Shown piece after piece: positions 1-49,629 of a stretch of 49,629 nt of DNA; position 1 is the first letter of the stretch; the number at the start of each line of letters is the position of its first letter. The position numbers and the translations under genes were made by a program. The notes below the pieces were generated by a model. That model was not told the origin of the DNA. It saw only the letters and a program-made list of their open reading frames with translations, and did not search any database. Source of the DNA: Euryarchaeota archaeon TMED192 (lineage in GTDB: Archaea; Thermoplasmatota; Poseidoniia; Poseidoniales; Thalassarchaeaceae); assembly GCA_002170775.2 (NCBI GenBank), contig NHIP02000003.1, positions 221,776 to 271,404 of the forward strand, read 5' to 3'.

Positions 1-282
1 GAAATCATGTCTGAATGGGGTCAGCATCTCGACGGTTTGAAGACCAACAATGCAGTTATCATCCTTGAAGACGGCTCCGCTACAGATCCTGTTGGCGCTG
101 GCAAGCTTGAAGCTGCACTCGATGAGATTGAAAACGCTCAAGGATTGGTCTTTGCAGGAAAGATGAGCGATCGTATCTTCGATCTTGCTAGCAAAGGTGG
201 TATCGAGAACGTTCTTGCTAGCTCTGTCTCTGGCACTGCTCGTAAAGGGACTGTTTCAGCTTACACGCCTTCCGACCTATGA
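1..282 (+). CDS. dnaG: C-terminal fragment of a protein truncated by the window edge, probably archaeal DnaG-like primase/exosome-associated protein
   Basis: The frame is open from base 1. The tail 'GLVFAGKMSDRIFDLASKGGIENVL' resembles the C-terminal alpha/beta domain of archaeal DnaG. The TOPRIM domain is not in the window. Confidence 0.55.
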   Translation, partial: EIMSEWGQHLDGLKTNNAVIILEDGSATDPVGAGKLEAALDEIENAQGLVFAGKMSDRIFDLASKGGIENVLASSVSGTARKGTVSAYTPSDL

Positions 283-360
283 CCGCTTTCGATAAACAGG
301 CGCTGAACCAGCGTCTGGCTCCTATGCGGGATAGAAGGCATCAAAGCCTCAACGAATGCG

Positions 361-2628
361 ATGGGGTTTGTGGTTGAGACGACGCAGGTCGTGATTGGGG
401 TCTATGGATTCCTAATTGTTGCTTATGCGTCTGCATTTCTGCGTCAGAAGTCCGCTAGGAAAAAGGCTGCAGCCATGAGGGACGAATTAGACAGTATGGC
501 GTCTGCGTTCAACGAAGTTCATCGTGAATTGTCAACCATGAATGACGGGATTGACTCAGTTCTCGAGAAAGGTGATCCAGTGCACGACCGTTTGTCTGCA
601 CATACTGCATTAGAATCTGCAGAGAGGATCATTCGAAGACAGGATAATCTGAGCGTAGGGGGCCTTTGTGAGATTTTGACGCATCCCGCCCGACTACTAG
701 CGCATGCGATGGAACACCATGAATCTGAGTCAGAGGGTTCGCTGATTGGGATGGGGACCTTGACCCATAGGCTCGCCGGCATTCTTGACGCTTCAGGAAT
801 CAGACCTGATGATCTGGGCCTCAATTCTTCTGAATTCGAACGCCTTGGATGTCTTTTCGAGGAACATGGAGGCCTAAACAATGCTAGAGATGCATACGAG
901 GCTTCTCTCAGAGAAGGGCATAGATACGATGGTATGACGGGGCTCCTCAGAATACTTCGTTCAATGGGGTCGGGTTCTGATCTTGTTGAGGCTCTAGAAA
1001 GTCATATTCTTGCAGAGCCTGATGAAATTGCAGCCTTGGTGGAGCAACTATCTTTGTTACCAGAAAGCGATGCTAGAAGCAGACGGAACAAGAAAAGGTT
1101 GTCATCACTAGGATGGGATGGAGAGACAGAAATCGAGTTAATTGGTTCAATGGGTGGTCTAAGGGCACGTGCTACGGGCCCATCGATGACAGAGGTTTCC
1201 CCATCGGTGAAGATTAACAGGGCAGCATCGAGGATAGAAAATGGCAAGCCAGACGAAGGGCTTGAGATTCTCGACATGCTTTCTATGGAAGATAGAATCT
1301 CTCCCGGTGTTCTAATCCTACGTGCTAAAGCGTCCCATCTGAAAGGAGATCATGAATTGGCTTTGAAACTGGTGAGAAGATCGAGTATCGATTCAGATGA
1401 TGCTATCTTGCTGGAGGTTTCCGCCATGGTTTCCATGGGGGAGACGGAATCTGCACTGAAGCGCCTTACGAATCGGGTCTACAACGACAGGTGCACGCCT
1501 GCTCTTTGCGAGGCGGCGGCAAAGCTGGCAATTGCCATGGGTCTGCTAGAAGTAGCGTGGCGGGTCCTTGATGCGTGTGACGAGGGAACTAGGACTATCG
1601 GGGTACTCGATGCCCGCGCTATGGCGTTGGTTCACAAATCAGATACAGAGCGAAATCAGAGTGGATCGGTTTCAGACAGTATTTTATCCGACCTCGAGGA
1701 ATGCGGGCGAAAAATGGTTGAGATGGATCGTGAAGATCATCGGGGATGGCTCACAGCCTCCATAGCCCAGCGTATGAACAGCAATCCCGAAGATGCTGAG
1801 ACGTGCATCGTCCGGGCACGCAGAATTGCTGAGAGGGAGCCTCGAGTTCTCATTGAAGAAGCACGTGTGAGAATTGATCGGATGGAGTTCGGAGAGTCAA
1901 GATCTGTGTTGATGGAATGCGATAAGCTTCGTGCGGACAAAGTCGAGATTGAATTCTTGAATGGGCTATCTTATGCAAGAGAAGGTCGTATGGAGGACGC
2001 GGGAAGGAGGTTTGTATCCGTTCTGGAATTAGATCCTTCACATGTAAGCGCCCGCCTCAATCTCGCATCAGTGTACTTGGCTCGAAATCAGTACAATGAC
2101 GCTGCAAATCATGCTATGGTAGTTGTGGATTCTCACCCCGACAACCCATCAGCTATGCGTCGTGCCAGCGAGGCGATGATTGGTCTCTCAGATTGGTCTA
2201 AGGCAATCGATTTGCTTGAGAGGTCACTTTCAATCGATCATGGACACGTGCCATCGATGACGAGGCTTTCCTCTTGTCTGCTCAGGACAGGTAGAGGGGA
2301 GCAGGCAGAAGAAATTCTAAATCAGGCTATTAGAATCGACCCCAGTCAAAGCGGCCCTTGGAGTTGCAGGGGATCTCTGTATCTAGAGTTCAATCGTATA
2401 GCAGAAGCGACATCGGATCTTGAGAAAGCATGGGAATGCGATCCTCGCCGTTCTGATGTACTCATGATGCTTGCTGAACTGGAAGAACGAACTGGTGATT
2501 TCCGGGCTGCTTCGATAAGATGGAGGCAAGTACTCGATCTAGACCCCACGGATCAGCATGCAAGATCTAGATTGGAGGTTGTAAGGGCCAGAACCCCGGA
2601 AGAGGCGGAAAGGATTCATCTTAGGTGA
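361..2628 (+). CDS. Membrane-anchored tetratricopeptide-repeat (TPR) protein
   Basis: N-terminal hydrophobic helix (VVIGVYGFLIVAYASAFL), then a coiled coil and multiple TPR-like units (VLELDPSHVSARLNLA, AIRIDPSQSGPW, VLDLDPTDQHAR). Confidence 0.85.
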   Translation: MGFVVETTQVVIGVYGFLIVAYASAFLRQKSARKKAAAMRDELDSMASAFNEVHRELSTMNDGIDSVLEKGDPVHDRLSAHTALESAERIIRRQDNLSVGGLCEILTHPARLLAHAMEHHESESEGSLIGMGTLTHRLAGILDASGIRPDDLGLNSSEFERLGCLFEEHGGLNNARDAYEASLREGHRYDGMTGLLRILRSMGSGSDLVEALESHILAEPDEIAALVEQLSLLPESDARSRRNKKRLSSLGWDGETEIELIGSMGGLRARATGPSMTEVSPSVKINRAASRIENGKPDEGLEILDMLSMEDRISPGVLILRAKASHLKGDHELALKLVRRSSIDSDDAILLEVSAMVSMGETESALKRLTNRVYNDRCTPALCEAAAKLAIAMGLLEVAWRVLDACDEGTRTIGVLDARAMALVHKSDTERNQSGSVSDSILSDLEECGRKMVEMDREDHRGWLTASIAQRMNSNPEDAETCIVRARRIAEREPRVLIEEARVRIDRMEFGESRSVLMECDKLRADKVEIEFLNGLSYAREGRMEDAGRRFVSVLELDPSHVSARLNLASVYLARNQYNDAANHAMVVVDSHPDNPSAMRRASEAMIGLSDWSKAIDLLERSLSIDHGHVPSMTRLSSCLLRTGRGEQAEEILNQAIRIDPSQSGPWSCRGSLYLEFNRIAEATSDLEKAWECDPRRSDVLMMLAELEERTGDFRAASIRWRQVLDLDPTDQHARSRLEVVRARTPEEAERIHLR

Positions 2629-2643
2629 TTCATAGCAAATGCC

Positions 2644-3198
2644 ATGACGACTGCCCACGGGACCGAGCCTGGAGCTCTTGCGCCTATATTCAGATTGCCG
2701 AATGCCAATGCCTCTGTAGGTGGGCCGGAGATTGATCTTGAGGACGTGCTAAAGGGTGCGGGGGGGATTGTGATGTTCACATGCAATCATTGCCCATATG
2801 TCGTAGCCTCGGAGGAACGGATTGAGATTGTGGCATCGTTTGCTGAAAAATCTGGTCTCGGGTTCGTTGGAATCAATTCGAATGACCCGGTGAGATACGT
2901 TTCGGACAATTGGGAACATATGGTTAAGCGAGCCTCGGAGGGCATGTCATATCCGTACCTTCACGACTCGACACAAAATATTGCAATGGCCTACGGGGCA
3001 GAAAGAACTCCGGAATTTTACTTGATATCCAACTCGAGAGAGATAGTGTATAGGGGGCGTCTGGATGATTCTCCGAGGGACCCTTCTTCTTCAAAGACCA
3101 CCGATTTGATGGATGCTGTCGAAGAATATCTTGAGGGGAAGGCGATCACGAATAATCGAACTGAAAGTATCGGATGCTCAGTAAAATGGAAGGAGTAG
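2644..3198 (+). CDS. Thioredoxin-fold protein, AhpC/TSA (PRX_like1) family
   Basis: Motifs CNHCPYV, GINSND, YGAERTPEF, YRGRLDD and the C-terminal SIGCSVKW. Confidence 0.9.
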   Translation: MTTAHGTEPGALAPIFRLPNANASVGGPEIDLEDVLKGAGGIVMFTCNHCPYVVASEERIEIVASFAEKSGLGFVGINSNDPVRYVSDNWEHMVKRASEGMSYPYLHDSTQNIAMAYGAERTPEFYLISNSREIVYRGRLDDSPRDPSSSKTTDLMDAVEEYLEGKAITNNRTESIGCSVKWKE

Positions 3199-3205
3199 GT
3201 AGAAC

Positions 3206-4078
3206 TTGAGGATGGGCCTGCCGGCGAAAATATTCGTCACTTTGTTACGACTATCTCCTGCTCGTATCCAGAACAGGATGTGGAAATGGTGGTATCAAAA
3301 AATGGCTAAAACTAACGATGATTCGCGTTTCCGATTCATGAATTATGGTTTTGAAGATGGTGACGGCCCGGATCTTTATTCATCTGACGAAGTTAATCGG
3401 CTGTTCATTCAACTCTATTCTATGAATCTTAGAGGTGCTGAAATTGAGGGACGAGATGTCCTTGAAGTGGGATCTGGACGAGGTGGGGGGGCCAGTTGGG
3501 TCGCTAGATCACTGCAACCGAGAAGGGTTGTAGGTGTTGATTTTTCATCAGAAGCGGTGAATTTGTGCAACCAATGGTATGGAGATCAGGATAATCTGAG
3601 TTTCGTGGAGGGGAATGCAGAGGACCTGCCTTTCGATGACGAGTCATTCGACTTGGTTTACAATGTCGAGTCATCGCACTGCTACGGAGACATGGGTGCT
3701 TTCATTGAGCAAGTTCACAGAGTGCTTCGAGAAGGAGGTACATTCTGCTGGACGGATCTTCGTGATTCAGAGACCATGTCTCTTCTCCCCGGGATGTTCG
3801 AATCACGGGGATTTGAGATTGTGGAGTCAGCGATTGTGGTCGATGAGGTCCTGAGGGCTCTCGATGAGATCAATGAGGCGAAGATCGAACAAATAACCAA
3901 TCAGGTCCCCAAGTCCATAAGGAAGAGTGTGGAAACTTTCGCGGGAGTCAAAGGGACTCCGGTGTACGAAGGATTCGTGAATGGCTCGATGACGTATCAC
4001 AGACACATGATGAAGAAAATAGATGTCAATCCTAGCTCAGGCGGCGGTGTAGAAAGCGCGCGAATGAAGATTCGATGA
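3206..4078 (+). CDS. Class I SAM-dependent methyltransferase (resembles lipid/fatty-acid O-methyltransferases)
   Basis: SAM motif VLEVGSGRGGG, plus GNAEDLPF, FMNYG and NVESSHCY. Start is the TTG at 3206 or the ATG at 3212. Confidence 0.85.
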   Translation: MRMGLPAKIFVTLLRLSPARIQNRMWKWWYQKMAKTNDDSRFRFMNYGFEDGDGPDLYSSDEVNRLFIQLYSMNLRGAEIEGRDVLEVGSGRGGGASWVARSLQPRRVVGVDFSSEAVNLCNQWYGDQDNLSFVEGNAEDLPFDDESFDLVYNVESSHCYGDMGAFIEQVHRVLREGGTFCWTDLRDSETMSLLPGMFESRGFEIVESAIVVDEVLRALDEINEAKIEQITNQVPKSIRKSVETFAGVKGTPVYEGFVNGSMTYHRHMMKKIDVNPSSGGGVESARMKIR

Positions 4079-4147
4079 TTCGAAGGTCGGGGTTACTAGT
4101 GTCTGGGCTTTAGGAATCTTCACAGCATTGCACCCCGACCGGATGCT

Positions 4148-5398
4148 GTGAAGGGACTAATTACGGACATCCACGCTCGATCTATACTCGACTCTCGTGG
4201 ACGCCCGACAGTCGAAGTCGAATGTTTTGTAGACGGTTCTCTGATGTCGAGGGCGGCTGTGCCATCAGGTGCCAGTACCGGTTCGCATGAAGCTGTTGAA
4301 CTGAGAGATGGGGGCGATTTATGGCATGGCTCAGGTGTCGAAAAGGCCGTGAAAAACGTAAACACTGTGCTCAGGGATGTCCTTGTCGGAAGCGATGTTT
4401 CGGATCAAGAGGCGATCGATGGATTACTGATTGAGGCAGATGGGTCGATGAATAAATCAATCATGGGTGCTAATGCAATTCTTGGTTGTTCCATGGCAGC
4501 GTTCAGAGCGTCTTCGTTAGCCAAGGGCGTGCCCCTATGGCAAAATCTACCAGGCACGTGGCCGAATCCTAGTTTACCGGTGCCTCTGATGAACATCTTG
4601 AATGGCGGCGCTCATGCCTCAACTAATGTTGATGTGCAGGAATTCATGGTCGTCCCCTATGGGTTCCCTGATTTTGATTCGGCTCTTCGTGCTGGGACGG
4701 AAACATACCATGCTCTGAAAAAAACTCTCGGTGAAAAGGGCCTTCTTGGAGGAATTGGCGATGAGGGGGGTTTCGCACCGTCTCTTCAGAAAAATGAGGA
4801 TGGCTTGAGGCTCTTGGTAGAAGCCATTGAACGGGCCGGTTACTCTTCAGAGACTCAGATTGGTATTGCCTTGGATGTGGCAGCCTCTGAATTCTATAAA
4901 TCGGGCAAGTATTCATTCGACGGCAGGGAAATCGGTGGCGCGGATCTTTCAGCTATCTACTCGTCCTGGGTAGACAGATATCCGATTGTATCAATCGAAG
5001 ATCCGTTTGACGAAGATGATTGGATGTCTTGGATTTCTTTCACGGAAAGAGGGCATGATATCAGAATAATAGGAGATGATTTGTACGTCACCAATCCCAT
5101 AAGGTTGCAGAAGGGAATCGACGAAGGGGCTTCAAATTCGATATTGATAAAACCAAATCAGATAGGAACGCTGACTGAAACTCTGAAGGTGATGGGGATT
5201 GCAAATCAGGAGGGTTTCGACTGCATAGTCTCACATCGCTCGGGTGAAACATCGGATGACACGATCTCCGACATAGCTGTTGGAACGGGATGTGGATGGA
5301 TCAAAACCGGGGCTCCTGCGAGATCCGATCGGACATCCAAATACAACCAACTACTCAGAATATCTGAAGCCGGGCTCCCGTATTCAGGATGGGTTTGA
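4148..5398 (+). CDS. eno: Enolase (phosphopyruvate hydratase)
   Basis: Motifs DSRGRPTVE, VPSGASTG, GDEGGFAP, LIKPNQIGTLTE and SHRSGET; GTG start. Confidence 0.98.
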   Translation: MKGLITDIHARSILDSRGRPTVEVECFVDGSLMSRAAVPSGASTGSHEAVELRDGGDLWHGSGVEKAVKNVNTVLRDVLVGSDVSDQEAIDGLLIEADGSMNKSIMGANAILGCSMAAFRASSLAKGVPLWQNLPGTWPNPSLPVPLMNILNGGAHASTNVDVQEFMVVPYGFPDFDSALRAGTETYHALKKTLGEKGLLGGIGDEGGFAPSLQKNEDGLRLLVEAIERAGYSSETQIGIALDVAASEFYKSGKYSFDGREIGGADLSAIYSSWVDRYPIVSIEDPFDEDDWMSWISFTERGHDIRIIGDDLYVTNPIRLQKGIDEGASNSILIKPNQIGTLTETLKVMGIANQEGFDCIVSHRSGETSDDTISDIAVGTGCGWIKTGAPARSDRTSKYNQLLRISEAGLPYSGWV

Positions 5399-5405
5399 AT
5401 ACGGT

Positions 5406-6359
5406 TTAATTCTCCATAATCGCTTCGAGTATGAGAGGGAGAACTATTGATGCATCGGACTCTATAACGAATGTGGGGGTTTCCAAACTCAACTTCCCCC
5501 AACTAATCTTCTCATTCGGAGGAGCTCCTGAATATCCGCCATACGATGGTCTTGACTCGGATATCTGAGCGAACCAGGACCAGAGATTGACATCGATGCC
5601 TACGTCTTGTCTGAGCATTGGGACCACACAGATCGGAAAGTCGCCCGATATGCCTCCGCCCACTTGAAGAAGTCCTGTTGGAGAGTCATCTTCACGGTAC
5701 CAATCCGCCAGATCTTGCATTGCATGGAGTCCGCTCAATACGATATCTTGGGAAGACAGTGTGAGGTCTATGACACGTGCAACTAGAATATTGCCGAGAG
5801 TGGAGTCTTCCCACCCAGGAGTGAATATCGGGAGGTTTGCATCTGCGGCGGCCATCAACCATGATTCATTTGGATCGCCGTCGAGATCAAGGTCCCCATG
5901 CAAAAGCAGGTCGTAGATATACTCGTGAGGGAATCTTCTGTCACCAGCCGCTTCGGCATCTTTCCATAGTTCTAACATTTGTTTTTCGACATATCTTATC
6001 GCCTCTTGTTCAGGAATTGCCACGTCTGTTACACGATTCAACCCCCTTTCATGGAGATTCAAGTCGTCTGAAGCAGAGAAATCCCTCCAATTGGGTATTC
6101 TCTCATAATCTGATCTTGCTATCAGATTGAACAAGTCTTCCTCGAGATTCGCACCGGTACAGCATATTGCATGTACTTTCTGAGATCGTATCGCAGGTGC
6201 CAGAGTTTTGCCGATCTCAGCAGTCGACATCGCGCCTGCAAGGGTGATCATCAGTCGGCCATCATTTTCCAGAAATGTTCTAATCGATTCAATACAATCG
6301 GATAGTGCACCGGCATTGAAATGCCTGTAATTCCTCTGAATGAAGTCTCTTACGGACAT
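5406..6359 (-). CDS. Deoxyhypusine synthase family protein (bacterial DHS-like/SpeY-type)
   Basis: Motifs YRHFNA, TLAGAMSTAE, TGANLEED, GLNRVTD and YGGYSGAPPNEKISWGK (catalytic Lys). Confidence 0.9.
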   Translation of the reverse strand: MSVRDFIQRNYRHFNAGALSDCIESIRTFLENDGRLMITLAGAMSTAEIGKTLAPAIRSQKVHAICCTGANLEEDLFNLIARSDYERIPNWRDFSASDDLNLHERGLNRVTDVAIPEQEAIRYVEKQMLELWKDAEAAGDRRFPHEYIYDLLLHGDLDLDGDPNESWLMAAADANLPIFTPGWEDSTLGNILVARVIDLTLSSQDIVLSGLHAMQDLADWYREDDSPTGLLQVGGGISGDFPICVVPMLRQDVGIDVNLWSWFAQISESRPSYGGYSGAPPNEKISWGKLSLETPTFVIESDASIVLPLILEAIMEN

Positions 6360-6371
6360 CTGAATCCCTCA

Positions 6372-6785
6372 TCAATTCGAGTGTTTTTCTTCCTCAGTGC
6401 TGGTTTGTGGGTGTATGAATCGATTTACTGTATCTCTTCTCATTTGAATGATGTTTGGGCTGGATAAAGTCAAGCTCTCATGGATGATATCGATGATGTT
6501 CTCAGGATCATGGTCGCCGCATGTGAAAGCGTCTATCGCCAGCCAACCACGATCTGAATAGCAGTGCGCTGAGACGTGGCTTTCGTCGATTAGTACGACT
6601 GCGGCAAAACCAGGGGGGGAGTGTTCTCCATCAAAAATCTCCACATGTGAATGGACCTCTCTTATTCCACACTTATTCACAGCATTCTGAAGAATTTTAA
6701 GGATATATCGGCCATCTATGGGGCTTTGGTTCGGTTGGAATCCCACATAGTCCACATACACATGCTTGCCGTGCGCCCTATTCAT
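6372..6785 (-). CDS. speD: Pyruvoyl-dependent S-adenosylmethionine decarboxylase family proenzyme
   Basis: GKH at the N-terminus, self-cleavage motif DESH (E|S) and the DAFTCG motif. Confidence 0.88.
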   Translation of the reverse strand: MNRAHGKHVYVDYVGFQPNQSPIDGRYILKILQNAVNKCGIREVHSHVEIFDGEHSPPGFAAVVLIDESHVSAHCYSDRGWLAIDAFTCGDHDPENIIDIIHESLTLSSPNIIQMRRDTVNRFIHPQTSTEEEKHSN

Positions 6786-6806
6786 CTGAAACCCTCTATT
6801 TTTGAT

Positions 6807-7319
6807 TTAAAAATCGCTATGTTGAACATGTAAATAATATGGTGACTTTGCTTCCTCAGACCCATCTAGACAGAGCATGTGCGGGACGTTCATCAAGGCA
6901 CATTTTACTATTGATTTCATTGTCTTGCTGATGAATTTAACAGACTCTATTTCCATTATGTCAAACCACCCAAAATCTGATATTTCTTCATTATCGATAG
7001 TTACGTCAGTCGTTTTCGGATGGATTGAATATGCGATGAACAGCGCTGGCATGCCTGACCTAATTGTCTCACGCACGGCGATTATTCCTTTGATATCGCC
7101 ATCTACCCCGCACTCCTCTTTCAATTCTCTGAGAGCCGATTGCATGGGATATTCATCGGAGTTTGCGTATCCTTTAGGCGCCCCCCATAGCCCTGCATGT
7201 TTACCTGCAGCTTCCTTTACGAGGAGGATCTTGTCATCGTTTACAACGCATGCAGCCACGCCCAGATCGCAGGATATGAGATGTGCTCTGAGGGCGGTGA
7301 TTGGCTGTTCAGGCGTCAT
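6807..7319 (-). CDS. Nudix hydrolase
   Basis: Nudix box GYANSDEYPMQSALRELKEECG. Confidence 0.9.
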   Translation of the reverse strand: MTPEQPITALRAHLISCDLGVAACVVNDDKILLVKEAAGKHAGLWGAPKGYANSDEYPMQSALRELKEECGVDGDIKGIIAVRETIRSGMPALFIAYSIHPKTTDVTIDNEEISDFGWFDIMEIESVKFISKTMKSIVKCALMNVPHMLCLDGSEEAKSPYYLHVQHSDF

Positions 7320-8448
7320 CCAAAAGCCAACCCCTGATTCTACTTATTCCTTCTTTGATATCGGCTTCAGGAGCTGCATAAGATATTCTTACGAATCCTT
7401 CGCCCCCCGTGATGAGGGATGCTGGAATTAATTGCACTCCGGCATTAAGAGCGCCATCTGCAAATTCTATGTCTGTCATCCCAGTTTCAGTGACGTCTAC
7501 GAAGAGGTAGAATGCCCCCTCTGGATCTACTATCCTCAGTCCGGATATGTCCGACAGGCCGTCGATCATCAGATCTCTTCTTTTCCTATATGCCTCAGAA
7601 AATTCCTCAACCTCGTCATCGCAATCCAACGCAACTCTGGCGGCTTCCATCATGAATGTGGGGATGTGTGATGCAGAATTGGCCTGGCATTTCAAGGCAG
7701 CCTTGACTACGGGATTTGGTCCAGCCAAGAATCCCACACGCATTCCCGTCATTGCCCACGTCTTTGACCATCCGCTGATTACAATCGTTCGTTCGGCGCC
7801 CCCCTCTATTGTGGCTGGAGAGACGTGTTCGACACCATTCCATATTAGTCTGGAATATATTTCATCTGAAATAATCCATAGATCGTTTTCTACCGCTATC
7901 TCAACAATCTCCGCTATCTCTTCCCTGGAATAGACAGCACCAGTCGGGTTGCAAGGTGAGTTGATCATGATGGTCCGTGTTCGCCCGGTTATCGCAGATC
8001 GAATAGCATCCATATCAGGGTGGAAATTGGTCCTATGGACAGGCACGTTTACTGGAACGGCGCCTATGAACGATATCATCGGCTCATAAGAAGCCCAAGA
8101 TGGTGAAAGCAGGATTGCCTCATCCCCCTGATTGAGGGTAATCATGTATGCATACAGTAGAGCCTGCTTGGCTCCGGGAGTGATGAGTACGTTCTCACCG
8201 GAAGTTGTTATGCCGCTGGTCCTCATGAGGTGTTTAGCGACGGCTTCGCAGAGTTCGGGTGAGCCTTGGCCTCTGGTGTACTTGGTTCGGCCGGCTTCCA
8301 AACCCTGTATGGCGGCCTCTATTATCGGCTGCGGTGTTGAAAATCCTGGTTCTCCTACTGTCCAACGTATCACACCATCAGGAGGAGGTTGAAGGTATGG
8401 TGCGAATCCGACTCCAAGGCCTTCGAATCGGGTCGCGGTGCGTGGCAT
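7309..8448 (-). CDS. PLP-dependent class I/II aminotransferase (aspartate aminotransferase-like)
   Basis: Motifs GEPGF, NSPCNPTG, SDEIY and SKTWAMTGMRVG (PLP Lys). Start moved to the ATG at 8448 (MPRTATR) because the longer ORF runs up against the tRNA. Confidence 0.92.
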   Translation of the reverse strand: MPRTATRFEGLGVGFAPYLQPPPDGVIRWTVGEPGFSTPQPIIEAAIQGLEAGRTKYTRGQGSPELCEAVAKHLMRTSGITTSGENVLITPGAKQALLYAYMITLNQGDEAILLSPSWASYEPMISFIGAVPVNVPVHRTNFHPDMDAIRSAITGRTRTIMINSPCNPTGAVYSREEIAEIVEIAVENDLWIISDEIYSRLIWNGVEHVSPATIEGGAERTIVISGWSKTWAMTGMRVGFLAGPNPVVKAALKCQANSASHIPTFMMEAARVALDCDDEVEEFSEAYRKRRDLMIDGLSDISGLRIVDPEGAFYLFVDVTETGMTDIEFADGALNAGVQLIPASLITGGEGFVRISYAAPEADIKEGISRIRGWLLDDA

Positions 8449-8550
8449 AACTAGCGGTTGTGCTTGGCGTCCATGAAGGTATTCTAGGCAGGGTGCATGA
8501 TTTCTAACTCGGGAAGCGTTGAAATCGGAATCTTTGGTGGCCCACATGCT

Positions 8551-8624
8551 GCACGAGTGGCAGAGTAGCTATGCAACGGACTGCAGATCCGTGTACCCGG
8601 GTGCAAATCCCGGCTCGTGCTCCA
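8551..8624 (+). tRNA. tRNA-Cys (GCA), CCA encoded, no intron
   Basis: Cloverleaf read directly: acceptor GCACGAG/CTCGTGC, D stem GCA/TGC, anticodon stem ACGGA/TCCGT with loop CT-GCA-GA (anticodon 8583-8585), T stem CCGGG/CCCGG, discriminator U, then CCA. Confidence 0.95.
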
Positions 8625-8628
8625 CAAT

Positions 8629-9645
8629 TTACCCCATTATAGCATTCAATGTAAACAACAGGCCCAAGACCAGTCCGAAACTAATCACCATGACGTTGAA
8701 GTCTTCAGCCTTGTTGGGCCATTCTTCTCCAGCGTTAGTCATACCGTCCTCTATGCCCTCGGGCCTTAGCCTGTAGTAACTGAACAAGACGAGTAGCAGA
8801 GCAAGCGGGCCTGCAACTGCATCTTGTGTGGTGGCATCTGTGATGGCTCTTCGGGCTTCGTCGCCTGCTGATGCGTATCCGACATAATTCTGAATCGTTA
8901 AAGCCAGCAGAGCGAAAATTCCCGGGTGGATAATGGCCCACTTACCGCTAGCCCCGTCCAAGATGGTCAGAATGGTCCATAGGAAATACACAAGGAATAG
9001 ACTGCCACCAACAGCCACAGTCACATCAGAAGGCGCACCTAGGCCATGTGCAAGGGCCCCGGGTTCTACGAGATCGCTGACAGATTCTGGGCTCAATAGA
9101 GCTCGGAAGCAGTAGTAGCCGCCCATCAGCGTTACAAGGGATAGCGAAATCAAGGCAGGAGTGTCCTTGATATTCTGTCCCGGGGAGAAATCTGAGAGTC
9201 CATCATCCACCTCATCTTCACCCTTCAACAAGAAGTAGGCCGCCGTATAAGCAACCAGAAGAATGGGTGTGACATATTTCGGAGTCTTCGCGGAGTCCAG
9301 GTCTTCGCCCCAGTATAGCCAGAGTACGGCCGTCATTGTAGCAAGACCCATCATGACGGGGATCATCGTACTCCACTTGCCCTTAGCACCCTCATTCAAA
9401 ATAATGGCAGTAGACATGAAGATACCAAACATGAGCACCCCGTTGAAGGCGGTCTCAGGCCCTCCGTTGCCCCATGAGTTCATACCCTCGGATGTATCGT
9501 TTGAGAGAAGTGTAAAGCAATCTGCACCACCAGTCACAAAGCAGTCAGCGAAGAACATGAAGTTCAACGCGTATACCAGGGAAACAATCGCGGTAAACGA
9601 TAGCAATACGGCAGCAGGTGTTGATTTGACTCTGAGAAAGCCCAT
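8629..9645 (-). CDS. Polytopic membrane protein of unknown function with an internal duplication
   Basis: About 9 hydrophobic segments. The two halves share ILNEGAKGKW / ILDGASGKW and EVDDGL / GIEDGM. Start at ATG 9645 (the TTG at 9663 is an alternative). Confidence 0.8.
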   Translation of the reverse strand: MGFLRVKSTPAAVLLSFTAIVSLVYALNFMFFADCFVTGGADCFTLLSNDTSEGMNSWGNGGPETAFNGVLMFGIFMSTAIILNEGAKGKWSTMIPVMMGLATMTAVLWLYWGEDLDSAKTPKYVTPILLVAYTAAYFLLKGEDEVDDGLSDFSPGQNIKDTPALISLSLVTLMGGYYCFRALLSPESVSDLVEPGALAHGLGAPSDVTVAVGGSLFLVYFLWTILTILDGASGKWAIIHPGIFALLALTIQNYVGYASAGDEARRAITDATTQDAVAGPLALLLVLFSYYRLRPEGIEDGMTNAGEEWPNKAEDFNVMVISFGLVLGLLFTLNAIMG

Positions 9646-9742
9646 ACTTCCAACAGAAAACAAGCGGCTTAAATAATACCGGTATAGAAATTGTATATCG
9701 AATCGCTATTTAATCGCGATACATGCAAGGGGACGGTTTCAG

Positions 9743-10162
9743 ATGAGCGCGACTTTTCATTTTGCGGTTCCCGCTGGCGATTTATCCATAACTGAAAGGT
9801 TCTATGTTGAGGTTCTGGGGTGTGCCACGGGAAATCGAGAAGTCGGTCGCTGGGTAGATATCGATTTCTGGGGAAACGAGTTGACTCTCCACCAAAGTAC
9901 TGAGATGTTGCCTTCGGTGAGGCATGATGTGGATATGGGCAAAGTGGAGGTTCCACATTTCGGGGTCCATCTCAGCGAAGAGGATTTTCAGAGCGTAAAA
10001 CTTCGAGTTGAAGCGTCGGGTTTCGATTATCTCCAAAGGCCATATCGTCGTTTCATCGGCACAGAGTTCGAGCAAGAGACTTTTTTCATCGAAGATCCTA
10101 ATGGTAATATTCTAGAGTTGAAAACTTTGGTTGATCCTGACAAAATATTTGGGATGAAGTGA
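9743..10162 (+). CDS. VOC/glyoxalase family protein
   Basis: Motifs FHFAVP, FYVEVLGC, PHFGVHL and FIEDPNGNILELK. Confidence 0.92.
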   Translation: MSATFHFAVPAGDLSITERFYVEVLGCATGNREVGRWVDIDFWGNELTLHQSTEMLPSVRHDVDMGKVEVPHFGVHLSEEDFQSVKLRVEASGFDYLQRPYRRFIGTEFEQETFFIEDPNGNILELKTLVDPDKIFGMK

Positions 10163-10192
10163 CTCTATTTGAGGTTCTTCTCCTCTAACTTT

Positions 10193-10618
10193 TCAGATGT
10201 CTAGGCGCGCGTATGTCGCTTGAGCGACTGCAACTTTACGACCTTTGGTGTCAAGTAAATCTGCTTCTGCTACACAGAGGCGTCTTCCTGATCTTATCAC
10301 TCTAGCATGACACACTGCATCAGTCAAACAGGGCCTTAGGAATCTGATATTGAAATCGGTTGTCGCTACCTGCTCCTCTGCACCTATCTCTGTGAGTATC
10401 GCCCAACAGGTTACTGAATCTGCTATCGTAGCCAGAATTCCGCCGTGCATTGTCTGGTATATGCCGTCCCATTCAACTCTTCTCGGGACCTTTGCATCGC
10501 ATTCTCCTTGATCTAGACGCAATATCTCGAGATCCAGTGTGTGCATCATCGGCACCGAATTCACTCTGTCCATCATCGCCTCGATAATCTCCTTGCTCAG
10601 TGTTGTTGTTTCTACCAT
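10193..10618 (-). CDS. PaaI family hotdog-fold thioesterase
   Basis: Motifs MHGGILATIADS and FNIRFLRP. Confidence 0.92.
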   Translation of the reverse strand: MVETTTLSKEIIEAMMDRVNSVPMMHTLDLEILRLDQGECDAKVPRRVEWDGIYQTMHGGILATIADSVTCWAILTEIGAEEQVATTDFNIRFLRPCLTDAVCHARVIRSGRRLCVAEADLLDTKGRKVAVAQATYARLDI

Positions 10619-10634
10619 GGTGGATTCCCTCTTT

Positions 10635-11087
10635 CTATTTCATCTCAACTTTATCTGGGTTCCAATGCATTTGGTAATGCATTCCGATATGCTCAATCTC
10701 GAAAAGTTCAGATGTGATTTTGAATCCTTTGCGTTCATACATGGTCATTGCCTTTATTCGAGCATTGCACCATATTCCCGTATTCAATTCAGCAGCATAA
10801 TCCTGTAACATCACAACAAGGCTGGAACCGATTCCTCTGTTCCTATAGCTAGGATCGACGGCCATCCCCCTTATCCTTAGGTTGGCTTCATACTTAGGGT
10901 CGTATTGTAGCGTTGCACAACCAACCATTTTGCTACCGTCGAATGCTCCGACGAATTTCGTTCTCATGTCCTCGTCTATGCCTGGGTATCTTGCAGTCTC
11001 ACGGGGCATCCCCTCCCTCAGGACTCTGAATCTGAGATCGAGGTGCTCTACATCGGGTTTCCCGATCCAACGGAACACGACGCTCAT
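10635..11087 (-). CDS. GNAT family N-acetyltransferase
   Basis: Acetyl-CoA motif A RGMAVDPSYRNRGIGS, and WCNAR...YERKGF. Confidence 0.92.
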   Translation of the reverse strand: MSVVFRWIGKPDVEHLDLRFRVLREGMPRETARYPGIDEDMRTKFVGAFDGSKMVGCATLQYDPKYEANLRIRGMAVDPSYRNRGIGSSLVVMLQDYAAELNTGIWCNARIKAMTMYERKGFKITSELFEIEHIGMHYQMHWNPDKVEMK

Positions 11088-11093
11088 GCTTTG

Positions 11094-11372
11094 TCATTCG
11101 GACTCGTTCATATCAGACATGCGGGTAACTGCTTTAGTCAATGCAACTGTTTCCCGGCCCTCGCCGATGGTATTGAGGAAGAACCAACCGATGTTTAGCA
11201 ATGCAGTGGCCATCACAAGACCGCATGCAGATCCAATCACTATATTACCGTCAGAGACGCTTAAACCAACGACCAGGCTTAGGATCGTGACTAGAACGAA
11301 CCATGCTCTGGATGCCTCGCTAGGTGTCTTGCGGCCTTTATGGTCGTGGAGAGGCGCAAGCATGTCGGGCAT
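11094..11372 (-). CDS. Small membrane protein (2 TM), unknown function
   Basis: Two hydrophobic helices; 6 bp from the GNAT gene in the same orientation. Confidence 0.65.
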   Translation of the reverse strand: MPDMLAPLHDHKGRKTPSEASRAWFVLVTILSLVVGLSVSDGNIVIGSACGLVMATALLNIGWFFLNTIGEGRETVALTKAVTRMSDMNESE

Positions 11373-11458
11373 GCATTACGGTAGGCGGGTGCCTGTTTGA
11401 ATGCCCGTTAAGCGCCTGAGACCCGTGGAATCATGAGGTAGACCGGCAATCGGAGGTC

Positions 11459-11860
11459 ATGGAAGAGAATGCCGCATGGGTTGGCCTGGGTATTTTTGGG
11501 TTGGTTGTCATGGTTGATGTGCTCATCATCGGATGGGCTCCCTATGGGCCTTGGAATGATGATTCATTCTCTCTTGGGGTTCTGGGCATGATTGGAATTG
11601 CTGCACTGTATATTAGTTGGTATCGTTGGAGATTCAAGCAGAAGGGGGTTGTTCCATGGTTGAGGCTTTGGAAGGACGTTCGGGGCGGGGGTGTGAAGGT
11701 GTCAATTGTTGGATTGATGGTGATGTTGGGCACATGGTCCCTGTATTCCTCTGGCCCCTTTCCCCCTGCAGGTGGCCTAATTCTGAATCTGATAGGTGCG
11801 CTGATGATCTTACAAGGAGCTTATGCAATACTCAGTTCAGGGTATCTAAGTGAATCTTGA
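11459..11860 (+). CDS. Membrane protein (4 TM), unknown function
   Basis: Four hydrophobic segments; GGAGGT just upstream of the ATG. Confidence 0.75.
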   Translation: MEENAAWVGLGIFGLVVMVDVLIIGWAPYGPWNDDSFSLGVLGMIGIAALYISWYRWRFKQKGVVPWLRLWKDVRGGGVKVSIVGLMVMLGTWSLYSSGPFPPAGGLILNLIGALMILQGAYAILSSGYLSES

Positions 11861-12012
11861 TTGCTTCGCCTCAATCTAATCAAATAGATGACGCTTATTC
11901 CTGAATATCGACCTTGTTGCCTGCATGGGATCATACGTTGTTGAAGAATTTGGCATCAGAAAACGAGATATTAATCAATAAATCAAAACATTATAATTTT
12001 TTGAAGGAGAGG

Positions 12013-13131
12013 GTGTTGAGTCGTATACTTGAGTATTGGAGGGCCGCGGTAATCATTCTGCTACTTCTTCTGAGCTTGTCATTCGGTGGTGTTTATGATC
12101 TTGGAGATAGCGATGAGGAGGTTGATCTTCAAGTCCTGTTAGAAAATTGGAGATCCTACAGGGAATTCGAGGCTAGTGGCACTAATTCTGAATGGTACGC
12201 GATGAATATCACTACATGGCAGGCAGAAAATGGAGGGTGGAGAAAGGGCAACTTGGATGGTTATGCGACACCGTATGATGGAGTTGGATTCCAAGACTCA
12301 TACTTTGCGAATTTAAGCACACTCGCTGACAAGGCTACTACTGGAGAAATTAGATTCCTGGCAGAACAGTATTCAATCTCTGAAAATGAGAGCAATATGA
12401 CGATTTTCAAGAATGCTGTAGAACGAGGTGTGGATTTCATCGTTGACGCACAGCACTCTTCCGGAGGTTGGCCGCAGGTTTATCCTGCTATTGACTGCCT
12501 TGGTTGCGAATATCATAATTTAATGACATACAACGATTATGTAATTCCCAGTGCGATGTTACTTCTTTGGGACGTATCTGTCAAAATGGACCCATTCAAT
12601 TCTGACATTGTTGACGATTTGAACCACTCACAGATACAACTGGCTTTGGATAAGGGAATGGATTTTATTCTAAAATCACAGATAATGGTCGACGGTAAGC
12701 CAACTATATGGGGTCAACAACATCACCCTGAGACGTATGAATCTATGTCCGGTCGTTCGTGGGAGCTAGCTTGTAGAACCCCAAATGAGTCTTCTTTTGT
12801 TACAGCGATACTCCTGAATTGGCCAGATAGATCCCCTGATATCGTAAACGCAACCTGGGGGGCAGTTGGTTGGTATGAAGACAATGCGATTGAAAATATG
12901 TGGTTCGATCAAAACAGTGGCACGATAACGGAACGCGATGGTGCGTCAATGTGGTACAGATACTACAACGTTAGTCAAGATGAGTATTTTTTCACGGGAT
13001 ATGATTCGAAGAAAGTGTATGATTTATACGACATACCGGAGGCACAGCGCTCAACTTACTCCTGGGCATATAATTGGGGCGAAAGGATAGTCTCCGAAAC
13101 CTCGAAGATTCCTCTCGAGGAGAGAATCTAG
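12013..13131 (+). CDS. Secreted/anchored pectate lyase, polysaccharide lyase family 10 (PelA-like)
   Basis: PL10 motifs WQAENGGWRK, ATTGEIRFLA, QHSSGGWPQVYP, TYND, IWGQQH, GRSWE and WYRYY. Hydrophobic N-terminal signal/anchor. Probable GTG start at 12013 after AAGGAG (the ORF track starts at 11914). Confidence 0.85.
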   Translation: MLSRILEYWRAAVIILLLLLSLSFGGVYDLGDSDEEVDLQVLLENWRSYREFEASGTNSEWYAMNITTWQAENGGWRKGNLDGYATPYDGVGFQDSYFANLSTLADKATTGEIRFLAEQYSISENESNMTIFKNAVERGVDFIVDAQHSSGGWPQVYPAIDCLGCEYHNLMTYNDYVIPSAMLLLWDVSVKMDPFNSDIVDDLNHSQIQLALDKGMDFILKSQIMVDGKPTIWGQQHHPETYESMSGRSWELACRTPNESSFVTAILLNWPDRSPDIVNATWGAVGWYEDNAIENMWFDQNSGTITERDGASMWYRYYNVSQDEYFFTGYDSKKVYDLYDIPEAQRSTYSWAYNWGERIVSETSKIPLEERI

Positions 13132-13156
13132 ATTTTCATAATAAGATGGTTCTTGA

Positions 13157-13687
13157 TTATCTTACACCTGGTTTCCAGAACTGTAGTGGTTCTGGATTTC
13201 TTCCTTCCATTGCCCTGTAGGCCAGATGATCTGCACGTTCGTTCCAACGATGTCCTCTGTGCGCCCTTACGTGCTCGATAGAAAGGGGCCTGGCAGATTC
13301 GCATTCGATCCACAACTCCCTCACTCTGTGTGCGATTTCTTTATTGGTCTTGGGCTTCCACGCACCTGTAGCCAAATTAGATGCGTATGATGAGTCGGAT
13401 CTTATCCTCGCAGGGCTATCTTCCCCGTTTATCAGGAGCCATCTGAGGGCATGAGCAATTGCTGAGAGTTCGGCAGTGTTGTTCGAGCCGACGGAGGCAC
13501 CGATGTACCCAGGGGCGTCTGGATTGGTGACCACTCTCCCGCTGGTCTCTTCCATAACCTCGCCCTGACCACGTCCGGTGCCGGAATCTCCAGACACTAT
13601 ACAGACGCCCCAGCCAGCTATCGTATCCTTCGTTACATTCCTGTTATCTCCGCATGACCCATCCACATACAGGTGGATTAGAGACAT
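13157..13687 (-). CDS. rnhA: Ribonuclease HI
   Basis: DEDD catalytic set in YVDGSC, SNNTAELSA, SDSSY and HVRAHRGHRWNERAD. Confidence 0.93.
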   Translation of the reverse strand: MSLIHLYVDGSCGDNRNVTKDTIAGWGVCIVSGDSGTGRGQGEVMEETSGRVVTNPDAPGYIGASVGSNNTAELSAIAHALRWLLINGEDSPARIRSDSSYASNLATGAWKPKTNKEIAHRVRELWIECESARPLSIEHVRAHRGHRWNERADHLAYRAMEGRNPEPLQFWKPGVR

Positions 13688-13690
13688 GCA

Positions 13691-14071
13691 TCAATCACCG
13701 ACTAGGGACCTGTATTCCTGAGCATTCAGAAGTTTGGAGGATTCCTCCGATTCTAGTCTGATTTTGCATATCCAGCCATTCCCATACGGATCTTCGTTTA
13801 TGGCCTCAGGCGTTGTTTCGAGTTCTTCGTTTACTTCCACCACTTCTCCTGAAATTGGAGCGTATATTTCAGATACGGATTTCACCGACTCGACGCTTGC
13901 GAAGGCTTCCATGGATCTGACCTGATCGCCGACCACAGGCAATTCGACCCATACGACGTCCGTCAAAGCATCCTGAGCATAATCAGTGATTCCTATCGTG
14001 GCCACGCCCTCGGAGACCCTCATCCATTCATGCTCTTCGGTATAGCTCAGATCCTCCGGGATAGAAGACAT
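13691..14071 (-). CDS. gcvH: Glycine cleavage system H protein
   Basis: Motifs HEW, GITDYAQ, VESVKSVSE (lipoyl-Lys) and NEDPYGNGW. Confidence 0.97.
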   Translation of the reverse strand: MSSIPEDLSYTEEHEWMRVSEGVATIGITDYAQDALTDVVWVELPVVGDQVRSMEAFASVESVKSVSEIYAPISGEVVEVNEELETTPEAINEDPYGNGWICKIRLESEESSKLLNAQEYRSLVGD

Positions 14072-14114
14072 CGGACCCCTACGGGAGCAGGCGGAGAGTC
14101 AAGTTTTCGCTTAG

Positions 14115-14486
14115 TTACTCGGATTCTTGTATTCCTAAGCCGACTTCTAATTTAGCCCATGCGTCTGACATTTTTTCAATGTCATCAGAATCGATCCTCT
14201 CACCTTCTAGACGATTCCACATATCTACTTCGGATTCGTTCGAGAAGATTGAATGTAGCTGTTTCTGAAAGGGGACTGGGGTTGCGACCCTCAGGGCCCA
14301 ATAGAGATACATCGATAGGATAGCAGAGAAAAGCAAAACGGCGACAATCAGCGAGTCTGGGGTGCAATTTGATCCGCATTGCGCGGTTGACAGAAAACCG
14401 CTCCGAAGCCCAAGTGCGAGTATAAGAAGAAGCGATGCGGAGAAGCCGAAGAAAATACGGGAGGCTCGTTCTGCAGGCGTGTCCAT
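14115..14486 (-). CDS. Membrane protein (2 TM), unknown function
   Basis: Two hydrophobic helices flanking a CGSNC loop; acidic C-terminal tail. Confidence 0.7.
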   Translation of the reverse strand: MDTPAERASRIFFGFSASLLLILALGLRSGFLSTAQCGSNCTPDSLIVAVLLFSAILSMYLYWALRVATPVPFQKQLHSIFSNESEVDMWNRLEGERIDSDDIEKMSDAWAKLEVGLGIQESE

Positions 14487-14525
14487 GTTGCTATCAAGAT
14501 GAGTGCTGGGTTCTCGAGCAATAAG

Positions 14526-15110
14526 TCAATAGGTCTCACGGACCAGCTTATGCACCTTGTATGGCAAGAGCGCACGATTGACGGGAGTGACTTCGAGGAT
14601 TCTAGCATCGTCTCTTCTACGGATATCTTGGAGCAGGGGGTGTCTGGATTTTTTGTGCAACGTCAAGACGGTTGGCATATCGAATTCCAGAGCGGCGCGG
14701 ACTGCCTCGACAAATGCCTCGGACTCAACGGAGAATTTTCCAATCTCGTCAATGACCAGCATCTCGCATGACTCGACCGTTCGCTCGATCGCGGGGACGG
14801 CGACCTTGTCGAGCCCTGTAGGGTCGATTCCCATTCCGAGAATTGTATGCCTGGAGTCGATGTCCTTGTGTGCTATCACAGCTCTGTCTCCGGTGATTAT
14901 GTCAACGCATTCGAAGCCAACTCTGACCCCATCCTCAAGAATGGGCTCTGTTCTCATGCCTCCGATGATCGGACGGTCCTGAGACCGTTCATTCCGTGTT
15001 CTGCGTTCCTCGGTTCTCTCGCTGATCATCATCTCAACGACTTTCTCTAGAACGGCGGACTTGCCCGATTTTGGCAATCCTGTGATACCTATTTTTGGAT
15101 GAATTCCCAT
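14526..15110 (-). CDS. Nucleoside triphosphatase, THEP1/NTPase_1 family
   Basis: Walker A ITGLPKSGKS and Walker B LVIDEIGKF; AAGGAG upstream. Confidence 0.92.
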   Translation of the reverse strand: MGIHPKIGITGLPKSGKSAVLEKVVEMMISERTEERRTRNERSQDRPIIGGMRTEPILEDGVRVGFECVDIITGDRAVIAHKDIDSRHTILGMGIDPTGLDKVAVPAIERTVESCEMLVIDEIGKFSVESEAFVEAVRAALEFDMPTVLTLHKKSRHPLLQDIRRRDDARILEVTPVNRALLPYKVHKLVRETY

Positions 15111-15247
15111 CTATTGAATCTCCTTACAAGTCGGCTACGCTGGACAGTATGTCTTCGATTAGAGAGGATATAGGAATTAACATCTTTCATCAACGCTGAT
15201 ACTACGGATTCCGGAATCTGCTCCATAAACTCAATTTCTCGAACGAT

Positions 15248-15862
15248 TCAACGGTCATCGTTGATTATGAATTTTCCGAATACGAATTCGATCAATTGTT
15301 CGTTCTGAATAAGATGTGCGAAGGCCTCGTCGACCTCCTCTTCCGAGATTCCCCCGGGTATCAATTCCTCGGTCACTTCCTCCCAGCTGATGCTGTCAGT
15401 TCCTTCGGCATGGGCAGACTCAGCCATGTCTAAGATTCTCGCCGATATTATGGCGAGCAGCGGGTCATCATCGGTTGCTATAGGTGAGGGGATGGATGCG
15501 GCTCGGGCCGCTTCATTGAGAATTTTTCCGATTTCATCGTTTTCTGATCCATCCGCATCGTACACGTCAAACAAATTTCTCTGGAAGGAGTCCTTGTGAA
15601 TCGACACATTGGTTTCTTGGGTTCTGCCGAGTTGTTTTGCAATGTCTTCCACTCTTCGGAGTCTCTGCTCTAATCTCATTTTCTCTCTCCCGAGATGCGA
15701 TGAGGCTAATTCGAGTTCTTCTGTGGCGCACCTGTCTAACCATCTGTCAAGACTCCATTCAGGGTCTATTCTGAGCATTGTATCGCACAGCATGGCTACC
15801 GAATTAGGCAAACCGGCTATGTCGATAGGAGACTTGCCGTCAGCAGAACCGCCGTCACCCAT
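15248..15862 (-). CDS. Hypothetical protein: coiled coil plus probable C-terminal winged helix
   Basis: Heptad segment LGREKMRLEQRLRRVEDIAKQL. The C-terminal ISEEEVDEAFAHLIQNEQLIEFVFGKF is a wHTH-like pattern. Confidence 0.7.
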   Translation of the reverse strand: MGDGGSADGKSPIDIAGLPNSVAMLCDTMLRIDPEWSLDRWLDRCATEELELASSHLGREKMRLEQRLRRVEDIAKQLGRTQETNVSIHKDSFQRNLFDVYDADGSENDEIGKILNEAARAASIPSPIATDDDPLLAIISARILDMAESAHAEGTDSISWEEVTEELIPGGISEEEVDEAFAHLIQNEQLIEFVFGKFIINDDR

Positions 15863-15962
15863 GGGATGTCAATTCTGCATGGACGTCTATGAACAATGTG
15901 CATGATATCATCTATGTTTTTTCAGGGGTTGCTTGATGAAGGACTTCATTCTGGGGAGTACG

Positions 15963-17147
15963 ATGTCCGCGTATCGCATCGTCGCACTTCCGGGAGACGG
16001 TACAGGTCGAGAAGTGATGCGTGAGGCGCTAAAAGTACTGGATGTTATTCAAGAACACGGGCCGGTGGACTTCGATATCAGGGAGATTCCCTGTGGTGGT
16101 CAGCACTATCTCGAAACGGGCGAGCAATGGCCCGAGGGGTCGTTTGAAATCTGTCGTGATCAGAGTGATGCTATTCTCCTTGGTGCCATTGGTTGGCCGG
16201 ATGCAAGACTCCCCAATGGGGACGTAGCAGGCGGAGAAGTAATTCTCGGTCTTAGATCAGGGCTCGACCTTTACGCAAACGTTCGTCCGGTGAAGCTCTA
16301 CGAAGGGATTCTTCACAAAGTGCATGGAAAGCATAAGAAAGTCTGGGATTCTTCCCTTGTAGACCTAGTAATGGTTCGTGAAAATACAGAAGGCCTGTAT
16401 CACTCTCTTCTAAGGAGGATGGCCCAATCTGCTGTAGGCAAAAAGGATGAGAAGCTCGTCATTGAAAAGTTCCCCGGGCTAGAAGGCGAGGTCAAATGGG
16501 ATCCACGACCGATATCAAGAACTGGGAGTGAACGAATCCACAGATTCTGCTTTGACCTCGCGGAACGCCGGGCTAAGAAACTCGGAAAGGCACAGAGTGT
16601 GACCTGTGTCGATAAATCGAATGTCCTACGTGGGTGTCAATTATTCCGTGCCATATTCAGAGAGATGTCTGACCAATATCCTAGCATTGATGCTAAAGAG
16701 GCTTACATAGATGCTTTCACTATGTGGTTGGTTCGCGACCCTGAAGATCTTGATGTCGTTGTTTTGCCGAACATGTTTGGAGACATAGCCACCGATCTAG
16801 CATCAGTACTGCAAGGAGGAATGGGAATGGCAGCTTCAGCGAATCTCGGTGATCGCCACATGATGTTCGAACCTGTTCACGGGTCTGCTCCTAAGCACGC
16901 GGGGAAGAATATAGTGAATCCAATAGCGATGCTTTCCTCTCTACAATTAATGCTGGAAAACTTAGCTATTCGACATTCAGATGAGAGTCTGGATGTATGC
17001 GGAAGTATACTGCAAAGGGCCATCTCAGAATTGCTTTCATCTGATGGGCCGAAGACCTATGATATCGGTGGTTCGGCAACCACGTCTGAAGTAGGTGATG
17101 CTGTGGTCTCCAGGGTCCAAGGTTTGCTTAAGTCGGAGTTTAGTTAG
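15963..17147 (+). CDS. Isocitrate/isopropylmalate/tartrate dehydrogenase family protein
   Basis: Motifs [40 protein letters not shown] and FEPVHGSAP. Substrate cannot be assigned by eye. Start at ATG 15963. Confidence 0.92.
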
Positions 17148-17946
17148 TCGTCTGATTAAAAGATCGTATCGCTGCTTTGCCCATTGTATCGATCGCATCT
17201 ATCAGAGCAGTTCGATTATCCCATGCGATATCGAGGGGTGCTGGCTTTTCCAACGCAATTTTGACCATTTCGTTAAATGCGCGCGAGACGTTATCCACAA
17301 TAGTCACATTAGCAGTCCTTGCTGTCCTGGAAAGAGGGTTCAGATCCACTACAAGTACTTGTTTTCCCATCTGGATTAGGGCTTCGCAGCGGTCTCCGTC
17401 CTCGAGCGGTACGAGTACTGTGTCAGCACTATGTATTCCTTGACTGCAACAATTAGCCCTTGGACCCTCTAAGCCGGGTATTCGGGCATCGGGACTCATT
17501 CCAAGTATCTCGACACCCGCAACCATTTGAGACCATATTTCAGAGGTTATTTCATCAGAGGGATTTTCAGAAGCAACCTCATTCTTAATCAGATTCAATG
17601 TCTGAGAAAGAAGGTTGACTCTTGATGCCGTCCTGTAAAATATATTGATCTCGATCTTGCAACCCATCAGAGCGGCCAGTTTCACTGCATCTCTACCAGC
17701 AAGGACCGTTGAGTTTCCATTTAGAGAAATCACAGGGCGGCGTGCAGCAGCAAGGCGATTCACGGATTCTTCTTCTGCTCTTCTGGCAGAAGGGATGGTG
17801 CATTCACCGAGAAGGTAATCAAATGCTTCGCCTCTTCCGTGAGCGATTAATGCAGAGTCTGCTAACAGGCCCTTGTTCTGCGCATCAACGATCTTCTGCC
17901 TTGACAGCAGCGAATCTCTTCTAGGATGGTTATCATGGACGGTCAT
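17140..17946 (-). CDS. Archaeal 4-phosphopantoate--beta-alanine ligase (phosphopantothenate synthetase)
   Basis: Motifs HPRRDSL, LIAHGRGEAFDYLLGE, PVISLNGN, VPLEDGDR and DLNPLSRT. Confidence 0.93.
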   Translation of the reverse strand: MTVHDNHPRRDSLLSRQKIVDAQNKGLLADSALIAHGRGEAFDYLLGECTIPSARRAEEESVNRLAAARRPVISLNGNSTVLAGRDAVKLAALMGCKIEINIFYRTASRVNLLSQTLNLIKNEVASENPSDEITSEIWSQMVAGVEILGMSPDARIPGLEGPRANCCSQGIHSADTVLVPLEDGDRCEALIQMGKQVLVVDLNPLSRTARTANVTIVDNVSRAFNEMVKIALEKPAPLDIAWDNRTALIDAIDTMGKAAIRSFNQTTN

Positions 17947-18848
17947 CTATCTGCCTCCATGAGCATTGTCATGTCAATTGGCGAAGAATCCATTGTTAGT
18001 GCTCCCGATGATACGACATCCATACCTGAATGGGACCATCTGGCCAATTCGCTTGTCCGCACACCGCCGGAGCCCTCTAGCACGAGTCCGCCTCGAAGGC
18101 CCTTCGTTTCCAATTGGCGTGCGACATCAAGAGACCCCTCGGGTCCCAAGTTATCTAGTAATAGAGTCAGAAGGTCAGTGATCTCATTTTTCTGTATGTT
18201 GTTTTTCCATTCTCGTGCCACGGTAAGTGCGTGTTCCATTGATGTGACTTCGATGACGAGGAAGTCACTGTTGAAAGCAGCATTAGACATTTGATCAGTG
18301 AGTGAGATAGTGGAAAGCGCCGAGTCATTTTCCTTTATCATCGGAGCATCTGATCTGTCTATTCTGTGCGTCAAGCCGCCTCCCACGTGTACAGCCCACT
18401 TGTCAAGTACACCCCAGAGTGTTTTTCTGGTTGCAGCAATAGCTACCCCGTCAAGGATTTTCACCCATTTTGACGTCTTAGTAGCAATACCGCTCATCCT
18501 AGTAATCAGATTCATCGCAGTTCGCTCAACCGACAAAATCTCCGTTCCATCTGCTTCTATTGATAATATCACATCTCCGTCTAGAAATCCATCTCCCTCG
18601 GAAATATTCCATTTCAGATGTGAATTCTGACAATTATTTGAAAAGAGGTGATTCAAGACTGGTTGCCCAGCAAGTATACCCGATTCCTTAGCGATTATTT
18701 TTGCAATCGCATGGGGATTTGGTGTTAGCGGAGTTCCAGATGGGTCGTCACCAATCAAGGTCTTCGTCCATCGATCCATAGATTCAGTGAATCGTGCTGT
18801 GGGCGCGTCGGTCCAGAGCAAATGGGACCTGTCGTGGGGTAGACCCAT
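17943..18848 (-). CDS. nadC: Quinolinate phosphoribosyltransferase (nicotinate-nucleotide pyrophosphorylase)
   Basis: Motifs ERTAMN...SGIAT, ATRKT, GGGLTHR, LLDN, EGSGG and SSGALT. Its stop codon overlaps the start of the downstream gene. Confidence 0.85.
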   Translation of the reverse strand: MGLPHDRSHLLWTDAPTARFTESMDRWTKTLIGDDPSGTPLTPNPHAIAKIIAKESGILAGQPVLNHLFSNNCQNSHLKWNISEGDGFLDGDVILSIEADGTEILSVERTAMNLITRMSGIATKTSKWVKILDGVAIAATRKTLWGVLDKWAVHVGGGLTHRIDRSDAPMIKENDSALSTISLTDQMSNAAFNSDFLVIEVTSMEHALTVAREWKNNIQKNEITDLLTLLLDNLGPEGSLDVARQLETKGLRGGLVLEGSGGVRTSELARWSHSGMDVVSSGALTMDSSPIDMTMLMEADR

Positions 18849-18910
18849 GCTTGTGCGTCTAATAGGGGTTAATTTAACCGTCCTAGGGGTATGTTCGTCT
18901 TAGTTTTTCA

Positions 18911-19000
18911 TTAGGCCAAGATTGGGGCAGCAGCCATTACCGCTATCGCGAAAGAGGCGTAACTTCCAATCAAGAACACTAGTATCTGTCCTGCATTCAT
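18911..19000 (-). CDS. Putative 29-aa single-TM peptide (not in the ORF track)
   Basis: ATG...TAA gives MNAGQILVFLIGSYASFAIAVMAAAPILA, uncharged and hydrophobic. It fills the 247-bp gap between pcc1 and nadC in the same orientation. Confidence 0.5.
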   Translation of the reverse strand: MNAGQILVFLIGSYASFAIAVMAAAPILA

Positions 19001-19026
19001 AATCCGTCTGTAGAAACGAGGTTACT

Positions 19027-19054
19027 ATGAAGGGATGTATTTTATTCCCTTCAT
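19027..19054. promoter_or_regulatory. Inverted repeat (candidate operator or terminator hairpin)
   Basis: ATGAAGGGA-N10-TCCCTTCAT, perfect 9-bp arms, 27 bp upstream of the small ORF. Confidence 0.4.
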
Positions 19055-19095
19055 CCCATAAATATCCATGTATTTCTGCAACCTTTCTCGGATTC

Positions 19096-19335
19096 TCAAT
19101 CTTCCAAAACGTCGTCTGCAACCGTTGCAGCCCCGAGACATGCGAGGATGTCGTCTGCAGTTGCCTTGGCAGTGCTCAAAGAGCTGGCCTTTACAGTAAT
19201 GATGGCCTCGATCGAAGATTCATGATTCACGAAATCGACGCTGAATGCCTCGGGGTCATCTGGTTCTATTGACTGTATGGCTCTTTTTATTTTGCCTGGG
19301 TCGCCTGACCATCTAATCTCGATAGCCGACTCCAT
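19096..19335 (-). CDS. pcc1: KEOPS complex subunit Pcc1
   Basis: 79 aa. SIEPD and ITVKASSLSTAKATADDILACL match the Pcc1 pattern. Confidence 0.8.
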   Translation of the reverse strand: MESAIEIRWSGDPGKIKRAIQSIEPDDPEAFSVDFVNHESSIEAIITVKASSLSTAKATADDILACLGAATVADDVLED

Positions 19336-19417
19336 GGGCCACCGACGGCGTGATTATGCTTTGAGTCATCGGAGAATTGACCGATGACCACTTCAACCCC
19401 AATACGTCCGCCATGAC

Positions 19418-21070
19418 GTGGTACGAGAGCTCATCAGGCTAGAGGACGTGCACCGCTCCTTCGGGCCGGTGACGGTTCTAGAAGGTGTAAACGTCAGAAT
19501 CGACGAAGGGGATAGGATTGGGATTGTCGGACACAATGGTGCTGGTAAAACAACGCTACTGAGGACTGTTTCTGAACAAGATCAGGATGTCGGAGAGATA
19601 TCATTTGCTCCAGGTCTCCGCATTGCGTTTCTAACACAGGTCAGGGATATCAATGACGGTGCTACACTAGAAGAAGAATTAGGGCGAAAAGGTCGCCAGT
19701 TCGAGGAGATCGATGAAGAGTTGTCCATGATAGAGGCGAAGATGGCTGATCCGTCCTTTTACGAAGGAGATTGGCAGGTGGATATTGACCGCTACCAAGA
19801 ATTGCAGAGCATGAATGCGAAAAGTGGTGGTTCGAATGTGGCAAGTCATGCGCAGGAAATCCTTCGTGCTCTTGATCTCTCACAACACCCCATGGAAACG
19901 CCGCTTGAATCCCTTTCAGGAGGGGAGCGGGCAAAGGTTGCCCTTGCCCGACAGCTTGTTGGTCTCTCTGAAATCGAGGTATTCTTCCTAGATGAGCCTA
20001 CAAATCACCTCGACTTAGAAACACTGGATTGGCTTGAGAGGTTTCTCCTTAATTTCAAAGGCGCCATAGTTGTAGTTAGCCATGACAGGTATTTTCTTGA
20101 TCGTATCTGTAATGCTGTTTTAGAAGTGCAAGATGCGCATGTTAGGGGATACACCGGCAATTACACATCCTATCTCAAGCAAAAAGAGCTCTTTCTCCAA
20201 ACTCTTGAAGATCGGATTGAAAAAACGCAGAAAGAATTGCGTCGATTGAAAGGCGCAGTTCAATCCATGAAATCAGCCAATAAGTACGATAAATCAATCT
20301 CACAGAAACATGTAATGATCAATCGTTCTCAACGTGAATTGAAATGGCTCCGTTCTTTGAAACCTAAAGCGAGACGTGCATTGAAATTCACATTGGAATC
20401 GAGTGAGAAATCAAGTCTTGAAGTTCTAGATATAGCAGATGGGACATTGCTTTTCGATGGACTTCAAAGGCCTATTTTCAAGTCGGTCGAGGCTAGTGTT
20501 AGGAGAGGCCAGAAGATAGGCGTAGTTGGAGGAAACGGGGCGGGGAAGACAACTCTGCTGAGGACCATAATGGGAGAGATCAAACTAGATTCTGGGAAAA
20601 TAGATGTCAGGCCCGGTGTACAGATTGGCTACTTTCACCAAGATCATCGGTCTCTTGACTTTGAATTGACCCCAGTTGAACAGATACGCTCCCTGAAACC
20701 AAGAATGGAGTACGGGGATATACGGGCCATGCTGGGACAGTTCCAATTCACAAAGGATATGGTTAGTACCAAATTGAAGGCACTTAGCGGTGGTGAGAGG
20801 GCGCGGATAGCACTGTTGAAGCTACTTCTTGAGGAGAATAATCTTCTCTTGTTAGATGAGCCTACCAATCATTTGGACACAGACGCAAAAGAAGCCTTGG
20901 AAGGGGCTCTGGGGGATTATGATGGCAGTATAATCACAGTTAGCCATGATAGGTGGTTCTTGGACAGGGTTTGCGATACCATCTGGGAGCTCCCGGGGGA
21001 TGGACGGATTATCATCTGGCCAGGAAACTACACTCGTTATCTCGAAAGGGTTCGAAATCGAAAAAAGTAG
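19418..21070 (+). CDS. ABC-F family ATPase (ribosome-associated)
   Basis: Two ABC domains (GHNGAGKTT / GGNGAGKTT, LSGGER x2, LDEPTNHLD x2) and no TM segments. Confidence 0.95.
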   Translation: MVRELIRLEDVHRSFGPVTVLEGVNVRIDEGDRIGIVGHNGAGKTTLLRTVSEQDQDVGEISFAPGLRIAFLTQVRDINDGATLEEELGRKGRQFEEIDEELSMIEAKMADPSFYEGDWQVDIDRYQELQSMNAKSGGSNVASHAQEILRALDLSQHPMETPLESLSGGERAKVALARQLVGLSEIEVFFLDEPTNHLDLETLDWLERFLLNFKGAIVVVSHDRYFLDRICNAVLEVQDAHVRGYTGNYTSYLKQKELFLQTLEDRIEKTQKELRRLKGAVQSMKSANKYDKSISQKHVMINRSQRELKWLRSLKPKARRALKFTLESSEKSSLEVLDIADGTLLFDGLQRPIFKSVEASVRRGQKIGVVGGNGAGKTTLLRTIMGEIKLDSGKIDVRPGVQIGYFHQDHRSLDFELTPVEQIRSLKPRMEYGDIRAMLGQFQFTKDMVSTKLKALSGGERARIALLKLLLEENNLLLLDEPTNHLDTDAKEALEGALGDYDGSIITVSHDRWFLDRVCDTIWELPGDGRIIIWPGNYTRYLERVRNRKK

Positions 21071-21073
21071 GCG

Positions 21074-22342
21074 CTATGCAAAGTCTGAGATTCTAGTTTG
21101 GTTCAATCTTTTCCCAAACCATGATTTCATCACTTCCTTGGAGGAGGACGCTTCCATGGCCATAGTGGAAATCGCGTCGTTTACTGTGTCAAATTTTTGG
21201 GGGGTGGCGTTCAATGCCTCTCTACAGGCCTCACGGATGAGCCAGACGCCAACAGGAGCCCAATAGCCAGGCCCTATATCCCTCCATACGAATGCGGACC
21301 CTGATCTCCGTATGGATTTGAGATGCTCTAGGACCGATAGTCGTGCCGCATAATAAGCTCCAGTAACGTTGTCGGCATACTTGGCCCTTGGGCGTCCGTC
21401 TTCCCAGTCGGAAGACACATTTCCGGGACTGGACCACAATGAGTCTTTCATCCAAGCCTCGGACATCTGGAAGGCCCATGACCCTGGTGCGATGACTATC
21501 CAGAAGCGATTATCTAGATACTCGGAACGATGCAAGTGAATCTTGTCAAGTGACGGGAAATCAAGAGTCTGACTCCAGATTCGATCTCCTAACGCGCTGT
21601 CTGTTGCTGTGATAGACCATCTTGTAGGTACTAATCGTCTTTGTTCGTCTTTTCCCAGAAGACCAGAGGATAGTAGTCTGGAAAGATGTGCCTCGCCGAC
21701 TCCGTTCATTGAGAGTTCATCTATTGCTTCGGTGGCCAAGAGGTCGGTCTCGTCGACAATAGAGTCAACTTTCCTGGGTATTCTGGCATGTCCAATTACT
21801 TCCAAATCTTCGATTGTTCCACTTGGGCCGAGTGGTGTGCTCATGGAGTCGAAAGTCAGAGGCGTGCTCAAATCGACTGGTCCTCTGAAACCGATCCCGA
21901 TCTCGACCTCCTTTTCGGCCATTGCAATTTCTTGTGTTGAAGCTAGGACTCTTCCAGGTTTTTCTGCTTCCCAAACTTTTGATGAACGGCCTCCTGTGAC
22001 TAGGCCTGCGTGTCTTGTTGCAACTTCCTCGATAGGTCGGCCGTAGAGTTGCGCCGGGTCAGAAATTGGGGTAGCGTCGTCTTGTGTCCAAATCGTAGAT
22101 GGCCCCACCCTTACATCCGGATATCCGTATCTTCCTACGAATACCTGGGGGGGAGAAGGACCTTCAATCCGATCGGTGATACGTGGTTTCGTCGGCTGAA
22201 ACCTGTTTCTTACCTCAAGAAGCAGTGGGCATGGGTCTAACCCGCAGAGCGATTTCTTCCCTCTGCAGTCTATACACTCGGGGAACACTGGCCTGTAATC
22301 GTCATCGGGCGCTCTTAGCGATAATGGCGGAAAAGCGTTCAT
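21074..22342 (-). CDS. Nre family DNA repair protein (PCNA-interacting)
   Basis: N-terminal CIDC..LCG..PCP, then GPSPPQVFVGRYGYP, LVPTRWSITATD, GAYYAARL and PVGVW, with a C-terminal PIP box QTRISDF. Start at 22342 (4-nt overlap with the upstream gene) or 22351. Confidence 0.92.
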   Translation of the reverse strand: MNAFPPLSLRAPDDDYRPVFPECIDCRGKKSLCGLDPCPLLLEVRNRFQPTKPRITDRIEGPSPPQVFVGRYGYPDVRVGPSTIWTQDDATPISDPAQLYGRPIEEVATRHAGLVTGGRSSKVWEAEKPGRVLASTQEIAMAEKEVEIGIGFRGPVDLSTPLTFDSMSTPLGPSGTIEDLEVIGHARIPRKVDSIVDETDLLATEAIDELSMNGVGEAHLSRLLSSGLLGKDEQRRLVPTRWSITATDSALGDRIWSQTLDFPSLDKIHLHRSEYLDNRFWIVIAPGSWAFQMSEAWMKDSLWSSPGNVSSDWEDGRPRAKYADNVTGAYYAARLSVLEHLKSIRRSGSAFVWRDIGPGYWAPVGVWLIREACREALNATPQKFDTVNDAISTMAMEASSSKEVMKSWFGKRLNQTRISDFA

Positions 22343-23457
22343 ATCCCCCAATGTCGGTTTGCATTGGGGTCGTCGTCTTCATTCCTTAGAGAGTCAACTA
22401 CGACTCTCAAAAGATAGTAGAAGACGACAGAAATGAATGGGAGGCCCCAATCATCAACCACGGTTGACACTGATGGCTGGTAATTCGGCCACTCCTGCAA
22501 AAGATCGACAGTGGCGTTGATGAACGCATAAGAAACAAGTCCTAATCCGATCATGAGGATTGACTGCCCGCGGAATGTGCCTTCTTTCCATCTAAGCACC
22601 CCCAGTGAAAGTGAGAAACAGACTCCCGCTATAACAAGCCACTGGAGAGCATCGTCGATGGCTCTGGCCCATATCCATACCGTTGATTTATCTCCATAAA
22701 GGGAGTTATTCGTAAACACGTCAAATGCGGCGAGTATGCTGAATAACACAGAAACTACCGAGACCGCCCATAGTAGAGATGAGAATAATCCTCCAGATGC
22801 GCTGTTCCGCATATCGTCGAAGAGTCGTTCGAGTTGCTGCTCCCACCCTAGGCCTTTAGCAAGAATCCATGCTCCGATGATAAGGGGAAGTGAACCTATC
22901 ACGATGTTCCCATATTTCGGTACAATGAGTCCCAGACCCAGTATTAGGAGAAAAGTTGCAATTGGTACTAGGAGTCTTGCTCTCCATCGGGGGTCTTCGA
23001 TTGCCTTTGCAATGTAATAGTAGGTGCTCTCGATTCCCTTGGACTGTCTAACAATGATTTTCTCGATATGATCGATACGGACCCTTGAAGAAATAATCGG
23101 AAGTGATGCTTCATCTTCGGCGCCGTCTGTTACAAGAACCGCAGTATCTGGTTGAAAAAGCCGGATTACTTCATCCAGTTGACTTGCAATCGCTCGATCG
23201 CTTCTAGGCCCCACTCGCACGTCTCCTGTGAGGATTGCTACTTCGACTCCATCGTTCGATTCAGATTTTTCGACTAATCTATCATGATGATGCAATGCTC
23301 CCATGATAGCGTTTGTATCGCTCTCTTCGGGATCTGCGATTCCAAGTCTCAAAGCTGCTGTCAGAGTAGCCTTTCGGCCTATGACTGGCCCCCTCACGCC
23401 AGCTTTGACCCCGAGATCATTATCTCGGTCAACAGTGACGACTAACGTTCTCACCAT
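22339..23457 (-). CDS. DUF373 family archaeal membrane protein
   Basis: Motifs VDRDNDLG, DPEESDTN, VTDGAEDE and IVRQS, followed by multiple TM helices. Confidence 0.9.
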   Translation of the reverse strand: MVRTLVVTVDRDNDLGVKAGVRGPVIGRKATLTAALRLGIADPEESDTNAIMGALHHHDRLVEKSESNDGVEVAILTGDVRVGPRSDRAIASQLDEVIRLFQPDTAVLVTDGAEDEASLPIISSRVRIDHIEKIIVRQSKGIESTYYYIAKAIEDPRWRARLLVPIATFLLILGLGLIVPKYGNIVIGSLPLIIGAWILAKGLGWEQQLERLFDDMRNSASGGLFSSLLWAVSVVSVLFSILAAFDVFTNNSLYGDKSTVWIWARAIDDALQWLVIAGVCFSLSLGVLRWKEGTFRGQSILMIGLGLVSYAFINATVDLLQEWPNYQPSVSTVVDDWGLPFISVVFYYLLRVVVDSLRNEDDDPNANRHWGI

Positions 23458-23541
23458 GGTAGTACCAATACGGAATAGAGGGGGTGAAGATTTGAATTGT
23501 TTGCCGACATGGGAGAAAAATAGTCGGTCGGAGAAGATTGC

Positions 23542-24654
23542 TCACGTTTCGAACCTTGCTCTCGAACGCTGTTTGGCTCGAAGATATTTGAGTGGATGCG
23601 TCAACCACTCTTGATCGCACAGCCTATCGTCTCCCTGGGAGACCGGGCACCTTGCGGCTGCCTTGAGTGCTGCACAAGCATGAGGCGTGTATTCACGCTC
23701 GTAGACATGTCCGACTTGATAGGCGGTTGTTTGAGGGTCGTAGTCAGGTGCGCCTTCAAACATTGAGCAAGCCACATCAACGGGTATGCCGATGCTACTA
23801 GCCATCGCAGCAACGAATACCCTACCGACGTGATTTACGTTGACTCCCGAAGCCAGCTCCTCAATCGATGTTGAAAAGCAAGGAGGCCAATCATCACGAG
23901 TGGCGGCGGATACTGGCATCTCAGATCTGACTTGGGAGCCGAAAAGTTCGGTTATTCTTGTCACTTCTTCCCCCAGGCGATCTGCCATTGGCTCAGACAT
24001 TTTTTCCATGCTTTCACGGCACCTCTGGATCAAATCCTCCCGAATTCTTTCTTTTATCAGTCGTGCAACACGCTCTCTGCTGCTCTCACCGGAAGCGGGG
24101 TCTAGAGTTACCCAACCGTTCTTCACCGGTCTATTGACAAGCCTCCAATAGGAGCCGGATATTCTAGGGCACAATTCTAAGAAATCAGCTATAGGAACCG
24201 AATAGATTACTTGACCGTCACGGAATGTCGACTCGATAGATGATAGATATGTCCCAGCTACTAATTCGAACCTCTCACTATCTCGCCCTATGTTTTTGTC
24301 TGCAAGGCTGGATTCGCCTTCCGCCCAGCGCGCCATGAGCCTCTCGTCAAAAGAAGCGCATACGACAAGAAAGGCATACTGATATGCAGCTATTGCAAAA
24401 AGCCTGGATGCCTCATTCGCCAGATCGACAGAAATCATGGGATCTGCGTCTGACTTGTGTACGATAGACTCCACGAGCCTGAGGCGTCCAAGTGATCTCG
24501 CCTCCTCGAGCCATCCTTGTTCGATGATAGCGTCGATGTCGATACCATTCTCATCAAACAGCTTTCGAATATGGGGTCGTGCCTGTGGTAGGAATGGGTA
24601 TCGTGCCAATGCGCTCGGATCGACGAGGTCCGGTGGCGTGACGGGCATCGGCAT
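23542..24654 (-). CDS. priL: DNA primase large subunit
   Basis: Motifs ARYPFL, WRLVNRPVKNGWV and WPPC, with C-terminal Fe-S cysteines (HAC, RCP, LC) and HPLKY. Start set at ATG 24654 because the longer ORF abuts the divergent gene. Confidence 0.9.
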   Translation of the reverse strand: MPMPVTPPDLVDPSALARYPFLPQARPHIRKLFDENGIDIDAIIEQGWLEEARSLGRLRLVESIVHKSDADPMISVDLANEASRLFAIAAYQYAFLVVCASFDERLMARWAEGESSLADKNIGRDSERFELVAGTYLSSIESTFRDGQVIYSVPIADFLELCPRISGSYWRLVNRPVKNGWVTLDPASGESSRERVARLIKERIREDLIQRCRESMEKMSEPMADRLGEEVTRITELFGSQVRSEMPVSAATRDDWPPCFSTSIEELASGVNVNHVGRVFVAAMASSIGIPVDVACSMFEGAPDYDPQTTAYQVGHVYEREYTPHACAALKAAARCPVSQGDDRLCDQEWLTHPLKYLRAKQRSRARFET

Positions 24655-24706
24655 GCGTCTGTGAGTGACCGGCAGGGTTCTTGAACGCTCACGATAGGCG
24701 TACGAC

Positions 24707-25447
24707 ATGGAGGGTCAGAAAGACCCAAGTCGAAGGTCCAATCTTTTACAGTTGCAAAATGAGATCAGATTGGCATTCGGTTGGAGTTTGGAAAGCGATG
24801 TGGGTGTCGCTAAATGGCTCATTGATGAAGTGATGAAGAAGGGATATCCGAACTGGTCTTTTGATAAATTCGATTCAAACTGGTTCAATGTTAAATCAGA
24901 ATTGCTCAGTAGGAGCGAATGCGTCTGCATAGTAGGCGCGGCAGTTGAAGAATATGAAGTGGAGAAAGCGCTTGAAAAAGGCTGTTCTTTGATAATTGCA
25001 GATGGCTCAGCAGGCGTTTTTTCAGAATTAGAAGATCCGACCAATGGGTGGAATCAGACAATAGCGATTGTCACCGATGGTGATGGGGGCAGGGGCTTAG
25101 ATGAGGCGATTGAGCGTAATGTTCCACTCTTCATACACGCGCATGGCGATAATCGAATGGCTTTGGAATCGCTCATCTCAAAACTGGGAGATCATCCAAT
25201 TTCTCTAACCCATCAAACGCCTCATGAGATACTAGGCATGCGCAATCCCGGAGGTTTCACAGACGGCGATAGGGCGGCTTGTATTGCAATTTCGATGGGT
25301 GTAGAGTTGAGCCGTATCGACCTTTTGGGGACTAGGTCGGATATGGTGGGGAAATATTCAGGGGTTACCAATCCAGAAAGGAAGATGAAGAAGTTGGCCT
25401 GGATGAAGAGGATTCTGGAGGATCTCGGATTCGTGGGTATCAAATAA
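24707..25447 (+). CDS. mptE: 6-hydroxymethyl-7,8-dihydropterin pyrophosphokinase (MptE/DUF115)
   Basis: Motifs IIADGS, IVTDGDG, HAHGDN, NPGGFTDGDRA and KMKKLAW. Confidence 0.88.
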   Translation: MEGQKDPSRRSNLLQLQNEIRLAFGWSLESDVGVAKWLIDEVMKKGYPNWSFDKFDSNWFNVKSELLSRSECVCIVGAAVEEYEVEKALEKGCSLIIADGSAGVFSELEDPTNGWNQTIAIVTDGDGGRGLDEAIERNVPLFIHAHGDNRMALESLISKLGDHPISLTHQTPHEILGMRNPGGFTDGDRAACIAISMGVELSRIDLLGTRSDMVGKYSGVTNPERKMKKLAWMKRILEDLGFVGIK

Positions 25448-28400
25448 AATCGCTCAGCGTCATCACGGTAACTTTGTCGTTATCGAATAACGAATCAACG
25501 CTGGACTGCATCCATTCCACACGTTGTCTGGTGTAGAGATCTATACCATACATATCCATAACATCATTCGTGACTTGGATGTACTTTCTAACTGACTTGG
25601 GGAATACCGTAAGAGTCAGATTTCCTCCACAAACGTTAGCATGCCTCTCGTCGCTTGAATTGTCTAAACGACTGGTCTGATTGTTCCTAGCTACCTTAGC
25701 AATGCATGATCCTGAGAGTGGTATTCTGCGATAAGACGTGTTGCATTTGACGCAGCGAATTTTCTGCCTTGAAAAGGCAACTAGATTTCCGCGTATATCT
25801 CTAAGGAAATGCGACTCAATGACTTGCTTGGCGACCCTCTCCACGGAGACTGCGCGAAGTTGTGAAGCCAATGCGAGTTGTGCGTCCATTTTCTCCCTCA
25901 TTGTATCAAGAATCTTGTATTGGGAGTTTGATGGGCCAGAAGAAAGGCCTGCTGAATCATGAGTCCAGCCATAACCGCGGACATCCCCCACCGTTCCCAC
26001 TCTGTTGTCTACCATGTCGACAATATGTTTCACTTCGGAGGGATGCAGTTGGGACATTGTCGCTTCATAAAATTCAGGGGGGTACATCCACGAGCAGTCT
26101 ACGTTGAGTGCTTCTTTGTCTATCTGACTGGGGAGTAATTGAGTAGTGAGTACAAGTGGGGCGTCCATTTGTCCCCCGCGATTTGATGGGAGGATGTCCC
26201 TCGAAAAATTAAGGAGTCCCTCCAGTAGTAACATGACGCAATCTTCATCTCCATCGCAATTGCGTCTCTTCGCCGCATGAAATAGCGGGTGTGCGTAACC
26301 GGCCGATGCATCTGACCAACCAATTATCCTACAAAGTACACCGCCAGATGTGTGAGGCGCCAACCCTATTGCGAGATGGCCAACGAGGTCTTGCTTACCT
26401 TCATATTTGTAGAAAGACTGCATATCATACATTTTTGTGAGTTCGTCATCAACAAACCTACAAGTTCTCGAAAGATGGTCTTCTGCATTTGTTGAAAGTA
26501 TGATGTCCTGAGGGAATATTTCGAGTATCTGTTCATCGGAGGAAAGGGGTTCTCCATCCATATCTTTAGTGTATCCGAGGTCCAGCAGAGTTCTCCATGG
26601 AGTCCCTATCTCAGATGGCCGAAAATGAGTAATTGGAACATCGATCATATCGAATCTGGATGTTCCGTCTTTGTTCACTGAAACATCATGCAGTGCTCTT
26701 AAAATCCCTTTCTCGAGGGGTTCTGGGGTCTGTAGTCTAGATTCGAGTTCTCTTGTCGCCTTCATTGGTCTTGGAAGAGAATTGAGGCCGAGATTCTTTC
26801 TTGCTGATTCTAGAATCGTGGTGAATTGTACGTGTCTTTTTTCTCCCAGCCTACGGTTACTTTCTTTGCGCCTTCTTATCTCCGTCCTCCCGTTGCATTG
26901 GCCACTGCCATCACCATGATCATGACGACATGTGATTTCATGGGTATCCCTGCCGCATTCTATGCAGCGCCTTATGCTCACATCGACACTCAAAGCACCC
27001 TTTCCAATTTGGCCGAGCAGTCTTTGGGGGCCCCCATTGTTTCCAATGGGATAGAGTGCATGGGTATACTGCTTCATCTCCCTTCTCTGGGCCTTTTCCG
27101 GTCGGCCCATTCTAGCTCCTATTCGAGTTGGGGCTGAATCTTCCCACCGATGCTTAGAGATTTTTCTGACGAGCCAAAGTGACTGTTCTACTTCGTCATC
27201 GTCAATTAGAATTTTCGAAGTTAACAATTCATCTGGATTCGGGGGGCCGGGATCTTCGATCTCAGCAGCTGCTGCTTCGCCTATTTTCTCAGTCTCTTCC
27301 ACACCGAGATTCTGTTGTCTGGCCTCAGTCTCAGCACTTATTCTACGCTCTGTCTTAACTATCTCTATCTGCTCAATTCGTTTTCTTTCGGCCTCAAGTA
27401 CGTCTCTCGCCTCTCTAATTGCCGAAAGCCTTCGATTGGCAATCTCTAACACAGTGTCATGTCCATCTATCTGATTTTCATCGGCGAGGGTGTCGAATAA
27501 AGGTTGCCAGCCCTTCTCTATGATGATGTTCTTTCCACTCATTCTGTGCTCTATTCCCAATCTCATGAGAGAGAATCTGATTGGACCATAACGATCGATT
27601 ATGGGGGCACTGCGTTCATCGATGGACTGGGTTTCAAGGTCATCCAAGAATGGGATTATGAGTTTTTCAGAATCCATTTCGGAAGCGGATATAGCTGCGA
27701 GCAATGTTGGGATTGCAGCTAGAGGGAGATCCGACCACCAGAGATTCCAAGGAGGGGGTATGGCAGTCCCAAATTCTTCAGAAATCATGGTGGATTGCTT
27801 CCAACTCAACTCTGCTGATCTGAGTAGCCTGTCCCAATCCCTTCTCCGTCGTTCTCTCTCATGATGCGTTTCTCCCCCTCTTTTTATTGCCCCATTGAAC
27901 GGAAGTCCGCCCGGTATCTCGGTTTCATCTATGTCCAAAATCTCAACTAGCCGGTCAAGTTTGTTTGGCATGTCTATTTTCATTGCAAGTTCACTCGCCC
28001 ACCAATCTCTGTTGTAGGCAGAAGGGACCAGCGGCTTGTTGTTCTCAAGAAATTCTCCAAATCCAATCAATATCTCTCCAGCGTCCCAGATTAATTCTAC
28101 CTCGTTCTTGACTCGATGCCATTCCTCTTCGCTCTGAATTCTCTTGAAATTACCATCGCTCAAGATGACCATGGGGCCTTCTACTGACGATGTGGGAGTC
28201 ACTGCGCATGCCTTCCCCGGCCTTTCGATTTTCATCTGGGTGCCGACCGAAAGAAAGCCGCCAAGAGCATGCATACTTACTGGATTCAGACCTGCGGCGG
28301 CGAGACCTGTTGTACGACTTCTACCGTACCTAAGTCGGAAGCCTCCTGGCTCACAAGGCTCGCCAAATACTGGCCTACCAGCGATTATATCCTCCATGTA

Positions 28401-29360
28401 TCTAGAATTGGGTTTTATCGCCCTGTGTTTCAGATTGGCTTCTTCGGCTGTATCCTTCTTGCCCTTAGATGCCAGGATATCTATGAAATCCCATCCTTCC
28501 ACACCCAGTCTGTCTGTGTGCTTCTTGATTTTAGGAGCCTTTAGACAGAGACCTTCAGCAATGACAAGAAGCACGCCTTGACGGATTCTGGATCCCTGTA
28601 TATTCGGCACCTCTCTATACCCGGCTACCTCAATCCTCTCAGTGCCCTCTCCATTCACCATGACCGGGCACGCCCTGACAATCATGTCCACTTCTTCTGG
28701 AGGAGGTTTGTACTGAAGCCCTCCTCGATAAAGGCCAAACTCTTCCTTGACTCGCTCTACTTCTCCATCACTTGGGTGATATCTATCCAGGCCTAATTCT
28801 CTTCTTATCACGTCACCGATGAGGACGCCCAAAGCTTGCGCCGTACCTCCTGCGGCTCTTATAGGGCCACAGAAGTCAATCGACAAAAAGGGAGTCCCAT
28901 CTTCGTGGTTATTGAGAATCTTGACTTCTCCTATCCCTTCCAAAGGAGCGACAAGTACTGCTTCTGTGAGGACGGCTAGACCGACTCTGAGACCCGTATC
29001 GATTGATTTCTGCAGATCTCCTGTCAATTCGTGCATCATTTTAGCAGACTCCCTGGCTATGGCGATGGAGGCAGACTCTCGATCTAGAGATTCCAATAAG
29101 TCCCTGAGTCTTTCTTCGATATCAAGAGGAGGTTTGTCTGGCTCTGGCCTTAGATATGCATCCAGTAGCCTAACTGTACGACTAGCAAGATCTTTGGCAC
29201 GAGGTATCTCGACCTCTGTCTTGAAATCTAATCCTTTCAACCTCGCCTGTGATGCAAGTTCGTAAATTGCGTCAGTCTGTGCCTCCATCATATCCAGATA
29301 TCCCTGGTATTCTGACTCCAAATGAGTCGTATCCAAGGTTGTATGTGATGGCTTATCCAT
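25440..29360 (-). CDS. polC: DNA polymerase D large subunit DP2
   Basis: Motifs GPIRAAGGTAQA, GGFRLRYGRSR, RIGARMGRPEKA and catalytic HAAKRRNCDGDED, Zn-finger cysteines, and a C-terminal PIP-like TLSDF. Start set at ATG 29360 because the longer ORF overlaps pyrE. Confidence 0.97.
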   Translation of the reverse strand: MDKPSHTTLDTTHLESEYQGYLDMMEAQTDAIYELASQARLKGLDFKTEVEIPRAKDLASRTVRLLDAYLRPEPDKPPLDIEERLRDLLESLDRESASIAIARESAKMMHELTGDLQKSIDTGLRVGLAVLTEAVLVAPLEGIGEVKILNNHEDGTPFLSIDFCGPIRAAGGTAQALGVLIGDVIRRELGLDRYHPSDGEVERVKEEFGLYRGGLQYKPPPEEVDMIVRACPVMVNGEGTERIEVAGYREVPNIQGSRIRQGVLLVIAEGLCLKAPKIKKHTDRLGVEGWDFIDILASKGKKDTAEEANLKHRAIKPNSRYMEDIIAGRPVFGEPCEPGGFRLRYGRSRTTGLAAAGLNPVSMHALGGFLSVGTQMKIERPGKACAVTPTSSVEGPMVILSDGNFKRIQSEEEWHRVKNEVELIWDAGEILIGFGEFLENNKPLVPSAYNRDWWASELAMKIDMPNKLDRLVEILDIDETEIPGGLPFNGAIKRGGETHHERERRRRDWDRLLRSAELSWKQSTMISEEFGTAIPPPWNLWWSDLPLAAIPTLLAAISASEMDSEKLIIPFLDDLETQSIDERSAPIIDRYGPIRFSLMRLGIEHRMSGKNIIIEKGWQPLFDTLADENQIDGHDTVLEIANRRLSAIREARDVLEAERKRIEQIEIVKTERRISAETEARQQNLGVEETEKIGEAAAAEIEDPGPPNPDELLTSKILIDDDEVEQSLWLVRKISKHRWEDSAPTRIGARMGRPEKAQRREMKQYTHALYPIGNNGGPQRLLGQIGKGALSVDVSIRRCIECGRDTHEITCRHDHGDGSGQCNGRTEIRRRKESNRRLGEKRHVQFTTILESARKNLGLNSLPRPMKATRELESRLQTPEPLEKGILRALHDVSVNKDGTSRFDMIDVPITHFRPSEIGTPWRTLLDLGYTKDMDGEPLSSDEQILEIFPQDIILSTNAEDHLSRTCRFVDDELTKMYDMQSFYKYEGKQDLVGHLAIGLAPHTSGGVLCRIIGWSDASAGYAHPLFHAAKRRNCDGDEDCVMLLLEGLLNFSRDILPSNRGGQMDAPLVLTTQLLPSQIDKEALNVDCSWMYPPEFYEATMSQLHPSEVKHIVDMVDNRVGTVGDVRGYGWTHDSAGLSSGPSNSQYKILDTMREKMDAQLALASQLRAVSVERVAKQVIESHFLRDIRGNLVAFSRQKIRCVKCNTSYRRIPLSGSCIAKVARNNQTSRLDNSSDERHANVCGGNLTLTVFPKSVRKYIQVTNDVMDMYGIDLYTRQRVEWMQSSVDSLFDNDKVTVMTLSDFI

Positions 29361-29473
29361 GGGAATCAACAGACGAGTACAACAAGCCCCGGGATGGCGC
29401 CACAAGAACATTGGCGACGAAATGAGTTCTCGACGGCTAAGGTTCATTGGTCGAGAGCGCCGGTTACTGAAGG

Positions 29474-30058
29474 ATGGCGAATAGCGCAGAGGGAGTTCAA
29501 GGCCGACTTGCAGCGAGAGTTCGAGACCTTGCTTACCTTTACTCTCCGGACGAGCCATTCACTTTAGCGAGTGGCCGTGTAAGCCCTCACTTTTTTGATA
29601 TGAAGCCTGTTATGATGGATCCTGAATGTGCTCATTTGATTGGTATTTTGATACATGAGATATTAGGTGAAATAGGTGATGTGGACGCAGTCGGCGGCCT
29701 TGAATTGGGCGCGGTTCCCCTGACGGGGGTCGTCATCGCTAAATCATCAAAGGGGAGCGGACTTAGAGGCTTCATTGTTCGCAAAGAAGCGAAGGGCCGG
29801 GGAGGCAGGAAGACTGGTAATCCGGCAGGAATCGAAGGTTCGACCATAAGAGAAGGGGATCGGGTGGTTATACTCGAAGATGTGACGACTACTGGCGGCT
29901 CGGCCATAAAATGCGCAGAGAGGCTCCGTGAGCTTGGCTGCGATGTGGCAGCTTGTATTACGATCTTGGATCGAGAAGAAGGGGGTCAAGACGCTTTTCG
30001 ATCCGCAGGGATTAGCCTGCGCCCACTGATTCTACGCTCCGATGTTACGGGTGAGTGA
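29474..30058 (+). CDS. pyrE: Orotate phosphoribosyltransferase
   Basis: Motifs FTLASG, GGLELGAVP, FIVRKEAK and the PRPP motif ILEDVTTTGGS. Confidence 0.96.
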   Translation: MANSAEGVQGRLAARVRDLAYLYSPDEPFTLASGRVSPHFFDMKPVMMDPECAHLIGILIHEILGEIGDVDAVGGLELGAVPLTGVVIAKSSKGSGLRGFIVRKEAKGRGGRKTGNPAGIEGSTIREGDRVVILEDVTTTGGSAIKCAERLRELGCDVAACITILDREEGGQDAFRSAGISLRPLILRSDVTGE

Positions 30059-30454
30059 ATGTCAGAACATGTAATTGACTCTAGCCAACCATACCATCCA
30101 GAAAAGCTTGAGAAGAAAGAGTATGTTGGCGCATCTGCATATTTTGACTTGGATTTGAGATCTGGAATTATTCTGAAGGTCGAAGAATTTCCAGAGATGC
30201 GTAAACCCTCATACAAAATTGAGGTTGACTTTGGACCAGTGATTGGCAAACTTTGGAGTTCGGCTCAAATTACAAATTATTCCCGTGAAGAGTTGCTAGG
30301 ACGAGTTGTGGTCGGAGTATTAAATCTAGGGGGCAAGACATTGCCAACTGGATTTGTAAGTCAATTCCTAGTCTTGGGAGCATTGGATCCCGATGGCGCA
30401 GTTAGGCTGTTAGAACTTCCAAAAGAGGTAATGATTGGGTCGATGGTTGCATAA
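30059..30454 (+). CDS. csaA: tRNA-binding / export chaperone CsaA (OB fold)
   Basis: Motifs DLRSG, RKPSYK, DFGPVIG, SSAQIT and SQFLVLG. Confidence 0.88.
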   Translation: MSEHVIDSSQPYHPEKLEKKEYVGASAYFDLDLRSGIILKVEEFPEMRKPSYKIEVDFGPVIGKLWSSAQITNYSREELLGRVVVGVLNLGGKTLPTGFVSQFLVLGALDPDGAVRLLELPKEVMIGSMVA

Positions 30455-30498
30455 AATCACATCGTTAGAATATTGGACTGCTTACTATTGGCAGTAGC

Positions 30499-30990
30499 AT
30501 GCCGACCATGGTTAGGATGACAACGAGTGCTGGAGATATCGATATTGCATTGTATACTGAGGACTGCCCGGAGACAACCGGCAATTTCCTCAGATTAGTT
30601 GACGATGAGTTCTACAACGGACTACACTTTCATCGTGTGATCAAGAGTTTCATGATTCAAGGGGGATGCCCGAGATCAAAAGATCCGTACGATGGGAGGG
30701 CCGGTACAGGCGGCCCCGGCTGGAAAATACCTTGCGAGACTTCCGCGCTGGCGAAGAAGCACGACAGGCCGGGGCTATTTTCTATGGCAAACGCGGGCCC
30801 CAATACTGGTGGCTCACAATTCTTTCTAACCACTGTTCCAACTCCATGGCTAGATGGCAATCATGCGATTTTTGGAGAGGTTGTATCTGGTATGGAGAAT
30901 GTGTATAACATCGAGAACTGCGATACAAAACCCGGAGATAGACCTCGTGATCCTCAGAAAATCATCTCTGTTCAACGGTTAGGTGAATAA
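30499..30990 (+). CDS. Cyclophilin-type peptidyl-prolyl cis-trans isomerase
   Basis: Motifs FHRVIKSFMIQGG, SMANAGPNTGGSQFF and WLDGNHAIFG. Confidence 0.97.
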   Translation: MPTMVRMTTSAGDIDIALYTEDCPETTGNFLRLVDDEFYNGLHFHRVIKSFMIQGGCPRSKDPYDGRAGTGGPGWKIPCETSALAKKHDRPGLFSMANAGPNTGGSQFFLTTVPTPWLDGNHAIFGEVVSGMENVYNIENCDTKPGDRPRDPQKIISVQRLGE

Positions 30991-31001
30991 TCGCTGAAAG
31001 G

Positions 31002-31046
31002 TAATTCAATAATTAGTTTTATTAAATATTAATTAATAATAAAAAT
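31002..31046. promoter_or_regulatory. Extremely AT-rich leader/promoter with overlapping inverted repeats
   Basis: TAATTCAATAATTAGTTTTATTAAATATTAATTAATAATAAAAAT. It contains TTTTATTA-N12-TAATAAAA (31017-31044) and the perfect palindrome TATTAATTAATA (31027-31038), directly before the fumC ATG. Confidence 0.55.
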
Positions 31047-31047
31047 C

Positions 31048-32640
31048 ATGGCCAAGCATAGGGCGGGAAATCGACGAATCATTAGCATTAGCATACCGGA
31101 AGATCTAGCGATCAAACTTGATCGTAGAGTTGGAAAGGGACGTTCGAAGGGTCGATCTGCGACCGTATCTCGTTTGATAGAACAGAGTTTGGAAGGTAAT
31201 ATCTCCCCGCCCACCTCAGTTCCAGCTGCTCCTCTGAATGGAAGTTTGCCTGGAAACACTCGAAAAGAAATTGACTCTCTTGGTGTAGTCGATGTTCCCG
31301 AAAATGCATACTATGGGGCCCAAACGGCTAGATCGCTTGTCAACTTCGATATTGGTTCGGACATCATGCCGCGGTCGATGATACGAGCTTTTGGTCTCCT
31401 GAAACAGGCTGCTGCAAGGGCTAATGTCGAATTGGGGGATCTAGATGAAGAAATAGGAAGTCTGATTTCTAGAAGTTGTGAAGAGGTCATTTCAGGTTCA
31501 CTAGACGCACATTTTCCACTTCGTATATGGCAAACAGGTTCGGGAACTCAGACAAATATGAATGCCAACGAGGTTGTCTCTAATCGATCGATAGAAATGT
31601 CAGGAGGAGTCATAGGTTCGAAAGTCCCGGTTCATCCCAATGACCACGTAAATCGTGCTCAATCGAGCAATGATACGTTTCCAACTGCGATGCACATAGC
31701 AGCAGCGGAAGAAATCCATCATCGATTGATACCGGCGGTCAGACATCTCTTGGAACAATTGGACGACCGGCGGAGAGCGTTCGATCACATTGTTAAGATC
31801 GGCAGAACGCACCTCATGGATGCCGTTCCTCTTACTCTCGGTCAAGAGTTCTCAGGATATGTCTCAATGCTCAATGCAGATGTTAGTCGCTTAATCCGGG
31901 CGAAGGAGTCTTTGCTCGCTTTAGCGATCGGAGGGACTGCCGTTGGAACAGGGCTGAACACAAGAAGGAAATTCTCGGGATTGGTATGTGATCAAATTTC
32001 TGAAGAGACGGGATTATCATTCTACCCTGCTGAAAATAAATTTGCTGCGCTGGCAGGCCATGATGCTCTTCTGGAAGCTTCAGGGGCGATGGCAGGCCTT
32101 GCTTCCACGGTCATGAAGGTCGCGAATGATATCCGATGGATGGGATCTGGGCCCAGATCCGGATTCGGTGAATTGTCATTACCAGAGAATGAGCCCGGCT
32201 CCAGCATAATGCCTGGAAAGGTGAATCCTACCCAGGCAGAAGCCATTACGATGGTTGCATGCCAAGTTATTGGTAACCACACAGCGGTGACTGTGGGAGC
32301 GAGCCAGGGTAATTTTGAGTTGAACGTGTACAAGCCGATGATAATACACAATGTGTTGCACTCCTGCAGGCTTCTGACAGACTCTTGCATTTCCTTTGCA
32401 GATAAATGCGTGATCGGCCTAGAGGCCAATGAAGATAGGATCGGCGATTTAGTTGAAAGGTCCCTGATGCTAGTGACAGCATTGAATCCTCACATCGGAT
32501 ACGATAATGCAGCCAAAATAGCAAAGTATGCTCATGAAAAGGGGATTACTCTGAAGGAATCTGCCATAAAGTTGGACATGGTCACGGCAGAGGAATTTGA
32601 TAATTGGGTCAGACCAGAAGATATGATAGGGCCGAAATGA
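31048..32640 (+). CDS. fumC: Class II fumarate hydratase with an N-terminal ribbon-helix-helix domain
   Basis: FumC motifs [29 protein letters not shown] and [13 protein letters not shown]. Residues ~9-48 ([16 protein letters not shown]...[14 protein letters not shown]) form an RHH pattern. Confidence 0.95.
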
Positions 32641-32712
32641 CGGTGCTAAGCATATCACTCAGAAAGACGGTCATAAGACACTCCTTCATCCGAAATGATT
32701 GATAGTCTGTTT

Positions 32713-33345
32713 GAGGGGACCACAAAGCGTCCGATTGGACAAGGTGGGAGCAACAGGGGGCTTGCCTATGGGGGAGCGAACCCCCTGCTGACTCCGCGGT
32801 TGGGGTTCACCCGGGCCCTAAGGCCCGGGTGTTCCCGGGTAGATGATTTGGGCGCTCGTTGTCCGCCTTCACCATTCGCCGATTAGGACGAAGTCCCCTT
32901 CGTCTTCACCGTATCCGCTTTTAGTCCTCAGATAATGTCCCTGATTTCCTCAGCGTCCGATGCCAGTCCTCCACGGATCTCTCCGCTCTCGTCCCTGGTG
33001 CGTTTCTTTCCCGTGTTTTACTCCGGTTCTTTCCCGCACTACGCTTCTAGGATTGTCTCCTCCCCCTTCTGCATTGCACCTCTTCGGGATAGTTTTCTGA
33101 TTCGGTTTGTGTTTTCCCCCCGAAGGGTTCGGTTGCGTTTTCCTCAGTTTCCTCCTCAAATTTGCTCTTCTTTCTTGCGTCAGAATTGCTCTTTTGTGGT
33201 TCTCCCGCATCCTTGTCACCCACAAGCAACAAGGTGTGTCCCCGACTTTTTACGGCCGGTTTCACCGCTCCGATCTCTTGGATCGGTTTTTGTGGCCCGC
33301 GGGAGGTGCCGAAGCCCTCCCACACCACTCCCCCGGAGCGGCAAA
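32713..33345 (-). ncRNA. Putative large structured non-coding RNA (~630 nt), family unrecognised
   Basis: No credible CDS in the 780-bp gap. At least seven hairpins, two cUUCGg loops, G-U pairs that work only on the minus strand, a long-range stem (33289-33298 with 32717-32726), purine-rich linkers, and a TATA-like element upstream. Ends are approximate. Confidence 0.65.
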
Positions 33346-33366
33346 GTCAACAGGGTAAGGGGTAGT

Positions 33367-33380
33367 CCATAAACCTTTCC
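33367..33380 (-). promoter_or_regulatory. Candidate BRE/TATA promoter for the putative ncRNA
   Basis: Minus strand GGAAAGG-TTTATGG lies about 30 nt upstream of the first hairpin (G33342). Confidence 0.4.
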
Positions 33381-33423
33381 TTGATATTGGAGCAGTCCAC
33401 TGGAAATGGGGGTCGATAACCCC

Positions 33424-34506
33424 TTATTTCTCTTCCAAGGAATTGTTCTTATCTCCAAATCTTAACATTCTAAGGCGTGCTCTAATCAAAGAGTCGTCGT
33501 CTTCTGAAAATTCTGATTTAGTGATTCTCCTCTTCAGAACATTCGTTTCCAAAAGGAGGATTTCTCCGTTTAGACAGCCCAACACTGTTCTATCCAAATG
33601 GCTGTGCACTACCGTTATCTCGTTGGTATGAGTCCAGTTCATTCGCATTTTCCCAATAGAGATCACGCCGGATAATTCGGGTTTCTTCATAGCTAACAAA
33701 GTCATCTCACCAGTGCTAGTGAGATATTGTGGAATGCCTTTCAATTGCTCGAGTAGGGGTTCTGTGTTCTCAGCACCCTCATTTTGATTATATGTGATCC
33801 ATCTTCCATCATGCATGAATCCTGCCAAAAACACGCGTTTCACTGTATCTATAATCTTGCCATTCTGATCAATCTGGATTGCTTGGAAATCTGAAGTTGT
33901 GAAGGACATGTGGTTGTCGGCAGATGTAGACGAACGTGATATTGGGGCTCTAGGAGTGCCTTCGAGATGGTGCAAGACATCATTCCCGGTTTGTATGGTA
34001 TATATTCCTGGTTGGGGTCTCCCCAACCCCAAGATGCAGCCTTGACCAAAGGCGTCTAATGTCCATGCTTTCGATTTCAAGGGGATCGATTGTTCGACTA
34101 TCCCCTTGCGTGGTTCGATTCGCATAATTCGGCATGCCACGTAATCTTCGATTTCAATCTCGTAAACAGAAGAAGTAACCCATAGCGATTGGCCGTCAAA
34201 TACAACGAGATCGCATGCACCGTCTACCGGGATTGACCAAATTAACGTGCCATCATCGGAATTAACCGCTGTTATGGATGCCCCGTGCGCAATCGCTACG
34301 ATCGCATCGGCGAATGCGATAGACGAGACAGATGGTTCGAGATTGATTGACCAGAGAGGGGCTCCATCTGAAACAGACCAAGCGGATGCTATTCCTTCAG
34401 TATCTCCGGCGATGAAGGACTCGGCGTTCTGTTCGATGGTTGTGACGGAAGATTTGAGAGACCTGACCAATGAAGACAAATCTGAAAGACGAGCGTTGCT
34501 ATTCAT
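33424..34506 (-). CDS. Beta-propeller (PQQ-like/WD40-like) repeat protein
   Basis: Repeated blade motifs AWSVSDGAPLW, AVNSDDGTLIW and VLGCLNGEILL. Confidence 0.75.
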   Translation of the reverse strand: MNSNARLSDLSSLVRSLKSSVTTIEQNAESFIAGDTEGIASAWSVSDGAPLWSINLEPSVSSIAFADAIVAIAHGASITAVNSDDGTLIWSIPVDGACDLVVFDGQSLWVTSSVYEIEIEDYVACRIMRIEPRKGIVEQSIPLKSKAWTLDAFGQGCILGLGRPQPGIYTIQTGNDVLHHLEGTPRAPISRSSTSADNHMSFTTSDFQAIQIDQNGKIIDTVKRVFLAGFMHDGRWITYNQNEGAENTEPLLEQLKGIPQYLTSTGEMTLLAMKKPELSGVISIGKMRMNWTHTNEITVVHSHLDRTVLGCLNGEILLLETNVLKRRITKSEFSEDDDSLIRARLRMLRFGDKNNSLEEK

Positions 34507-34521
34507 TTTTACACTTCACTC

Positions 34522-36021
34522 TCAGATTTCGATATCATACAAGCGCCGGACCTTGTCTGACAGATACTCGACAAATGGTTGTGGGGAAGGATATGTGCCC
34601 GTTGCCTCTTTGATGAGTTCAGTAGGCTCAAGGATGCTTCCTCTGGTGTGGATTTTCGATCTCATCCAACTAAGAAGAGGTTTGAAGTCTCCGTTTAACA
34701 CTCTCTCGTCGTGATCAGGGATGTCATCTCTTGCTGCTTCTAGTAATTGGGCAGCATAGAGGTTCCCGAGGGTATATGTCGGGAAGTAACCGATTGCCCC
34801 CATACACCAATGTATGTCTTGTAAAACCCCAATAGTACGATTTGGTGGTTTGATACCCAGATATTCTTCATACATTGCATCCCATGCATCTGGAATTTCA
34901 TCAACTTCTATATCCCCTTCGACCATTAGTTTCTCTAATTCATATCTGATCATAATGTGAAGATTGTAAGTTGCTTCATCTGATTCAGTGCGTATGTAGC
35001 TTGGTTGGATGGTGTTGACGCTTCTCCAAAGTATCTCTGGCGTAACGTCATCCATCTGCCCTGGAAAGCATTCCCTCCACATCGGAAGCACCCATTCACA
35101 GAATTGTATCGACCTGCCCACTTGATTTTCCCATAAACGAGATTGACTCTCATGGACGCCGAGGCCGCATGCTTTCCCTGCGGGTTGGAAGTCAAGATTC
35201 CTTGGACGGCCTTGTTCATAAGTGCCATGGCCTGTTTCATGCATTGAGCCAAACAAAGACCCAAACGGCTCTGATTCATCGTAGCGGGTTGTCCATCGAA
35301 CGTCGCTTGGATTGGGCCCTCCGCAGAAAGGATGTACTGACGCATCCCTCCTTCCGGCAGTGAAATCAAAGCCTATTGCTTCCGATACTCTTTGACTGAG
35401 TTGGGTTTGTGACGATTGTGACCATTTTGATCGTTCGACCCATGTCATATCTGGTTGTTTTCCAGATTCTGTGACTTTCTTGACGAGCGGCGCCACGCTG
35501 TCTCTTAGGCCATTGAAAAGCGGATTCAATCGGCTAACAGTGAGTCCGGTCTCGTATTGATCTAGAAGAGCATTGTATGGGGACTCGCTGTAACCAAAGT
35601 ATTCCGCTTTTCTACGTGTCATGTCGAGGATCTTCTCCATATCATCTCTAAATATAGAATAATCATCTTCTTCCCTTGCTTTGACCCATGTGTGATGAGC
35701 ATTGGATCTTAATCGGGCGAATTCTTCAACAAAATCTGCAGGAAGGCACGTGGCACGCTCATAGGAAACGGTCGCTAGCCTGAGGTTTGCAGCCTGTATC
35801 TGATCTAAAGAGGTTGAATCTAATTCAGATATCAACTCTCCAACTCGAGGATCGGTAATCTTCTCATGGACTGTTTTGGATATCCATGCCAGATGCTCTG
35901 CTCTGCTTTCCGCAGCGGCTTTGGGCATAATCACCTCTTGATCCCAGCTCAAAATACTCCCAATCTGAGATGCCAAATCGATATCTCTGAGTCGATTGAG
36001 TAGTTGCTCATACGAGTCCAT
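34522..36021 (-). CDS. Carboxypeptidase, family M32
   Basis: Motifs HPF, DVRWTTRY, HETGH (HEXXH), HESQSRLWEN, IRTESDE and GYFPTYTLGN; start at ATG 36021. Confidence 0.96.
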   Translation of the reverse strand: MDSYEQLLNRLRDIDLASQIGSILSWDQEVIMPKAAAESRAEHLAWISKTVHEKITDPRVGELISELDSTSLDQIQAANLRLATVSYERATCLPADFVEEFARLRSNAHHTWVKAREEDDYSIFRDDMEKILDMTRRKAEYFGYSESPYNALLDQYETGLTVSRLNPLFNGLRDSVAPLVKKVTESGKQPDMTWVERSKWSQSSQTQLSQRVSEAIGFDFTAGRRDASVHPFCGGPNPSDVRWTTRYDESEPFGSLFGSMHETGHGTYEQGRPRNLDFQPAGKACGLGVHESQSRLWENQVGRSIQFCEWVLPMWRECFPGQMDDVTPEILWRSVNTIQPSYIRTESDEATYNLHIMIRYELEKLMVEGDIEVDEIPDAWDAMYEEYLGIKPPNRTIGVLQDIHWCMGAIGYFPTYTLGNLYAAQLLEAARDDIPDHDERVLNGDFKPLLSWMRSKIHTRGSILEPTELIKEATGTYPSPQPFVEYLSDKVRRLYDIEI

Positions 36022-36066
36022 GGTGGGTGGAGGGGGACACGGCACATAATCGGGTGGCATGATGTG

Positions 36067-36525
36067 TCATTTCAACATCATACGGAGTTCTTCGACAGAT
36101 CGAAGCTCATCGAAATAAATCACTTCGAGGGCATCGTAAAGTTCAGAGTCTTCGATTTCTTGAATCATGGGAAGTATTCTCCCATAAGTTTCACTTGCAT
36201 TTTTCTCAGTCTTGTAGGCTTCTTTCAACATTTCAAGATAGTCAGACGTATGAGGGATTGCTGTTGGATCCCTCTCAGTAATGGCTTCCCCATCTAGTTT
36301 CACAATAGCGGCTCTGACTGTTGCTGCATGGGTTATCGATTCCGTAACTTCATTGTTGAAGTACGTCGCTAAGTGGGATCTGTGTATTCCAGAGACATAC
36401 GCTGAATAGTGCGCATACAATGTTATGGCTCTGAGTTCCCAAGCAAGAGCTTCGTTCAGGGCAACGACGATTTCAGTCCGGGTCAGCATCCATCCCTCAT
36501 CAGTGTCATCAATGAAGGGGTTCAT
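36067..36525 (-). CDS. Ferritin-like (bacterioferritin-related) protein
   Basis: Four-helix bundle pattern LNEALAWELRAITLY...ESITHA...EAYKTEKNA...YFDE. Confidence 0.82.
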   Translation of the reverse strand: MNPFIDDTDEGWMLTRTEIVVALNEALAWELRAITLYAHYSAYVSGIHRSHLATYFNNEVTESITHAATVRAAIVKLDGEAITERDPTAIPHTSDYLEMLKEAYKTEKNASETYGRILPMIQEIEDSELYDALEVIYFDELRSVEELRMMLK

Positions 36526-36600
36526 GAATCCATTGAATCTAATTGGGTTCAGTCGAAAGTTGAGCGAACCATTGATGGCAGGGCTGATTCATGCAGATTC

Positions 36601-38094
36601 ATGGGGGAAGGTGCCCGTGTTAACGTGGCTGTGGCGGATAGGATTCTCCTGCATCTATTGAATCATGTATCTCAGGTGGATCTCCATACCGTCACTTCTG
36701 AAATTACTAGGCGTGGGATATCGATAGCATGTGCAGTCCATCCACCCAATGTTTCTCGGAGTATGCGAGATTTGGTGGCAACTGGCATTGTTGCGCAAGG
36801 CATGCGCTTGGTGAGGGGTGAAAATCGACGTCAGAAGGTGTGGTATCTCACGTCGCTAGGAATGGAAATGGCCGCAGCGGTGAAGGAGAGGCTTTCGGAG
36901 ACCCCCGTTCTCGTTCGAAGTCGAAATGGAGATCTTTTGGAGATATCCGCATCAGAGGCATCTGATCGATTGAGAGCGGACCTTGATCTTCTATCTGTTT
37001 TGATGCACGCCCAGCATGAGGGAGCTCTCAGTTACGGAGATATTCGTTTTGGGCCAATACGAAACAAAAAAATTGAGCCGGGTTCGATTAGGATGATGGC
37101 TGGGGCCCATTCCACATATCACACTGAACCTCCAAAGACCAGAGACATACATGGTAGGAATGAGGAAAGAAAATCTCTGGATGTGTGGTTTTCAGGTACT
37201 GAGGGCATTTGTACGATAACTGGAGTCGCTGGTTGTGGAAAGACTACTCTGGTATCTGACTGGTTCAGGACACGTGATTCTGGGATTGAGGATATGCTCG
37301 TCATGTACTATCCATGTCAGCCATGGGATACCGCAATTGGCCTGACTACGAGCATATTTCATAGACTTGGATTAGGGCATAAAAATGAAATTGATGATTC
37401 ATATGATTTGGTTTCCGTTCTGCCTCCGCCCGGGAATCCTCTTGATCACGATCTTCTGAGGAGGAGGTTGACTGCTACACTGATTGATGAAGACGGGGCC
37501 ATAGGGAGTAAGTCGAAGCTGTTCCTAATTCTTGATGATGTGCATAATCTCGACAAAGAGGGGGTTCGTCTCCTGGGTGTGTTGATGCAGGTTATAGAGG
37601 CCTCTCATTCGAGAATGATCGTCATATCCAGATCGTCTCCGGATTTCTATGACAGGCGGGATGTCATGACAAGGGGGAGGGTTGCGGAAATCGCCCTGGG
37701 AGGCCTGAGTCGAAACGAGCTTGAGATGTGGGTGAAAAGCATAGGTCTCTCTGATAAGATATCGGCAGAGGCCCTGCATGAGCGTACGGGAGGTCATCCT
37801 TTGGCGATTGAGCTCTTGGAAATGTACGGCGAGATGAATCATCGCGATTGGATTCGATTTCTAGATTCAGAGATAGTGGACGTGCTTCCGGATGAAGATC
37901 GGTCTATTCTTCTGGCTCTTTCCAGGGCGAAAAGACCCATGCCTTGGAAAGAATTGTCTGAATCAGTGGGGTATGTGGGTCGGCCTCCAAAATCTTTGAT
38001 TTCTAGAGGCCTGATGATTGAGCTTGAAGATGGTATGTGGCTCCATGAAGCATTGAGGAGTCGCTTACAGATGCATACGGAGAAACAAAACTGA
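36601..38094 (+). CDS. Winged-helix DNA-binding protein fused to a STAND-class P-loop ATPase
   Basis: N-terminal MarR-like wHTH (NVSRSMRDL...VWYLTSLG), then HGRNEE, Walker A GVAGCGKTT, Walker B LILDDVH, ISR and GGHPLA. Start at ATG 36601. Confidence 0.85.
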   Translation: MGEGARVNVAVADRILLHLLNHVSQVDLHTVTSEITRRGISIACAVHPPNVSRSMRDLVATGIVAQGMRLVRGENRRQKVWYLTSLGMEMAAAVKERLSETPVLVRSRNGDLLEISASEASDRLRADLDLLSVLMHAQHEGALSYGDIRFGPIRNKKIEPGSIRMMAGAHSTYHTEPPKTRDIHGRNEERKSLDVWFSGTEGICTITGVAGCGKTTLVSDWFRTRDSGIEDMLVMYYPCQPWDTAIGLTTSIFHRLGLGHKNEIDDSYDLVSVLPPPGNPLDHDLLRRRLTATLIDEDGAIGSKSKLFLILDDVHNLDKEGVRLLGVLMQVIEASHSRMIVISRSSPDFYDRRDVMTRGRVAEIALGGLSRNELEMWVKSIGLSDKISAEALHERTGGHPLAIELLEMYGEMNHRDWIRFLDSEIVDVLPDEDRSILLALSRAKRPMPWKELSESVGYVGRPPKSLISRGLMIELEDGMWLHEALRSRLQMHTEKQN

Positions 38095-38117
38095 CAAAGA
38101 GTCGGTTGTTTCGATGT

Positions 38118-38435
38118 TTATGCCATGTGTCGATTCAACCAATCGTCAAAGTAAGGCTTCGGTGCAGCCCCCGTGTGTTGATCAACGGGTTGCCCGTTGT
38201 GAAAAAGGACGAGGAATGGAATTCCCCTTACTCCATACTGGCCTGGGGTCAGGGGGTTGGTGTCCGTGTTGACTTTCGCAATCGTGATGTCTCTCTCCTC
38301 TGCAATAGAATGCAGAACGGGTGAAATCATTTTACATGGCCCGCACCAGGGCGCCCAGAAGTCTACTAAAACCCATTCTGATTCTGAAATCACGGATTGA
38401 AAATTCGAGTCTGACGCGTCCAAGACTTGGCCCAT
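38118..38435 (-). CDS. trxA: Thioredoxin
   Basis: DFWAPWCGPC; a start at ATG 38435 gives a typical 105 aa. Confidence 0.95.
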   Translation of the reverse strand: MGQVLDASDSNFQSVISESEWVLVDFWAPWCGPCKMISPVLHSIAEERDITIAKVNTDTNPLTPGQYGVRGIPFLVLFHNGQPVDQHTGAAPKPYFDDWLNRHMA

Positions 38436-38544
38436 TATGTGTCTTAATGAGTGTCTTATGTATGAATCCTTGCTGTAACCCATATGGGTATTTCGTACTC
38501 TGAGCCCCCCCAAGTGTTGAGAACCTCTTTGTTCAGAGGGGCAT

Positions 38545-39222
38545 GTGGACATGCAGATCGCGCCGAGTATCTTGACTGCTGATTTCACGCGTCTCGGCGA
38601 TGTCCTTGAAGAGTCCGTCGATGCTGGAATAGATTGGATTCATCTTGATGTGATGGATGGAAATTGGGTGATAAATGAGACCATCACGTTCGGGCCTGCA
38701 CTCGTACGGTCTGTGAGGGACAGGGTGGGGCCGGACATCTTCGTCGATTGCCACCTCATGATCACGAATGCTGAGAGGACGTGGAAGCAGTACGCCGATG
38801 CAGGGGTAGACCTGATTATTGCACATATAGAGGCAATCAACGACCCAGTAGGGCTTATCTCAGAAATAAGAGAATCAGGCACGATGGTTGGGCTTGTTCT
38901 GAATCCAGATACAGAACCTGATGCGATATTGCCCTATCTTTCCGAGTTGGATCTTGTGTTGGTGATGTCAGTCGTCCCAGGCAAAGGAGGGCAGTCGTTC
39001 ATGCCGGAAGTGGAAGGAAAAGTACGCGATTTTAGAGCGGCGATAGATAAGCAAATCTCTGGCGGGGGCAGAAAGACGAAGTTGATGATTGACGGGGGCA
39101 TCAAGGCACACAACGCATCAATGGTAGCCTCGTGGGGGGTGGATGTTGCAGTCATCGGTAGTGGTTTGATAAATGACAAGGCTTCGATTGCAGAGAATAT
39201 TTCTGAAATACGTTCGAAATAA
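38545..39222 (+). CDS. rpe: Ribulose-phosphate 3-epimerase
   Basis: Motifs IAPSIL, IHLDVMDG, DCHLMI, MSVVPGKGGQSF and IDGGI. Confidence 0.96.
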   Translation: MDMQIAPSILTADFTRLGDVLEESVDAGIDWIHLDVMDGNWVINETITFGPALVRSVRDRVGPDIFVDCHLMITNAERTWKQYADAGVDLIIAHIEAINDPVGLISEIRESGTMVGLVLNPDTEPDAILPYLSELDLVLVMSVVPGKGGQSFMPEVEGKVRDFRAAIDKQISGGGRKTKLMIDGGIKAHNASMVASWGVDVAVIGSGLINDKASIAENISEIRSK

Positions 39223-39261
39223 TTGATTTTCGTCACAATAGTTCAAATCTGACTGGCTCGA

Positions 39262-39603
39262 ATGCAATACGTGCCCAGCGATGAGTGGATAGGGGAAGAA
39301 ATTCGAAAAATCGTCCCTGACTCTGAAGTTCAAGTCAGCGACCTACATGGGACGGGGGATCATTTCCATGTCAGAGTTATCTCTGACACTTTCGATGGCA
39401 TGCTCCCTCTTGAGAGACAACAACCGATCCTATCGCATTTCATGCCTTACATCCAAAATGGCAGCGTGCATGCACTAGACTTGAAGTGCATGACTAAGAA
39501 GCAAGCAGAGGCCTCGGGCAACACGGTTTTCGATCCTCACGGCGAGGGAGAGAAGCAATTTTTAGGAGTACATATACGCCGACCAAAGGAGGGTCGTTCA
39601 TGA
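39262..39603 (+). CDS. bolA: BolA family protein
   Basis: GDHFHVRVISDTFDG...ERQQ...VHAL. Confidence 0.9.
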   Translation: MQYVPSDEWIGEEIRKIVPDSEVQVSDLHGTGDHFHVRVISDTFDGMLPLERQQPILSHFMPYIQNGSVHALDLKCMTKKQAEASGNTVFDPHGEGEKQFLGVHIRRPKEGRS

Positions 39604-39932
39604 CCGGTTTTAATTGGACATCAGAAGAATTGCAAGGAATAGTGGATAGCAACAAGATCGTACTCTTCATGAAGGGGACTCCTGAAGCACCTCAGTGCGG
39701 GTTTAGCAACAGGGCTGCTTCAGTCGTATCGCAACTCAATGTGCCTTTTGCTACTGTGAATGTACTTTCAGATCCACGAGCAAGAAATGCTCTAAGAGAC
39801 TGGTCTGGTTTCCCGACGATGCCTCAGCTTTTCATCGGTGGTAAGTTGATTGGTGGATCGGACATAGCTCTCGAGCTCTTTGAGAGCGGAGAACTTCAAG
39901 CACTGGCTTCCAATGCGATGGCTGATGAGTGA
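39600..39932 (+). CDS. grxD: Monothiol glutaredoxin (Grx4/GrxD)
   Basis: Motifs FMKGTPEAPQCGFS, PTMPQLFI and GGSDI; ATGA overlap with bolA. Confidence 0.95.
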   Translation: MTGFNWTSEELQGIVDSNKIVLFMKGTPEAPQCGFSNRAASVVSQLNVPFATVNVLSDPRARNALRDWSGFPTMPQLFIGGKLIGGSDIALELFESGELQALASNAMADE

Positions 39933-40563
39933 TTTCAGTACACGTGCCAAACTAACAACTGAGTTCATTGGAACGCTATTCCTGACCCTCGCTATTTGCA
40001 CTGCGGCTGTACTGGGGACTGCCGGGGCGCTTGCTCCATTTGCAATAGCCTCCACTCTTATGGTGATGATATATGCAGGCGGACATATATCAGGGGCGCA
40101 CTACAATCCTGCTGTGACGCTCTCAATTTACCTCAGAGGAGCGTGCAAGAAGTCTGATTTGGCCCCATATATCGCGACTCAACTGGTTGCTGGCACAACA
40201 GGCGCTATTATTGCAGTGAACATGCTTGTCCCAGAGGGTAACGTCGAACAAATCGTACTAGAAACAGGACCCGCATTCACAGCGGAATTACTGTTTACAT
40301 TCGCACTTGCATACGTTATATTGAACGTAGCAACATCCGAGTCGACAGAGGGTAATGGATTCTATGGCGCTGCAATCGCTTTGGTTGTACTCGCAGGGGC
40401 TCTTTCGGTTGGGTCTATCTCAGGAGCCTCGTTCAACCCAGCAGTGACGGTGGCTCTGATCGCTTCAGGCACACTTGGTGTCGAAGACTCATGGATTCAC
40501 TTCATCCCGCAGGTAGTGGGAGGATGTCTGGCAGCATTGGTATTCAAGGCTCAGCGTGTTTGA
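39925..40563 (+). CDS. Aquaporin/MIP family channel
   Basis: Two NPA boxes (SGAHYNPAV, SGASFNPAV) and 6 TM; start at ATG 39925. Confidence 0.93.
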   Translation: MSDFSTRAKLTTEFIGTLFLTLAICTAAVLGTAGALAPFAIASTLMVMIYAGGHISGAHYNPAVTLSIYLRGACKKSDLAPYIATQLVAGTTGAIIAVNMLVPEGNVEQIVLETGPAFTAELLFTFALAYVILNVATSESTEGNGFYGAAIALVVLAGALSVGSISGASFNPAVTVALIASGTLGVEDSWIHFIPQVVGGCLAALVFKAQRV

Positions 40564-40623
40564 ATTGAGCTATCGATGAAGATGTTATGCAGAAGGATTA
40601 GAAATACTCGTCTGGAATAAATA

Positions 40624-41547
40624 ATGGTGTCTGGCGGTTATTCAGTCAGGAGTTTGATGGGGATCGCACTGGCCGGTGCGACTGCAATTTCGTTCGCACC
40701 GATGCTATATTCCATTTCAGGGGAAGGCCCGCTGACTGGCGCATTCTTCAGAATGCTCTATGCTGTTCCTGTCCTGTGGTTCATGTCGCTTTTGTGGGGA
40801 GGGGTCGACGAAAGAGAAGGGCGAAGGAAATGGATGGCGTTTGGTGCAGGGCTCGTATTGGCGTTGGATTTCCTTTCATACCATAGTGCAATTGACTGGG
40901 TTGGTACTGGAATTGCGACCCTCATAGGGAATTCGCAGGTGATAATCGTCACATTGTTGAGTTGGTGGTTGTTAGGGGAGAGGCCCAATAAAGCCATCAT
41001 GATTGCTCTTCCAATAGTGGTACTAGGGCTCCTATTCATTTCAGGCATATGGGATGACTCACCGTATGGAGAAAAACCGAAAATGGGAGTCATGGCGGGT
41101 GTTTTCACCGCGTTTTTCTATTCGGCCTTCCTAATCATTTACAGGTATGCAAACAAATCCCTAGCCCCTGCCACTAAGCTTCAGTTTGAATCAACTGCAG
41201 GGGGTGCATTTGGTATTCTGGTCTTGGGCTTACTGCCTCTTAATTCTCTAAACATAGAGCCGATTGCATTTCAACCAACCTTTCCAGCGCATGCTTGGCT
41301 GCTTCTTCTAGCGGTGATGTGCCAATGTATTGGTTGGGTTGCTATCACCTACTCTCTCCCTCGTCTTCCAGCGGCACATACCTCATTCGCGGTTCTGCTT
41401 CAGCCGGTTCTGACAATCGTCTGGGGGATATTACTACTGGGGGAGGATCCCTCGACACAACAAACAATCGGGATGTTTCTTATCCTGATAGCAGTGATTG
41501 GTGTGACTCTGAAAGGTGCTGTTGAGGCTACCGCCACCGATTATTGA
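40624..41547 (+). CDS. DMT/EamA family transporter
   Basis: About 10 TM helices with duplicated EamA motifs (LLGERP / LLGEDP, LLQPV). Confidence 0.92.
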   Translation: MVSGGYSVRSLMGIALAGATAISFAPMLYSISGEGPLTGAFFRMLYAVPVLWFMSLLWGGVDEREGRRKWMAFGAGLVLALDFLSYHSAIDWVGTGIATLIGNSQVIIVTLLSWWLLGERPNKAIMIALPIVVLGLLFISGIWDDSPYGEKPKMGVMAGVFTAFFYSAFLIIYRYANKSLAPATKLQFESTAGGAFGILVLGLLPLNSLNIEPIAFQPTFPAHAWLLLLAVMCQCIGWVAITYSLPRLPAAHTSFAVLLQPVLTIVWGILLLGEDPSTQQTIGMFLILIAVIGVTLKGAVEATATDY

Positions 41548-41550
41548 AGT

Positions 41551-41614
41551 GTACAGGGCAGAGACACAAGCGAGGGGATGGGATGCACTCAGCGAGAACC
41601 TCAGTTCCCTGTAC
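41551..41614. terminator. Stem-loop between the convergent DMT and map genes (possible terminator or small RNA)
   Basis: GTACAGGG (41551-41558) and CCCTGTAC (41607-41614) form a perfect 8-bp inverted repeat enclosing 48 nt. Confidence 0.3.
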
Positions 41615-41682
41615 GATTTGACGAAGAAGTTCAAGCCTTGATAACCCTTGTGAATGGCCAGAACAGTGGATTGGGCAAATTC

Positions 41683-42693
41683 TCATTCGACTGTGAGTAC
41701 TTCTGGGCCGCCTTCGGTCATCCATACTGTATGCTCGAACTGCCCTACTGGGCCCCTGTCTACACACCTAAGTGCCGAGTAAGATTCCAAGAATCTGATG
41801 CTTGTGAGTTTCTTAATCAGCGAATTCCACTTTCTTCTGATGGATTCTTGTTCTTCTTCAGGAAATGGCTTCTCGAGGAGGGAATAGGCCCACCTCTCCG
41901 CAAAGGGAAGAGTGGAATACCTCTCTTCGATGTATCTAGCCATCGTAGCACCAAGCGGCTTCAGCTTCTTCTTTGCCACTGCACGACGGACGGTTATGTT
42001 GCCCGTGACTCGATGGATGTTGGAAGATGTGGCAGGGGGTATATCTTCGATTTTACCGCTTTTTCCAGTGGTGTTGAACGGTTCAATGGCATAAAATGCA
42101 TCAACCTCTGGACCTCCTTTGAACGACGGGTTTGATTCCCCGCAATCGAAAGAGGGGACGGAGACCCCCGCATGCAAATTCCAGCGCTCTAGCTGATGGC
42201 CACAGAGATTTGTGATCGGTTGGAAGCCTGCATCTTTGTGGACCTGTTCTGATGCTGCGCCTACCTGTGCCCATGTGCCTCCGGGCACCATCGCTTCGAT
42301 GGAAGCATCTCTCGCTTCGCGCGCTGCGCGGATTTGGTCTGTGTGCTTACCGCCGCCGCCGACTTCGACAGTTAGTGCGTTGTCCGCGAGTGCACCTTTG
42401 ATGTGGACTCCCACATCCAGCTTTACCAAATCACCTTTCTCAAAGGTCATTTCACCCTCGAAGCCATCGGGTTTCGATAGCATGGAATTCGTAGTGTAGT
42501 GGGCGGCGATATCATTCACCGAAATAGTGACGGGGAATGCTGGCGTACCGCCGTGGCGTCGTATGAATCTCTCTGCTGAATCGATTAAATCGTCCCATGA
42601 TTTACCGGCCACGATTTCTCCTTTGATTCCCTCTACGGTTCTTCGTGCCACGTGTCCAGCGTCTTTCCAGAATTTTAAATCGGATTCTTCCAT
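41683..42693 (-). CDS. map: Methionine aminopeptidase type II
   Basis: Motifs AFP..SVNDIAAHYT, KLDVGVHI..ADNA, NLCGH, AIEPF, the helical insert (YSTLPFAERW) and QFEHT. Confidence 0.95.
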   Translation of the reverse strand: MEESDLKFWKDAGHVARRTVEGIKGEIVAGKSWDDLIDSAERFIRRHGGTPAFPVTISVNDIAAHYTTNSMLSKPDGFEGEMTFEKGDLVKLDVGVHIKGALADNALTVEVGGGGKHTDQIRAAREARDASIEAMVPGGTWAQVGAASEQVHKDAGFQPITNLCGHQLERWNLHAGVSVPSFDCGESNPSFKGGPEVDAFYAIEPFNTTGKSGKIEDIPPATSSNIHRVTGNITVRRAVAKKKLKPLGATMARYIEERYSTLPFAERWAYSLLEKPFPEEEQESIRRKWNSLIKKLTSIRFLESYSALRCVDRGPVGQFEHTVWMTEGGPEVLTVE

Positions 42694-43286
42694 GCACTAA
42701 TTACCTCTCTAATTGGGATTTTTCCTTCTCTCAGAATCTTGGGCGCGCGAGACGCATTCAGCCCAATCTGTAGGGGCCATGATATCAAAGTACTGGGGGG
42801 ACCGCCTGGACAGATGGCATCAATCCAATCGATTCCAGCATTGCGACCGCCTAATTCTAGAGCAGCTTCGGAGCATGACGTAAGCGGGTCTGTTCCAGAC
42901 ATATTTGCACTGGTGGCTGATAACGGCCCTGTTTGTCTAACCAATTCTCGAGCTATCGGGTGGTCAAGTATTCTGACTGCGACCCCTTGAGTGCCAAGTC
43001 TCGGGTCTAATTCTATTTTTGCAGGCAGAAGTACAGTGACAGCGCCTCTTTCGAAGGATGTTAGGAATGATTCAAGATTGGGTGGGATAGTGACGTAATC
43101 AGATGCCTGTTCTAAACTAATGACTCCGATTGAAACCGGTTTATCGTGGCTCCTTTTCTTGATTTCGAATAATGAGTTGAGGTTTTTAGTCGAGGGCAGG
43201 CAGCCCAGAGCGGGTTGAGTCGTGGTAGGGTAAACACACAAACCTCCGGAAAGAATCCAGTCAACCTGTGCTTGCAACATATTCAC
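42675..43286 (-). CDS. tsaC: Threonylcarbamoyl-AMP synthase (TsaC/YrdC single-domain type)
   Basis: Motifs VYPT, IKKRSHDKP (KxR), ATSANMSG, PSTL and ILREG. Confidence 0.88.
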   Translation of the reverse strand: MNMLQAQVDWILSGGLCVYPTTTQPALGCLPSTKNLNSLFEIKKRSHDKPVSIGVISLEQASDYVTIPPNLESFLTSFERGAVTVLLPAKIELDPRLGTQGVAVRILDHPIARELVRQTGPLSATSANMSGTDPLTSCSEAALELGGRNAGIDWIDAICPGGPPSTLISWPLQIGLNASRAPKILREGKIPIREVISAWKNPI

Positions 43287-43768
43287 CTTAAATGACGTCT
43301 AAGTGCCGGGGGAAGCGAATTTGAGATTACAACTATTGATCTTATGTTTCGATCTAAATTCGACTGGTGGGTGTGCCTCTGCCGGATCCTCTGTATCTCA
43401 TAGGCCGCGTGATATATGTTGAACAACGGTATCAAGAACAATAGTTTGCCCCTGCTTCTTTGGTCCCACATGGCACTCGTCATTTCAGATCCATCTTCTG
43501 CCACTATAGCCAGGGAGAACATCCTTTGACCTAGTGATCTAGAAAATACTACGCCAGTCAGACGGAAATATAGCCATGTAGAGCCTGTTAGGATTATCAC
43601 CATCGCAATCCAGTAGTGAAAACCCAAACTGAGCAGCAAATCTGGATTCCAAACATTCACAATTCTTCCTCTTGTGATTACGATAAGTACCGCAGACAAT
43701 AGGGTCATGTCGATAATTAGAGCAGCGGATCGTCTCGATGCACTTGCTAATATGACTCCCTCGGGCAT
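43283..43768 (-). CDS. RDD family membrane protein
   Basis: LASASRRSAALIID...SLGQRMFSLAIV. The start is uncertain; ATG 43768 was chosen because the longer ORF overlaps the divergent gene. Confidence 0.75.
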   Translation of the reverse strand: MPEGVILASASRRSAALIIDMTLLSAVLIVITRGRIVNVWNPDLLLSLGFHYWIAMVIILTGSTWLYFRLTGVVFSRSLGQRMFSLAIVAEDGSEMTSAMWDQRSRGKLLFLIPLFNIYHAAYEIQRIRQRHTHQSNLDRNIRSIVVISNSLPPALRRHLR

Positions 43769-43980
43769 GGGCCAAGCTGAATTTTCTTGATTGGCTACGA
43801 CCTCGCGGGCGAGGTTGAATCCCCCGCTGTGTATGGAAATGGGGCTCGAGTGGTCTTGCGTCACGTGCCATGTGACAAGGTTCAGATGTCTGAAGGTTTG
43901 GATTGTATCAGACCTTAACAAAACGTAACGAGAATGAACAGAGATTAAACCCGTAGCAATGCAGGTTCGTTCCGCTGAGC

Positions 43981-45309
43981 ATGTTTTTCGGGTGGGGTAA
44001 GCGTTCGAAGGACCTAGTCGAGTGCCCACTTTGTCAACAGTCGAACAATGCTGAAGAAATAACGTGTAAGCGGTGTGGATACCAGTTGGGACGTTCTGGA
44101 AATCAACAGATCGATCAGGGTGTGCAAGGACAAGCAAGCGATCTTTTCACAGCACTAATGGAGGATGCTGAAGAAGAAGTGAGCGAGGGCCCCACTGTTG
44201 ATTGGACCCAGTCCACATTCACAATGGATGACGTGACCATTGAAGTTTCACAATATGATGATGATCATGAAGTCGAGTTGTCCACAGCCCCCAGTTTCGC
44301 CACACAATTCGGAGATATGCCGGATGAGGCGAAGACCATTCTGCCATCGAATGTGGAATCTCATGTGAAAAAAGAGGATTCACAGGATGGTGCCGAAGAA
44401 TATGAAGAGTTACCACCGGTTGAGGCTGCCCCAGATGATGATTTTCCTTTAGCAGAGGCCGTCCCGGATGAGGACCTCCCGATGGTTGAGGCCGTCCCGG
44501 ATGAGGACCTCCCGATGGTTGAGGCCGTCCCGGATGAGGACCTCCCGATGGTATCTGAATCTCTCCAAGTCATAAGTGAGGAAGAAGAGGTTGGGGCTAT
44601 AGTGGATATTGAGAATAGTGGGGGAGATCCTGTGCCATCAATGGGTGAAGATGAGCTATTATCTCTCACGAATGCTGAATTGAGGTCAATGCTATCCAAT
44701 CTTGGCGCTCCTACACGAGGAAACAAGAAGGCACTTGTTGAGCGGCTTCTTGCCGTTGATGCCAGCGTATTGGAAGAGGAGTCGCATCAAGAAGAAGCGG
44801 AAGAAATTCTGGTTGGTGATAATTATGAGGAAGAAGTCGGAGAGACTGGTGAGGACAGGATAGTAGCTGATATTCTTCCAACTCAACCACCATTGATACC
44901 AGATATTCCTGATATGGATGAATCGGATGTGCAAACGAGTGATGAACACAACAAACTTGTTTCGAGCCTGCCAGAGATCGATGCTGTGCTAGATTCTCCC
45001 CCTGAAATTCTGGAAAAGAGCTCGTATTGGCCGTGGGCACAAACGATGCCTTGGATTGAGCGAGATATAGCGATCAAACTCAAACAAGCTATGGAAGAGG
45101 CTCGAGAAAAGAGGATGGGGAAGGCGAGGAGCTTGCTTGATGAAGCAGGCCCTCATCTGGGAGAGCGCACTCGGCTCCTATTTCCTGTTTGTCGACTTCT
45201 TCAGGCATTGGGCAGAGGCGATGAGGTGCCGGGCATTGTCGCAGGGGCCGAGGAAATGCATCCATCGGATCCTGCTGTAGCAGATGCCAGGTATCGTCTT
45301 GGAGTATGA
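43981..45309 (+). CDS. Zinc-ribbon, acidic low-complexity and SAP-domain protein
   Basis: CPLC...CKRCG at the N-terminus, an acidic repeat region, a SAP motif LSLTNAELRSMLSNLGAPTRGNKKALVERL, and a helical C-terminal domain. Confidence 0.82.
   Translation: MFFGWGKRSKDLVECPLCQQSNNAEEITCKRCGYQLGRSGNQQIDQGVQGQASDLFTALMEDAEEEVSEGPTVDWTQSTFTMDDVTIEVSQYDDDHEVELSTAPSFATQFGDMPDEAKTILPSNVESHVKKEDSQDGAEEYEELPPVEAAPDDDFPLAEAVPDEDLPMVEAVPDEDLPMVEAVPDEDLPMVSESLQVISEEEEVGAIVDIENSGGDPVPSMGEDELLSLTNAELRSMLSNLGAPTRGNKKALVERLLAVDASVLEEESHQEEAEEILVGDNYEEEVGETGEDRIVADILPTQPPLIPDIPDMDESDVQTSDEHNKLVSSLPEIDAVLDSPPEILEKSSYWPWAQTMPWIERDIAIKLKQAMEEAREKRMGKARSLLDEAGPHLGERTRLLFPVCRLLQALGRGDEVPGIVAGAEEMHPSDPAVADARYRLGV
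44422..44552 (+). repeat. In-frame 33-bp tandem repeat (3 near-identical copies plus 1 degenerate copy)
   Basis: GAGGCCGTCCCGGATGAGGACCTCCCGATGGTT at 44455, 44488 and 44521 (EAVPDEDLPMV); a degenerate copy at 44422 (EAAPDDDFPLA). Confidence 0.95.
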
Positions 45310-45310
45310 T

Positions 45311-45880
45311 ATGAGTAGACGACCGACGGTTTCAATACGGGTTGATGAGCGATTGGTCCTCAGACCAGCAGCAGTCAAGAGTCTTGAAGATTTGACAGAG
45401 GCTTTTCTAGAAACATGGCCAGAAGTGAGTAGGGCTATGCCCTGGATCAATCCGGACAAAGACGTGGAAGAGCAACTCTTCGATTTTTTAGAAGAGGCGG
45501 AACGGATGGGTAGGGCTGGATTACTACATCATTGGGTAATGATCGACCCTCGGTCGGACAGACTGATCGGACTGATTGGTTTTGACAGAGTAACTCGTTC
45601 GGATAGAAGCGACTGGAATCTTGGATACTGGGTAAGAAGTCTAGATCAACGCCAGGGTATTGCTAAAAGATCAATCGATGCTGTTCTCAAGTGGATTGGT
45701 GAAGGCTCTCAAAAGGTGATAGAGGTCAAGGTTGACCCAAACAACAAGGCCGGGCTCACAACCGTCAGGAGGGCACTTCGTGACTGGGGGGGAGTTAGGG
45801 CCCCAGAGGGCGATGCATCCATCACAGTGGCGGGGCTAAGGACAATGCATCACTGCCATCTCATCGAAGTTGGGATGTAA
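45311..45880 (+). CDS. GNAT acetyltransferase, RimJ/RimL-like
   Basis: Motifs RLVLRP, MPW, NLGYWV...QRQGIA and VDPNNKA; start at ATG 45311, just after the upstream stop. Confidence 0.85.
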   Translation: MSRRPTVSIRVDERLVLRPAAVKSLEDLTEAFLETWPEVSRAMPWINPDKDVEEQLFDFLEEAERMGRAGLLHHWVMIDPRSDRLIGLIGFDRVTRSDRSDWNLGYWVRSLDQRQGIAKRSIDAVLKWIGEGSQKVIEVKVDPNNKAGLTTVRRALRDWGGVRAPEGDASITVAGLRTMHHCHLIEVGM

Positions 45881-45957
45881 TTTCACCACATCAACAAGGA
45901 TAACAGTCGTGTGGGAGGTTGAAAGGTATCCCCCATTTCGGTAATAGAGGGGAGTGC

Positions 45958-48600
45958 ATGGGACGGAGGGCTCATCTTCCAGACGCTGATCCGGACGAAA
46001 CCGGCGAATGGATTGAGGCTCTTCGTGATGTGGCAGGTAAAAGCGGGGTATCAAGAGCGAGGATCTTGCTCCATGAGATTCTTGGCGAGGCGTATGATCT
46101 CGGGATCCCTATTTCACCAATTTCTAGAACGCCCTACCTGAACACAATACCAAGAGAGAGCGAGGGGTCTTACCCCGGAAATGAAGGTCTGGAGGTTGAA
46201 TTTCAAAATCATGTGTTGTGGAATGCAGCCGCCATAGTATCTGATGCCAATAGAAGAATCGATGGCATAGGGGGCCATATCTCGACTTATGCCTCATCTT
46301 CTACCTTGTATGAGGTGGGATTCAATCATGTTTTCCGAGGCAAGGAGAGCGGTATTGGAGATGCTGTTTACATCCAAGGGCATGGTAGCCCTGGAATTTA
46401 TGCTAGGGCCTTCCTAGAGGGGCGCCTCGACCGAGGGGCGCTGAAGAATTTCAGACAAGAAGTGGGGGGAGGAGGGTTATCTTCCTACCCTCATCCTAGA
46501 TTGATGCCGGATTTCTGGGAGTATCCGACGGTCTCAATGGGTCTAGGGCCACTTGCCGCTGTGATGCAGGCCAAATTTTGGAAATACCTCCACAATAGAG
46601 GGCTTGCAGACACTTCGAAGTCTCGTGTCTTTTCATTTCTCGGTGATGGGGAGATGGATGAGCCGGAATCAATCGCCTCAATTGCTATCGCTGGACGTGA
46701 GCGGCTGGACAACCTGATTGTGGTTGTTAACTGTAATCTACAACGGCTTGATGGCCCCGTTCGAGGCAATGCCAAGATCATTCAAGAGCTAGAAGGGCTT
46801 TACAGAGGAGCTGGCTGGGAAGTCATAAAGGTCCTGTGGAATGAAGATTGGGACAGTTTGCTTCGGAGGCATGGAAGTATTCTCTTGGATCGTCTGGAGG
46901 AGATAACGGACGGAGATTTCCAAAGAATGAGTATATTAGACGCCCAGGCATTTAGAATTGAATTCTTCTCAGGGTCCGATGAATTAGAGAAGATTGGGTC
47001 TTCTCTTTCAGATGATGAAATTAAGATGCTGGGCAGGGGCGGCCATGATCGGCGAAAGGTGCTTGCAGCGTATCGTGCCGCTGAGAGGTCGGATCGCCCT
47101 GCTGTGATTCTTGCACATACCGTTAAAGGGTGGGGGATCGACTCTTTCCTAGCAAGGAATTCAACGCACCAGAAGAAGAAGATGGATCGTGGTTCGCTTA
47201 TGGCGTATCGTGATCATCTCGGCGTAGGGGTTTCTGATGACATGGTGGAAGAGGATCCTTTCGTCGAGTTCTCATCTGATAGTCGGGTCTTGGCTTACGC
47301 AAAGGAAAGACGTACATCTCTTGGAGGGCCCTTGCCATCTCGGAGTCCTTCTCCAATGGGATTTGAAATTCCAGATTCCTCGGTGTTCTCAGAATTCGAC
47401 ACAGGTACTCCGGAGAAACAAAAGGTTTCGACGACGATGGTTTTCGTGCGGTTGTTACGCAGTCTCATGAAATCTGATATTGGAAAACGGGTGGTTCCAG
47501 TGATACCGGACGAAGGGCGGACTTTCGGAATGGACCCGTTGTTCAGTGAATTCGGGATTTTCTCTCTTGGGGGTCAAAAATACACTCCTGTGGACCATGC
47601 TATGCTCATGAATTACAAAGAATCCGAGTCCGGCCAGATTTTGCAAGAAGGGATTTCTGAAGCCGGTGCGATGGCTACCTGGACTGCAGCTGCTACTTCA
47701 TATGCACACTCAGGAGTGGGTTCGCTTCCTTTCTACATATTCTACTCGATGTTTGGTTTCCAGAGAGTCGCTGATCAAGTATGGGCTGCTGCAGATGCTC
47801 GGGCAAGAGGATTTCTGATGGGTGCAACCGCGGGTCGGACCACATTGAATGGAGAGGGTTTGCAACATCAAGACGGGCATAGCCTTCTCCTGGCGTCAAC
47901 TGTTCCTTCAGTCCGAGCATGGGATCCTGCGTATGCGTATGAGCTTGCTACGATAATACAACATGGGATTCAAGAAATGGTGGAGGAGGAGAAGGATATG
48001 ATTCACTATATCATGCTCTACAACGATAATGAGAGCCAACCTCAGAAGCCCGAGGGCTGCGAAGAGGGGATTATACGAGGGGCTTATGTAATCAAGAAGC
48101 CCTTACATGAAGGCGGGCCGTTGGTGAGGTTGTTAGGTTCAGGACCGATCCTCAAGAATGTGGTTGCAGCCTCCGAGAAGCTTGGTGAATACGGGGTTAG
48201 AACAGAAATATGGTCAGTTACATCGTATGGCGAGTTGCGTCGTGAAGGGATTGAAGCCCAGCGAATGAAAAGACTCGATCCTTCAGATGTTACAATACCT
48301 TACGTCGTTTCATGTTTCGGCGACGATGTCCCCACTGTCGCTGCCTCGGACTACATAGCTGCGGTACCAGAAATGATCCAGAGATGGGTGGGGGGATCGT
48401 TTTGTGTGCTCGGAACAGACGGGTATGGCAGAAGCGACACGCGAGATGCACTCAGAAAATTCTTCGAAGTTGATTCGGATAGCATAGTCGTCGGGGCTCT
48501 TTCACTACTCGAGAAAGATGGAAATCTCAAAAGCGGCACGGTTGCATCGGCGATTGAAACGATGGGGATTGATACAGAACGATTCGATGTGACTGTTTGA
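45958..48600 (+). CDS. aceE: Pyruvate dehydrogenase E1, homodimeric type
   Basis: Motifs DADPDETGEW, GGHISTYAS, LSSYPHP, TVSMGLG, the TPP motif GDGEMDEPE...NCNLQRLDG, YSMFGFQR, GEGLQHQD and LGTDGYGRSDTR; start at ATG 45958. Confidence 0.96.
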   Translation: MGRRAHLPDADPDETGEWIEALRDVAGKSGVSRARILLHEILGEAYDLGIPISPISRTPYLNTIPRESEGSYPGNEGLEVEFQNHVLWNAAAIVSDANRRIDGIGGHISTYASSSTLYEVGFNHVFRGKESGIGDAVYIQGHGSPGIYARAFLEGRLDRGALKNFRQEVGGGGLSSYPHPRLMPDFWEYPTVSMGLGPLAAVMQAKFWKYLHNRGLADTSKSRVFSFLGDGEMDEPESIASIAIAGRERLDNLIVVVNCNLQRLDGPVRGNAKIIQELEGLYRGAGWEVIKVLWNEDWDSLLRRHGSILLDRLEEITDGDFQRMSILDAQAFRIEFFSGSDELEKIGSSLSDDEIKMLGRGGHDRRKVLAAYRAAERSDRPAVILAHTVKGWGIDSFLARNSTHQKKKMDRGSLMAYRDHLGVGVSDDMVEEDPFVEFSSDSRVLAYAKERRTSLGGPLPSRSPSPMGFEIPDSSVFSEFDTGTPEKQKVSTTMVFVRLLRSLMKSDIGKRVVPVIPDEGRTFGMDPLFSEFGIFSLGGQKYTPVDHAMLMNYKESESGQILQEGISEAGAMATWTAAATSYAHSGVGSLPFYIFYSMFGFQRVADQVWAAADARARGFLMGATAGRTTLNGEGLQHQDGHSLLLASTVPSVRAWDPAYAYELATIIQHGIQEMVEEEKDMIHYIMLYNDNESQPQKPEGCEEGIIRGAYVIKKPLHEGGPLVRLLGSGPILKNVVAASEKLGEYGVRTEIWSVTSYGELRREGIEAQRMKRLDPSDVTIPYVVSCFGDDVPTVAASDYIAAVPEMIQRWVGGSFCVLGTDGYGRSDTRDALRKFFEVDSDSIVVGALSLLEKDGNLKSGTVASAIETMGIDTERFDVTV

Positions 48601-48602
48601 CC

Positions 48603-49629
48603 TCAGTCCTCTACGAATCCATCCCATCGGCACATGTAATCTATGAATACAGGGCTCAAATCTGCTTCTGAAAGCTGTTTTCTCGTGAAGGGCGGGCGTG
48701 TGTTGTTGTCGGTATGTACTCTTGAGGGCCAATCGGGATGGGCGATGCCGGCTCTTCCGACGCCCAACATGTCTGCGCCTTGGAAAAATGCCTCGGATAC
48801 ATCATTCTCATCCCATATCCCCCCTGTTGTAAGGATGGGTATCTGGCCACCTATTTTTCTAGAGAATTCAGCGGTTATCGGTATTGCGTCCGATCCGTCA
48901 TGGGTCTTTTTTGATATGTCCCAACAAGACAGGTGAAGAATATCGATGCCTTCGTCGATTAGATCTCTCGACAAATCTAGGCTGTCTTCGATTGTTATTC
49001 CGCAAGATGGGTATGTCGGAGATATCCTTACAGCGATTATGAAATTGGACGGGACGGTTTTCTTGATCCTCCGCACTATTTCCATTAAGAATCTAAATCT
49101 ATCCTTTCTCGAACCGCCCCAGTCATCTTCTCTTCGGTTGGTTTTGGTTCCTAGAAATTGAGATATCAGATACCCATGGGCGCCATGTATCTCAATACCA
49201 TCGAAACCTGCATCTGAGCATCTTTGTGCCGCGGTAGCGAACCATTGTATTGCTTCTTCGATCTCCTGCTCCCCCATAGAGCGGGAATAACCTGTTGAAG
49301 ACTGCTCGGTCTTATTCACACTGCTAGATATCGGAATTTCTCCAGTGAGATCTGTCGGGGCCCTCATGCCCCCGTGAAAAATTTGAACGAGGCTCCCAGC
49401 TCCATGACGTCTTATTCTCCCGGATAGTTCCTCCAAACCAGAGAGCATGTCGTCACTGTGTACGCCCAACTCACCGACCCAAGATTTGCCGCTGGGATGG
49501 ACGAATGCTGCGGCGGTGGTCACGATGCCAAAACCGTCCTTTGCACGTCTTTCAAGCCACCTCATCTCATCTTGAGTGAGTGTGCCGTCTTCTCGGCTTT
49601 GCTTGTTTGTGAGTGCTGCTAAGACGCTC
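48603..49629 (-). CDS. NADH:flavin oxidoreductase (old yellow enzyme family), 5' end outside the window
   Basis: Motifs QIFHGG, GFDGIEIHGAHGYLISQFL and TNRREDDWGGS. The frame stays open to the window end (SVLAALTNKQSREDGTLT). Confidence 0.93.
   Translation of the reverse strand, partial: SVLAALTNKQSREDGTLTQDEMRWLERRAKDGFGIVTTAAAFVHPSGKSWVGELGVHSDDMLSGLEELSGRIRRHGAGSLVQIFHGGMRAPTDLTGEIPISSSVNKTEQSSTGYSRSMGEQEIEEAIQWFATAAQRCSDAGFDGIEIHGAHGYLISQFLGTKTNRREDDWGGSRKDRFRFLMEIVRRIKKTVPSNFIIAVRISPTYPSCGITIEDSLDLSRDLIDEGIDILHLSCWDISKKTHDGSDAIPITAEFSRKIGGQIPILTTGGIWDENDVSEAFFQGADMLGVGRAGIAHPDWPSRVHTDNNTRPPFTRKQLSEADLSPVFIDYMCRWDGFVED

What the first reader, a model, noticed from the sequence alone, without database searches (positions are those of the whole stretch)
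31048..32640. Ribbon-helix-helix domain fused to fumarase: candidate metabolite-sensing trigger enzyme
Seen: one uninterrupted ORF. Residues ~9-48 show the RHH pattern (alternating strand IISISIP, helix EDLAIKLD, turn, helix [13 protein letters not shown]). A Pro-rich linker follows, then a complete FumC from TRKEIDSLG (31258) with intact GRTH and [10 protein letters not shown], and no ATG near the normal FumC start. Knowledge: RHH domains (CopG/MetJ/NikR) bind DNA as dimers, FumC is a homotetramer, and PutA is a precedent for an RHH-enzyme autorepressor. Inference: the tetramer would display two RHH dimers, like NikR, coupling fumarate/malate levels to transcription. I know of no description of this fusion.
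Basis: partly seen in the sequence, partly recalled or inferred. Interest (0 to 1): 0.8.

Follow-up and report, generated by a model that had tools for sequence, protein, structure and literature searches.

The report
Fumarase fused to a DNA-binding domain
A marine archaeon's citric-acid-cycle enzyme fumarase carries a small, strongly conserved DNA-binding (ribbon-helix-helix) domain at its front end, a fusion shared by most of its order and apparently undescribed, which probably lets the enzyme control its own gene.

Summary
ORF 31048-32640 (530 aa) is a complete class II fumarase (TIGR00979, 738 bits) preceded by a ~50-residue N-terminal domain and a ~20-residue variable linker. The domain is a ribbon-helix-helix (RHH) of the NikR type by family-level Pfam hits, a profile search of solved structures, AlphaFold topology and a structure search whose top rows are almost all RHH proteins. 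Each line is weak alone, but all agree. The fusion is ancestral to the order: 141 of 201 genomes match, against 195 of 201 with FumC, with at least 4 later losses. It was not found outside the order. The RHH is under the same purifying selection as the enzyme (dN/dS 0.048 vs 0.047; linker 0.19). An A/T-only, partly palindromic element containing a TATA-like octamer sits 28-31 nt before the start codon. It is essentially unique in each genome and absent from all 9 RHH-less fumC loci examined. Best reading: a bifunctional fumarase/autoregulator built like PutA or NikR. DNA binding, autoregulation and metabolite sensing are inferred, not shown. One RNA-library contig hints at an internal start giving an RHH-less isoform. 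No description was found in print. I rate it a new variant of a known kind.

The parts
31018..31025 (+). TATA-like octamer TTTATTAA, 30 to 23 nt before the ATG. This geometry fits a leaderless mRNA.
   Evidence: It is the most conserved upstream block in 38 unique orthologous upstream regions, 0.8-1.6 bits per position at -30..-23. It occurs only 7 times in the 1.44 Mb genome. The genome's generic upstream motif is TTCATA-like at about -32.
31019..31036 (+). A/T-only, partly palindromic element, candidate operator. This is the window's variant of the order-wide 17-mer TTATTAATAANYAATTA, with 2 mismatches to it.
   Evidence: TTATTAA-N4-TAATTA occurs once in the window, against 0.00 expected from 100 shuffles. 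The 17-mer with up to 1 mismatch gave 91 hits in 201 genomes, and 70 of them lie 28-31 nt upstream of an RHH-fumC start. TTATTAA is present at -36..-8 in 34 of 39 RHH+ loci and 0 of 9 RHH-less loci.
31048..31197 (+). Ribbon-helix-helix domain, aa 1-50. It has a basic N-terminal arm (aa 1-10), an extended strand (~aa 9-16), helix A (aa 18-28), a Gly/Arg/Lys-rich loop (aa 29-35) and helix B (aa 36-49).
   Evidence: RHH_1 matched 29 of 30 orthologous N-termini at E<=1, best 1.1e-5. The profile's top PDB hits are NikR, EndoAI and HicB RHH domains. AF2 topology is consistent. The VIA-align top rows are almost all RHH proteins, Z<=4.8. dN/dS is 0.048.
31198..31257 (+). Hypervariable Pro/Ser-rich linker, aa 51-70.
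   Evidence: The linker is variable in sequence and length among 65 homologues. dN/dS is 0.189. pLDDT is below 50-58 in the full-length model.
31246..31248 (+). In-frame TTG (L67), a possible internal start for an RHH-less FumC.
   Evidence: The same position holds ATG in locus L002 and Met in P0001, P0002, P0004 and P0005, but not in P0003. An RNA-library contig of mean word depth 294 begins at about 31226-31229. This is only a weak hint.
31197..31208 (+). TAATATCTCCCC, resembling the genome's generic upstream motif. It lies about 30 nt before the place where the high-depth RNA contig begins. Possible internal promoter, speculative.
   Evidence: The sequence is. The generic motif words TTCATA, ATATCC and TATCCC are enriched at -45..-19. 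The motif is not conserved in locus L002.
31258..32640 (+). Class II fumarate hydratase (FumC) body, aa 71-530, plus the stop codon. GRTH lies at 31801-31812 and the [10 protein letters not shown] loop at 32197-32226.

Best explanation
The gene encodes one polypeptide in which a NikR-type ribbon-helix-helix DNA-binding domain is tethered by a ~20-residue flexible linker to a complete, catalytically intact class II fumarase. Shown: the fusion exists, is ancestral to the order, and both parts are under equally strong purifying selection. Inferred: (a) FumC tetramerises as class II fumarases do, bringing N-termini together so that RHH domains pair into DNA-reading beta-ribbons. (b) The RHH dimers bind the A/T-only, partly palindromic element that overlaps and follows the TATA-like box of the gene's own promoter, which would hinder TBP/TFB or RNA polymerase, so the enzyme represses its own synthesis. 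(c) More speculatively, substrate occupancy or the state of the tetramer modulates DNA binding, making it a trigger enzyme. The promoter geometry, with the TATA-like box at -30..-23 from the ATG, implies a leaderless mRNA whose first codon is the first codon of the RHH.
For: FumC identity rests. RHH identity rests on several agreeing lines:
- RHH_1 matched 29 of 30 orthologous N-termini at E<=1, best 1.1e-5.
- The sources' precomputed Pfam gives PF01402 on 5 of 66 short fragments, and two sources name fragments as RHH or CopG proteins.
- In the profile search of PDB sequences the first 9 of 12 rows are RHH proteins in register: NikR 2bj1 at E 0.015, EndoAI, H. pylori NikR, HicB.
- AF2 gives an extended segment plus two helices, pLDDT 79.
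- The top 50 rows of an all-against-48,161-chain structural search are almost all RHH proteins, including PutA-RHH/DNA 2rbf, NikR, Arc, MetJ, omega and CopA.
- ESM Atlas neighbours are RHH_1/CopG clusters.
- R36 and S37 at the start of helix B, and R10, I11, S15 and P17 in and after the strand, are invariant in 30 sequences.
Translation and function of the domain: dN/dS is 0.048 for the RHH, 0.047 for FumC and 0.189 for the linker, from 22 pairs. 65 full-length homologues keep it. 141 of 201 genomes of the order match.
Candidate operator: the block at -30..-23 is conserved and -17..-14 partly so. 70 of 91 17-mer hits in 201 genomes sit 28-31 nt upstream of RHH-fumC, and the 21 hits elsewhere are fewer than the ~92 hits of the reversed control. 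TTATTAA is present in 34 of 39 RHH+ loci and 0 of 9 RHH-less loci. The genome's generic upstream motif is different.
Precedents: PutA (recalled, and 2rbf), NikR, and the archaeal enzyme/regulator RbkR (PMC5397151, abstract start in the listing).
Against: No experiment or computation here shows DNA binding.
- The window's own RHH_1 score (16.5-17.3 bits) is under Pfam's gathering score of 20.5.
- Foldseek found nothing at E<=0.001.
- VIA Z values are at most 4.8, a range the tool itself calls common.
- The 17-mer was derived from the same loci in which it was then counted, and the genomes are kin, so the counts overstate independence.
- An A/T-only stretch is cheaply palindromic.
- The best conserved part is a TATA-like box that any strong promoter might keep.
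- The window's own site has 2 mismatches to the consensus and was not found at up to 1 mismatch.
- One clade within g16 and the g18 loci keep the RHH but lack the second half of the element.
- The domain was lost at least 4 times, so it is dispensable.
- RNA-library contigs cross the promoter (X1 30922-31087, X8 30925-31141) and none begins at 31048. The only deep contig begins in the linker.
- A NikR-like regulator elsewhere in the genome has a palindrome with similar half-sites, so another protein could be the binder.
Confidence: 0.5

Rival explanations
1. Two isoforms come from one gene, and this reading is compatible with the main one. A minor long RHH-FumC is made from the leaderless upstream promoter. 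A major RHH-less FumC is made from an internal transcription start in the linker, translated from the in-frame TTG at 31246 (ATG in close relatives). The bulk enzyme would then lack the RHH, and the long form would act mainly as a regulator, alone or in mixed tetramers.
For: In RNA library X2, a contig of a ~92%-identical relative with mean word depth 293.7 begins at about 31226-31229. The overlapping contig that covers the upstream gene, the spacer and the RHH has depth 7.87. A sequence like the genome's generic upstream motif lies about 30 nt before that point. In the otherwise hypervariable linker, the codon at L67 is a start-capable TTG here, ATG in L002, and Met in P0001, P0002, P0004 and P0005 but not in P0003. 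It sits 9 residues before the conserved D of the D-S-L-G motif. RHH-less orthologues have their Met in roughly the same position, 7-8 residues before that D.
Against: This is one run of one study, an oligo-dT library, and a strain branch in the variable linker would also break a contig. Most orthologues outside this subclade have no in-frame ATG/GTG/TTG in the last 30 linker codons other than the conserved Met of D-T-M-G. The promoter-like words are not conserved in L002. The RHH is under dN/dS 0.048, so the long form must be made and must matter.
Confidence: 0.3
2. DNA-tethered fumarase. The RHH localises fumarase activity on the chromosome, with low sequence specificity, to make or consume fumarate and malate locally. 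This would echo the DNA-damage-response role of class II fumarases in eukaryotes and Bacillus subtilis, rather than regulate transcription.
For: Class II fumarase of B. subtilis is induced on DNA damage and co-localises with the bacterial DNA (PMC5711358, abstract start in the listing; also the review PMC6068284, same listing). The N-terminal arm and the inter-helix loop are very basic, which favours general DNA affinity.
Against: A gene-specific conserved element sits at a fixed distance before the gene and is lost together with the RHH. That is what autoregulation predicts and what tethering does not need. No DNA-repair genes were seen as conserved neighbours, but this was not tested systematically.
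Confidence: 0.12
3. The RHH does not bind DNA. It is a dimerisation or partner-binding module, for example for higher-order assembly of fumarase or docking to another protein, and the upstream element is just a strong TATA box or initiator region, or is bound by another regulator such as the NikR-like protein.
For: RHH domains also serve as protein interaction modules in antitoxins, which fill many rows. The strongest conserved block is the TATA-like octamer. A NikR-like gene beside a ZnuA-like gene has a 12-bp perfect palindrome with similar TTATTA/TAATTA half-sites.
Against: R36 and S37 at the start of helix B, and the small polar residues S13 and S15 on alternate strand positions, align with DNA-contacting positions of NikR-type RHH domains (the contact positions are recalled). 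The loss of the element together with the RHH would be unexplained.
Confidence: 0.1

Closest known systems
PutA (proline utilisation A) of E. coli and Salmonella
   Same: An N-terminal RHH domain is fused to a metabolic enzyme, and PutA represses its own (put) promoter, so it is a trigger enzyme. The PutA RHH-operator complex 2rbf is rank 4 in the structural search. The biology of PutA is recalled.
   Different: The enzyme part is unrelated (PRODH/P5CDH flavoenzyme versus a Lyase_1-fold fumarase). PutA switches by membrane association on flavin reduction, and no such switch is evident here. PutA is bacterial, not archaeal.
NikR (nickel-responsive RHH regulator)
   Same: It is the closest RHH by sequence profile: P. 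horikoshii NikR 2bj1 at E 0.015 and H. pylori NikR at 0.07. The inter-helix loop has the same length, with an ungapped alignment to the genome's own NikR-like protein. Outside the order the profile mostly hits ~130-170 aa proteins, and the two I read look NikR-like by eye. Proposed likeness in architecture: RHH dimers displayed on a tetrameric sensor core.
   Different: The C-terminal part is a whole FumC, not the ACT-like NikR_C nickel-binding domain. This is not a NikR family member.
Canonical class II fumarase FumC (TIGR00979)
   Same: There is a full-length match above the trusted cut-off with intact signature stretches.
   Different: It carries 70 extra N-terminal residues (RHH plus linker). 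Public sources name the full-length proteins only 'class II fumarate hydratase', and their precomputed Pfam lists only PF00206 and PF10415.
RbkR, the archaeal riboflavin kinase/regulator, and other enzyme-regulator fusions (BirA, NadR)
   Same: An archaeal metabolic enzyme is fused to a DNA-binding domain that regulates genes of its own pathway (PMC5397151, abstract start in the listing). BirA and NadR are recalled.
   Different: The DNA-binding fold and the enzyme both differ. The DNA-binding fold of RbkR (winged helix-turn-helix) is recalled from no call. The regulon here appears to be the gene itself only.
Fumarase in the DNA damage response (eukaryotic FH, B. subtilis Fum-bc)
   Same: A class II fumarase with a DNA-associated second role (PMC5711358, listing). 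There may also be two forms from one gene, if the isoform hint is real.
   Different: Those fumarases have no DNA-binding domain of their own.

Membership tests
Class II fumarate hydratase (FumC, TIGR00979) | Full-length profile match above the curated cut-off | tested here: met
   738.4 bits against 664.75, aa 72-528 matching model positions 2-458 of 458. Lyase_1 and FumaraseC_C are both present.
Class II fumarate hydratase (FumC, TIGR00979) | Signature loop GSSxMPxKxN and the GRTH histidine region (motifs recalled) | tested here: met
   [10 protein letters not shown] at aa 384-393 and GRTH at aa 252-255. G384-K391, N393 and G252-H255 are invariant in 29 orthologues.
Class II fumarate hydratase (FumC, TIGR00979) | Fumarate hydratase activity and homotetramer | not testable with these tools
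   This needs an enzyme assay and SEC-MALS or native MS.
Ribbon-helix-helix superfamily (Pfam RHH_1 / CopG-Arc-MetJ) | Sequence-profile match to an RHH family | tested here: inconclusive
   The window sequence alone scores 16.5-17.3 bits, below the gathering score of 20.5. At family level 29 of 30 orthologous N-termini match RHH_1 at E<=1, best 1.1e-5. The sources' precomputed PF01402 is on 5 of 66 short fragments. The profile's best PDB rows are RHH domains at E 0.015-0.4.
Ribbon-helix-helix superfamily (Pfam RHH_1 / CopG-Arc-MetJ) | Strand-helix-helix topology, with alternating hydrophobic residues in the strand and a G-x-S/T/N turn before helix B (features recalled) | tested here: met
   AF2 gives an extended segment ~9-16 with pLDDT 91 for aa 11-20, helix 18-28 and helix 36-49. 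The full-length model has E11-14, H18-28 and H36-48. G35 is nearly invariant and R36 and S37 are invariant. I12, I14 and I16 are hydrophobic, and S13 and S15 are small polar.
Ribbon-helix-helix superfamily (Pfam RHH_1 / CopG-Arc-MetJ) | Structural similarity to solved RHH domains | tested here: inconclusive
   Foldseek found nothing at E<=0.001. In VIA-align against 48,161 chains the best Z is 4.8, yet the top 50 rows are almost all RHH proteins covering aa ~7-58. The Z values are low by the tool's own yardstick, as expected for about 50 residues.
Ribbon-helix-helix superfamily (Pfam RHH_1 / CopG-Arc-MetJ) | Homodimer forming a two-stranded antiparallel ribbon that binds the DNA major groove | not testable with these tools
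   This needs a structure or a binding assay.
NikR family | C-terminal ACT-like nickel-binding tetramerisation domain (NikR_C) | tested here: not met
   The C-terminal part is Lyase_1 plus FumaraseC_C, with no NikR_C hit. Only the RHH is NikR-like.
Trigger enzymes of the PutA type (functional class, not a sequence family) | An enzyme fused to a DNA-binding domain that regulates its own or its pathway's genes | tested here: inconclusive
   The architecture is met. A conserved gene-specific candidate operator is present. Regulation itself is untested.

The most novel reading that the evidence does not exclude
RHH-FumC is a NikR-like, metabolite-gated autorepressor in which a whole citric-acid-cycle enzyme tetramer serves as both sensor and scaffold for two RHH dimers. 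It would couple fumarate/malate status directly to transcription in one of the most abundant archaeal groups of the surface ocean. In the window's own genus the same gene may also yield a short RHH-less enzyme from an internal start, an archaeal parallel to the two fumarase forms of eukaryotes.
Probability: 0.25. Interest if true: 0.8.

Novelty: new variant of a known kind. Interest (0 to 1): 0.68.

Why it matters
Enzymes that double as transcription factors are few, and well-studied cases are mostly bacterial. Here a central-metabolism enzyme carries its own DNA-binding domain in most of an uncultured, globally abundant order of marine archaea, where almost nothing is known about gene regulation. 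Public annotation hides the domain: full-length proteins are named only 'class II fumarate hydratase'. The case gives a directly testable protein-DNA pair (a ~60-bp spacer and a soluble enzyme). It offers natural controls, namely at least 4 lineages that lost both the domain and the element. It also bears on the old question of why class II fumarases keep acquiring DNA-related second roles.

Tried and rejected
- Complex prediction with two copies of the 58-aa N-terminus (alignment A1) returned no verdict: score 0.31 against a mark of 0.42, and the controls were not run. It counts neither for nor against dimerisation.
- Foldseek of the 58-aa model against PDB gave nothing at E<=0.001. The three weak rows were TCP-domain and TraM DNA-binding domains.
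I therefore judged whether short hits are fragments from their sequences and contig lengths instead.
- Search for a standalone or split form: all 39 hits at E<=1e-10 among 1.84 billion representatives are 41-241 aa. Of the 11 of these 39 that I read, several run on into FumC sequence and then go off frame or stop, two look chimeric and two (64 and 69 aa) cannot be judged. The 8 of 66 'shorter' hits that I read were all fragments of the fusion: seven run on into FumC sequence and then stop or go off frame, and one is garbled within the RHH itself. No clean standalone gene was seen, but short proteins at contig ends cannot be excluded as such. Full-length fusions did not appear among the 50%-identity representatives, presumably because their clusters are represented by other FumC sequences.
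- Search for a regulon: outside fumC the 17-mer is no commoner than its reversed control, 21 hits against about 92 (the control sum is my hand count of the table). In G000 the relaxed pattern has three sites: fumC, the NikR-like/ZnuA-like spacer, and one between a 430-aa and a 638-aa gene on C14. No citric-acid-cycle regulon emerged.
- A paralogue of the N-terminus in the window's own genome: none at E<=10 (genome 87% complete).
- The two ~433-447 aa open frames outside the order with RHH hits are NikR-like genes in high-GC DNA, not enzyme fusions.
- Rfam (gathering scores) and tRNA scans of 30400-33600 and 32500-33600 found nothing.
- RNA-library contigs leave parts of the gene uncovered in X1, X6 and X8, and no contig starts at 31048.
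- I looked for co-variation between RHH strand residues and operator variants. The I12M variant tracks a clade that lost the second half of the element, but I12 should face the core and locus L020 breaks the pattern. I rejected this as phylogenetic confounding.
Full report
**1. The observation**

The ORF listing gives a single ORF at 31048..32640 (+), 530 aa, ATG start.
- Pfam finds Lyase_1 (aa 81-409, E 2.1e-103) and FumaraseC_C (aa 475-527).
- NCBIfam TIGR00979 (class II fumarate hydratase) scores 738.4 bits against a cut-off of 664.75, covering aa 72-528 and model positions 2-458 of 458.
- The GRTH and [10 protein letters not shown] stretches are present and largely invariant in 29 orthologues.
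- After M1 the next in-frame Met is M107, and an in-frame TTG lies at 31246.
- Upstream lies a cyclophilin-type isomerase gene (30499-30990; Pro_isomerase, E 2e-48), separated by a 57-nt A/T-rich spacer.

**2. Is the N-terminus an RHH?**

The window's own sequence matches Pfam RHH_1 only below threshold: 12.8 bits in the whole protein, and 16.5-17.3 bits for the isolated N-terminus, against a gathering score of 20.5. At family level the picture is coherent.
- I aligned 30 orthologous N-termini (A1). 29 of 30 hit RHH_1 at E<=1, best 1.1e-5, and HicB-like, RHH_5 and RHH_3 families follow.
- A profile of A1 searched against all PDB sequences returns 12 rows at E<=10. The first nine are RHH proteins aligned in register: P. 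horikoshii NikR 2bj1 (E 0.015), B. subtilis EndoAI (0.036), H. pylori NikR (0.07) and HicB (0.4).
- AlphaFold2 on A1 gives an extended segment at ~9-16, helix 18-28, a 7-residue loop and helix 36-49 (mean pLDDT 79). The full-length model gives the same elements, a low-confidence linker (aa 50-68) and a confident FumC body.
- Foldseek found nothing at E<=0.001.
- The Foldseek-independent VIA-align search of 48,161 chains returned Z<=4.8, yet its top 50 rows are almost all RHH proteins: TacA, CopA, the PutA RHH-operator complex 2rbf, ORF56, AmrZ, omega, three NikRs, Arc, MetJ, ParG, ParD, RelB, DinJ, MazE, FitA, TraM and SvtR. Low Z is expected for about 50 residues and, by the tool's own caution, is not proof alone.
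- Public sources independently label truncated copies as 'Arc/MetJ-type' or 'CopG family' RHH proteins, and their precomputed Pfam carries PF01402 on 5 of 66 short hits.
- ESM Atlas neighbours of aa 1-60 are RHH_1/CopG clusters, scores 0.93 and 0.91.
- Invariant residues include R10, I11 and S15 in the strand, P17 after it, and R36 and S37 at the start of helix B. These fit the RHH hallmarks, which I recall rather than tested.
- The inter-helix loop has NikR length. The alignment to the genome's own NikR-like protein is ungapped.
I conclude with about 0.9 confidence that this is an RHH domain of the NikR type.

**3. Is the fusion real, translated and conserved?**

- A word-indexed search with aa 1-72 against proteins of 291-928 aa found 65 proteins, all with Lyase_1 and nearly all 530-543 aa. 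The few with a source name are called 'class II fumarate hydratase' from Thalassarchaeaceae or Thermoplasmatota MAGs.
- Their first ~50 residues are nearly identical and the following ~20 are hypervariable.
- In 201 genomes sampled from the order, the 60-aa N-terminus matches in 141 (f1 94 of 99, f2 1 of 2, f3 45 of 99). 135 of these have strong matches that lie in ~530-575 aa open frames or at contig ends. A few weak matches are to small paralogues.
- The FumC body matches in 195 of 201.
- Nei-Gojobori estimates used 22 pairs, selected from 39 coding sequences for 0.15<pS<0.6 in FumC. They give dN/dS 0.048 for the RHH, 0.189 for the linker and 0.047 for FumC. The RHH is therefore selected as protein as strongly as the enzyme.
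- No clean split form appeared. All 39 hits at E<=1e-10 among 1.84 billion representatives are 41-241 aa. Of the 11 that I read, most run on into FumC sequence or go off frame, and two cannot be judged. The 8 'shorter' hits that I read, six of them on long contigs, are all fragments of the fusion: seven run on into FumC sequence and then stop or go off frame, and one is garbled within the RHH itself.

**4. Distribution and history**

- Orthologues without the domain start with a Met a few residues before the FumC core, in 9 loci read.
- One genus (g17) holds both an RHH-less form and a divergent, more canonical RHH-FumC. These are L054 and G072, which the profile found at E 1.3e-19 in a 528-aa frame.
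- A maximum-likelihood tree of 50 FumC cores places the 9 RHH-less rows inside RHH-bearing clades. Loci L051 and L058 were dropped because my pattern found no core, and L028 because it is truncated. The tree needs 5 changes of state, and starred branches force at least 4.
- Because the domain is homologous across families f1, f2 and f3, the simplest history is one gain before the order diversified and several losses. The tree is midpoint-rooted only, so the direction is inferred.
- In 301 genomes sampled from the phylum, matches in frames over 500 aa occur only in this order. Elsewhere the profile mostly finds ~130-170 aa proteins at E 5e-10 to 8e-4. The two apparent ~440-aa frames are NikR-like genes in high-GC DNA.

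**5. The promoter region**

- Anchoring 38 unique orthologous upstream regions on the start codon shows a conserved TTTATTAA-like block at -30..-23 (0.8-1.6 bits per position). There is a weaker block at -17..-14, and almost no conservation elsewhere.
- TTATTAA lies at -36..-8 in 34 of 39 RHH-bearing loci and in 0 of 9 RHH-less loci. These loci are kin, not independent samples.
- A TATA box at -30..-23 from the ATG implies a transcription start at or next to the ATG, that is a leaderless mRNA. This is an inference from the established archaeal promoter geometry.
- In the window's genome this octamer occurs only 7 times in 1.44 Mb.
- The words enriched before other genes are TTCATA-like and peak near -32. 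The fumC promoter is therefore atypical, not generic.
- The order-wide 17-mer TTATTAATAANYAATTA, with up to 1 mismatch, has 91 hits in 201 genomes. 70 of them lie 28-31 nt before the first base of an RHH-fumC match, including every perfect hit. The other 21 compare with about 92 hits of the reversed control, a figure I summed by hand from the table.
- The window's own copy (31019-31035) differs from the consensus at 2 positions and was not among those hits. The relaxed pattern TTATTAA-N4-TAATTA occurs once in the window, against 0.00 expected.

Caveats:
- The motif was derived from the loci in which it was counted.
- A/T-only DNA is easily palindromic.
- A clade within g16 and the g18 loci keep the RHH but not the second half of the element.

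**6. How it most likely works**

Shown: a conserved RHH-linker-FumC polypeptide, and a conserved, gene-specific A/T element over and just after the TATA-like box.

Inferred:
- The FumC tetramer brings N-termini close enough for the RHH domains to pair. The tetramer geometry of class II fumarases is recalled, not tested.
- The resulting beta-ribbons read the half-sites and occlude the promoter, so the enzyme limits its own synthesis. This is the logic of PutA, and the architecture resembles NikR, with an enzyme tetramer in place of the nickel-binding core.
- Whether fumarate or malate changes binding is pure hypothesis.
I give the DNA-binding autoregulator reading 0.5, DNA binding of some kind about 0.7, and metabolite gating about 0.25.

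**7. A complication from RNA libraries**

- In oligo-dT library X2, a 1,769-nt contig of a ~92%-identical relative, with mean word depth 293.7, begins at about 31226-31229.
- An overlapping 1,230-nt contig covers the upstream gene, the spacer and the RHH up to 31245. Its depth is 7.87.
- About 30 nt before that point lies TAATATCTCCCC, which resembles the genome's generic upstream words.
- 17-20 nt after that point lies the in-frame TTG. In L002 this codon is ATG, and P0001, P0002, P0004 and P0005 have Met there, but P0003 does not.
- Short contigs in X1 and X8 cross the spacer, and none begins at 31048.
This is a weak hint from one run and one study, and a strain branch in the variable linker would look the same. 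It suggests that in this genus a short RHH-less FumC may be the bulk enzyme and the long form a minor regulator. Most other orthologues have no start-capable codon in the last 30 linker codons apart from the conserved Met of the FumC N-terminus. If the short isoform is real, it is probably lineage-specific.

**8. Comparison with the known, and novelty**

- The protein is a member of the class II fumarases.
- Its N-terminal domain is a member of the RHH superfamily, with the sequence threshold met only at family level.
- It is not a NikR (no NikR_C) and not a PutA.
- It would work like a PutA-type trigger enzyme.
Full-text searches found no paper describing such a fusion:
- 'ribbon-helix-helix' with 'fumarase' returned 1 paper.
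- 'ribbon-helix-helix' with 'fumarate hydratase' returned 3.
- 'Marine Group II' with 'fumarate hydratase' returned 2.
- 'Poseidoniales' with 'ribbon-helix-helix' returned 0.
- 'fumarase', 'N-terminal extension', 'DNA-binding' and 'archaea' together returned 2.
- The trigger-enzyme search returned 3.
I saw only the listings and the starts of abstracts. Subscription journals and supplementary files were not searchable. I rate the finding a new variant of a known kind.

**9. Limits**

- The homodimer prediction gave no verdict.
- A full tetramer could not be folded within the size limit.
- Only one read-laying run was allowed.

Noticed in passing
L071 (G000:C13:3700-7100), outside the window: A 142-aa NikR-like gene (RHH-like N-terminus; NikR_C below threshold, E 0.0066) sits divergent from a 910-aa gene with a ZnuA domain (E 5e-39). 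Their spacer holds a perfect 12-bp palindrome, ATTAGTACTAAT, with TTATTA/TAATTA-like flanks. This is probably a metal-uptake regulator with its operator. The half-sites resemble the fumC element.
   Followed up: partly
whole genome G000: The words enriched before genes are TTCATA(TCC)-like and peak about 32 nt before the ATG, which suggests many leaderless mRNAs and an unusual TATA-box consensus in this organism. A/T-only octamers are very rare: TTTATTAA occurs 7 times in 1.44 Mb at 49% G+C.
   Followed up: partly
L042 808-1191 (-) and L043 849-1214 (-): Many genomes of family f1 have a 121-133 aa protein with an RHH_1 domain (E 6e-5) and what looks like a second, degenerate RHH repeat. It is the closest paralogue of the fumarase RHH in the order, at 33-38% identity. 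None was found in the window's own genome at E<=10.
   Followed up: partly
G166:C9:7331-7501 and G166:C13:305-1681: One genome holds two fumC copies, one with the RHH (532-aa frame) and one without (483-aa frame). This could be true paralogy or a mixed bin (contamination 2%).
   Followed up: no
window 32641-33423: About 780 nt between the fumC stop and the next long gene (33424-34506, minus strand) hold only low-complexity ORFs. There is no Rfam match at gathering scores and no tRNA. Its content is unexplained.
   Followed up: partly
L038 (G034) and L054 (G116) upstream regions: Some orthologous loci carry a second copy of the A/T element 20-70 nt further upstream, for example two TTATTTAATAATTAAT-like copies in L038. 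This would fit two operator sites but was not counted systematically.
   Followed up: no
window 25440-30454: Neighbours read from ORF translations are a 1,372-aa protein on the minus strand that looks like the large subunit of archaeal DNA polymerase II (not checked with a profile), a 194-aa phosphoribosyltransferase-like ORF (not checked), and a 131-aa tRNA-binding-domain protein (tRNA_bind, E 6e-8).
   Followed up: partly

What the first reader, a model, noticed from the sequence alone, without database searches (positions are those of the whole stretch)
32713..33345. Candidate undescribed ~630-nt structured ncRNA on the minus strand
Seen, read on the minus strand: a 5' hairpin GCCGCUCC/GGAGUGGU; GGGAGGGC-UUCG-GCACCUCCC (33301-33321); CCGAUC/GAUCGG (33270-33286); CCUUGUUGC/GUGACAAGG (33211-33234); CCC-UUCG-GGG (33118-33127); GACGAAG/CUUCGUC (32887-32904); a perfect 10-bp stem CACCCGGGCC/GGCCCGGGUG (32808-32831); and a long stem at 32747-32795. 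GGGCCACAAA (33289-33298) can pair with UUUGUGGUCC (32717-32726) to close the molecule. The G-U pairs and UUCG loops all favour the minus strand, and a TATA-like box lies ~30 nt upstream. RNase P (GAGGAAnnUCC, ACAnAAnnnnGCUUA), SRP helix-8 and rRNA signatures are absent. Inference: a stand-alone large ncRNA of unknown class, and the strongest novelty candidate in the window.
Basis: partly seen in the sequence, partly recalled or inferred. Interest (0 to 1): 0.88.

Follow-up and report, generated by a model that had tools for sequence, protein, structure and literature searches.

The report
Large structured RNA of marine archaea
This stretch is a real gene for a roughly 600-base folded RNA that makes no protein, is found in RNA samples from seawater, occurs only in one order of uncultivated marine archaea, matches no catalogued RNA family, and has no known job.

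Summary
Window 33342-32743 (minus strand, about 600 nt) is a stand-alone, non-coding, highly structured RNA gene with its own archaeal-type promoter. It folds far better than shuffles (z -7.5). A 127-pair model on 37 homologues has compensatory changes in 96 pairs, against 29-45 for slid controls. It shows no coding signal. Contigs from RNA libraries of four studies cover it. No Rfam 15 family matches, and the genome's RNase P and SRP RNAs lie elsewhere.

Homologues of 334-936 nt sit at the same locus, between a beta-propeller gene and fumC. They occur in 71 of 74 genomes of the window's family and in three genera of a sister family, and were not convincingly found outside the order. An invariant 5' hairpin and an invariant-based 3' hairpin flank variable, sometimes duplicated, hairpin modules.

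Corrections: the proposed closing helix is unsupported, and the 3' end is near 32743, not 32713. One caveat on novelty: a 2016 paper names an abundant 229-nt 'Tan1' RNA in the same archaeal group, and I could not see its sequence. Function is unknown. My best guess is a protein-binding scaffold.

The parts
33367..33380 (-). Archaeal-type promoter: purine-rich BRE-like GAAAGG followed by a TTTAT box, centred about 29 nt upstream of the first base of the RNA.
   Evidence: Sequence. The GAAAnnTTTA(T/A) block is conserved in 22 of 22 aligned homologues. It recurs in the sister family, with AAAnTTTAT boxes in L067-L079, L134, L151 and L152.
32743..33342 (-). The RNA itself, n1-n600 (window = 33343 - n): from GCCGCUCC... 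to ...GCUCCCACC.
   Evidence: The conserved block boundaries are the same in 37 homologues. RNA-library contigs cover 32745-33341. Fold z is -7.48. The 127-pair model has 96 covarying pairs.
33324..33342 (-). P1: sequence-invariant 8-bp 5' hairpin GCCGCUCC-NNN-GGAGUGGU.
   Evidence: All 22 sequences from both families form it. The closing pair is C-G in 19, U-A in 2 and C-A in 1. A competing long-range pairing of the same 5' strand with 33272-33264 (CGGAGCGGU) also shows C-G to U-A in 6 of 37 sequences (helix 1), so the two are not resolved.
33299..33323 (-). P2: hairpin with a UUCG loop.
   Evidence: helix 2: 6 of 10 pairs change on both sides.
33210..33259 (-). P4 (33259-33242) and P5 (33235-33210) hairpins.
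   Evidence: helices 3-5: 13 of 15 pairs change on both sides.
33084..33208 (-). Domain II, closed by the long-range helix GCGGGA/UCCCGA. It contains the GACGCAAG purine-rich module, the CUGA/UCAG helix and the CCC-UUCG-GGG hairpin.
   Evidence: helices 6-12. The closing helix has 5 of 6 pairs changed on both sides. The region is deleted in L017 and expanded in L023/L026.
32959..33080 (-). Domain III, closed by GGUGC/GCAUC. It contains GUGCG/CGCAC, the GCGGA-GAGA-UCCGU hairpin and the near-invariant CCGUGGAGGA segment.
   Evidence: helices 13-21. Near-invariant columns are listed.
32800..32956 (-). A series of hairpins: ACGC/GCGG with UCAGG/CUGAG, ACGAAG/CUUCGU, GGU..GGCG/CGCC..AUC, and CCGGG../..CCC enclosing the 10-bp GC stem. 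The conserved UCUACCCGGG segment also lies here.
   Evidence: helices 22-29.
32745..32797 (-). 3' module: invariant GCGGAG, a 17-22 bp covarying hairpin with a C-rich internal loop, then invariant CUCCCA. GGAG pairs with CUCC at the base.
   Evidence: 15 of 15 representatives that my pattern caught fold this way (11 genera of the window's family and 3 of the sister family). Two further loci were not caught by the pattern. helices 30-32.
32729..32740 (-). Short hairpin just past the conserved 3' end (GUCC-AAUC-GGAC). It is a possible terminator or trailer element.
   Evidence: Sequence. Other genera have a different but still self-complementary sequence at the same place, GUAC..GUAC or GUACCG..CGGUAC. 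It lies outside the RNA contigs.
32717..32726 (-). It is not supported as part of the RNA.
   Evidence: It lies beyond the conserved end, and no compensatory change was seen.
33397..33436 (-). Imperfect palindrome GGAAGAGAAAU ... AUUUCCAGUGG around the stop codon (33426-33424) of the upstream beta-propeller gene, enclosing a GGGG..CCCC hairpin. It lies upstream of the RNA promoter.
   Evidence: A perfect CAGUGGAAAU...AUUUCCAGUG is seen in other genera and in sister-family genus g17. Its role was not tested.

Best explanation
Window 33342-32743 (minus strand) is a single-copy gene for an independently transcribed, non-coding, highly structured RNA of about 600 nt. It belongs to a family that Rfam does not hold.

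Shown:
- It has a conserved archaeal BRE/TATA-type promoter.
- It has an invariant 5' hairpin (P1).
- It has a multi-domain core with long-range helices.
- It has a 3' terminal hairpin whose base (GCGGAG ... CUCCCA) is invariant while its stem covaries.
- Length ranges from 334 to 936 nt through gain, loss and duplication of internal hairpin modules.
- The gene sits between a beta-propeller gene and convergent fumC.
- It occurs across the window's family and in three genera of the sister family.

Inferred (about 0.35): the RNA works as a stable scaffold or multivalent binding platform for one or more proteins. On this reading the invariant terminal hairpins serve as protein-recognition and end-protection elements. 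The repeated purine-rich single-stranded segments and GNRA/UUCG-capped modules would be the binding or packing surfaces.

Its absence from several genera suggests an accessory role, not a core housekeeping one.
For: Structure:
- z is -7.48 on the minus strand against -2.75 on the plus strand.
- On 37 distinct homologues, 88.1% of cells are paired (shuffles 74.6%, slid controls 32-44%).
- 96 of 127 pairs have a change on both sides (shuffles 63.1, slid controls 29-45).
- The covariation score is 0.380 (slid controls at most 0.101), and 0 of 500 shuffles reach any observed measure.

Not coding:
- Variable columns by codon phase are 66/59/64 of 200 each.
- All indels within the genus are 1 nt.
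- The longest open frames lie on the antisense strand, in changing frames.
- None of the 4 local ORFs is in the 15-billion-protein collection.

Not a known RNA:
- No Rfam 15 hit at gathering, and nothing meaningful at E up to 10.
- Six homologue loci gave only one sub-threshold hit on the RNA itself.
- RNase P RNA (242.5 bits) and SRP RNA (143.3 bits) are elsewhere in the genome.

Transcription:
- 14 RNA-library runs from 4 studies hold at least half of the sampled words.
- Contigs of 4 of those runs, one per study, cover 32745-33341 at word depths of hundreds to over 10,000.
- The promoter is conserved.

Distribution:
- Model R2 hits 71 of 74 genomes of the window's family, 16 of 74 of the sister family and 0 of 2 of a third.
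- Of the 16, I count 11 as real (9 of 10 in g17, 2 of 2 in g20). Both g20 loci and one g17 locus, L134, were read; the other g17 hits rest on E-values of 1e-9 to 1e-15.
- Four of the 5 weak hits were inspected and rejected.
- Genus g25 was found by pattern.

Synteny.

Modularity: a purine-rich module is triplicated in L023/L026, and an about 55-nt unit is duplicated in L134.
Against: - No protein partner is identified.
- The only conserved neighbour, the beta-propeller gene, also exists next to fumC in genomes without the RNA (L130, L133). The linkage may therefore be positional only.
- Word depth of contigs is a poor measure of expression, so 'abundant' is suggested but not measured.
- The exact ends rest on contig ends and conservation, not on raw reads.
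- Parts of the fold are ambiguous. P1 competes with a long-range helix, and the pairing partners of the invariant CGCGGGCCAC segment are unresolved.
- The shuffle control does not remove phylogenetic relatedness; the slid control does.
Confidence: 0.85

Rival explanations
1. It is the already named Tan1 RNA (Thalassoarchaea ncRNA 1) of Hou et al. 2016, or contains it. In that case the existence of the RNA is already in print, and only its full length, architecture and range are new.
For: PMC5069720 (abstract, section 10 passages and the legend of Fig. 5 read) reports the following:
- An unknown, highly abundant ncRNA, ranked 5th in RNA-Seq on marine group II contigs.
- A 'complex secondary structure'.
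- Five BLASTN homologues at 75-79% identity, all from Ca. Thalassoarchaea metagenomes.

My own cross-genus BLASTN pieces of this RNA are 105-360 nt at 66-86% identity.

A crude screen of GC-rich intergenic runs in the window's genome found no other strongly folding candidate of about 230 nt. That screen is leaky.
Against: - Tan1 is given as 229 nt. This RNA is about 600 nt, and the shortest homologue I found is 334 nt.
- No sequence, accession or coordinate of Tan1 is in the text held. The figure is not held and supplements are closed, so identity could not be tested.
- That the window's family is 'Thalassoarchaea' is itself an inference.
Confidence: 0.5
2. The RNA acts on its own, as a ribozyme or as a self-assembling RNA-only particle like the bacterial ornate RNAs, and not as a protein scaffold.
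For: - The size is 334-936 nt.
- It has many GNRA- and UUCG-capped helices.
- It has adenine-rich linkers and nested long-range helices.
- It has strictly invariant single-stranded segments.

From recall, such features are typical of large ribozymes and of OLE, GOLLD and ROOL. I saw only the search listing (abstract start) of the cryo-EM preprint 10.1101/2024.12.08.627333.
Against: - No similarity to any ribozyme or ornate RNA family in Rfam.
- Large lineage-specific deletions and duplications of internal modules argue against a tightly constrained catalytic core spanning the whole molecule.
- The RNA is missing from several genera.
Confidence: 0.12
3. It is a cis-acting part of a neighbouring mRNA and not a separate gene: a long structured 3' UTR or terminator region of the upstream beta-propeller gene, or of convergent fumC.
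For: - It lies directly downstream of, and on the same strand as, the 360-aa gene that ends at 33424.
- That arrangement is kept across two families.
Against: - A conserved BRE/TATA-type box stands at the right distance from the conserved first base.
- The RNA contigs laid start at 33338-33341 and do not join to the upstream gene (table 8, as far as listed).
- The two protein genes are adjacent without the RNA in L130 and L133.
Confidence: 0.04
4. It is a very divergent member of a known RNA family, such as an RNase P or SRP paralogue, a group I or II intron, or a mobile-element guide RNA.
For: Two adjacent 5' hairpins in a sister-family homologue give a weak match to whalefall-1 (RF01762): 22.6 bits against a cut-off of 37.
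Against: - No family reaches its cut-off on the window or on 6 homologue loci.
- RF01762 is over its cut-off in 0 of 151 genomes of the order.
- The listed weak RF01762 hits that could be compared lie on contigs other than the RNA gene.
- The true RNase P and SRP RNAs are present elsewhere.
- The gene is single-copy and syntenic, with no transposase, reverse transcriptase or Cas gene beside it.
Confidence: 0.03
5. It encodes a small or low-complexity protein on one of the two strands.
For: Open frames of 91-145 codons exist on both strands. The pyrimidine-rich antisense strand has few stop codons.
Against: - No codon periodicity: 66/59/64 variable columns by phase.
- All within-genus indels are 1 nt.
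- Frames and positions of the longest ORFs differ among 22 homologues.
- No Pfam hit.
- The ORFs are not in the protein collection.
Confidence: 0.01

Closest known systems
Tan1 (Thalassoarchaea ncRNA 1), Hou et al. 2016, Sci Rep 6:35470 (PMC5069720)
   Same: It is an abundant ncRNA of unknown function in marine group II archaea, absent from Rfam and predicted to be highly structured. Its homologues occur only in one lineage (passages read).
   Different: It is reported as 229 nt from six sequences. Here the RNA is about 600 nt (334-936 nt across genera), with defined 5' and 3' modules, long-range helices, a conserved locus and members in a second family.
OLE, GOLLD and ROOL RNAs (large ornate bacterial ncRNAs; names and properties recalled, presence in Rfam recalled)
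   Same: These are several hundred nucleotides long, with many covarying helices and no coding capacity. They are lineage-restricted, and function could not be deduced from sequence.
   Different: No sequence or structure similarity was detected. This RNA is archaeal, has an archaeal promoter and sits at a fixed chromosomal locus between housekeeping-type genes. No partner gene stands beside it.
Archaeal RNase P RNA (RF00373) and SRP RNA (RF01857)
   Same: They are abundant, stand-alone, structured archaeal RNAs of a few hundred nucleotides with GNRA-capped helices.
   Different: Both are present elsewhere in this genome with high scores. This RNA matches neither model and is missing from many genomes of the order, so it is not a universal housekeeping RNA.
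whalefall-1 RNA motif (RF01762; Weinberg et al. 2010, PMC2864571, passages read)
   Same: It has two adjacent short hairpins, like P1+P2, and is an environmental-only motif of unknown function.
   Different: The best score is 22.6 bits against a cut-off of 37, and on one homologue only. It is over its cut-off in 0 of 151 genomes of the order, and the listed weak hits that could be compared lie at other places. I treat it as a chance resemblance.

Membership tests
Archaeal RNase P RNA (Rfam RF00373) | Covariance-model score at or above the gathering score (84 bits). | tested here: not met
   No hit on the region at gathering, or at E up to 10. The genome's RNase P RNA is at G000:C12:11967-12264, 242.5 bits.
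Archaeal SRP RNA (Rfam RF01857) | Covariance-model score at or above the gathering score (96.5 bits). | tested here: not met
   No hit on the region. The genome's SRP RNA is at G000:C5:21088-21395, 143.3 bits.
Any Rfam 15 family (4227 models, including large ornate RNAs, introns and ribozymes) | A match reaching the family's gathering score on the window or on homologues. | tested here: not met
   - Window: only a tRNA at 8551-8621.
- Region at E up to 10: 7 weak hits, all far below their cut-offs.
- Six homologue loci at E up to 0.1: 2 hits, both below cut-off.
whalefall-1 (RF01762) | Score of at least 37 bits, and recurrence at the RNA locus in relatives. | tested here: not met
   22.6 bits on L134 only. 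Over the cut-off in 0 of 151 genomes. The listed weak hits that could be compared lie on contigs other than the RNA gene.
Tan1 (PMC5069720) | Sequence identity or alignment to the published Tan1 sequence. | not testable with these tools
   The sequence is only in Fig. 5 and the supplement.
Tan1 (PMC5069720) | Length of 229 nt. | tested here: not met
   About 600 nt here, and 334-936 nt in relatives. The published length could reflect read mapping to a divergent reference; that is inference.
Tan1 (PMC5069720) | Found in marine RNA libraries, restricted to one marine group II lineage, and absent from Rfam. | tested here: met
   The lineage label of the window's family was not verified from a named record. 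Record titles say only Euryarchaeota, Thermoplasmatota or Methanobacteriota archaeon.
Stand-alone structured ncRNA gene (operational) | Own promoter, covarying helices beyond controls, no coding signal, and presence in RNA libraries. | tested here: met

The most novel reading that the evidence does not exclude
This is the first large ornate RNA class specific to archaea. On this reading it acts by itself, as a ribozyme or a self-assembling RNA particle, in one of the most abundant groups of ocean archaea, and its invariant terminal hairpins and single-stranded purine segments form an active or assembly core.
Probability: 0.12. Interest if true: 0.95.

Novelty: categorically new. Interest (0 to 1): 0.78.

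Why it matters
From recall, very few large structured RNAs of unknown function are known, and none is specific to archaea beyond rRNA, RNase P RNA and SRP RNA. This one belongs to an uncultivated marine archaeal order and turns up in seawater RNA libraries from several studies.

Its invariant ends and modular, expandable core give clear handles for experiments:
- in-vitro folding and cryo-EM;
- pull-downs;
- phylogenetic profiling for a partner.

It would also:
- add a family to RNA annotation pipelines;
- give these organisms a lineage marker in metatranscriptomes;
- account for reads that gene-centred analyses currently discard.

If it proves to be the Tan1 RNA of 2016, the gain is smaller. 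It would still correct the length from 229 to about 600 nt and add the architecture, the locus and the wider range.

Tried and rejected
**Known families.** RNase P, SRP and every other Rfam family were rejected. The whalefall-1 lead was followed and dropped.

**Coding.** Rejected.

**End-to-end helices.** RNAalifold on the full alignments proposed pairing of n20-27 with the 3' CUCCCAC, and of n41-49 with n540-549. I did not adopt either:
- The 5' strand is not conserved in the other genera and the sister family.
- Both helices compete with the covarying P2.
- The 3' CUCC pairs with GGAG at the base of the 3' hairpin in 15 of 15 folds.

**Loop pseudoknot.** I considered a pseudoknot between the C-rich loop of the 3' hairpin and the G-run at n276-282. 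Genus g4 lacks the G-run, so I left it open.

Not supported.

**Search sensitivity.**
- The first 5'-domain model, R1, missed four genera of the window's own family and all of the sister family. The shorter model R2 found them.
- The 5' pattern with 3 mismatches was too noisy, because the control pattern hit as well.
- R2 hits in g16 (2 of 3 inspected) and g19 (2 of 2 inspected) were rejected. They have no promoter and no 3' module, and look like coding sequence. The third g16 hit, a partial match, was not inspected.
- The 3' pattern found nothing in 5 genomes of g14, g15, g16 and g18. This is 'not found', not 'absent'.

**Cover of RNA contigs.** In one search the four runs gave no cover on 32200-32744 (fumC end) or on 33342-33900 (beta-propeller gene), apart from depth 26.6 in the 33340-33396 bin of X13. 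The runs were also chosen for holding this stretch.
- Contig ends were at 33338 (X3, X5), 33341 (X13), 33325 (X1), 32745/32751 (X3/X5), 32792 (X13) and 32797 (X1).
- In X13 both ends are followed by loose letters that I recognise, from recall, as sequencing adapter.
- I treat these ends only as a weak hint of the transcript ends. No DNA run was laid.

**Tan1.** I could not obtain its sequence. A crude screen for another candidate in the genome was negative, but it is leaky: its ORF mask hides even RNase P RNA and SRP RNA.

**Literature.**
- Searches found no other description of this RNA.
-, a search for MAG labels, was useless because it hit a human gene name.
- Preprint 10.1101/2024.10.03.616574 (passages) was irrelevant.

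**Other.** No complex or structure prediction was attempted, because no partner is known.
Full report
**What is there.**
- Read on the minus strand, window 33342-32743 is a purine-rich, G+C-enriched stretch (AT skew down to -0.63 on the plus strand, GC up to 0.62).
- It lies between the stop codon of a 360-aa beta-propeller-like gene (33424-34506, minus strand; weak PQQ_2 match) and the 3' end of convergent fumC (31048-32640, plus strand).
- The minus strand folds to -251.2 kcal/mol with z -7.48. The plus strand gives z -2.75.

**It is not a known RNA.**
- Rfam 15 gives only a tRNA elsewhere in the window.
- At E up to 10 the region gives seven weak matches far below their cut-offs.
- The genome carries its RNase P RNA at C12:11967-12264 (242.5 bits) and its SRP RNA at C5:21088-21395 (143.3 bits).
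- Six homologue loci gave two sub-threshold hits. One lay on the RNA: whalefall-1, 22.6 bits against a cut-off of 37, on the two 5' hairpins of a sister-family homologue.
- That family is over its cut-off in 0 of 151 genomes of the order, and the listed weak hits that could be compared lie on contigs other than the RNA gene. I treat it as chance.

**It is conserved and it covaries.**
- BLASTN found the stretch in 27 of 36 other genomes of the window's family (f1), and in 0 of 24 genomes of two other families.
- I extracted 37 distinct full-length homologues of 471-775 nt, bounded by the same 5' and 3' motifs, and aligned them (A2).
- I tested a 127-pair, 32-helix model on A2. It combines RNAalifold output with hand-placed 5' helices. 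Results:

| Measure | Observed | Shuffles | Slid controls |
|---|---|---|---|
| Cells paired | 88.1% | 74.6% | 32-44% |
| Pairs changed on both sides (of 127) | 96 | 63.1 | 29-45 |
| Covariation score | 0.380 | 0.172 | at most 0.101 |

- None of 500 shuffles reached any observed value.
- The shuffles ignore relatedness. The slid control keeps it and still fails by a wide margin.

**Architecture.** The model is nested and multi-domain:
- P1 and P2 at the 5' end.
- Two further hairpins.
- Domain II, closed by GCGGGA/UCCCGA (33208-33084).
- Domain III, closed by GGUGC/GCAUC (33080-32959).
- A run of hairpins.
- A 3' terminal hairpin.

**It does not code.**
- Within the window's genus, variable columns fall 66/59/64 by codon phase, and every indel is one base.
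- The longest open frames lie on the pyrimidine-rich antisense strand and change frame and position among 22 homologues.
- There are no Pfam hits, and the ORFs are absent from the protein collection.

**It is found in RNA libraries.**
- 14 RNA-library runs from four marine studies hold at least half of the sampled words.
- Contigs of four of them, one per study, cover 32745-33341 at word depths from hundreds to above 10,000.
- Loose ends in the variable middle carry the module sequences of other genera, so relatives are present in the same RNA libraries too.
- Depth of contigs is not a measure of expression, and the runs were chosen for this stretch.
- A conserved GAAAGG-TTTAT box centred about 29 nt upstream of G 33342 fits an archaeal promoter, by established knowledge of archaeal BRE/TATA spacing.

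**Range.**
- A 152-position model of the 5' domain (R1) hit 56 of 74 genomes of the window's family and none elsewhere.
- Diverged relatives share only the first hairpins. I therefore built a 58-position model of P1+P2 (R2) from both families.
- R2 hit 71 of 74 genomes of the window's family, covering every genus sampled. It hit 0 of 2 in a second family and 16 of 74 in the sister family.
- Of the three misses, one has the gene cut by a contig end (L019).
- Of the 16 sister-family hits, 11 are strong (9 of 10 in g17, 2 of 2 in g20). Both g20 loci and one g17 locus were read and are real.
- Four of the five weak hits were inspected and rejected.
- A further genus, g25, has a 334-nt form.
- Outside the order, one weak hit (E 6e-5) in 126 genomes was not followed up.
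- The gene is single-copy as a rule.
- It sits between the beta-propeller gene and fumC in every genus checked except g25. Where the RNA is missing (L130, L133), the two protein genes are adjacent.
- The simplest reading is presence in the common ancestor of the two families with later losses. That is inference.

**Anatomy that bears on mechanism.** Two elements are sequence-invariant across both families:
- P1 (GCCGCUCC-NNN-GGAGUGGU).
- The base of the 3' hairpin (GCGGAG ... CUCCCA). Its 17-22 bp stem changes completely while staying paired in 15 of 15 representatives.

Between them the RNA varies from 334 to 936 nt. Hairpin modules, many capped by UUCG or GNRA loops and joined by adenine-rich linkers, are gained, lost or duplicated. 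A purine-rich unit is present three or more times in L023/L026, and an about 55-nt unit is duplicated in L134.

Invariant ends with an expandable modular body, plus loss in several genera, fit an accessory, stable ribonucleoprotein scaffold or multivalent binding platform better than a compact catalytic core. This step is inferred, and I give it about 0.35. A self-acting RNA (ribozyme or RNA-only assembly) gets about 0.12.

**Open points.**
- The 5' strand of P1 can also pair with CGGAGCGGU at 33272-33264. Each alternative has one compensatory column.
- The partner of the invariant CGCGGGCCAC is unresolved.
- A short covarying hairpin follows the conserved 3' end (32740-32729).

**Prior art.**
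- Hou et al. 2016 (PMC5069720; passages read) describe Tan1. It is an abundant 229-nt ncRNA of marine group II archaea, with five homologues from Ca. Thalassoarchaea metagenomes.
- Its sequence is only in a figure and supplement that I could not see.
- I put the odds that Tan1 is part of this RNA at about one in two.
- No other description was found (searches).

**Verdict.** This is a new RNA family for every curated resource searched, and possibly glimpsed once in the literature at less than half its length. Function is unknown.

Noticed in passing
window 8551-8621 (+): A tRNA gene (57.2 bits). It is the only Rfam match in the window at gathering threshold.
   Followed up: no
window 31048-32640 (+): The fumC open frame counted from the first ATG is 530 aa, but the Lyase_1 domain begins at residue 81. 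The true start is probably a later ATG.
   Followed up: no
window 33397-33436 (-), and L015-L027, L067-L079: A palindrome (CAGUGGAAAU ... AUUUCCAGUG in most genera, imperfect in the window) spans the stop codon of the beta-propeller gene, just upstream of the RNA promoter. It is conserved across two families. It could be a terminator of the upstream gene or a regulator-binding site.
   Followed up: partly
L023:1261-2035 and L026:49-802: Genus g13 carries three or more tandemly dispersed copies of a purine-rich unit of about 32 nt (…GGACGCAAGGAAGGGGAAGGAAG…). These make its RNA 754-775 nt long.
   Followed up: partly
L077 (G328:C220, a 1.7-kb contig): A genome binned in sister-family genus g17 holds a contig whose 5' motif matches the pattern with no mismatch. 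Over the part read, it closely resembles the window genus's version of the RNA and its flanks. This is probably a mis-binned contig.
   Followed up: partly
G072:C34:72764-72821 and G072:C42:2940-2997: One genome of genus g13 (contamination 3%) has two full-score copies of the 5' domain on different contigs. This could be strain mixture in the bin or a true duplication.
   Followed up: no
L029:1474-1984 and L030:914-1523 (genus g2): The g2 RNAs carry a second P1-like hairpin (CCGCUCC-NNN-GGAGUGGUG) about 60 nt after the first. This hints that the alternative pairing partner of P1 in other genera arose by duplication.
   Followed up: no
window 33055-33168: In one search the summed word depth over this part of the RNA is 10- to 100-fold above the rest in runs X3 and X5. 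Because depths of contigs from related organisms are summed, this may reflect a segment shared by many strains, not processing.
   Followed up: no
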